Source: the human T2T-CHM13v2.0 reference genome, Homo sapiens. Taken from it: a stretch of DNA of 64,000 nucleotides. Under the pieces are notes generated by a model. It was given only the letters and a program-made list of their open reading frames with translations, had not been told where the DNA came from and made no database searches. The stretch is taken from assembly GCF_009914755.1 (NCBI RefSeq), contig NC_060930.1; one strand, written 5' to 3'. This document shows, in pieces, positions 1-64,000 of the stretch. Each line of letters opens with the position of its first letter. The first letter of the stretch is position 1. A program made the translations under genes and the position numbers.

Positions 1-1102
1 AGTATCTGAAATTCCAGGAGGACTCAGGGTAGTTGTCGGTATAAAACCCTGCCTCACAGATCGTTTGGCTTGGGGCTCTCTCTGCAGCTATTGCTTCCTT
101 TTTGTTTCTCAAATTTGTTTTTTTTTTTTTTTTTTTTTAGAGACAGGGTCTCACTATATTGCCCAGGCTGATCTCAAACTCCTGGGCTCAAGCTATCTTC
201 CTGCCTTGGCCTCCCAAAATCCTGGGATTACAGGTGTGAGCCACCACATCCAGCCTTGCTTTCATTTTTAAAGAGTCATTCTGTGTTATAGATCAATATC
301 TGAGAAGGAATATTGGTTGTAATAACATCAGTTGAACACCCTTTTCTTTTTCATTTTTTTTTTTTTAACTGTTGTTACTCCTTTACTTTAAATATCCTGA
401 CTTTTGGCTACCATTTACCGAGCATCCATTTGTGCCAGACGCTGAATGCACTGGCTTACGTCCTCACAACCTCACAGCAGGCCTGGAATTGTCATCTTCA
501 TTTTACAGAGTGAATGTAATTTGCCCAAAGTCACAACTCAAGATGGTAGAACTGTGAGTTGAAATGGGGATCTGTCCGATGGCAAAGAGTAACTGCCCCT
601 GGATTATTTTAGCATCTTTTTCTACGTCACTAGGAATTGTCTTAGAAATTCTAAGGAAAGCTAAATAAACATGACTTCAATTCTGGGGTCAAGACCAAAT
701 CTAAGGACTCTGAGGCGAGTTGTAGACATGATCAAAACCGTTAATAAGGATCATAGAACATAAACATCTCTATGCTCATTTTCTCTCATTTCTATTGGCA
801 ACATTTGTTCAGTGATAATACTAAGGATTATTATGAGTAGTCATCTTGGCCTCAGTCCACTTGTGCCTTTGTGGGGAAAACATACTAATGCTGTGATTTA
901 CTATGACAAACTCCTATAAAATTGAATAAGAGTATATCTCAGTTTATGTCAAAGAATATCAAGTAATCATAACCTTTTAATAAACATTGCCTCTTTTAAT
1001 AATAACAACTTTGGATTTAAATAGACAATATAGTTACTAAAGGTGTATGGTTCAAGTCATCTACCACTAATTGCTTGCTTGACTCCTTTAAAACTCAGAG
1101 GA

Positions 1103-2592
<1,490 letters not shown>

Positions 2593-2889
2593 TTTAGTCT
2601 GGGCATGGTGGCTCACCCTTATAATCCCAGCACTTTAGGAGGCCAAGGTGGGAGGATTGCTTGAGCCCAGGAGTTAAAGACCAGTCTGGGCAACATGGGA
2701 GGCCTTGTCTACAAAACATTTTAAAAATTAGCCAGCCAAGGTGACACCCACCTGTAGTCCCAGCTACTCAGGAGGCTGAGGCGAGAGGATCGCTTGAGCT
2801 TGGGAAGTCAAGGCTGCAGTGAACTGTGATTGTGCCACTGCACTCCAGCCTGGGCAACAGAGCAAGACCTTGTCTTAAAATTAAATTAA

Positions 2890-3138
<249 letters not shown>

Positions 3139-4111
3139 TGATCCACCCGCCTTGGCCTCCCAAAAGTGCTGGGATTGCAGGCATGAGCCACTGCACCTGG
3201 CCAGAAATTGTTTTTAAACCGAGAGAAGATGAAGGAGAAATGGAGATTTGAAGTCATAATGGCAGAAGCAGGACCCATCGCAGTTTAGGAATGGCCAAGT
3301 GAGAGCCTGGCACAGTATCGTAACTCCTAAGAGAGTTTGAGGAGTAAAACTGCCTGGTAAAAGGAGTCATTTTACCAGGACTCATCCTTTAAGTGCACAT
3401 GTTGAATGTCTATGTCCGGGGCATACCGAGAATCTTGATCATTCACACTTTCATAACAGCTGCATTTCTTATCATGTTTGGCATAGTTCTTCAGCTTGCA
3501 CAAAGCCTCTTATCTCGCCCACAGTCCCTCTCTAGACCATTGTCTCTTTCAGCTGCTTAGAGGCCACGTCCCTTAAATCTCCCAGCTGTCTTTCTTACCT
3601 CTCAGCCCTTGCTTCCTTTATCTGTATTTTAAAAAAAAAAATCTTTCCCAGCTGCCACTTTTGGCACAGTGGTGGTCTCTCAGTTCTCTCAGAATGAGAC
3701 ATTTCAGCAAGATGATGTGGGGAAGAAACATAACCATTATAACAATGCATTTTCAAAATTAGCCCTGAAGTTCTATCAAGAAAAAAATTTCATCCCAGCT
3801 TTCTTACAACCTGTGCATGAATCAACCTCGTGCATTTCTGAAAGGATGAGACATCCCGGAGGCTTGTGCACAGAAATGCAAGCAAGAACCACAGGGCACT
3901 TAATTGTCCAAAATAAGAGATTTTTCTCCTTAGAAATGCAGATTCTCTGTGGCTGCAGCCTTACTGAGTTTCTGTAACGCTCTCAGTTGGATACAATGCT
4001 AACCAGCATCCCCACTGTGCACAGATACGTAAATGCTAGAAGCTGCAGAAAAAATTCATTTTATTGGAAACTATTTGGCTTCACTTGGCTACTGCCAATA
4101 CCGCTGGTTGA

Positions 4112-4418
<307 letters not shown>

Positions 4419-4963
4419 TAGCCAGGATGGTCTCGATCTCCTGACCTTGTGATCCGCCTGCCTCAGCCTCCCAAAGTGCTAAGATTACAGGCGTGCGCCA
4501 CTGCCCCCGGCCTAGATTTTCTTAATGTGATGAGTTCTGAGTGATTAAGAGATATAGTATATCAGTATTTGAGGATTTTTATAACTATGCAATAAGTCTT
4601 GAGGATCTCTGCACAGCAGAGAGGGGGGATTTGGAATGGCACACTGCCAGGCACTGCTAAGAGTTTTTGGCTCGGCAATTGTCACTCCTTCATTCCCATT
4701 CAAGAAAATGCTCAAAAAAATACAAGTGTCTTGGGTAATATACTTGCTCCCTTTGGGGGTGACCAATCTTGCACTTTCCATATTAACCCAGGAAATTTGA
4801 ACAAATTTGTTGAAATATCTTTGTGTTGCCAGTACACCATTAAGACAAATTATTCTCCCAAAGAGTGATATCAACCAATGTTGAAGGTAAATCTCTTAAT
4901 TGTACAGAAATACATAGCCACCATGCTACAAAGTAAGTTCAAACTTTTTTTTTTTTTTTTTGA

Positions 4964-5164
<201 letters not shown>

Positions 5165-5530
5165 TGAACTCCTGACCTCACGTAATCCATCCGCCTTGGC
5201 CTCCCAAAGTGTTGGGATTACAGGTGTGAGCCACTGCGCCTGGCAGAAACTTTTTATATATTCAATGAAGTCCAGGTTCTTGGGGTAAAGGGAAAATCAG
5301 CAGCTAAGGTCTATCTAAGCTGTATTTACTCATTGGGAGCATCTTCTCAAGCAAAATCAATCAACATATCTGAACTTATTCTGAAGAAATCTGCATTGAT
5401 TATAGTCTACCTAAAGGAGCAGCTGAACTGATACACAGCATATGCATCTCCAAGCTGAAATGGGAAAATTCAAATCTTAGTATTGCTAATTAGATAACAG
5501 TTCAGATCCTGATAGAAATAGCTTGTATTA

Positions 5531-5929
<399 letters not shown>

Positions 5930-6268
5930 TCAGACCTTCATAGCCCTGGGGCAGACAAATGATACAGGGAGTACAGTCTACAGGTTAAAATTTTAAAATG
6001 AAAATTGCTATAATTTTTCGTTTCTAGAATCATGCTTTGTCTTTTTGTTGTAATAGTGTTCTCCCTTCCTGTTCTAATACAAAGATATCAATACTAAAAT
6101 CTAACCTTTACTGGGCACTGCTGGGCATTTCCTCTGTATAAAAAGCTCAGTACACATTGCTGGGATTTTGCTTCTGTGGAATAGCCAGTCTGCGACTCCT
6201 AACACGTCCTTGATGTTCTTAATTTTTACTAGGTCTTTGAATAACTGACTTTTTCAAATCTCTATTAG

Positions 6269-6535
<267 letters not shown>

Positions 6536-6984
6536 TAGGCAGGATGGTCTCGATCTCCTGACCTCGTGATCCGCCCGCCTCAGCCTCCCAAAGTACTGGG
6601 ATTACAGCCGTGAGCCACTGCACCCAGCTGAAGCTGGTTTCTTAAAATTAACATTTTCACTATTTTATAGATCACTTATCTTTCTTATAATCATCCCAGA
6701 GGAATTATTTGCAATGGTAATGGTAAAATTTTAATCATTTTCATGAACTCAGGTCGAGTGAGATGCACCCAGTATATGTTTATAGATTCTTCTTTTTTCA
6801 GACATAGAAGAGATGTTAGTTAACACTGATATGGATGCAAGCATAAAAACTGTAGAAAGGCTACAGGAACATGCAAGTGCATCAGAGAGTGAGGCAAGAT
6901 ATTCGCTAAAGGCGGCAAAATAAAAATAGCATGCAACATGGTATAAAGAATCATAAATTTAAGCAAAGAGAAGCATTGAACTAT

Positions 6985-8420
<1,436 letters not shown>

Positions 8421-8595
8421 TAAAACAAAGTTTTAAGATCATCATTAACAGTTTTCCCCCCCAATATAAATTCATTTATCTTTAATGCTTTTTTTCATCC
8501 CAATGTCTAATTTATAAAATATAAATTATCTTCCTCTTTCTTTGGCTGTTGCTTATTTGTGAATAATAGGAATTGGTGTGTTAAGTTATGAGTGA

Positions 8596-8973
<378 letters not shown>

Positions 8974-9757
8974 TAGCTTTAATAATAAAACAGAAATGCA
9001 AATGTGAGTAGGATATGTTAAATAGTTATGATATGTGACTCATCACCCAACTTTTTAGGAGACTGATGCTTTTTCTAAACCTAATAATCAACTTGCCAGA
9101 TACTAGGATGGGAGTCCAAATTCCTAGAGTTGTGATATACACCAGAGGAAAAATAGCCAGATCTAAGGAGCACAGAGGAAATCCTAACAATACAAGGTAG
9201 GAGCCCAGGCTCAGAGGAAGCCAGCAGGCTGTATGATGAGAAGAGCATGGGACTGGGAAGCTAGAGGCTCCAAGTTCAATTCATGCTCCACCAGTATTCA
9301 TCATTATGTGCTGGGGCAAGTCTATTTCTTCGTCTTAAGTTTCTTCCAAGAGTTTGGGCTAGGTAACCTCAGGAGTCCCTTCCTTCAGTTATAATAACGC
9401 TACAATTTTAGTTCAAGTCCCTCCTACTACACTCCTATCAGAGGAGCTTTTAAAGTATATATGAAAAGAAGACAGGAAAAATAATTAAACAAGCATTTCT
9501 TTGGTAACCTACTTTATCTTACAATAGACCTGGTGCTTTGTGCATTTCAGTGCATTTTTGCATGTAATAAAATGCCTAAATGAAGAAAGACATGAGAAAG
9601 AGCTTGAAGAGAAGGTATTTTAATGCAGCCAGGTTACAATCAGGATTTGGGGTCCAGCGAGAGCTTCCCGGCCAACCTGAGGGACATCCAGCAATGATGT
9701 CTATCTAGAACAATGACAATAATTGCCAGTGTCCCTCCCCTCCCTTTTCAAGCTCAC

Positions 9758-10240
9758 CTGATACCTCTGCTATTCACTCAGCCTGAGAAAAGGCACTCTG
9801 CCTTTGAGCAGCAGCTTGAACGACAGCCACCCTCACATTGCCTTGGGCGAGCACGCACGTGGGCTGCTATACGGAGACATCTGTGCCCGCTGAAGTGAGG
9901 CTGAAGAGCTGTGTTGTCTAGGGTGACAGGAGGCCTTGCCTAACAGTGAGCTCCATCAATAATCTATGGCCCTGTGGAGAAAGAACCCTATTAATAAGAC
10001 ATGTTGCTGTTTGGAGAAGACAGAGCCAATGAGGCCCTCGTTCCAGGGAAACAGAATATGCTCAGCATGACGCAGCACTCCCTGAACTTTCCGGTTACAT
10101 CACCCAGTAGCTGAGATCAGAAGCAATTTTAGAAGATACATTCAACATACTAATGCCCTTTCAGCCAGCCTAGTTCAGTAAGGTCAAAGTCTGGTCAAAA
10201 ACACACTTTGACCTGAGGTTTGCTTGTTTGTTTGTCTTTA
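9758..10240 (-). promoter_or_regulatory. Candidate Pol II promoter and non-coding first exon of an unidentified minus-strand transcript
   Basis: Non-repetitive and locally CpG-richer. Splice donor CAG|GTGAGC (GT at 9757-9756), TATA-like TATTAATA 9989-9996, CCAAT 10026-10030, TTC-N4-GAA 10041-10050, ARE ATGACGCAGCA 10067-10077, CARE TGATGTAAC 10094-10102 (minus), DR1-like AGGTCAAAGTCT 10181-10192. Confidence 0.55.
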
Positions 10241-10539
10241 AGACTGATCAAGAGCACTGAGTTATTTTCGCACACTGGGCTTGTTATCAGGTCACTGTTT
10301 AAGTATAGAAATGTTTATCTGGGTGGTTTTAGATCCAATATGGAAGACTGAAAATCCTCCGAATTCCCAAATATATTTTCCATTCCATTTAAAGCTCACA
10401 ATCTTCTAGGTCCGCCCAGTTCTTCTTTATGGCAACAGTTAATTATTAATCCTTCCTTACTTTTAGGTTGTAATTTAAGAGTGCATTAATAGATTGCTCA
10501 CTCGGTATTTTGCCAAAATCATGGCAGGACAAATTCGCT

Positions 10540-10745
10540 AGTGTATGATGGCTAGAAGCATGAACTTGGAGGCAGACTGACCTGGGACTGGGTCTAGGCT
10601 CTACCACTTGCCAGCTGTGTGATCTCAGGAGAGTTACACACCCTCTCTGAGTCTCCATTCCTTCTCTGTCATGGGGGAAATGTCTCATAAAGTATGATAA
10701 TGTAAAGCATAGAGCAAAGCAAGTAATAAGCATTCAATAAAGAGT
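10540..10745. repeat. MIR fragment
   Basis: ctaggctctaccacttgccagctgtgtgatctcaggagagttacacaccctctctgagtctc core. Other MIR/L2 relics are likely at ~13280-13800, ~42100-42230 and ~51590-51830. Confidence 0.65.
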
Positions 10746-10767
10746 AGGTTTTTGTTGTTGTTTTTGA

Positions 10768-10926
<159 letters not shown>

Positions 10927-11647
10927 TAGTAGAGACGGCGTTTCTCCATACTGGTCAGGCTGGTCTCAAACTCCCGACCTCAGGTGATCCACCCACCTCG
11001 GCTTCCCAAAGTGCTGGGATTATAGGCGTGAGCCACTGCACCTGGCCACATTGCTTATTAAGTATCTAAGAGAAGATGCCAAGCAGGCAGTTTCATCCAC
11101 CGGTGTAGAGTTTAGCAGAGATGTCAGGGTCTGAGACAAAACTGTGAGAACTGTTGTAATCATTAAAGCTATTCACCAATTTTTTTTTTTTAAGTTGGAA
11201 TCTTGCTCTTATTGTCCAGGCTAGAGTGCAGTCGCAAGATGTCAGCTCACTGCAACCTCCGCCTCCAGGTTCAAGCGATTCTCCTGCCTCAGCCTCTCGT
11301 GTAGCTGGGATTACAGGTGTGTGCCACCATGCCCAGCTAATTTTTGTATTTTTAGTAGAGACAGGGTTTCGCCATGTTGGTCAAAGTGGTCTCGAACTCC
11401 TGACCTCAGGTGATCCACCCACCTCAGCCTCCCAAAGTGCTGCAATTACAGGCATAAGCCACCGCACCTGGCCCACCAATATTTTTAGTTCACTCCTTCC
11501 ATTATGGTAGGACCCTCTTGTCTACCCCCTTAAAGTTAGGCACAGCCATGTGACTTGCCATAGCCAATGAAATGAAGGTGGAAGGGGCTGTCTCACTTCA
11601 GGCAGAATCCTTAAGCTTTAAGAGTATGGGCTGGTCACGGTGGCTTA

Positions 11648-11998
<351 letters not shown>

Positions 11999-12536
11999 TC
12001 ACAAAGTCAAGAGTTTAACACCAGCCTGGCCAAGATGGTGAAACCCTTTCTCTACTAAAAATGCAAAAAATTAGCCAGTTGTGGGAGCGGGCGCCTGTAA
12101 TCCCAGCTACTCAGGAGGCTGAGGCAGAAAATTGCTTGAACCAAGGAGGCCAAGGTTGCTAAGACTGCACCACGCACTCCAGCCTGGGCAACAGAACCAT
12201 ACTCTATCTCAAAAAAAAAAAAAAAAAAGAGTATGATTCACCATGTCCCTGAGCGACCATGATGAACAGATACCCCTGTTGATTCATGACGGACATTTTA
12301 CAGTGAAAGAGAAACATCTTTGTTGTTCTAAATGACTGAGATTTGAGGGTGGTGTGTAGAAAAATCTAGCCTATTGTGTATGAGCCCTAAAGATAGGACA
12401 GTATTTAAATGCTTCGAACTGGATGAGATCCCCTTCAGCATGAGTGTTAATGACAATGAGAAGGAACTGAGTCCTTAGCATTTCAGATGTCAACACTGAA
12501 AGGTAAGGAAGAAAGGGGAATTCCAGGGAAGGAGAT

Positions 12537-13270
12537 TGCTGTGGAACGAAATGTTTGTGTCCCTGCAAGTTCGTATGCTGACAACCTAATCCCCAATGTG
12601 ATGGAATTAGGAGGTGGGCCTTTGGGAGGTGATTAGATCACAAGGGTGGACCTCTTATGAATGGGATTAGTGCCCTTATAAAAACAGGCTCCAGAGGCAG
12701 GTACGGTGACTCATGTTTGTAATCCCAGCACTTTGGGAAGCTGAGGTAGAAGGATCACTTGAAGCCAGGAGTTCGAGACCAGCCTGGGCAACATAGGGAC
12801 ATTTGTCTCTACAAAAAATAAAATAATTAGCCAGGCGTGGTGGCATGCACCTGTAGTCCCAGCTACTTGGGAGGCTGAAGTAGGTGGATCACTTGAGCTC
12901 AGAAGATCCAAGCTGCAGAGAGCTATGATCACGCCACCACACTCTAGCTTGGCAGACAAAGTCTCTGTTTCAAAGAGAGAGACAGAGGCTCCAGAAAGCT
13001 GCCTCACGATAGAAGGCTCTGTCTATGAGGAACTGGACACCAAGTCTGCCAATGTCTTGATCTGGGACATCCCAGCCTCCTGTGAGAAATAAACTTCTGT
13101 TGCTTCTAAGCTACAAGGCAATTCTCATGCCTCAGCCACCCGAGTAGCTGGGATTACAGGCATGCGCTACCACACCAGGCTAATTTTTGTATTTTTAGTA
13201 GAAATGGGGCTTCACCATGTTGGCCATGCATTATGGCATTTTGTTACAGAAGCCCAAACAGACTAAGACA
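12537..13270 (+). mobile_element. MLT1A-type MaLR solo LTR interrupted by an AluJ-like element and a templated Alu fragment
   Basis: TGCTGTGG start, gggattagtgcccttataaaa, aataaacttctgttg, end GACTAAGACA. Confidence 0.8.
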
Positions 13271-14110
13271 GACACTGAGGAGTCGCTAAGGAAAAGTGAG
13301 AGGTCAAGTGAAGAAGTTGCCTCAAGAAGAAGGAAGTAGTCAACTGTGTCAAATGCTACGATAGGCTAAGAAAGATGAGAACGGGGAAATAAACACGGGA
13401 TTTGGCAATATGGTGTTAGTGTGACTTTGACAAGAAAGATTTTGTGAAGGTATGGGAGCAAAAGTCAGCTTATGTTGGGCTCATGAATGAATGAGATAAA
13501 GAGAAAGGAGATGGCAAGCACAGACAAGACAGACAAAGGGAAATTTTCCATTAAGGGAAGCAGGGGGTGGAAGGGATCAAAGGAGCGCAATTTACAATAG
13601 ATGATTGTAGTGTGTTTATAAAAGAAGAAGAATTAGCCAGTAGAGTGAGAATACTGATGATGCAGGAGTATAGACAACTGCAGGAGCAATGTCCTTGACA
13701 GGCAGAGGGGATGATCTAGGTTTCACCTGGAGAGGCTGGAATGTGGGCAGTCATCCAGGTAAGAAGAGAGAAGACAAACTGTAAGGGCACACATGTAGGT
13801 AGGTTGGTAGGTATGACTGGGAGGTACAAGTTCTCTTTGATTCATTCATTTATTTTTTCTTTGAAATGGAGTCTTGCTCTATTGCCCAGGCTGGAGTGCA
13901 GTGGCACACGGCTTACTGCAACCTCTGCCTCCCGCGTCCAAGCAATTCTCATGCCTCAGCCACCTGAGTAGCTGGGATTACAGGCATGCACTACCACGCC
14001 AGGCTAATTTTTGTGTTTTTAGTAGAAATGGGGTTTCACCATGTTGGCCACGCTGGTCTCGAACTCCTGACCTCAGGTGATCTGCCCACCTTTGCCTCCC
14101 AAAGTGCTAG

Positions 14111-14383
<273 letters not shown>

Positions 14384-15434
14384 TAGCCAGGATGGTCTCG
14401 ATCTCCTGACCTTGTGATCTGCCCGCCTCGGCCTCCCAAAGTGCTGAGATTACAGGCGTGAGCCCCCGTGCCAGGACTTTTTTTTTCTTTTTTTGGAGAC
14501 ATATTTTCACTCTTTCGCCCAGGCTGGCGTGCAGTGGAGCAATCTCAGCTCACTACGGCCTCCACCTCCCGGGTTGCAGCGATTCTCATGCCTCAGCCTC
14601 TGAAGTATAGGCATGTGTCACCATGGCGGCTAATTTTTGTATATATATATATTTTTTAAGTAGAGATGGGGTTTCACCATGTTGGCCAGGCTGGTCTTGA
14701 TCTCCTGACCTCGTGATCTGCCCGCCTTGGCCTCCCAAAGAGCTGGGATTACAGGCGTAAGCCACCACTCCCGGCCTTGTTTCAATTTTTAAATGAAATC
14801 AGTAGTCCTTAAGCGAGAGTGAGGATGGCAAAGGTAAGGAAGGTTCTGCAAGTTCTGCAAGGTTTTGCATGTTCTGGCTTCTCCCTGCCACCTCCCTGAG
14901 CTCATGTCCTACCACTCTCCCATTTATTTTCTCCACACTAGCTGTACTTTCTTCCTTGCACTTCCTTGATCATATCAAGCACACTTCTGCCTCGGGACCT
15001 TTTTGCACATGCAGTTCCCTCTGCCCAGGATAATCTTCCTTCAAATGTCCACATGGCACATTCCCTTACATCCTCTTGTTCTCATTCAAATGCCATCTTA
15101 TCAAAGAAACCTCCGAGACTGGCCCATCAAAAATACTGCCCCCTCCTCACCTCTGTCACTATCTCTTTTTCTACTGTATTCTATGTCATTATATTTATCA
15201 CCTATCTGAAAAGTATATTTACTTGCTTATTTATTTTCAACTGCACCCAGAATTTAAACTTCAAGAGTACCAGAAATACGTGTTTTGAAGAGGGAGAACG
15301 AGATCTAAAATAAAAGTCTTGGAGTATGGGAGCAAAAAGGGAAATGGAGCAGGAATACCAGGCAGCTCTTAAGGCCCTACCAAGGCCAGAGACTTAAAAT
15401 GCTGTATCATTTTTAAATGAGCCAATATTTAGAT

Positions 15435-15469
<35 letters not shown>

Positions 15470-17000
15470 TTTTTTAATTTTTTGTTTAGACAGAGTCTCA
15501 CTCTGTCGCCCAGGCTGCAGTGCAGTGGTGCAATCTCGGCTCACTGCAAGCTCTGCCTCCCGGGTTCATGCCATTCTCCTGCCTCAGCCTCCTGAGTAGC
15601 TGGGACTACAGGCGCCCACCACCACGCCCGGCTAATTTTTTGTATTTTTAGTAGAGACAGGGTTTCACCATGTTAGCCAGGATGGTCTCGATCTCCTGAC
15701 CCCAGAGTGCTGGGATTACAGGCGTGAGCCACCGCGCCTGGCCCTAGAATTATTTTTTTTTACCTGGAAGAAAGAAAATCAGCTTTATAAACAAACAGGA
15801 GAGGTTTTCTTAGGAAAAAAAAGCTATAAGATGCCTGATGAAATGCTTTAGGTTGTCACCCAAATGGAGTTGCAGAATATGTCCCGAAAGCCCCAAAGCC
15901 TGATATCTCAGCTAACTTCTTTGCTCCCAAGATACCTTTTCACACCCATCTCATTCACCTCCTATTAGACGCTGGTGTTTTCTTTTTAAGAAATTCAAAG
16001 AAGCAGTCTGGAACAAGGAAGAGACTTTTCTACTCTCACTGCGAAAAGCTAAACAACCTTAAAAATTTTTTTAAAGCTGCCATTACTTATAGCTTTTTGG
16101 GTCTGTCTACGTAAAGCTGAGGGTTTGCTTTATCTTTTTTAGAATGGGACACTCTTTGCTTATAATATGTCTTATTATATATAAGTTTAGTTCTATCATA
16201 GTTGTAACTAGCCTAAAAGGGTAACAAGACAGAAATTGTCTCACTTGCTGAGGGAGAAAATGTATTCTCTGGAACAAAGAGTCCCTGGTCTAGTTGGGGT
16301 GACAGTCATCTAAACAATTATAATATCTTCTGTTATAATAGCAGCTTGCAAAAAGTTCCAGAGGTGTAAGGTAATGTTCCCTTCTTCCCAGGACCTATCT
16401 TGAGTTTCCTTGCCCATGAAAGATATGCTTTTGGTGATCCTGGCCAACCCCCCTCTAATAGTTTATTAAATTAAGGCCTTGCATTTCTTTGTATGGAAGA
16501 TTCAGCCTAACATTACTGATCAGCCCTCAAAGGTATACAATGTGAACAGGTTCCCAAATCTCAGGGGCCTGTAACAGCTTGAATTTTGCTCATACTATAA
16601 GTCCAGCATGGCTGGCCGCCACTCTGCTTCATGTCATCTTCTTAGAGACTCAGGATAAGCCAGCACAAACTTCCTGGGATGGGGCTGGTCAGTGACAGGG
16701 GGAAAGCAATTCAGCAAAGCACAAACTGCCCTTCAACTCTTGCGTAGATGTGATCCACATCACTTCTCATATTCCACTGGCAAAAGCAATTCTCATGCCA
16801 AGCCTGACTTGAATGGACTGGGAAAGTAGACTCTTCTCCCAGGGAGGACAAACAAGCAGACATTGGTAAACAGTAATACAGCCTACCAAAGAAACTTCCC
16901 CTGCTCTCCCCAGAAAGTTCATCACTGCTTTTTTTACATTTCTATAACTTTTGCATGACTCTATGATAACAGAGGATATTATAATTGTTTACATCACTAT

Positions 17001-17406
17001 TGTAAGGGATAATTGGAAGGACAGTCGAGAAAGGAATGAGGTCAATAGACCCAAGTTCAGGCAAGCTGATTTATTGTCAGTCCTGCCAGGCTACCTTTGA
17101 CAAAAGCAGAGGAGGCAGCCCCACTTACAGGCTATAGCAGGGTTTTATAGGGTGTAGAACTGGGTCAGGGTGAAGAAAAAATTAAAAAAGTGTGGGGGGG
17201 TCCTATGTGCCAGGTGTCTGGCCGCTTCCTGGAGATGTTTTTCTTGCCAGTTCTGTTATGCAAGGTAGACGTCTTAACTGCGTCCTGAAACAGCTGGCCT
17301 CTGGTCAAACAGTTACAGGCGGATTTGGGATGGGGGTTTTACTTTTTGGCCTTTGGGGCTTAGGTCTATGGGAGGGGTAAACAGTTCATCTGGGTAGACC
17401 CTAACA
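17001..17406 (-). repeat. 3' LTR of the provirus
   Basis: Minus strand TGTTAGGG...TCCCTTACA. About 92% identical to 25092-25495 by manual alignment. Preceded by the purine-rich tract AAAAGGCTGGAA (PPT, ~17407-17418). Confidence 0.95.
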
Positions 17407-17459
17407 TTCCAGCCTTTTAATAGATGATAGAGAAGGGGCGTTGATTTCATCAGACTGCT

Positions 17460-19111
17460 TCAAGTTGAGAGGGGGCGGTGACTAGGGGAAAGGCTGGAAA
17501 GTAGGGGTTGGCTTTGGTTTTGAAATTGTTGATACTCCTGGAGTAACATCATGCCCTGTATGGTTCCGTGGGCAAAAGCTCAGATACAGTTCTGTAAAAA
17601 CTGGGTGAGGAGGCGTATTAAGCAAGGCCCGAAGATTAGGAGAAGAAAAAGGATTATATCCGGTACAAGGAGAGGGAGTAGCCAGGGGGCCCAGGTGCTG
17701 ACAGACCAAGAGGCCCAAGAGGGCCAGGTAGAGGGGCTGCTTTCCCTGATCTTTTGGGCTCGATCTTTGAGTTTTTTAGTGCATCTTGAACTAAGCCTAA
17801 CTGATTAAAATAAAAGCAGCATTCTTTGTCTAGGAAAATAGAGTCCTCCTTTGTCAGCAGTCAGTAGGTCGAGACCTCTGTGATTTTGTAAGGCGACTGC
17901 CACTAGAGAGTCTAGCTGAGCTTGTAAGGTGGATATGGAAGTTGCAAGGTCATCTATACCATCTGAAAGGCCTTTTGATAAGGTTTTATGGTAATAAGAG
18001 GAAGCTGTGACTCCTGCTACTCCTGTGCCCGTGGCTGCTGTGATGCCCAGGCCTATGAGTAATGGGATAAGCTGTATGGCCCGGTGCCTGTGGTGTGGGA
18101 TTTGAGTATTTAGGGTTTGGAGGGGCAGGTTTTCTCCTGGAGCTATGCCCATTTTAGGGCTGAGGAAGACCAGTGTACAGGGGCCTGTCCGGTTGGTGGG
18201 AAGACAGAGGTAGATGGAGGTGCCGCATAGAAAGAATGCACCTTGTCTAGGGAGGCAGAATTGGAAATGTATGGCAAAAAGGAAGTGTAAAATGTTGTTC
18301 TCTGAGCGCCAGGCGTGGAGGGAGGAGGCTAGAGCCGCTCCGGTTAGGGGTTGAAGGGGGTGTGTTGAGTTGAGCTGGCTAGCTCCTACTGTTGAGTTTT
18401 CTAAGTGTAGAATGAAACATTCTGTATCAATAAGTAGTCTGTTTGAAGGTGTGTTAGGCAGTGGGATTTCCATGCATTCGGAAGCGGGGACGGGGTCTAG
18501 ACAAGTGCTCCACCCTGCGATTTCTATGCAGGGCCTGTGTCAGTTATTGCAGAATCCTGATGTTTCTCCCGTGACTCAGGTCTGAGGGGGGTTGGAGATT
18601 TTGAGAGTTTGTGTGGGGTTTGTTACTGTTACTGTTTGGATGCCTGTCGGGGGAGTGAGTGTCAGGGTATAGTTGCATAAGCTAGAGGAGAGGGTGCCTA
18701 GGGGGACTCCTGAGGAAAGTTCACGCTTTATGCATAGGGATGCTTGTTGGCTTAGTTTTGAGTCTGAGGTAAGTGCTCCTAAGATAACCTTGTGTTGTGA
18801 AGTACGTACGCTAAGATTAAGTTTGTAAATTTTGAGTGCATTTACTCCTCCGAAACTTTGGTAGCGGGGGTGGAGGGTTATACTGGTGAGAACCCAGTCT
18901 TTGAGGGGAACTGGGAAGGCATCCTTTGATATGGTTTCTGAGGGGTGTACACAGAACCAGCAGGCCTTGGCCAGGGAGGGGTTAGTTTGAGTATCGTATG
19001 TGCCTGTTGAATGGTGCGCTGAAGGTGAAGCTGTAGTGAGGATGAGGAGGAGGAGGGAAGAAGAAGTAAATAGATAGACAGCAAGTGTAAAGGTAAAGAA
19101 TTCGGCTTCAT
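17460..19111 (-). pseudogene. env: env (HERV-H-like gamma-type envelope), disrupted
   Basis: Signal peptide MKPNSLPLHLLSIYLLLLP from 19111; frameshift near 18990; SU CWFC motif; in-frame TGA stops; furin-like HRHR/AIQLIPLLIGLG fusion peptide; ISD LQNHRGLDLLTADKGG; frameshifted CX6CC remnant (IFLDKECCFYFNQ); TM WLLPLLVPDIILFLLLIFGPC. Confidence 0.92.
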
Positions 19112-19268
19112 CTGGAGTGAATTCCTGTAAATCCCCTTGAAATATAAGATCAGTGATCCAGTCAAGGAATGCCGTGAGGGTGGGATGTTCTGGGTAGGAC
19201 CATGAAATGTTTTCTGTGATGCAGTGAAGGAAGAGGGTGAAACAGCAGGACGGGCAAAGACAGGACAT
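18982..19268 (-). pseudogene. Candidate retroviral accessory ORF-B (~95 aa) overlapping the env signal peptide, now fused to SU by a small indel
   Basis: MSCLCPSCCFTLFLHCITENISWSYPEHPTLTAFLDWITDLIFQGDLQEFTPDEAEFFTFTLAVYLF... in the -1 frame relative to the env ATG. Restoring the env frame near 18990 brings a TAA (18984-18982) into this frame. Confidence 0.45.
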
Positions 19269-19281
19269 TAAGGAGGGGCAA

Positions 19282-19458
19282 CTACTTGTTGGTGGCTGTT
19301 ATACCTGCTATAAGGAGGATTATGAGGCAAAAGTTTGCAGATACTGAGATTTTTTGTTTGAAATCCCACCCAGGAAGTGAGACAGTATATAGTCCTATGG
19401 CAAAGAGTAGAGTAAGTACGCTGATTCCTGCAAGGGCAGCGTAATAGATGATTTCCAT
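19282..19458 (-). CDS. Candidate retroviral accessory ORF-A, 58 aa, two hydrophobic segments
   Basis: Manual translation: MEIIYYAALAGISVLTLLFAIGLYTVSLPGWDFKQKISVSANFCLIILLIAGITATNK*. Intact from ATG to TAG and lies between the pol stop and the env start. No expression evidence. Confidence 0.5.
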   Translation of the reverse strand: MEIIYYAALAGISVLTLLFAIGLYTVSLPGWDFKQKISVSANFCLIILLIAGITATNK

Positions 19459-19511
19459 TAATAAGGGTTTGGATACTTAATGGTAGGGGGTGACAACTTA
19501 TCTGTTACGGT

Positions 19512-22500
19512 TCATGGGGGAAGAGTGAGGTCTTCTGGGATGGGTGTTAGGCGGAATCAAGTTGGTCCGAGAAGAGTGCTGGAGTATTTGCAGGGAACAG
19601 CTGGTTGGTTAGTTGGTGGCGGGTCAGCTGCAGGGGCCCTTTTTAACCTGGAAAGATGGTATCAAGAGTTGTGTCCTGAAAGTTTGGCTGCGGTGGGGGT
19701 AGTGAGAAGGACTTGGAAAGGGCCTTGTCACTTTGGTTTGAGACTCGTTGGAGTAAGGGTTTTTAGAAAGACATATTCTCCAGGAAGGAGTGCCTGGTCG
19801 GTGGGGCCTTGGTGGGGTTTTGGGAGGGCCTAGTCAGCTTGTTTGCGGAGAATATGACACATGAGGGAGAGTGTTGGAAGGTGCTCTCCTAATTGAGAGT
19901 TAGGAGGGGGTCTGTTTTGTGAGAGGAAAGGGCATCCATACATTAACTCAAATGGACTGAGGAAGGAGGGGGCTTTTGGACTGGCTCCGATGCGAGCCAG
20001 TGCTATGGATAAAAGGGAGGTCCAAGGTTTTTTGACCTCAAGTGTGAGTTGGGTTAACTGAGTTTGAGAATTCCGTTTGCCCGCTCGATTTCTGCGGATG
20101 ACTGGGGCTGGTATGGGATATGGAGGCACCACTGAACACCAAGGGATGGGGACACCTGTTGGGTAATTTGGGAGATGAAACTAGGCCCATTGTCTGATTA
20201 TATGGAGAGAGGGAGACCAAATCTAGGGAAGATTTCTGATATGAGAATTTGAGAGACTTCTGCAGCTTTTTTTGAAGGGGTAGGAAATGCTTCTACCTAA
20301 CCTGAAAAAGTGTCTACGGGGGTAAGAAGATATTTAGTTTTTTTTGATGGGAGGCATGTGGGTGAAGTTTACTTGCCAGTGCTCCCTGGGAGTGTTCCTC
20401 TGAGCTGGCGTGTAGGGATGAGGAGAGGGCAAAGAGCCCCTTGGGAGGAAGTAACGAGCATATACGACAGTTTGAGGTTATGTCCTTTAGTGAGGCGAAT
20501 AGATTGGGGGACGAGAAACAAGGGCGAAGGAGTAGGTACTGCCGGCGTGCATCAATATGGAAGGATTGGTGAAGAGGTGTTAGAATTTCCTTGGTTTGCT
20601 CTTGGGGAAGAATGAGCTTTTGATCTTTTATTATCCAGTCCCCTTGAAGGGAGGTTCCTTGCTGTAGTAGCAAAGCCTTTTTGGTGGGAGGGTATCTGGG
20701 TGGGACTGCTGGGGTGACAAGGACGATGGGGGCAAGGAGAGGAGAAAGGGAGGCCGTTTTCCTGCCTCATCGGCCTTTTTATTTCCTCTTGAGATTTTAT
20801 CTGATCCTGTTTGATGTTCTCAACAGCGTATGACTCCTGCTTCAGTTGGGAGGTGTGTGGCCTGAAAGAGTTGTTAAGTAAGGGGGCCATTAGTAATGGG
20901 GGTTCTTTTGGTGATAAGGAATCCTCTCTTGCCAGATGGTAGCATGGGAATGAAGAATGTGATAGGCATACTTGGAGTCTGTGTATGTGTTGACCCGTTT
21001 GTCTTTGGAGAGGGTTAGGGCTCTGGTGAGAGCTATGAGTTCTGCATTCTGGGAGGAGGTTCCTGGGGGTAGGGTTTAGCCTCAATTACATGGTTTAAGG
21101 TAACTACTACGTACCCAGCAATTTTGGGAGAGCCGGGGGCTCCAGAAGAGGAGCCATCTATGAATAGTGGCCATCTGGGTTAGTGAGAGGCTCGAAGGAG
21201 ATGTTAGGGAAGTGTGGCTGCAGGTGATCCAGAATGTCAGTGCAAGAATGAGTAGGAGGGGAAGAGGATATGGGGAGTAGGGATGCTGGGTTGAGGGGGG
21301 TGCTTTTGGCAAGGCTGAATTTGGGATTTTCGATAAAGAGGGCATGCAGTAACTGAATTCGGGAAGGAGAGAGGGAGCTTAACGCCTGAGAGGAGAGGAG
21401 ATCCTGTAAGTTGTGAGGGCTGTGGACGGTGGTGCTTTGGCCAAATGTTACTTTCCAGAGCCAAAACGGCCGCTGCTGCTAATGCTCTAAGACAGGTTGG
21501 CCACGCTCTGACAGTGTTGTTTAATTGTTTAGAGAGGTATGCCACAGGGGCAAAGGAAGGAGGATTTCCCTTTTGTTGCCCTAAGACCCTGAGAGCTATT
21601 CCTTGGTTTTCGGTGGTATAAAAAACGAAGGGTTGGAAGATGTCAGGTAAGGACAGGGCAGGTGCAGTGACGAGAGCAGTTTGGAGTTTACAGAAACCGG
21701 GAAGTATGTTGTGTGAGGGGCTTAGGGGTTCACTGAGGGGGCCTTTGGCTGCTTCGTAGAGGGGCCGAGCCAGGAGAGCAAAGTTGGGAATCCATATTCT
21801 AAAGAAACCTGCTAGTCCTAAGAAAGAGAGAATTTCATTTTTTGAGGAAGACGGAGGCAAGGTGTTTATTAAGGTTGCTCAGGCCGGCGTCATGGCTTGG
21901 GCACCAGGGGGAGAGTTGGCCTCCTAAGTATGTTACTGTTGGGGCGGATAGTTGGGCTTTGGAGGGGGAGACCCTATATTCTTTGCTAGCAAGAAAGTTT
22001 AGAAGGGTGATGGTGTGAGTTTGAGAGTCCTCTAGGGAGGGGCTGCAAAGAAGGAGATCGTCAATGTATTAGAGAAGGTGGCTGGGGGAACAGTTTAAGG
22101 AGGTGAGGTCTTGGGCTAGAGCTTGTCCAAAGAAGTGAGGGCTGTCTCTGAAGCCTTGAGGGAGGACAGTCCATGTGAGTTGTTGTGACTGAAAAGTGTC
22201 AGAATCAGTCCAGGTGAAGGCGAAGAGGTCTTGGGAATCAGAGTGTAAGGGAATGGTGTAAGGGAATGGTGTAAGAAAGCATCCTTTAGGTCGATTGCTG
22301 TATAGTGGGTGGTGTTGGAGGGGATGAGGGTGAGAAGTGTATAGGGGTTAGGGACCACAGGGTAAATAGGGAGGACAGCCTGAATGATGGCTCAGAGGTC
22401 CTGAACGAGTCGGTATGAGCCGTCAGATTTTCTAACGGGAAGGATGGGGGTGTTATATGGAGAATGTGTTGGTCTAAGAAGACCACATGAGTAGAGCTTG

Positions 22501-23087
22501 TTTATAACAGGTTGGAGGCCCTTTTGGTGGGTTAGGGAGACGGGGTATTGGGGAATGTTAGGAAATTTGAAGGGATCCTTTAACAGGATTTTGATGGGGT
22601 TATGGTGTGCAGCTTCGGAAGGGGTGGTGGTATCCTACACCACTGGGTTAACGAGGGAGGAGGGAAGCAGGTACTAGGGAGAAGGGTCAGGGGCTGGACT
22701 AGTGGAGAGGAGCAGAAGGGACTCTGGTTGAGAGAGGCAGGAAAAAGTGATGGAAGCTTTGAATTTAGTTAAAAGGTCTTGGCCTAGAATGGGGGTGGGA
22801 CAACCAGGCATGGTAAGGAAGGAGTGTGTAAAAACAGTATTAAACTAGAAACAAGTAAGGGACTCAGTGGTGTGTGGATGTGAGATGAATCCATCAACCC
22901 CCACGACAGAGACCTGGGAGGGATGAGTGGGTCCTGAAAATTCAGGCAAAGCCAAGTAGGTGACCCCAGTATCGATTAAAAAGGAGACTGGCTTTTACCT
23001 GCTACTAGCAGAGTTACCTGCTACTAGCAGAGTTACCCTTGGCTCTGATGCAGTGATGGCAGATGGGGCCAGGGGCCCTGGGCTCCA
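19512..23087 (-). pseudogene. pol: pro-pol (protease, RT, RNase H, integrase) with many stops and frameshifts
   Basis: FLIDTG protease motif (DTG at 22965-22973); VPNPYTLL, IDLKDAF, LPQG and YIDD (22057-22068, preceded by a Q-to-stop change); LSFLGLAGFFRIWIPNFA; LSPFELMYG; integrase tail PK*QGPFQVLLTTPTAAKL...RLTPIPEDLTLPP-TGA ending at 19512. Confidence 0.93.
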
Positions 23088-24680
23088 TCAGTCTTCAGTG
23101 GCCAGGCCAAGGAGCTGCAGGAAGGTGAGTGGTTTTTCACTCTCTGCCTTGCCAGGGCTTTGAGGAGTTGGTCTGTTAGCCTGGTTGTTAAGTGGACAAT
23201 CAGACTTCCAGTGGCCAGTCTGTTGGCAGGCTGGGCAAGGAGTTTTTGGTGTCCTTGGGTGAAGACATGCCCGTGCCCAGTGACCTTCTTTGCCGCACTT
23301 AAAACAAGGACTGGGGAGGTTACTGCCATTGGGTTTTTTGTGCCCTTGGGTACTATGGCTAGGCTGACAGATAGCTGCTGCCAGAAGCTGGTATTTAGCA
23401 CGATCTCTTTGGGTCTTGTCTAATTTAATCTGCTCATCCCTGTTTATTGAAGACTTTGAAAACCAGGGTAAGGAGGTCTTATTGTGGGGTTTGGGGGCCA
23501 TCTTCAGCTGTTTTAAGTTTGCATTGTATGTCAGGAGCAGACTGAGAGATGAAATGGGTATTAAGAACAATAGTTCCTTCCTGGGAGGTGGGGTCAATGT
23601 GGGTATATATTTGGAGGGCCTCTGTAAGGCGGGAAAGAAATTCGGCAGGGTTTTTGTTGGCTCTTTGGGAGATTTCTTTGAGCTTTTCAAAATTTACAGC
23701 TTTATGGGCTGCTTTGTTAAGGCCTATGATGAGGCAAATAATCATATGGTTACAAGATGCCCGGTCGGGGTCTGTGGGTTGGTACTTCCAGGGGGGTTCC
23801 TCCTGGGGAGCTGCAGCAGCCCCTGTGGACTTAGTAGGGTCTTGCCGATGAAGATCATCTGCATGCGCCTGTGCTGCAAGCCACACTCTTTCCTTTTCTT
23901 CTGAAAGGAGAGTAGAAGAGAGGATAATGTAGAGATCATGCCAAGTAAGTTCATAAGATTGGGTGAGATATTTAAATTCTTTGATGTAAGTGTTGGGATC
24001 AGAGGAAAAGAACCCGAGACATTTTTCAATTTGGGAGAGGTCAGAGAGGGAGAAAGGAACGTGGACGCAAATGATGCCTTCGGCTGTGGCCACCTCTTGG
24101 AGGGGAAGTATGGGGGCTGGTTGTTGGGCATGCTGAGTTTGAGAGCGGGTATGACGTGGAGATGGGGATGAATCAGAGTCAGAAGCTGGGTGGTTGGAGC
24201 CGGGGGGAAAGACAGAGGGCAGGAGCATGGGGTGGAAGGTCATGATGATGGGGCGGAGGATTATTATGTTGAAGGGGCAGGGGGAAGTCGGCAGGGTCAA
24301 AGAAGAAGGAATTGTCAGAAGGAAAGGAAGCTGAGGATGAGTCTGGCCTGGAGTGGGCAAGGAGGATTTGGAAAGCAGAACAGGACTGACAAAGGGAGGG
24401 GAGGCTACAGAGGGCAAAAAAAGGCCTGAATATAAGGGATTTCAGACCACTTTCCATTCTGATGGCAAAAGTTGTCTAGGTCCCTGAGGAGGTTAAAATC
24501 GAATGTGCCATTTTCAGGCCATTGAGAGCCATCGTCCAATTTATACTGAGACCAGGCTGTGTTACAATAAAAGATGAGCCTTTTTGGCCAAATTTCAGAA
24601 TGGAGGCCAAGGGCATTAAGGTTGTGGAGGAGACATCCGAGGGGGCCCGTCTTTGAGGGAGTGGACTCAGAGGCTCCCAT
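23088..24680 (-). pseudogene. gag: gag (frameshifted): MA, proline-rich region, CA and NC with two CCHC zinc knuckles
   Basis: MGASESTP (myristoylation Gly2) and WPENGTFD at the N-terminus; VHVPFSLSDLSQ and MHR-like [18 protein letters not shown]; [14 protein letters not shown] and [14 protein letters not shown]; ends GLATED-TGA. Split across ORFs 24405-24680, 24179-24457, 23479-24417 and 23088-23690. Confidence 0.93.
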
Positions 24681-24921
24681 GGTAGAATGAGTGAGGGAGA
24701 GGTGGAGATGGGAGACTTCGCCAGAGACTAGAACGATGGGAGAACATGTCCTCTATCCCACAGTTCAAGTCGGAGAGGTGCGATAATCCCCCGTTCAGGT
24801 GTCCCTGAAAGGGAGATACTGAGGGCCTGGAGGCCAGGAGGAGGAAACCCTTGGCCTAGCACTGGGTCTTTCAGGAAAGGAGAAGCAGACAAGGGTTCCG
24901 ATGGAAGGCAGAAGTCTCCTT

Positions 24922-24931
24922 TACTCACCCC
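24922..24931 (-). promoter_or_regulatory. Probable major proviral splice donor in the leader
   Basis: Minus strand GGG|GTGAGTA between the PBS and the gag ATG. Confidence 0.6.
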
Positions 24932-25070
24932 TGAGGCGGTCTTGGTGTCGGATGTGTTTGCCAGCAATGGAGAAGAGTAGAAGATCCCATGGATCTTTGG
25001 GCAGGTTCAGGAAGGGGGAGTTCGACCGGGGGAAGGGAGGGAAAGAAAGGGAGGTCGAATTCTACCACCT

Positions 25071-25088
25071 TCCCAGGTTTCGGCACCA
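25071..25088 (-). promoter_or_regulatory. Primer binding site, tRNA-Phe
   Basis: Minus strand TGGTGCCGAAACCTGGGA, a 17/18 match to the complement of the tRNA-Phe(GAA) 3' end (TGGTGCCGAAACCCGGGA), 3 nt from the LTR end. Confidence 0.92.
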
Positions 25089-25091
25089 AGA

Positions 25092-25495
25092 TGTAAGGGA
25101 TAATTGGAAGGACAGCCGAAAAAGGAATGAGGCCAATAGACCCAAGTTCAGGCAAGCTGATTTATTGTCAGTCCTGCTGGGCTACCTCTTGACAAAAGCA
25201 GAGGAGGCAGACCCACTTACAGGCTATAGCAGGGTTTTATAGGGCATAGAACTGGGTCAGGGTGAAGGAAAAAGAAAAAGGTGGGGGGTCCTTTGTGCCA
25301 GGTGTCTGACCGCTTCCTGGAGATGTTTTTCTTGCCAGTTCTGTTATGCAAGGTAGACGTCTTAACTGCATCCTGGAACAGCTGGCCTCCAGTCAAAGAG
25401 TTACAGGCAGATTTGGGGTAGGGGATTTTACTTTTTGGCCTTTGGGGCTTAGGTCTATGGGATAGGGAAACAGTCCAGTTGGGTGGACCCTAATA
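25092..25495 (-). repeat. 5' LTR of the provirus
   Basis: Minus strand begins TATTAGGG (terminal TG mutated to TA) and ends TCCCTTACA. Contains TATAAAA and AATAAA, and is followed directly by the PBS. Confidence 0.95.
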
Positions 25496-25604
25496 ACTAT
25501 CACCCCAACTACACCAGGGACACACTTTAAGGATGAGGACTGCCTTTTATTGTTTTGTCACTTACACAGTACCTAGGACATAGCAGATGCACTGTTGAAT
25601 TAAA

Positions 25605-26076
<472 letters not shown>

Positions 26077-26087
26077 TCAGGTGGTCA

Positions 26088-26390
<303 letters not shown>

Positions 26391-26624
26391 TTAGAATGTA
26401 GAGATCTGCTTGTCCAATGATGATGCTTTACTGATGAGAAAATTAAAGCCTAGATAGAAGTGATGGCTGGTCTGACACCACATGCGGAGTCAGTAAAGAA
26501 CCAGGCCTCCAGTTCCCTGGTTTCATTCTCTTTCCATCATAGCCTGAAGCCTCTTTTGTAACAACAACAACACAATCACCACCTGATGTTTATGTACTTA
26601 TCCACTTATAAAATATATATTCTA

Positions 26625-26831
<207 letters not shown>

Positions 26832-26883
26832 CTACTAAAAATACAAATTAACCGGGTGTGGTGGCGCATGCCTGTAATCCTAG

Positions 26884-27436
<553 letters not shown>

Positions 27437-28833
27437 TGATTTTTTTACCCAGCAATATATCCTGAACACTTTTAATAGAATCCAGAGTCTACACCCTTGT
27501 TTAATGGCTGCATGATATTCCATTATAAGCACCATAATTTATATAGTTAGTTATTAGTATACATTTAAACATTTCTTGTCTTTTAATATCACAAAGGAGG
27601 CTGGGCACAGTGACTCAAGCCTATAATCCCAACACTTTGGGAGGCCAAGGTGGGCAGATCACTTGAGCCCAGGAAATCAGCCTGGGCAATATAGTGAAAC
27701 CCCGTTACAAAATAAAAAAAAAAAAAAAAAAAAAAAAAGCCAGGTATGGTGACTCGAACCTGTAGTCCCTGCTACAAGGGAAACAGGTGAGAAGATTGCT
27801 TGAGCCCCGGGAGGTCGAGGCTGCAGTGAGCCGTCATTGCACCATTGCACTCCAGCCTGGGCAACAGACTCAGTCCCTGTTTTAGAAAAATACATATCAC
27901 AAAGGATGGAAATATGTCACCAATGTATTCGAGACTCCCTCATTTATATCTCAAGCCTTCACCTCTCCCCTAGATTCTTATAGGCCCTAACTACTTGGTA
28001 TCTTCACTTTTAATATCTAATAGACATCAAAAACTTACCCAGAAGAGTAGAAGATAATTCTTTTTTTTTATTATTTTTATTTTTGAGACAGAATCTCGCT
28101 CTGTCACCCAGGCTGGAGTGCAGTGGCATGATTTCGGCTCACTGCAACCTCTGCATCCCAGGTTCAAGCAACTCTCCTACCCTCAACCTCCTGAGTTAGC
28201 TGGGACTACAGGTGCGTGCCACCGCACCCAGCTAATTTTTGTATTTTTAGTAGAGACAGGGTTTCGCCATGTTGGCCAGGCTGGTCTCGAACTCCTGACT
28301 TCAGGTAATCCACCCACCTCAGCCTCCCAAAGTGCTGAGATTACAGGTGTGAGTCACTGCACTTGGCCCAGAAGAGAATTCTTGTCTATCCCCATCAAAT
28401 CTTTCCTTTCTTAATATCCCTCTTTTCAATTAATGGCACCTCCATCCATCCAGTAATACAGACTAAAATATTAATATTAGCAGTCATTATTATTGCCTAT
28501 CTTTTCCTCTACTCACATATCCAATTTCTCATTGGCTTCACAGTATGTCCTAAATTCCCCTACTTTCTCTGATCTGCACTGCTCTCTCCCTAGGCTAAGC
28601 TCTTCCCATGCTTCCCCTGGTCTACTGCTATCATCTCCTGGCTGGTTTGTTTCTCTGCTTCTGCTTTTAACCCTGCAGGTCCATTCACTACCAAGTAGCT
28701 AGAGTGCTCTGTTGCTTCTTTATCGTATGTACACAAGTGTATCCAATGTATAAATTCTAGGTTAAGAAATTATAAAAACAAACACCAAACACCCATCATC
28801 CAGTTTAGCAAAGAGACTATCACCAATACATAA

Positions 28834-29049
<216 letters not shown>

Positions 29050-29479
29050 TGAACTCCTGACCTTGTGATCCACCCGACTTGGCCTCCCAAAGTGCTGGGA
29101 TTACAGGCGTGAGCCACTGTGCCTGGTCACCAATACATAATCTTGAAGCTCCCCTACCCCTTCACGAATGCCCTTCTTCAATCATATACCTGCCCTCCCC
29201 ACAAAGGTAGCCACTTTATTGACTTTTATGCTCCTAACTCACTGTGTTTTTTACTGTTTTTACCACCTGTGTAATTTTCCCTACAACAGTAAAGTAACTA
29301 ATCCTTAGTAAGATTTCTGGTTCTCAGCTCCTTCTGGACATCCACAAATTTGCTATTAGGCATAATCATCTGAATTAAGTAATGAAATGTAAGGAGAAGT
29401 GACACATATGAAAATGTAGGCTGGGCATGGTGGCTCACACCTGTAATCCCAACACTTTGGGAGGCCGAGGTGGGAGAAT

Positions 29480-29944
29480 TGTTACTGAAACATCAGAAGT
29501 TTGGTCTGGGTCCTGCTGTTGGCTGCACAGTAAGGCAGTCACTGAGATGACGAATATTGCCAAGGAAGAAGGCTTTAATCAGGTGCAGCAGAGGCGATGG
29601 GCGCTCATCTCAAATCCACCTCCCTTAGCTACTAAAACTAGGGATTTACATAGCAGGGAAGAAATGTAACAATGTATAAGAAAACAGGAACTAGGGAGAG
29701 GCAAGGAAGCAATCATGATGAATGAGGGGTCTGGCATCTCATTGTCTGGATGTGGTCGTCTGGTGAGTTTCAGTTCTATACTTTTTGGAGAGGCCTGAAG
29801 GTCCTTTCCTGAGGAAGGAACTCAGATAAAACAAATGTAAGCTTCAAGCTTTAAGACCAGAGTCAATATCTATCTTTGTCCAAAAAACAAACAAAAAACA
29901 AAAACAAACAAAAAAACTGTTTTGGGACTATTGGGTCGGTTTCA
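29480..29944 (-). mobile_element. Solo LTR (LTR47-like, tentative) inserted inside an AluJ-like element
   Basis: Minus strand TGAAACCGACCC...CAGTAACA, 465 bp, TSD GAAT (29476-29479 and 29945-29948). The Alu left arm resumes exactly after it. Confidence 0.8.
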
Positions 29945-30687
29945 GAATCACTTGAGGCCAAGAGTTAAAGACCAGCCTGGGCAACATAGCAATACCCTCT
30001 CTCTACAAAAAAAGACAAAAAAAAAAAAAAAATCAGTGGTGGTGTTTGTTTGCCTGTAATCCCAGCTACTGAGGAGGCTGAGGCAGGAGGATCACCTGAG
30101 CTCAGGAGATTGAGGCTGCAGTGAGCTGTGATTGTGCCACTGCACTACAGCCTGGGACACAAGAGCTAGACTCTGTCTCAAAAACAGAAAATAAAAATAA
30201 AATGTAATGATTTTAAATTAAGTCTTGAATATAGTTTCATAAAGTATATTATTCTAAATTTACAATTGAGCTTTTCTAAAAACATTCATGATACTTTTCT
30301 TTTTTCTTTTTTTTTTGAGACGGAGTCTTGCTCTGTTGTCCAGGCTGGAGTGCGGTGGCACAATCTCAGCTCACTGCAAGCTCCGCCTCCTGGGTTCACG
30401 CCATTCTCCTGCCTCAGCCTCCTGATTAACTGGGACTGCAGGAGCGCACCACCACACCCGGCTAATCTTTTGTGTTTTTAGTAGAGACGGGGTTTCATCC
30501 TGTTAGCCAGGATGGTCTCGATCTCCTGACCTCGTGATCTGCCCGCCTCCGCATCCCAAAGTGCTGGGATTGCAGGCTTGAGCCACCGCACCTGGCCACA
30601 TTCAAGATACTTTTCTCTTGTCTCCTGGCTTCTAATGTTGCAGTGAAGAAGTCAGCTACAAATCTAATTGCCGTTTCTTTATGGTGA

Positions 30688-30966
<279 letters not shown>

Positions 30967-31513
30967 TAGTAGAGACGGGGTTTCACAATGTTAGCCAGGA
31001 TGGTCTGGATCTCCTGACCTCATGATCCGCCCACCTTGGACTCCCAAAGTGCTGGGATTACAGGCGTGGGCAACCGCGCCCGGTCGAGGTGTGGATTTTT
31101 AAAAAAAATTATCCTGCTTGAAATTTTATAGGAGTCCTTAGTCTAAGAATTGTTATCTTTTAGTAATTCTGTTCTCAGCTCTGAACATTCGTCTCTCAAA
31201 ATATTTCCTCCTCCCATTCTCTCTCTGTCTTTCAAAACTCTGATTTGAGGCATGTTGGACCTCCCTTTCTATCTTCCTTGACTCTTCTTTTTTTTGAGAC
31301 GTAGTTTCGCTCTTGTTGCCCAGGCTGGAGTGCAATGGCGCAGTCTCGGCTTAGTGCAACCTCTGCCTCCCGGGTTCAAGCTCCTGCCTCAGCCTCCCGA
31401 GTGGCTGGGATTACAGGCGCCCGACACCACACCCAGCTAGTTTTTTGTATTTTTAGTAGAGACGGGGTTTCGCCATGTTGGCCAGGCTGGTTCGAGCTCC
31501 TGACCTCAGGTGA

Positions 31514-31843
<330 letters not shown>

Positions 31844-32687
31844 TAGTCAGGATGGTCTCCATCTCCTGACCTGGTGATCTGCCCGCCTAGGCCTCCCAAG
31901 GTGCTGGGATTACAGGCGTGAGCTACCGCACCCGGCCCTTCTTCCTTGACTCTTAACCTCTTCCTATGGTGTCTATCTCAGCCTCTCTGAGCTTCAGTTT
32001 GAATATCTTCTAGTTAACTAATAACTCTCTTCAGTTTCTAATCTGCTTGCTCATCATCGACTGAGTTTTAAACTTATATTACTCTATTATGCTTATTATG
32101 TATTTATTCATTCAATATTTATTTACTGATTTATTTACTTTTAGAGACAAGGTCTTACTCTCGTCTCCCAGGCTGGAGAGCAGTGGCATGATCAAAGCTC
32201 ACTGTAACTTCGAACTTCTGACCTCACGCAATTCTCCTGCCTCAGCCTCTGGAGTAGCCGGTACCACAGGCGTGCAACACCATGCCTGGTTAATTTTTGA
32301 ATTTTTTGTAGAGGTGAGATCTCACCGTGTTGCCCAGGCTGGTCTCGAACTCCTGGCTTCAAGCCATCCGCCCACCTTGGCCTCACTAATTGCTGGGGTT
32401 ACAGATGTGAGCCACAGCTCCTGGCCATAAAATTTTTAATTCTAGATGACTTTTTAATCTAATCTGCTTGATAAAATTTTAGTCTTTATTTCTTAGGATG
32501 ATAAGTCTTTCATATTTATTTAAACACATTAAACATATGCTGTCTGATGATTCAAATACCTGAGGTCAGCTGGGCGTGTGACTCATGCCTGTAATCCCAG
32601 GATTTTGGAGGCCAAAGTGGGTGGATCGCTTGGGGTCAGGAGTTCGAGACCAGCCTGGCCGACATGGCAGAACCCCATCTCTTACTA

Positions 32688-32849
<162 letters not shown>

Positions 32850-33169
32850 TCAAAAAAAACAACAACAACAAAACAAAAAAACAAAACAAAAAAAACCTGA
32901 GGTCTTTGTGTGTTTTTTCAATTCATTGTTTCCGCTGGCTCCCATTTATGGCCACTTTTTTCCTTATATTCTGAGGGATTTGTGCTTGTGAGCTCCTTCT
33001 CCTCTGAGAATCCTTTAAGAGGATCCTTTGGGCCTTGGGTTGAACCAGCATTCTTCTTGCACTTGTTTATCCCAGTTGCCTTATAGGCACTAATAACCGA
33101 GGACGATTTAAATTAAATGTTTCCTTTGGGGTAATATGAATTAGTTTTTGCCTTCCATTGACTTCTATC

Positions 33170-34930
<1,761 letters not shown>

Positions 34931-35483
34931 TGCTTTCTCTTTCTGCACTGTAGCTTTATTTCTCATTCACTCCTTCAGATGCATGCCTTTGAGAGCTGAG
35001 CTTTATATGGGGAGTTTCTAATCGACTCCCACATTGGGTGGGCCTGAGACTTCATTCCCTTCTTGTGTGCCCTAGGTGTCAATCAACATTTTGCTACAGT
35101 TCACTGTAATTGAGAAAATACCCTTAGGATAAAAGCCAGTTTCAGGAATATGCCTCCTAGGATTCCTGTTTTTATTTCATTTTGGCATTTGCAAATTCTT
35201 CACGTGTTTGCCAGATCTTTGAAATGTTAAAAATATATAATTATTCATAATTTTTCGTTGTTTTCCATGAAAGAGTCATTTGAGAAATCTAGTCTGCCAT
35301 GCTGTCATAATGGGAAGTCTGAAGAATATACTTTTGAAAAGTAGATCAGGCCAGGCACAGTGGCCCATGCCTGCAATCCCAGCACTTTGGGAGGCCGAGG
35401 TGGGCAGATCACTTGAGGCCAGGAGTTCGAGACCAGCCTGGCCAACATGGCGAAACCCCATCTCCACTAAAATACAAAAATTA

Positions 35484-35651
<168 letters not shown>

Positions 35652-35784
35652 TCATCTCCTACCTCTGATTAAAGTTTTCTGATGGTTTCATCTGGCACTT
35701 AGAACAAAACTTCAGCTTCCTGGCCGGGTGTGGTGGCTGACACCTGTAATCCCAGCACTTTGGGAAGCCTGGGGGGGTGGATCA

Positions 35785-36100
<316 letters not shown>

Positions 36101-36579
36101 TCATCTTAAAACATTGCCCTCTTGCTACGTTCTTCTTGCTGATCCGCAAACACACTTACCTTCTCTCCATCTTGGGGCAATAATTCCTCCATGAAGCTGC
36201 CTCTGTTTCATCTTTAATGCTTCAGAGAGACTTTTACTGACTTTGCCACCAAAAGTAGACCTCCCCCGATACCACTCCTTATCCCAATAGTCTGTATTCT
36301 CATAGCTCTTATGACCATAAGAAATTGTGTTACTATTTACCTATTTATTTGTTTGTTGTCTGTCTTGCTCTCTAAGAGAATGTAAATTCTATGAGAGCAG
36401 ACACTGTTTCTTTCATTTCACTGCTGTTTCCCCAGTACCTAAAATTGCACTTGTAACTTAGAAGGGACTCGATGAACAGTTGTTAAATGAATGAATTCTG
36501 TAGCGACTAACCTTGCACACATATATAACATATATTTATGAACTGTAAGTGTAGTCATGCCTGAATATGTAAATATTAA

Positions 36580-36781
<202 letters not shown>

Positions 36782-36964
36782 TAGCCAGGATGGTCTTGAT
36801 CTCCTGATCTCATGATCCGCCTGCCTCGGCCTCCCAAAGTGCTGGGATTACAGGCATGAGCCACCGCGCCCAGCCTAAATTTTTATTTTAAAGAATAAAT
36901 TGCTCTGTGTTTATGTGTCCTTTACATGGTATTATTGGAATTCTTAAAGAATTTATATGTGTAT

Positions 36965-37655
<691 letters not shown>

Positions 37656-38221
37656 GCATATTACCTATGCATTGCAGAAGTTATACTAAGTATTTATTTT
37701 AAAAGGAAATGCTGGTTTTCAAAGGGTTGAGAACCACTGTCCTAAGTGTTGATGATTCTCTATCCTCCAAGCACCAACCCATATTTGTCTGACATTCTAC
37801 TGGACAGCCTACCCTCAGCTATTGCATGGCATTCTAAGTTCAACATCTCCAAAACAAAACTCATGTTCTGACTCCACAAAACTTCCTCCTTGTGCTTGGC
37901 TCCCAGGTGTTATGCTTTTGCCTACTATCCTCATGCCCACCATCATTTAATCAGTTGTCAAATACTATCCTTATACCTGCTTGACACCACTTGCAATTGT
38001 CTATTCCTTTTCTTCTCCATTACCATGTTGTAGTTTACATGCTCATCATCTTGCCCCTGGTACCTTGCAACATTTTCCTCTGGAGTCTTCTGCTGCCCTT
38101 ATGCCACTCTTATTTACTCTCTAAATAGCATTTATAGTATGTATATCAAATAACGCACAGCCTGTTGTGGGACTTTTCAGCCTCAATAGTCGCATGAGCC
38201 AATTCCCCTAATAAATCTGTC

Positions 38222-38255
<34 letters not shown>

Positions 38256-38260
38256 TTATC
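38222..38260 (+). repeat. (ATCT)n tetranucleotide microsatellite
   Basis: About 8 perfect ATCT units inside the MLT2-type LTR. Confidence 0.9.
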
Positions 38261-38383
38261 ATCTCTCTCTCCATCCATCTTTCTATTTATGTCCTACTAG
38301 TTCCGTCTCTCGAAAGGCCCATTACTAATACAGGTTTTGTTACCAGGAGTGGTACTAGATGAACAGAATTTTCTTTTTTTTGA

Positions 38384-38527
<144 letters not shown>

Positions 38528-38927
38528 TAATTTTGTATTTTTAGTGGAGATGGGGTTTCTCCATGTTGGTCAGGTTGGTCTCAAACTCTCGACCTCAGGT
38601 GATCCACTCGCCTTGGCCTCCCAAAGTGCTGGGATTACAAGCGTGAGCCACTGTGCCCCGCCGAGGAACAGAATTTTAAGGATAAGTTTCCTTAATTGGT
38701 CCGGGGGTTTCTGGAAGCGGCTCTTTAGTTTGAGTAGACCTAAAAATGCTAGGGACTCTACTTCTACTTGTACAGAGGGCACTGATAGTCCATGGCATGA
38801 ACAGTTTTAGAGATACGCAAAATAAATGCATTTGATACTCATAATTTACTACTTATAAGAGGCAAAGAATTTAATGACTCTATACATAATATTCTCAAAC
38901 ATTTGTGGAAACACCAAGGAATATAAT

Positions 38928-39652
38928 TGTGTCCGGAATTGGTTCCTGCCGGTGGGTTCTTGGTCTTGCTGACTTCAAGAATGAAGCTGCGGACCCTCGC
39001 GGTGAGTTTTACAGTTCTTAAAGATGGGTGTCCAGAGTTTTTTCCTTCAGATGTTCAGATGTGTCTGGAGTTTCTTCCTTTTGGTGGGTTCATGGTCTTG
39101 CTGACTTCAGGAGTGAAGCTGCAGACCTTCACAGTGAGCGTTACAATTCTTAAAAAGGGCGCATCAGAAGTTGTTCGTTCCTCCTGGTTGGTTTGTGGTC
39201 TCACCAGCTTCAGGAGTGAAGCTGCAGAGCTTTGTGGTGAGTGTTACAGCTCATAAAGGTAGTGTGGACCCAAAGAGTGAGCCGCAACCAGATTTATTGT
39301 TAAGAGCGAAAGAACAAAGAGCAAAAGAACAAAGCATCCCAAGCCTGGAAGGGGAGCAAAGCAGGAGCAGTTGCTACTGCTGGCTCAAGTGGCCAGCTTT
39401 TATTCCCTTATTTGGCCCCACCCACATCCTGCTGGTTGGTCCGTTTTTACAGAGTGCTGATTGGTGCGTTTACAAACCTTTAGCTAGACACGGAGTGCTG
39501 ATTGGTGCGTTTTTACAGAGTGCTGATTGGTGTGTTTACAAACCTTTAGCTAGACACAGAGCACTGATTGGTGCATTTACAATCCTTTAGCTAGACAGAA
39601 AAGTTCTCCAAGTCACAACCCCACCCAGAAGCCCAGCCGGCTTCACCTCTCA
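38928..39652 (-). mobile_element. Solo LTR12 (ERV9) LTR
   Basis: Minus strand TGAGAGGTGAAGCC...CCAATTCCGGACACA; 4-bp TSD TAAT (38924-38927 and 39653-39656); tandem CCAATCAG repeats in U3 and repeated U5-type blocks. Confidence 0.92.
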
Positions 39653-42229
39653 TAATGATGTTGGTTGGTTGCTCCTAGTGTCACTGGATAGAATGATGAA
39701 GGAATTGGATGATCTCCTGGAATGGATTTCCTGACTCCCAGTCCACATAAGTGACTTAAGAGTTTCTAGGTGTGTCCTGAGTCAGAATCTTCTCTCCTGT
39801 GACTACAGGTCTGAAATTGCCAAAAATCAAACACAAACCCTCATCACATGACTGGTTGAATTGCAAGGAAAGCTGAACTCTCAGCCTCACAGACTACCTA
39901 CTGTTAAAGTGAGGGCATTGATTAGGAAACAGTGGAATTCTGCAAATTGTGATGAAGACCTGTAGGAAGACCCTGATGAACCTCATGAGTCTCATTGGCC
40001 AGAAGTGACCTCCCCATTTCTACTCCCACCCTCAGAGGCAGCAGTGTCCCCACACACAGTGGTATCAACCTTTCTGCTCCCTTTGAGGGGATTAACCGGA
40101 AATAGTAATGGCTTCCCCTGAAGCAGTAGCCATACAAGATAATGCTGATTCTCCTCAGGACCCAACCCCACCACCCTTTTTTGCTTCTAGAACTGTAACT
40201 AGATTCAAGTTTCATCAGGACCCTAAAGGCGAAATACCAAGTGTGAGTCAGGAGGAGGTGTGATACATTCCAAAAGGGCTACTTGAGTTTTCTAATTTAT
40301 AAAGCAGAAATATGGAGAACACGTGGGGGAATGGATATTAAGGGTGTGGAATAATGGTGGAGGGAACCCACAGTTGGATCAGTCTGAAATTTATTAATAT
40401 GAACCCACTAAGTAGAGATTCTGCATTTAATGTTGCAGCTCAGGAGTAAGAAAGGTGCTAACAGTTTGCTTGGCTGAAACATGGATCAAAAGACGTCCCA
40501 TCAACAGCAAGTTAGAAATGGCTGATGTCCTGTGGTTTACCGTAGAGGAAGGGATTCAAAGGTTGATAATGCTAGAGTGAATTTGCCACGTGAAACCTCA
40601 CCCACACTAGGAGGGCCCAGAAGACATACCTTTCACCAATGCCTTGAGAAATAGATTTGTAAGGAGAGCCCCTGAATCCCTGAAGAGCTCTGTGACTGCT
40701 CTTCTCTGTAGACCATACCTTACAGTGGGAACCGTAGTCACTTAATTGAAAAACATAAATGCAATGGTAATAATTAGATTCCAAGATGGTAGGTCCCAAG
40801 TGCTGGCACTCAATGGTCAAAGGCAATGTAGGGGTAGTTACTGTAAAAACAACAGAGGCAAGGCAACAATTGCCACCCTACCTACCTTTCTCTTTCTTAG
40901 ATGGACAGAGATGACTCATGTAGTTCCTTTTATAAAAGAATCCACAGCCGGGCGTGGTGGCTCATGCCTGTAATCCCAGCACTTTGGGAGGCCGAGGCAG
41001 GCGGATCACGAGGTCAGGAGATCGAGACCATCCTGGTTAACTGGGTGAAACTCCATCTCTACTAAAAATACAAAAAAAATTAGCCGAGCATGGTGGCAGG
41101 CGCCTACAGTCCCAGCTACTTGGGAGGCTGAGGCAGGAGAATGATGTAAACCTGGGAGGCAGAGCTTGCAGTGAGCCAAGATCAAGCACTGCACTCCAGC
41201 CTGGGCGACAGAGCGAGACTCCGTCTCCAAAAAAAAACAAAAAAGAATCCACGATCCCACTTCACTCTACCATCATAAACTAATCACCCTCTCATTAGGC
41301 CCTACCTCCCAACACTGTTGCATTGGAGATTAAGTTTCTAACACATGCTTTTGGAGGGACATTCAAACCTTAGCTCAGACTTAATGGAATCACTGAGTAT
41401 CTGTCATGGGCCAAGTAATTTAAGCTTGGAAAACCCCCCAAAACACTACAATCCCTACTTAGTGTTGTGAAGCTCACAATCTTGTGAGAAAATGATGGTA
41501 TCACAGAACGTTAGAGGTGGAAGAGACTTTTGAACTTTAATCCAGTCCAGCATTTTACAGAAGAGGAAACGGAGTAGAGGACACACCCTGAAGGCAAGTT
41601 GTAGTAGAACGGGACTAGAACCTAAATTCCCTGGTAGGAACACTAGGACACACACACACAAACACACACACTTGTGCCTGCACACACACAGAGAGTAAGA
41701 GAGTGCAATAAGTGCATACAGCCTTACTGGTTAGCCAGTAAATGAAACCCTATTTAAAAACTGGGAAATACAGCTGGGTGCAGTGGCTCACGCCTGTAAT
41801 CCCAGCACATCGGGAGGCTGAGGCGGGCAGATCTCTTGAGGTCAGGAGTTCGAGACCAGCCTGGCCAACATGGTGAAACCCCATCTCTACTAAAAATACA
41901 AAAGTTAGCTGGGTGTGGTGGTGCGCACCTGTGGTCCCAGCTAATCGGGAGGGTGAGGCAGGATAATTGCTTGAACCCAGGAAGTGGAGGCTGTGGTGAG
42001 GTGAGATTGCACTCCAGCCTGGGCGACACAGTGAGACTTCGTCTCAAGACAAATAAATAAATAAATAAAATAATAAAAACTGGGAAATACCAGTGAAGTG
42101 ATTGAGATCAATGTGCAACCTTGGATAAGTAACTTAAATTCTTTCTGCCTCTGTTTCCTCACTTATAGGGATGATAATGGCTACCTTTCAGGGTGTTCTG
42201 GGAAAGATCAATGATGTATGTAAAACACC

Positions 42230-43030
42230 CTATCAGCTAGGGATGCTTTTGGCTGCAAGGAACACAAAATCCAACTGATAGTGTTCTAAACAAATAAGGG
42301 TTGATTTTTGTCCTATTAAGAGCATGGAGGGGCTAGGCACGGTGGCTCACGCCTGTAATCCCAGCACTTTGGGAGGCCGAGTCGGGCGGATCATGAGGTC
42401 AGGAGATTGAGACCAGCCTGGCTAACAGAGTGAAACCTGGTCTCTACTAAAAATACAAAAAAATTAGCCAGGCATGGTGGCAGGCACCTGTAGTCCCAGC
42501 TATTCAGGAGGCTGAGGCAGAAGAATGGCGTGAACCTGGGAGGCAGAGCTTGTAGTGAGCTGAGATTGCGCCACTGCACTCCAGCCTAGGCGACAAAGTG
42601 AGACTCTGTCTCAAAAAAAAAAAAAAAAAAAAAAAAAGAGCATGGAGGTAGGTGGCTGCTGGCATTTATTAGTCCAGTGGCATGGGTCCCTGAAAGTTTC
42701 TTGGCCTTTCCTTTATGCTTGTGGCTTCATGATGTCCAAATAATGTAAAAGTTCCAGATGTCACGTTTGCATTCAAAGTAGGAATAAGAGGAAACGAAGA
42801 AAGACTCTCTAGGCACATCTATCCCTTGTCCTGGGGACAGTAGTTTCACCTAGACATGCCCCAGCAGGATTCTGCTTATGTCTCATGGACCCAGTGTCAT
42901 CATGTCATTTCCCCTAGCTAGATGAAAAGCTATAGGAAGCTAAATATTTGGCTGTTAAGCCTCCGGAGTGGGGATGGCAAGGGAAAGGGGGTTGGGAATA
43001 GCTTTTTAGTAGCCAATGAATGGGACCTGC
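42230..43030. mobile_element. Old MLT1K/L-like MaLR relic with an inserted AluY-like element
   Basis: tcagctagggatgcttttggctgcaagg start; Alu at ~42330-42637 with TSD aagagcatggagg. Confidence 0.5.
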
Positions 43031-44403
43031 CATAAGAAACTATAATATAAGAGGCCTATTAAAGGGCAGTTTTTGGAATTTTAAGTAAACCTTTGAGGCT
43101 TGCCATGAACCTATCCAGACATTTTGACTTTCAACAATGAACTTTCATTGCAAAGAGTTAATAAGAAAGCATGAACTTGTTTTGGTGTGCAGTTTGTAGC
43201 TCTTATCACTTACTTTTCACATTTTATGGATTTCTTGAAATTGCCCTGGGATTATGGGAATTTGGTGACTCAGGTCATGAACTCCATTATTTTGGCTTTA
43301 GCCTTCAAGGTAAAGATCTGATACTAAGCTGGTCTTTACATCTATTTTTAACATCTTGGATTTGGAGGTAAAGGCGATTGTATGGAACCCCAAAACACAT
43401 TCAAGGTTGTGAAATAATGAAAATGTAAGTGGAGGCATGAAGATTCAATGTGTTCTTTATCATCCTTCGCAGCTTAAGTAAATGACTGACTATTCTCAGA
43501 GTCAAAAATAATTCAGGATTTAATTGGCAAAGGTATTTTAAGGTTCTGTCTTTTTCTATTTTTCTCCTGCCTTGGTAAAGCTATGAGTTATGTTGTAAGC
43601 ACTGAGCATCTTGAAATAGTAGTTACTAAGACAACGTATTAAATTAAGAATTAATTGGATTTTTAAAAATTCTCCTGTGTGTACATACAAACATATTGGT
43701 ATTATGGTTCTCATTTTACCTTGGCATAATATCCTCCTAAAGAGAAGCCCATATATCTTTGGATTCTGAAAATTATCATTTTCACACCTCCATAAGCAAA
43801 TAGAATCCTTTTAACATATAAAGGATCTCCTTCCTAGGGAAAAGTTGCTTATTATATACTCGTTAGTAGGTCTCCAGGCTGGCTTCCACCAAATTTTAAT
43901 AAATCATTGCATTTTCTATAAGTTGATTCCCCAGTTCCCATGATTATTTGCCAATAATGTCCAGGCATGTTTTCCGTATGCTTTCCTTAATTCATTATGA
44001 GCACATGAGATTCCTCTAAAGTGGTAAATTACGCATCTCAAATCTGAGCTCTGTAAGGGCTGGCAAGTGCTACTGATGATATGAACTACATAGTCCAGTA
44101 TATTGTTGCAGTTGTCTATGGAAACAAATGTAAGCTTTCCTGTCAATGCAGAAGGTTAGGGCCAGAAGGCATCTTAAAGAGCACACAACACATCCTATTT
44201 ATGTTACAAAGAATCAAAAGCATAGATTTTTGTGGGGTTTTTGTTTTGTTTTTTGTTTGTTTGGGGGACAAGGTCTCACTCCATCACCCAGGCTGGAGTG
44301 TATGATCTCAGCTCATTGCAGTCTCAACCTCCCCAGCTCAAGCAATCCTCCTACCTCAGCCTCTGGAGTAGCTGGGACCACAGGCACAGGCTACTACACC
44401 TGA

Positions 44404-44556
<153 letters not shown>

Positions 44557-45653
44557 TAGAGATAGTATGGAAATATGCTTTTCCCCATAGGCTTCATTCC
44601 CTACCTCTGCTGGATGTGAGGCACTATGCTAGATCTTAGGGATACAAAAAGGACTCCGATACGACCTTTCCCTAAAGAGCTCATGATCTTAGGAACCTGC
44701 AAGAGGAATGAGAAAGGTGAAGGGCCCTGATTTAGGTAGATGTCAACTCTGCCCATCTAAGGGAGAGAAAGGTAGGGAGGGTGGTGATTTAAATTAAATG
44801 AAGCCTCTCCTCTTGTTCATTCTGTCTTCTCTAAACAATCTTTAGCAGAAGGCAAAGTGATAGCTTTATGTTCAGAAGACTGAGAAAACAAATTTTGACT
44901 CAGCTATTTACCCATTTGCATCTCAATTTCTTTATCTGTAAAAAGGATGATAGTAATACCCATCCTCTAGAATTATGACAAGGTACATAGTAAAATAGAG
45001 CCCCTAACATGTGCGTTTTAGGGGGAGGAGAATGTACTATTCTCCAGGTGGACTTCAGTGAATTTGATTTTCCTTATGTTTATCCAGCCTAGTTTTTCTC
45101 CCTCAAACAATTTGTCCTTCAAGGCTAAGATAAAACTTCCATCAACACCCTTCCTCTTGTGCCTCTCAGATCTGGTGGCTTCCAGGGCTGCTGGCAACAC
45201 AAACCCCTTAGAAATCACAAGAGTGAAGCATAGGTTAGGGCAGTGGGGTTGGGGTGGCTCAGTAGGGTGTGTGGAGTAGGGAGATGGAAAGAAGGTTGTA
45301 TCTGCAATCACTGCAGGCTCCTCAGCTGTGATTGGGATGTGGCTTCCAGCTCTTCTGTCTATAAAACAGACGACTAATACAGAGCCTTCAGACTCAGCAC
45401 TCGGTTTTCACTCCATCCTCACTTCTCATCTCCCACTATGAGGGCACAAACCAGGGCTTCTTTAGCATGGTTTAAGCAAGTGCCATGCCCTCCACTTAGA
45501 ATAATTGGACACTTCATAATTCTTTTTTATTATAAATAATGATGATTCTCTTCATTATAGAAAGAATACATGTTATTTTTAATCAAAAAAATTGAAATAC
45601 ACTTTTTATTATTTTGAAGCTTCACCATCTTCTAAATGCAAGCATGTAAGTGA

Positions 45654-45890
<237 letters not shown>

Positions 45891-46392
45891 TGATCTCTTG
45901 ACCTCGTGATCAGCCTGCTTTGGCCTCCCAAAGTGCTGGGATTACAGGCATGAGCCAACGCGCCCGGCCGAAATATATATTTTTTTAATTAGCTTAGTGC
46001 AGTGGTGCGTGCCTGTAGTCCCAGCTACTTGGGAGCCTGAGGCAGGAGGATTGCTTGAGCCCAGTCGTTCGAGGCTACAATGAACTATGTTCTTGCCACT
46101 GTACTCTAGACTGGACAACAAACTGAGACCCTGTCTCTGAAAATAAAACATAAAAATAAATAAAGAAAAAATTAACAAAAAAGCAAAAAGTTTCTAGTTT
46201 AATGATTTGCTAAAATTAAATAGATAAATATCAATATTTCATCACCACTGTCTCATGAAAACTTTTTTTTTTTGGCTTAAGCTTTTAAGCATCACAATAA
46301 TAATAGTTGTATTCGGAAGATTCATTTGCATCATGTCAGGTATGTTGGTTGGATATATATATTGTGTATATTTAGTGTGACATTATTTTTAA

Positions 46393-46644
<252 letters not shown>

Positions 46645-46756
46645 TAGCCAGGATGGTCTCAATCTCCTGACGTTGTGATCCACCCGCCTTGGCCTCCCAT
46701 AGTGCTGGGATAACAGGCGTGAGCAACCATGCCGGGCAGGTCCAAGATTATTTTTA

Positions 46757-47155
<399 letters not shown>

Positions 47156-47967
47156 CTAGGCAACACAGTGAGACTCAGTCTCTAAAAAAATTAAAAAATT
47201 AGCTGGGCATGCTGGCACACACCCATGGCCCCAGCGACTCAGGAGGCTGAGGAGGGAGGATCGCTTTAGCCTGGGAGGTCAAAGCTGCAGTAAGCTATGA
47301 TCACACCAGTGCACTCCAGCGGGGGTGACAGAGTGAGACTCGTCTCAAAAAAAAAAAAAAAAAAAAGACATCTGAACTCACAAATCAACTCCATTGTGGA
47401 GGTGATCAAATTATAGAAGAAACATTTGCACACTTACCACTAGTTCTGTGGTCTTCTTTGTCTGTCTCTGGTGCTCCACCATATATCACTTTCTCAAGGA
47501 TAAATGTGCACAGCTGAGACTTTGTCCTGCTCACACACTGAGATGTAGAATAGAGGAAATTATTCACGTGGGTCAGCTATTTGGGGCTTTTAAATGATCA
47601 GATTACTTATCTATAGAAAATTTTACCCTGAATTACCTAAATATCTGCCTTGGTGCTTTGATTCATTTTATAAGTGTACCCACAAGGGAAGATTGAGTCA
47701 TAGTTAAAAGAATGTTTGTTTATCTGCTTATGTGGTACACTAAAACAGGGTGGCATCTTTATCCAAATCTGAGTTGCTTGGCAACTGAATCAGCTTTCCA
47801 TTTCTAGTTAACCAGCTGTGAATGGAACCTTACAGAGTCCAAGAATCACACTAATACTCACGTATTCATGGGAGGCCTAGAACCAAGGTCAGTAACTGAG
47901 CTACAATCTCAATAGAATCTATATTTCCCGCATTTATTATTTAGAATTCATAGGCTCCCAGATTTGA

Positions 47968-48225
<258 letters not shown>

Positions 48226-49743
48226 TGATCTGCCCGCTTTGGCCTCCCAAAGTGCTGGGATTACAGGGGTGAGCCACCGTGCCCGGCCAGAAGAGGCCTT
48301 ACATATTAATCTAAGTGCCATCCTGTAGTTAACTTCACTGTGGAGTTATGGGCCAACCTCGGCATGGACATCTGCCAATTTTAGTTCTAGCATACTCGAA
48401 TTTTAACAGATGATGATGTTTCAAACTATTAACCATGTGCCTATTTCAACATTTTTTTGTTTTCTGATTTTTTAAAAGGACATCCATTATGTTTTCAGTG
48501 AAGAAAATCACTATTGCTTATTCCATCTTTGGACAGTTTTTACTCATAACAGTTATTCCTTATAATGGGACAAAATCTGTCTATTAATTCTCCCAGACAA
48601 TCATAGTTTATCTCTTGGTGCCTTGTAGATCAAATGTAATACCCTTCCCATAAGACAGGTTAGCAATATGTTATCCTCATCTAAGTTTTTCATTCAGGCT
48701 AAATTTTCCCAATTTCTTCAATCAAACCTCATACATAGTGTCAAGTCCCTTCACTACTCTGATCAGTCATCTCTCAACTCAAATTCATTTTTGTGTGTTG
48801 TTTTTGAACCAGGACTCTGGAAGTAGAATGCAACCTTCCAGAAATGACAGAGTGAATTGGGACCATGTCCTAACTTGAAGAATACCATTCTCTTATGAAT
48901 GCAACTCAAGATTGCATGACCTGCTTGATACAAACAATCTCTAAAGTTGATAGGTATTGGGTTTATTGAAGATGAAAACCTCTGTCACTTAAACATAGTC
49001 TCCTCCACCGTGTTCATACACTTTGGGATTTTTCTGGACCCAAAACAAGACCTTAAATTTATCCTGCTAAATTCCATTCTATTTAATTCTGTCCCTCGTA
49101 TCAATATATCAAAATCTCTAGATTCTTTCCTACATATATCCTTTCTTTCAGCTTGGTGTCTTGCAAATATATGATGTGCCACACCTTTTATACATTTACC
49201 CAAGTAGATGACAAAAAAATTTAAGTAGATAACAAGGATAGTCTTATGCTAAGCCTTGAAACTTAATGCTAGTGATCCATTAATCTACCCCTTGATTATT
49301 GCCATTGAATCGGTTACTCATCCTTATGTCTAGCCCATAATCCTCTACTTCATGAGGAACAAACTATGAAGAACCTTATCAAATACCTTGCAGGAACCAG
49401 AAAAAGAGAAATAAAATATATTGGCTACCTCTTGCATTCAGTTATCTTTATATCACCTCATTTAATTAATTTGTGTTTTTTTAAACAAAGATCTAGTGAG
49501 TACTTATTATATGTCAGGTGCTATTCTAGGCTCTGGGTATATGCAGCAAAACTTCTTTTTTTTGGTATTATCATACATTCAAGTATCCTCATTTTGCAGA
49601 GTAAGAAAATGAGACTCAGAAATGTGAACTACCTCACAAAGTGAATATATACTGTAATAGCATCAGAGCCAGGATCCACACTTAACCATGTAAATTTCTT
49701 TTTCACTGATGGATTTCATCTCTGAGGTACACACCCACTGTAG

Positions 49744-50083
<340 letters not shown>

Positions 50084-50965
50084 TGAGCCACCGCGCTCGG
50101 CCCAATTTTGTCTTTATTATAATCTTTGTCCACAAAGTTTATATCTTAACCCTAAGTAGTGAATAATGTTGGGAATTACATGCATTACAGTAAATTGATA
50201 GGAAAAATATTTGGGACAACCAGGCTACTAGTTTATAAGGAATCACTAGTCTTCCGTGTTTTCCTTGATGCAACTCATTTTCTGGTTCTATTGTTATCCC
50301 CTTACCGTGCATCCACCTCCCTCAAAATGAACAAAATCTCCCAAGGTGGGGACAGGTAAGGCAAAGCATATTCAATTTCATATCTATAAGTAATAAAATG
50401 TGCCTCAATTATAGTGAGTTATTGTCTATATCATAATCCAAAGTCATGCCTTGGAGAAGAGGATGAAGGTTAAGGATTTCCAGGGCTAGCTTTTAGTTCC
50501 CAAAGAAACATTAAAGTTGTGTTTAATGCAAAAGATACCAGCAAAGCAGTTCAGAATCTCATATATCTCTTTATTCTTTTATAAAAAATTGCTGAGACAG
50601 GATCTCACTCTGTTGTCCAGGCTGGAATGCAGTGGTGTCATCATGACTCACTGCAGCTTCAAACTCCTGGGCTCAAGTGATCTGCCCACCTCAGCCTCCC
50701 TGGGACTGCAGGCACATGCCACCAAGTCCAGCTAATTTTATTTATTTAAACTTTTTCCAGAGATGGTGGTCTCACTAGGTTGTTCAGGCTATTCTCATAC
50801 TGTTGATCTCAAGCAATCCTCCTGCCTCAGCCTCCCAAAGTGCTGGGATTATAGGTGTGAGCCACCTTATGTAGCCTTATTTGTCTTTATTCTTTTAGGT
50901 GTCAAAATTCAGTTTATGTCCTTCATCTTTCTCAATTATTCTTTTTTCCCTAACAAAAATCATAA

Positions 50966-51256
<291 letters not shown>

Positions 51257-52515
51257 TAAAAGTAACTAAAATTTGGGTCATTTTTTTTTAGTAAAAGTAA
51301 AAGGCATAACAAAAAGGGAGCCTCCCGACCTTTTGAGTCTCTTTGTGCCTCTCAGAAACAATTGTAGATAATAGTTACCTGCATGCTCTCCACACCTAAT
51401 TCTCTATGCACATATGTATATGTATGTGTATATTTTTTGGACAACTTTACATATTAGGGCAACTTGTCACATTCTTTTTAATATGTGCATTATATACTCC
51501 TGTACAAATGTAGTACTATATTTGATTTAACCAGATTCCTACTGATGGATATTTAGCTCTTTTCCAAATGTTCACAATGAAAAGCAATTATTTTAACTTA
51601 ACTGATCAAAGCATACTTATAAGGCACATACTAAATGCCAAGCTGTGTTCTAAGCACTTTATAAAAGTGCGCTCATTTAATCTCTAAAATAACCCATTGA
51701 GGTAGGTTTTAATATTATCATCCCTGTTATACAGATGAGAACACCGAGGATAGAGTGAAGTAACTTGTCACTGGTCACACTGCTAGTGAAAGTCAGAATC
51801 CAACCTTGTTCTGGCTCAAGACTCCATGCCAACCTTTGGTAGGCTTTGATGCCTCTCTGTTGCTGCAACTCAGTTGTCTATTCCCAAAGTAGATCAGCTG
51901 CTAGGCATAAGGAATGAAAAATGCTTTTAGTAGCCAGCATTAGCAATGCTGTGAAAAAAACTAGGAAAGAAGATTTAAAAATTGACAGAATCGATCAAGA
52001 CAGCCACTCCTATTCCACCCTACCACACCCATTCCAACAACCTCTGCAAAGATTTTTAAAAGGTAGACAGACCAAATTCCCCTGCAAATGTGACAAACTT
52101 CCCTGCAAACATGAAATTGCTTCTACCAGACACATTGAGGGAGTGGAGGTGGCAGCTCAAAGAGCTCTGGTTTTTAAATTGTGCAGAAAGACAGTACAGA
52201 CACGAATGCAATTTTGTACAAAGCTTCACTGGAGTCCATGATTTTAAGTTAAGGGTAAACACAATCTAATCAAAGCCTTTTAAAATAATTTGTCTCAAGA
52301 AACCTTTTTATCAGGGCTATTTTCAGTCAGAGGAGAAACAGTTTTGTTGCTGAAAAGCTCAAAAGCCAAATGCATTAAATCCTTTTTCCCAGATGCAAAG
52401 CAATTGGTTCTCTGGTGCCAATTTTTATATTTCTTAAGAACGGTGGCCGGGCGCGGTGGCTCATGCTTGTAATCCCAGCACTTTGGGAGGCCGAGGCGGG
52501 CAGACCATGAGGTCA

Positions 52516-52806
<291 letters not shown>

Positions 52807-53684
52807 TCAATACTGGCAATACTGTTTGAATCTCGAAAGACTTGAGAACCCTGCCAATGTTTTGGGTTTTAAACTTGAGAAAGCCCACCCTCCCATTCCC
52901 AAGGGTAAATATGAAACATAACTTTCAGTTCCTCTTTGTACATTCAATGCTAATTAGCTCAGTGCTCTAATTTTATTTCTGGACTTTGGTACAGCTGAAG
53001 CTTTGCTGGTGTATTAGTAACGACATAAATGTTTGCACATTTCTGAGAGTCTGCGGATATGAATCACCTTGAGAGAAATAGCTTTGATCACAGCGTGAGA
53101 GCTACATTTCAACAATTTCTTTACTGTGTTGATGTTATTGGTGGTAAAAAGGGAATTTGAACTTTAGAATGAAAAAACTAGAAGATAAATAAAAGAGAGG
53201 GAGCTCCTGCAAAGTATATGTAACTCTTAGATCAGGCAGTCCAAAGAGAAAAAAATCAGAAAATTAATGGCTCATTTGGGAGACACAAATTAATTTGATG
53301 ATATGATAAAAGAAAAAAATAACATTTTCCTAGGTTTAGAAGAATTTACAAATAAATTTTCAGAAATGTCGAAAATCTTTGAAATGTTTCTTGACATTTC
53401 ATTTGACAACCCCAGAGGTCAGACCCACTGAGGGTTCAAAGGCTGTTGGCCTCCCACTTCCATCTGATGGTCCCTCATATCTGATATGTCCCTTCCCATC
53501 TAGTGTGCTCTCATTATACCACATGAGACACACACTCCAGGAGGGGATTTGAGCTCTCAATAGCCATTTTGTTCTGCTCTTGCAAGTGAAAGATGAATCT
53601 TCACATCCAAAAATTAAATATACATCATTGCTCTGTTTGGAACGACATTTCATAAGTCTACATCTACATCACAAATACAAACTA

Positions 53685-54000
53685 AGAGAATAATTACCAA
53701 GGCCTGGGAAGAGTGGTGGGGTGGAGATGAAGAGAGTTTGATTAATGGGTACAAACATACAGTTAGATAGAAAGAATAAGTTCCAGTGTTCGACAGCACA
53801 GTAGGATGACTATAGTTAATAATTCATTGTGTATTTCAAAATAGCTAGAAGAGAAGATGTGAAATGTTTTCAACACAAAGAAATGATAAATGTTTCAGGC
53901 AAGATATCCTGAATACTCTGATTTGATCATTACACATTGTATGCATGTATCAAAATATCACATTTACCCATAAATATGCACAATTATATATCAATGAAAA
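53685..54000 (+). mobile_element. L1MA-type 3' UTR fragment
   Basis: Closely similar to 1940-2590 (gggtacaaacatacagttagatagaa, gatttgatcattacacattgtatgc). Confidence 0.85.
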
Positions 54001-55799
54001 TTTTTTTTTGCCTGGGGGTAGTGGTTCACACCTGTAAGCCCAGCACTTTGTAAGCCAAGGTGGGAGGATCGCTTGAGCTTAGGAGTTCGAGACCACCCTG
54101 GGCAAAATGGCAAAATCCCATCTCTACAAAAAATACGAAAATTAACCAGGCTTGGTGGCATGTGCCTGTAGTTTGAGCTAATCAAGAGGTTGATGTGGGA
54201 GGATCATGGGTCACCTGAGCCCAGGAGGTCGAGGCTGGAGTGAGCCATGGTGGCGCCACTGCAGCCAAGCCTGGGTGACAGAGCCAGACCCTGTCTTAAA
54301 AAAAAGACAAAAGAAGCATTTGTTTTTTCTTGGTTTTATATCATCTATGTAGAAAACATGTGTGAAAGACTTTGAAATGTACCAAAAGATTACTGAGTGA
54401 CTTCAATGGAAAACAGTGTTCTGCTTATGGTGTGCCCTTGGGTTATCTGGTTCTATGGAGCATGTGTCTTTCATTGTCTTTGAGCTGTCTTACAACTCTG
54501 CAAGTTATAGCTAAAAGATTTTGCAAACATTTTTGTCAATAGACCTGCAAATAAGTTCCACCTGGTGGAGACACAATTGATTTATCCACCCTGCAGAAAT
54601 AGCCAGTTTTGCATCTATTTGCAAATTTGTTTCATGGCTTATGTATATATCTCCTCTTTTCAAATTCCCCTTGGAATCAGTTATAAAAAAATCTTATTTT
54701 TCATTGAATTGATTTCATTTTGAGGGTTCTTTTAAAATTTCCATCAGTACATCCTTGAAGTAAGCAGAAACATTTGTGTCATCGTTGTAATATTTGAATA
54801 TCCAGAACAGACAGAAGACCAGAAGTTTATAGGAATAGAATTTGTTAACTTCTTACAGAACCTACAGCTAATGGAAATAGAAGGGAGAGACTCAGGGAGA
54901 AGGATGAAGGTTTGTTCAGTCTAATGGTGAACCACAGCATACCCTGCCTCCACAGCAATCTCTTTACCTCTGACTTTTATAACAGAAAAAAAAAAAGACA
55001 TTTCATTAAATTTTCAAACAACGTGCAGCTAGAAAAAAATAGTTAATTGTTTGGATGATAAAACTGGGCATTCAAAAATATTTTGACTGTCTGGAAACAT
55101 TGAATCACATCTCAAAGAATGAATATCACTTGGCATAGATGTAAAGTCCTACCTTTATGTTTAAAAATCCAATTACATGAGTAAAAAATGGGGGAAAATA
55201 TGGTTTTTTTGCTTGTTTATTTTTTGTTTTGTATTTTTGCTTTTTTTTTGTTTTGTTTTTTTTGAGACCAAGTCTTGCTCTGTCGCCAGGCTGGAGTGCA
55301 GGGACGCGATCTCGGCTCACTGCAACCTCTAACTCCTGGGTTCAAGCAATTCTCCTGCCTCAGGCTCCTGAGTAGCTGGGACTACAGGTGCGCGCCAGCA
55401 CGCCCAGCTAATTTTTGTATTTTTAGTAGAGACAGGGTGGTTTCACCATGTTGGCCAGGATGGTCTCGATCTCTTGACCTCGTGATCTGCCCTCCTCAGC
55501 CTCCCAAAGTGCTGGGATTACAGGCATGAGCCACTGCGTCCGGCCGAAAATATGGCTTAATAAAATCCCATTTGATAAGATAGAGATTTTAGCTGAATGA
55601 CACTCCAAATGATCTAATATAATTTGGTTGCCATAGACTTTTTTTTTTTTTTATGGAAATGGAGTATCACTCTTGCCCAGTCTTGCCCAGGCTAGTCTCG
55701 AACTCCTGAGCTCAGGCAATCCGCTCGCCTCGGCTTCCCAAAGTGCTAGGATTAAAGGTGTGAGCCACAATGCCCAACCCTTTTTTTTTTTTTTTCTGA

Positions 55800-56331
<532 letters not shown>

Positions 56332-56389
56332 TAAACTAGGACCAAACAGTGGAATTTGCATAAAAACAAATTTTAGGTCAATATAAGGA

Positions 56390-57403
56390 AAAATATGGAG
56401 TTGGATCCCCTGCAGAGAGTCCCCACCAGGGCACTGCCTAGTAGAGCTGTGGGAACAGGGATAGTGCTCTCCATACCCCAGAATTATAGAGCAACCAGCA
56501 GCGTTTAATCTCCGCCTGTAAAAAACACAGGCATTGGACTCTAATCACGAGAGAAGCCAATGGGCTGTGCCCAGCAAAACCATGGGAACTGGGCTGCCCA
56601 AAACCTTGGGAGCCTACCTCTCGTACAAGTGTGCCCAGGATGTGGAGTGTGGAGTCAAGCTAGATCATCTTGCAGCTTTAAGATTTAATGTCTACCCTGC
56701 TGAGTTTCAGACTTGCATGGGGCCTGTGTTACCTCTTTCTTTTGGCTGATTTCTCCCTTTGGAATAGGAATGGTTACCCAATGCCTGTATAATCATTGTA
56801 TCTTAGAAGTAAATAACTTGTTTTTTATTTTACAGGCTCACAGCTGTAAGAAACTTGGCCTTGAGTCTCAGATGAGACTTTGGACTTCAGACTTTGGGTT
56901 GATGCTGGAACAAGTTGACTTTTGGGGACTATCAAGATGGAATGATTGTATTTTGCAATGAGAGAAGAGTATGAGTTTTGGGAGGGCCAGGGGTGAAATG
57001 CTATGGTTTGAGGCTTCCAAATCTCATGTTGAAATTTGATCTCCAGTGTTGGAGGTGGGGCCTAATAGGGTGTGTTTGGGTCATGGGGGCAGATATCTCT
57101 GAATGGCTTGGTGCAGTCCTTGTGGTAATGAGTTGAGTTCTTGCTCTATCAGTTCCCATGGGAGCCTATTGTTAAAAAGTCCATCACTTCCCTCTCTTTC
57201 TCTCTCACCATGTGATCTCTGCACACATGCCAGCTCCCCTTCTCTTTCCACCATGAGTGGAACCAGCCTGAGGTCCTCACCAGAAGCTGATGCTGGTGCC
57301 ATGCTTCTTGTACAGCCTGCAGAACCGTAGGCCAAATAAACCTCTTTTCTTATAAATTACCAGCCTCAGATATTCCTTTATAGCAACACAAATGGACTAA
57401 GAC
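56390..57403 (+). mobile_element. MaLR (MST-type) internal 3' fragment plus 3' LTR (56999-57403)
   Basis: MaLR-int-like cagagagtccccaccagggcactgcctagt; PPT gggagggccaggggtgaaa; LTR TGCTATGGTTTG...GGACTAAGACA with AATAAA. Confidence 0.85.
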
Positions 57404-58749
57404 AAATATGTATATTTGTATAACATGAGTTCATAATTTACTTGTGATTTTTAATGTTTAAAACCCATATATGATATCATTTCTTTAATAAATTATTTTA
57501 GTTATTTGAATAATTCAACCAAGAATGATAGTCTTTTGTTAGGCACAGGAGGTATGATAGGTGGCCCAAGGGTTTTCTGCCTCACTGAACATGGTACATG
57601 TATCTTTATTAAAGGTACCTCCCCAAATTCCAAACCTGAAAAAGATGATGAACTTCTAGTCAAGAATAATCTGATTGAAGATAAAATAGAATTGTATACC
57701 TGAAGACGATCGGATTCTTGTGTCCAACCTCACTCTCAATCTAGTGGGGACTCATTCTACTCAATCTACTCTGCACTCATTCACATTTCTACCTTTGCCA
57801 CAATTATTCTAGGGTACCTAGTGTCAGGATGACTGATACCATTTGGGATACTGATAATAGTGGTGTAGCAATTCCTCTACAACACTTATATACCCTGACA
57901 GTAATTTTTGGTACTGTTCAGGAAATAAAAGTCCTCACCTCCTAGGCAGTAAGGACTGGAGCTGTAGAAACATTTTCTGCCCTGGACCTTACCCCACAGT
58001 GAAGGCCTTTACTTTGCCCTATACCAGCCACTAATGTCAATGGGAGCTTTTCTGCCAAAGAGTTTCTTCTATGTAGCCCTGGCTCCAAAGTACTGTGCCA
58101 AGAATTTATTCTTGTTTTGTTTTGTTTTGTTTTTGAGACAGAGTTTCACTCTCACCCAGACTGAAGTGCAGTGGTGTGATCTTGTCTCACTGCAAGCTCC
58201 GCCTCTCAGGTTCAAGTGATTCTCCTGCCTCAGCCTCCTAAGTAGCTGGGACTACAGGTGCCCGCCACCACGCCCAGCTAATTTTTTGTACTTTTTAGTA
58301 GAGACGGGGTTTCACTGTGTTAGCCAGGATGGTCTTGATCTCCTGACCTCGTGATCCGCCTGCATTGGCCTCCCATAGTGCTGAGATTACAGGCGTGAGC
58401 CACTGTGCACAGCCAAGTATATTCTTAACCCCTCCATCAGATTACTCATGCCAATATTTTCACAGCTTAATTTTTTTAAGCCATAAAAATTGCTACTGGC
58501 TACCTTGATTTTGTTGTTGTTGGTGTTGGTGGTGGTGGTGGTTGTGGTGGTGTTATGTTAGGGAGAAAAATGACATGCAAGTGAAAAAGCAAATGGATCC
58601 ATTGCAGCCTTCATGTTGAGTATGAAATGGGGGAAATTTGTTTCTAGGTGTGTAATGTAGTCAACTCTAAAAATTAATGCAAGTGGTCAGAAGTACGCTA
58701 GTAGTTATTTAAGTACTCTCCAGAAAAAAAAATAACTGATTTGCAACCT

Positions 58750-59170
58750 TGGTGCCCATCAACAGAGGATTAGATAAAGAAAATGTACATATACATCACG
58801 GAATACTAAGCAACCGTAAGCAAGAATGAAATCATGCCCTTTACAGCAATATGGATGCAGCTGAAGGCCATTACCCTAAGCAAATTAACACAGGAACAGA
58901 AACCAAATACCACATGTTCTCACTCGTAAGTGAGAGTTGAACACTGGGCATACACAGACACAGAGATGGGAACAACAGACACTGGGGACTACTAGACAGG
59001 GAGGGAGGGAAGTGGGGACTGAAAAACTACCTACTGGGTACTATGCTCACTCCCTAGGTGATGGGATCAGTCGTGCCTCAAACATCAGCATCACTCAATG
59101 TACCAGTGTAACAAACATGCACGTGTACCACTTGAATCTAAAATAAAATTTGCCATTTTTAAAAACTAAG
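58750..59170 (+). mobile_element. L1PB/old L1PA 3' end fragment
   Basis: gataaagaaaatgtacatatac, caaataccacatgttctcact, aaacatgcacgtgtacc...aatctaaaataaaa; flanked by the imperfect direct repeat aaaataa(c/g)tgatttg. Confidence 0.8.
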
Positions 59171-60569
59171 AAAATAAGTGATTTGTAACATTTTCCAATT
59201 TCTGTGGTAAAAATACTTCCACGGTGGTCAATTTCAAGCTACTAAAATGAACATCGTTGAACTTGGGGTTGAGAAGAGACATGCTAATAGGCCCTTATGA
59301 GTCAAGTGAGCCCCCTCAGTTGGAAGTGGGGGCACCAATTTTGGCCGGTACTTAGGGGAAAAAATGCCTATGACATTTGACTCCTGGAGTGAATCATTTT
59401 TCATAAAAGATTCTGTAGAGTTATTTAAGGCTGGTTTGGACCTGGCACATTAAAATAAAGCAGTATTTGTTTATTTTTCCTGTCTTCTTGCCAACTATTT
59501 TGATCAGCTGTCCAAATTTACTTTCTTTCTAAAAAGTATCTTAAGAATGAGAATTGTATCTATTCTAATATTTATCTTGAAGTGCTTCCCATCATTGTGA
59601 AGTTTAATCTGTATTTTTATATCAGGAAGAAACTTTAATAACAAAGCCATGTGGTTGTAAGAAGAAATATAATTTTATATCTTTTTTTTATTTTTTGAGA
59701 CGGAGTCTTGCTCTTTCACCCAGGCTGGAGTGCAAAATGGCATGATCTAGGCTCACTGCAACCTCCACCTCCCAGGTTCATGCCATTCTCCTGCCTCAGC
59801 CTCCCGAGTAGCTGGGATTACAGGCCTGCGCCACCACGTCCCACTAGTTTTTGTCTTTTTAGTAGAGACAGGGTTTCACCATGTTGGTCAGGCTGGTCTC
59901 AAACTCCTACCCTCAGGTGATTTGCCCACCTCAGCCTCCCAAAGTGCTGGGATTACAGGTGTGAGCCACCGTGCCCGGCCAATTTTGACTTTAGAATTAT
60001 TCAAATACCAGTGATACTCCTTCCTCCGTAAATACACACATAGTTTGATCCCATTTAATATAATGACATCTGTTGTTTAAGGTTGATAATAATTTGGAGG
60101 TAAAGAAAAGAGTGGCAAAATCTCTTGGCTCAATATTCCATTCCCAACCCCTTCTTCCTTGCCTTCCTGAAAAGAAGCTGGAAAATTAAATTTTCCAAGA
60201 ATCCTCTGTAGCTAGACTGGACAATTCCATGTTTAACAGGCCTGTCCAATACCATGCAAGTTGAAGCCTACTTAGGGATTATGAGAATGTTTTCCTGGCA
60301 AAAAGGAACCGATACAACTGTCAGCATCTTCTCTTTACCTTCTCCTTTTTTTCTGAGTTCAATGTGAGGATAATGCCTAGATCAGTGTCAGCTTAGATCA
60401 TGGGGCAACTAGCATGATGATAAAAGCTAACACCATAAGATGGCAAATTAGAAAGAGAGATTAGTTGAATCCCGATAACACTGTCAAATCATTGACCATA
60501 ATAGAGTGTCTACATCTAGACATTTCATTATGTGAAAAAACACCCCTCTTTCCCCTATGTTTTAAACTT

Positions 60570-64000
<3,431 letters not shown>

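What the first reader, a model, noticed from the sequence alone, without database searches (positions are those of the whole stretch)
18982..19268. Second spacer ORF (~95 aa, Cys-rich N-terminus) overprinting the env signal peptide
Seen: 13 nt after the ORF-A stop, another ATG opens MSCLCPSCCFTLFLHCITENISWSYPEHPTLTAFLDWITDLIFQGDLQEFTPDEAEFFTFTLAVYLF. It has a CxxC/His cluster, an acidic amphipathic stretch and a hydrophobic tail, and runs in the -1 frame across the env ATG (GAT GAA versus ATG AAG). Both small ORFs start in a TTAATG context. From memory (unverified): HERV-H reads roughly C..C.FTLFL..IT..ISW.YP...TL...L.WI.DL..QG.LQ.F.PDE..FFTF.L in this frame, apparently better conserved than the env frame. 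Inference: ORF-A, ORF-B and env may form a polycistronic cassette, analogous in layout to lentiviral vpu/env.
Basis: partly seen in the sequence, partly recalled or inferred. Interest (0 to 1): 0.8.

Follow-up and report, generated by a model that had tools for sequence, protein, structure and literature searches.

The report
Conserved small gene before retroviral env
The small reading frame just upstream of the envelope gene in this dead human endogenous retrovirus is the relic of a real, selected protein-coding gene shared by several HERV-H/HERV-F-like families, retroviruses usually described as having no accessory genes.

Summary
The ORF is real. It lies on the minus strand, with its ATG at 19268, 13 nt after ORF-A, and it crosses the env ATG in another frame. 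In this window it does not stop at 18982. A window-specific 4-nt gap at 18991/18990 fuses it to env SU, so it runs 230 aa to 18576. Relatives carry a separate 94-codon ORF.

Homologous ORFs sit between pol and env in at least six lineages: the window's family (tRNA-Phe-like primer site), HERV-H, HERV-Fc2-like and three others. A lynx predicted protein also matches.

Across families, codons 1-52 have pN/pS of 0.32-0.40 in the ORF-B frame (single-pair Fisher p from 2e-4 to 2.5e-9). The other two frames give 0.86-2.6. Selection switches to the env frame after about codon 66.

There is no Pfam, PDB or viral fold match. AlphaFold gives a three-helix protein with a hydrophobic C-terminal helix.

My reading: an ancestral retroviral accessory gene, dead here. 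A vpu/env-like bicistronic expression route is plausible but untested.

Side results:
- ORF-A is also under purifying selection.
- The 527-aa Env ORF at 7q36 starts with an ORF-B homolog.

No description of ORF-B was found in the searchable literature, but key HERV-H papers were not held.

The parts
25092..25493 (-). 5' LTR of the provirus
   Evidence: 91.9% identical over 406 nt to 17001-17404.
25071..25088 (-). Primer-binding site, tRNA-Phe-like (17 of 18 to the tRNA-Phe 3' end as I recall it)
   Evidence: Sequence read and coordinates. The tRNA match is recalled, not computed.
19512..19700 (-). End of pol (integrase C-terminal tail), with two internal stops in this copy
   Evidence: Frame-0 translation. 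The tail is homologous to the pol ends of L037, HERV-H and Fc2-like copies.
19282..19458 (-). ORF-A: 58 codons with two hydrophobic segments
   Evidence: pN/pS is 0.34-0.37 against a second ERV family, while the other frames give 0.8-1.1.
18982..19268 (-). This is the ancestral extent: ATG at 19268-19266, and the ancestral stop TAA at 18984-18982, which is out of frame in this copy
   Evidence: Selection analysis.
18990..18991 (-). Site of the window-specific 4-nt gap that joins the ORF-B frame to env SU
   Evidence: Alignment with L002-L006; coordinates.
18576..19268 (-). The frame actually open in this window (230 aa): ORF-B fused to the env SU N-terminal part
   Evidence: The SU part aligns with the env of relatives.
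18878..19111 (-). env start and signal peptide in its own frame, cut off from SU here by the 4-nt gap
   Evidence: The alignment with the HERV-H env N-terminus is gapless over 42 codons.
17580..18539 (-). env SU C-terminal part and TM, in two frames
   Evidence: Pfam TLV_coat, E 6.7e-32 and 8.6e-8.
17001..17404 (-). 3' LTR

Best explanation
ORF-B is the relic of a genuine retroviral gene: a small accessory-type ORF of 66-94 codons.

Position and layout. The exogenous ancestors of several HERV-H/HERV-F-supergroup lineages carried it between pol and env. It has its own conserved ATG. That ATG sits at or within a few bases of the stop of the upstream ORF, which is pol or ORF-A. The 3' part of ORF-B overlaps the env start and signal peptide in another frame.

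The protein. The constrained part is codons 1 to about 66. It is predicted to be helical and ends in a hydrophobic helix. That helix is encoded by the same U-rich bases as the env signal peptide. The last roughly 28 codons simply follow env.

This window. The provirus is dead, with stops in pol and a frameshifted env. A 4-nt gap has accidentally fused ORF-B to env SU, giving the 230-aa frame.

Shown: homology, position, conserved start, and purifying selection in this frame only.

Inferred:
- The protein was made from the spliced env-type mRNA ahead of env, with ribosomes leaking past its weak AUG to reach env (vpu/env-like layout). I put this at about 45%.
- Alternatives are termination-coupled reinitiation after pol or ORF-A (about 20%) or a separate spliced mRNA (about 15%).
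- It acted as a small membrane-associated factor. Its biochemical function is not known.
For: 1. Cross-family substitution pattern. I used gapless alignments of natural copies: 3 window-family copies x 16 HERV-H copies, and each set against L037.
   - In codons 1-38, upstream of every env ATG, mean nucleotide differences at codon positions 1/2/3 are 13.6/9.8/23.1.
   - pS is 0.73-0.81 and pN is 0.23-0.30 in the ORF-B frame.
   - In single pairs over codons 1-38 and 1-52, pN/pS is 0.32-0.40, with Fisher p from 2e-4 to 2.5e-9. The +1 (env) frame gives 0.86-1.27 and the +2 frame 1.36-2.57.
   - A 30-codon core block among six lineages gives 0.55 in the ORF-B frame against 0.91 and 1.47. Ten of 15 pairs have p<0.05 in the ORF-B frame.
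2. The same ORF at the same place in several lineages:
   - the window family, L002-L006;
   - HERV-H, named from the Env peptide in PMC8778306 Table 2;
   - L037/L068/L069, L067/L081 and L084;
   - HERV-Fc2-like L061-L066.
3. The ATG is kept in 25 of 26 distinct copies. M1 is invariant in alignment A1. A stop directly precedes the ATG in 10 of 15 representatives, and in Fc2-like copies the pol stop overlaps the ATG.
4. The ORF is 94 codons in L003, in three database proteins and in at least 22 of the 150 listed genomic matches that show a stop-free 94-aa frame.
5. A profile search of 1.84 billion representatives gave 29 proteins at E<=1e-3. They include distant ones that share the core motif, one of them from Lynx canadensis.
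6. It is not part of pol. Pol ends at the position homologous to other gammaretroviral pol ends, and ORF-B is in a different frame from pol in HERV-H, Fc2-like copies and L084.
7. The start context is weak in 15 of 15 representatives: a pyrimidine at -3 and no G at +4.
8. AlphaFold2 on 11 sequences gives mean pLDDT 70.6, with 72-85 over residues 11-70. Helices span 6-24, 31-44, 46-49 and 52-79. The hydropathy maximum lies in the C-terminal helix in HERV-H, the window family, Fc2-like copies and L084.
Against: - No transcript, splice-site or protein evidence was available. The expression route is inference only.
- The AUG-depletion test between the ORF-B and env ATGs gave 0-2 intervening ATGs against 1.5-2.1 expected, which is uninformative.
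- Acceptor-like sites seen by eye inside ORF-B could yield an env mRNA that lacks the ORF-B AUG.
- The weak start context could partly reflect the C/T-rich, G-poor composition.
- The N-terminal Cys cluster is not conserved in Fc2-like copies or L084.
- In some lineages the hydrophobic C-terminal stretch is only about 12-14 residues, which is short for a membrane span.
- The most distant pairs in the core block show no signal: for example L037-like against Fc2-like gives 0.98.
- HERV-Fc1 and two other gamma-like loci lack ORF-B altogether, so it was dispensable for related viruses.
- Copies are related by amplification, so pair averages are not independent. The single-pair tests address this only partly.
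- All copies carry post-insertion decay.
- Key older HERV-H and HERV-F papers could not be read, so the gene may already be described.
Confidence: 0.75

Rival explanations
1. ORF-B is the true N-terminal leader of Env (a long leader or signal region). The separate frames seen in most copies would then be decay.
For: In-frame ORF-B-Env fusions recur:
- this window (230 aa);
- L006, where the env ATG reads GTG;
- L002, open for 190 aa;
- HERV-H copies L043, L044 and L049, with 320-389 aa open;
- the 7q36 Fc2 locus, whose 527-aa Env ORF starts at the ORF-B ATG.
Against: - Each fusion comes from a different lesion: a 4-nt gap, a 2-nt surplus, 1-nt loss, or a deletion that removes the signal peptide.
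- The unfused arrangement is found in L003, in five HERV-H copies with a stop-free 94-aa frame (L048, L050, L055, L058, L059) and in the Fc2-like L061/L062.
- Env has its own ATG followed by a classical hydrophobic signal peptide.
- Selection switches from the ORF-B frame to the env frame at about ORF-B codon 67.
- Any frameshift inside a 40-codon overlap that is free of stops will fuse the two frames by chance.
Confidence: 0.05
2. ORF-B is a C-terminal extension of Pol. It would be made by read-through of the stop, or would have been part of pol ancestrally, taking the place of the pol tail that overlaps env in MLV-type genomes.
For: - It occupies the same position as the pol/env overlap of HERV-Fc1.
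- In L037 and in the window it is in the pol frame. In L037 a single TAA separates the two.
Against: - ORF-B is in a different frame from pol in HERV-H, Fc2-like copies and L084.
- Pol ends at the point homologous to the Fc1 and Fc2 pol ends.
- The window has five further stops between the pol end and ORF-B in that frame.
- The ATG is conserved in 25 of 26 copies.
- ORF-A is inserted between pol and ORF-B in three lineages.
Confidence: 0.07
3. There was never a protein. The conservation reflects cis-acting RNA or DNA signals (env splice acceptor, polypyrimidine tract, packaging or export elements) and the open frame is chance.
For: - The region is pyrimidine-rich with several acceptor-like CAG/AAG sites, read by eye.
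- The env frame is also open for 52 codons upstream of the env ATG in this window.
- There is no Pfam or fold match.
Against: - Cis-elements do not produce a three-base periodicity. Differences concentrate at third positions of one frame only: 13.6/9.8/23.1 at positions 1/2/3.
- pN/pS is 0.32-0.40 in that frame and 0.86 or more in the others.
- Nucleotide identity is only 56-66% while amino-acid identity is 50-66%.
- The HERV-H env frame has conserved stops upstream of its ATG.
Confidence: 0.05
4. The 230-aa fused frame in this window is itself a host-retained (domesticated) gene.
For: It is open for 230 aa in a provirus that is otherwise full of stops. An identical 230-aa protein cluster exists in the database and is shown as the window's own.
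Against: - No gene is annotated here (hub note in the finding).
- The frame stops inside SU, far short of TM.
- It owes its length to one 4-nt gap that the four aligned relatives do not share.
- Orthologue conservation was not tested.
Confidence: 0.02

Closest known systems
HIV-1 vpu/env bicistronic arrangement
   Same: A small ORF lies immediately upstream of env and overlaps its start in another frame. Its AUG has a weak context that would let ribosomes scan on to env. The product has one strongly hydrophobic helix.
   Different: - There is no sequence or profile similarity.
- The hydrophobic helix is C-terminal, not N-terminal.
- The host virus is gamma-like, not a lentivirus.
- Expression is unproven here.
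- The Vpu facts are from my own knowledge, not from a call.
Standard gammaretroviral pol/env overlap (MLV type; HERV-Fc1 examined here)
   Same: The genome position is the same: the stretch between the integrase C-terminal tail and the env signal peptide, read in a frame other than env.
   Different: In HERV-Fc1 (L076) the pol frame itself runs about 25 codons into env, and there is no ORF-B. In ORF-B-bearing lineages pol stops first and a separate ORF with its own ATG makes the overlap.
EnvF(c)2 (Env ORF of the 7q36 HERV-Fc2 provirus)
   Same: Its first 59 residues are an ORF-B homolog: 95% identical to P0027 and 45-53% to HERV-H ORF-B copies. The ORF from that ATG is 527 aa, with TLV_coat at 232-525.
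   Different: At that locus ORF-B is fused in frame to Env. The env signal peptide seen in the sister copies L061/L062 is missing. The locus name rests on Villesen et al. 2004, Table 3, and on chromosome position. The match to the UniProt entry is recalled, not computed.
Betaretroviral Rem/Rec (accessory proteins that share the Env N-terminus)
   Same: They are accessory coding capacity tied to the 5' end of env.
   Different: Rem and Rec use the env frame and env AUG and arise by splicing (own knowledge). ORF-B uses another frame and its own AUG upstream of env.

Membership tests
Retroviral accessory gene (operational definition) | ORF outside gag, pro, pol and env with its own conserved start codon | tested here: met
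   The ATG is kept in 25 of 26 distinct copies and in 15 of 15 lineage representatives. Its frame differs from env, and from pol in three lineages.
Retroviral accessory gene (operational definition) | Purifying selection in its own frame between virus lineages | tested here: met
   pN/pS is 0.32-0.40 with p from 2e-4 to 2.5e-9, against 0.86-2.6 in the other frames. The core block gives 0.55 against 0.91 and 1.47.
Retroviral accessory gene (operational definition) | Same genomic position in several related lineages | tested here: met
   It lies between pol and env in six lineages. It is absent from HERV-Fc1 and from a seventh family.
Retroviral accessory gene (operational definition) | A demonstrated mRNA and protein product | not testable with these tools
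   No transcript or proteome data were at hand.
Vpu (lentiviral) | Match to the Vpu sequence family | tested here: not met
   Pfam gave no family for the window ORF at E<=1, nor for the HERV-H and Fc2-like ORF-B at E<=0.01.
Vpu (lentiviral) | N-terminal membrane anchor followed by cytoplasmic helices | tested here: not met
   The hydrophobic helix is C-terminal: residues 52-79 in the model, with the hydropathy maximum at 55-77.
Vpu (lentiviral) | Small ORF upstream of and overlapping env in another frame, with a weak AUG | tested here: met
Env leader or signal peptide (TLV_coat Env) | Same reading frame as SU in well-preserved relatives | tested here: not met
   ORF-B is out of frame with env in L003, in HERV-H copies with a 94-aa ORF and in L061/L062. 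It is in frame in the window only through the 4-nt gap.
Pol/integrase C-terminal tail | Continuous frame with the integrase C-terminal domain, without a stop | tested here: not met
   A stop or a frame change separates them in every lineage.
Channel-forming viroporin or cation-channel pore-like fold | Structural match to a pore domain, and oligomerisation | tested here: inconclusive
   The best VIA-align Z is 5.5 (rmsd 4.0, 76 aligned), to channel pore domains. That is below the level the tool calls meaningful for helical models. Oligomerisation was not tested.

The most novel reading that the evidence does not exclude
The HERV-H/HERV-F supergroup were not simple retroviruses. Their ancestors would have carried up to two small accessory genes between pol and env: ORF-A, a hairpin of two hydrophobic segments, and ORF-B, a helical protein with a hydrophobic C-terminus. 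Both would have been expressed ahead of env from the subgenomic mRNA. Dozens to hundreds of intact 94-codon ORF-B copies survive in the human genome, including in the common env-deleted HERV-H form that makes up abundant stem-cell transcripts. ORF-B-derived microproteins could therefore still be made, and one copy already supplies the N-terminus of an annotated human Env protein.
Probability: 0.3. Interest if true: 0.85.

Novelty: new variant of a known kind. Interest (0 to 1): 0.72.

Why it matters
Gamma-like endogenous retroviruses of the HERV-H/F/Fc clade are described as simple genomes without accessory genes. Diehl et al. 2016 (PMC4798954, passages read) say so directly. The accessory-gene section of Jern et al. 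2005 (PMC1224870, passages read) names no gammaretroviral one.

A conserved, selected ORF between pol and env in six lineages changes that picture. It adds a new protein family with no known relatives. It also explains the odd N-terminus of the 7q36 Env ORF, which lacks a signal peptide.

It raises a testable question: are the many intact copies on highly expressed HERV-H transcripts translated?

It is also a clean natural case of overprinting on a signal-peptide coding region, with selection switching frame part-way through the overlap.

Tried and rejected
- Pfam: no family for ORF-B from the window, HERV-H or Fc2-like copies.
- Foldseek against BFVD: best E 0.42.
- Foldseek against PDB: best E 3.4.
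- VIA-align against 48,161 chains: best Z 5.5, mostly cation-channel pore domains. This is below the tool's own level for helical models, so I treat it as not significant.
- ESM Atlas: no usable hit.
- IMG/VR viral contigs: none. The A2 alignment was too diverse for that tool.
- The word-indexed protein database did not return the 527-aa 7q36 Env. Its link to the UniProt entry therefore stays recalled.
- AUG-depletion test for leaky scanning: uninformative.
- I first took loci L007-L030 for HERV-H. They hold no ORF-B DNA in 0 of 24 and no profile match in 0 of 24. They are another ERV family that carries only ORF-A.
- The gapless ORF-A alignment between the window family and HERV-H is unreliable in its first 14 codons. 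I rely instead. In one search, L026 has a 3-nt gap, and its figures should be ignored.
- The lynx protein hit only the window itself in the human genome.
- Literature: six full-text searches found no description of an ORF between pol and env in HERV-H/F.
- Jern et al. 2005 J Virol (PMC1091717) is not held. Lindeskog and Blomberg 1997, Jern 2004, Hirose 1993 and Benit 2003 were not available to read.
- No complex prediction was run.
Full report
**What is at the coordinates**

The finding lies inside an 8.5-kb provirus on the minus strand.
- The LTRs are 25493-25092 and 17404-17001. They are 91.9% identical over 406 nt, with 27 mismatches.
- At a neutral rate of about 1-2e-9 per site per year (a recalled figure), that divergence suggests roughly 15-30 million years.
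- The primer-binding site at 25088-25071 reads like the tRNA-Phe type (the tRNA sequence is recalled). The element is therefore HERV-F-like by the old naming.
- Gag, pro-pol and env are all broken.
- Pfam finds TLV_coat in 17805-18539 and 17580-17804.
- Pol ends near 19512, with two internal stops in its last 63 codons.
- ORF-A follows at 19458-19282 (58 codons). ORF-B starts 13 nt after ORF-A, at ATG 19268. The env ATG is at 19111, in a third frame.

**Check of the observation**

The quoted peptide, the TTAATG contexts, the 13-nt spacing and the one-base offset across the env ATG are all correct. The length is not.
- In this window the frame stays open for 230 aa, down to 18576.
- An alignment with five genomic relatives (L002-L006, 72-91% identical) explains why. 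Relative to L002, L003, L004 and L006, the window lacks 4 nt between 18991 and 18990. It also has 6 extra nt in a CTC run.
Here it is out of frame, because 287 nt separate it from the ATG.
- The 4-nt gap moves the ORF-B frame into env SU. It also cuts the env signal peptide (frame of 19111) off from SU.
- In L003 the ORF is intact at 94 codons. L004, L002, L005 and L006 carry one or more private lesions.

**Relatives elsewhere in the genome**

A six-frame search with the 230-aa frame gave 182 matches, of which 150 were scored out of 1148 first-look candidates.
- Most matches cover only residues 1 to about 67, at 45-58% identity.
- Twenty-two of the 150 listed rows show a stop-free frame of exactly 94 aa.
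- These are HERV-H. The published HERV-H Env peptide 229-241 of Q9N2J8 (PMC8778306, Table 2, read) occurs in the env translation of L049.

In HERV-H the order runs as follows:
- pol ends;
- 8 nt later ORF-A starts (about 55 codons);
- ORF-A ends in TAA;
- the next codon is the ORF-B ATG;
- ORF-B runs 94 codons;
- env starts inside ORF-B in the +1 frame, with a first ATG at ORF-B codon 39-40 and a second at codon 53. The second corresponds to the window's env ATG.

Further lineages carry the ORF at the same place.
- **L037:** pol stop TAA is directly followed by the ATG, with no ORF-A.
- **L068/L069.**
- **L067/L081:** these also carry ORF-A.
- **L084:** a 66-codon ORF starts 7 nt after the pol stop.
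- **HERV-Fc2-like family, L061-L066:** a 71-codon ORF whose ATG overlaps the pol stop.

HERV-Fc1 (L076) has the classical layout, with the pol tail overlapping env and no ORF-B.

**Homologs in protein databases**

A profile search of 1.84 billion representative proteins found 29 at E<=1e-3.
- Several are 60-125-aa proteins that share only the core motif.
- One is an uncharacterised protein of Lynx canadensis. Close 94-aa ones come from Piliocolobus and Theropithecus.
- None has a Pfam domain or a name.

**Was it coding?**

I compared natural copies pairwise, without building any consensus, in gapless alignments anchored at the ATG.

*Codons 1-38.* This stretch lies upstream of every env ATG.
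- Window-family against HERV-H copies differ on average at 13.6, 9.8 and 23.1 sites in codon positions 1, 2 and 3.
- Nucleotide identity is 59%.
- In the ORF-B frame pS is 0.81 and pN is 0.30.
- The other two frames give pN/pS of 1.16 and 1.80.

*Single pairs.* These avoid counting related copies repeatedly.
- pN/pS is 0.32-0.40 in the ORF-B frame, with Fisher p from 2e-4 to 2.5e-9.
- The env frame gives 0.86-1.27 and the third frame 1.36-2.57.
- Amino-acid identity over codons 1-52 is 50-66% in the ORF-B frame and 19-53% in the others.

*Core block.* A 30-codon block across six lineages gives 0.55, 0.91 and 1.47.
- The signal fades in the most diverged pairs, where both classes of site are near saturation.
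- Post-insertion decay can only push these ratios toward 1.

I conclude that ORF-B was translated and under purifying selection in the viruses that gave rise to these families.

**The overlap with env**

I anchored at the env ATG and compared L003 and L004 with five HERV-H copies.

| Region | ORF-B frame pN/pS | env frame pN/pS | Nucleotide identity |
|---|---|---|---|
| env codons 1-14 (ORF-B 53-66) | 0.42 | 0.74 | 67% |
| env codons 15-42 (ORF-B 67-94) | 1.92 | 0.57 | 44% |

- The constrained ORF-B protein is therefore residues 1 to about 66.
- The tail is a passenger of env.
- The shared stop position arises because the TAA sits across the codon before the conserved Asn of an env motif and that Asn codon.

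**What it is not**

- *Not the tail of pol.* Pol ends at the homologous point in all lineages. ORF-B is in a different frame from pol in HERV-H, Fc2-like copies and L084. The window has five further stops between the two.
- *Not the Env leader.* Env has its own ATG and hydrophobic signal peptide, and the unfused state is seen in several families.
- The recurrent in-frame fusions each stem from a different small lesion inside a stop-free overlap of about 40 codons. That is what chance would give. The fusions are in the window, L002, L006, HERV-H copies L043/L044/L049 and the 7q36 Fc2 locus.

**The protein**

- Pfam finds nothing.
- AlphaFold2 with 11 sequences gives mean pLDDT 70.6 and pTM 0.49. 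Helices span 6-24, 31-44, 46-49 and 52-79.
- The last helix is the hydrophobic stretch. It is encoded by the same bases as the env signal peptide.
- The N-terminal Cys cluster is present in HERV-H, the window family, L037-like copies and L067/L081. It is absent from Fc2-like copies and L084.
- The part common to all lineages is an amphipathic helix, a short Gln-Gly-containing motif, and the hydrophobic end.
- Fold searches gave nothing significant. The weak recurrence of cation-channel pore domains (Z up to 5.5) is only a lead.

**How it may have been expressed (inference)**

- All 15 representative start codons have a pyrimidine at -3 and no G at +4. In 10 of 15 a stop codon directly precedes the ATG. 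In Fc2-like copies the pol stop overlaps the ATG.
- The spacing from the ORF-B ATG to the env ATG is 156-160 nt in three families.
- Gammaretroviral env acceptors normally lie inside pol (own knowledge). That would put ORF-B, and ORF-A where present, on the env mRNA ahead of env. The layout would then resemble vpu/env.
- The stop-start juxtaposition would also fit reinitiation after pol or ORF-A.
- Acceptor-like sites inside ORF-B (read by eye) leave open that env mRNA skips the ORF-B AUG.
- The AUG-depletion test could not discriminate between these routes.

**ORF-A**

- Loci L007-L029 matched only the ORF-A stretch of the window. They belong to another gamma-like ERV family, with rve and MLVIN_C upstream and TLV_coat downstream.
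- In that family a 58-59-codon ORF-A homolog lies directly before env, and ORF-B is absent in all 24 loci L007-L030.
- The window against two of these copies gives pN/pS of 0.34-0.37 in the ORF-A frame (p 1e-4 and 1.4e-5). The other frames give 0.84-1.13.
- ORF-A is therefore a second conserved small gene, and it occurs with or without ORF-B.

**Literature**

- Diehl et al. 2016 (PMC4798954, passages read) state that ERV-Fc and other gammaretroviruses encode no accessory genes. They also note that hominid and Old World monkey Fc2 env does not overlap pol.
- The accessory-gene section of Jern et al. 2005 (PMC1224870, passages read) names no gammaretroviral one.
- Blanco-Melo et al. 2017 (PMC5388530, passage read) report an extra ORF 5' of gag in HERV-T, which is not this one.
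- Villesen et al. 2004 (PMC524368, Table 3 read) list EnvF(c)2 on distal chromosome 7, minus strand. This fits L063.
- Six full-text searches found no description of this ORF.
- The main HERV-H structure papers were not available, so prior description cannot be excluded.

**Verdict**

The interpretation that this is a gene is strongly supported for the ancestral viruses. The window copy is a dead relic, accidentally fused to env. The polycistronic mechanism remains a reasonable, untested inference.

Noticed in passing
window 19282-19458 (-); L007-L029: ORF-A (58 codons, two hydrophobic segments) is itself under purifying selection: pN/pS is 0.34-0.37 against another ERV family, with the other frames near 1. 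That family carries ORF-A directly before env and has no ORF-B, so ORF-A is an independent conserved small gene.
   Followed up: partly
L063 (chr7:154.58 Mb of the assembly), L064, L065/L066; compare L061, L062: The 527-aa Env ORF of the 7q36 HERV-Fc2 provirus begins at the ORF-B ATG, and its first 59 residues are ORF-B. The env signal peptide present in the sister copies L061/L062 is deleted. The annotated Env N-terminus is therefore not of Env origin.
   Followed up: partly
L043, L049 (also L044, L046, L053): Several HERV-H copies have small lesions in the ORF-B/env overlap that fuse ORF-B to Env, giving open frames of 320-389 aa. L043 and L049 share the same junction, which suggests an amplified subfamily or gene conversion.
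   Followed up: no
L006 (chr1:36.2 Mb): In this 72%-identical relative of the window family, the env ATG reads GTG. A 2-nt surplus puts the ORF-B ATG in frame with env, and the frame is open for 208 aa.
   Followed up: no
L038, L055, L058, L060: These HERV-H copies join the end of the integrase core directly, and in frame, to the second half of ORF-A. This is a recurrent internal deletion that removes the integrase C-terminal domain and the first half of ORF-A.
   Followed up: no
L055 (chr2:155.3 Mb), L058 (chr3:169.6 Mb), chr2:166.17 Mb match: The three places that, by chromosome position, appear to be the HERV-H proviruses with coding env (EnvH3, EnvH2, EnvH1 of Villesen 2004, Table 3) all show a stop-free 94-aa ORF-B. 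The mapping between assemblies was not verified.
   Followed up: no
P0002, P0003 (Piliocolobus), P0005 (Theropithecus), P0031 (Lynx canadensis): Automatic gene predictions in other mammals already list ORF-B homologs as uncharacterised proteins. The lynx one shows that the family reaches carnivore genomes.
   Followed up: partly
window 25648-26311: Alu-like repeats lie directly outside the 5' LTR, seen as the typical translated Alu frames in the ORF list.
   Followed up: no
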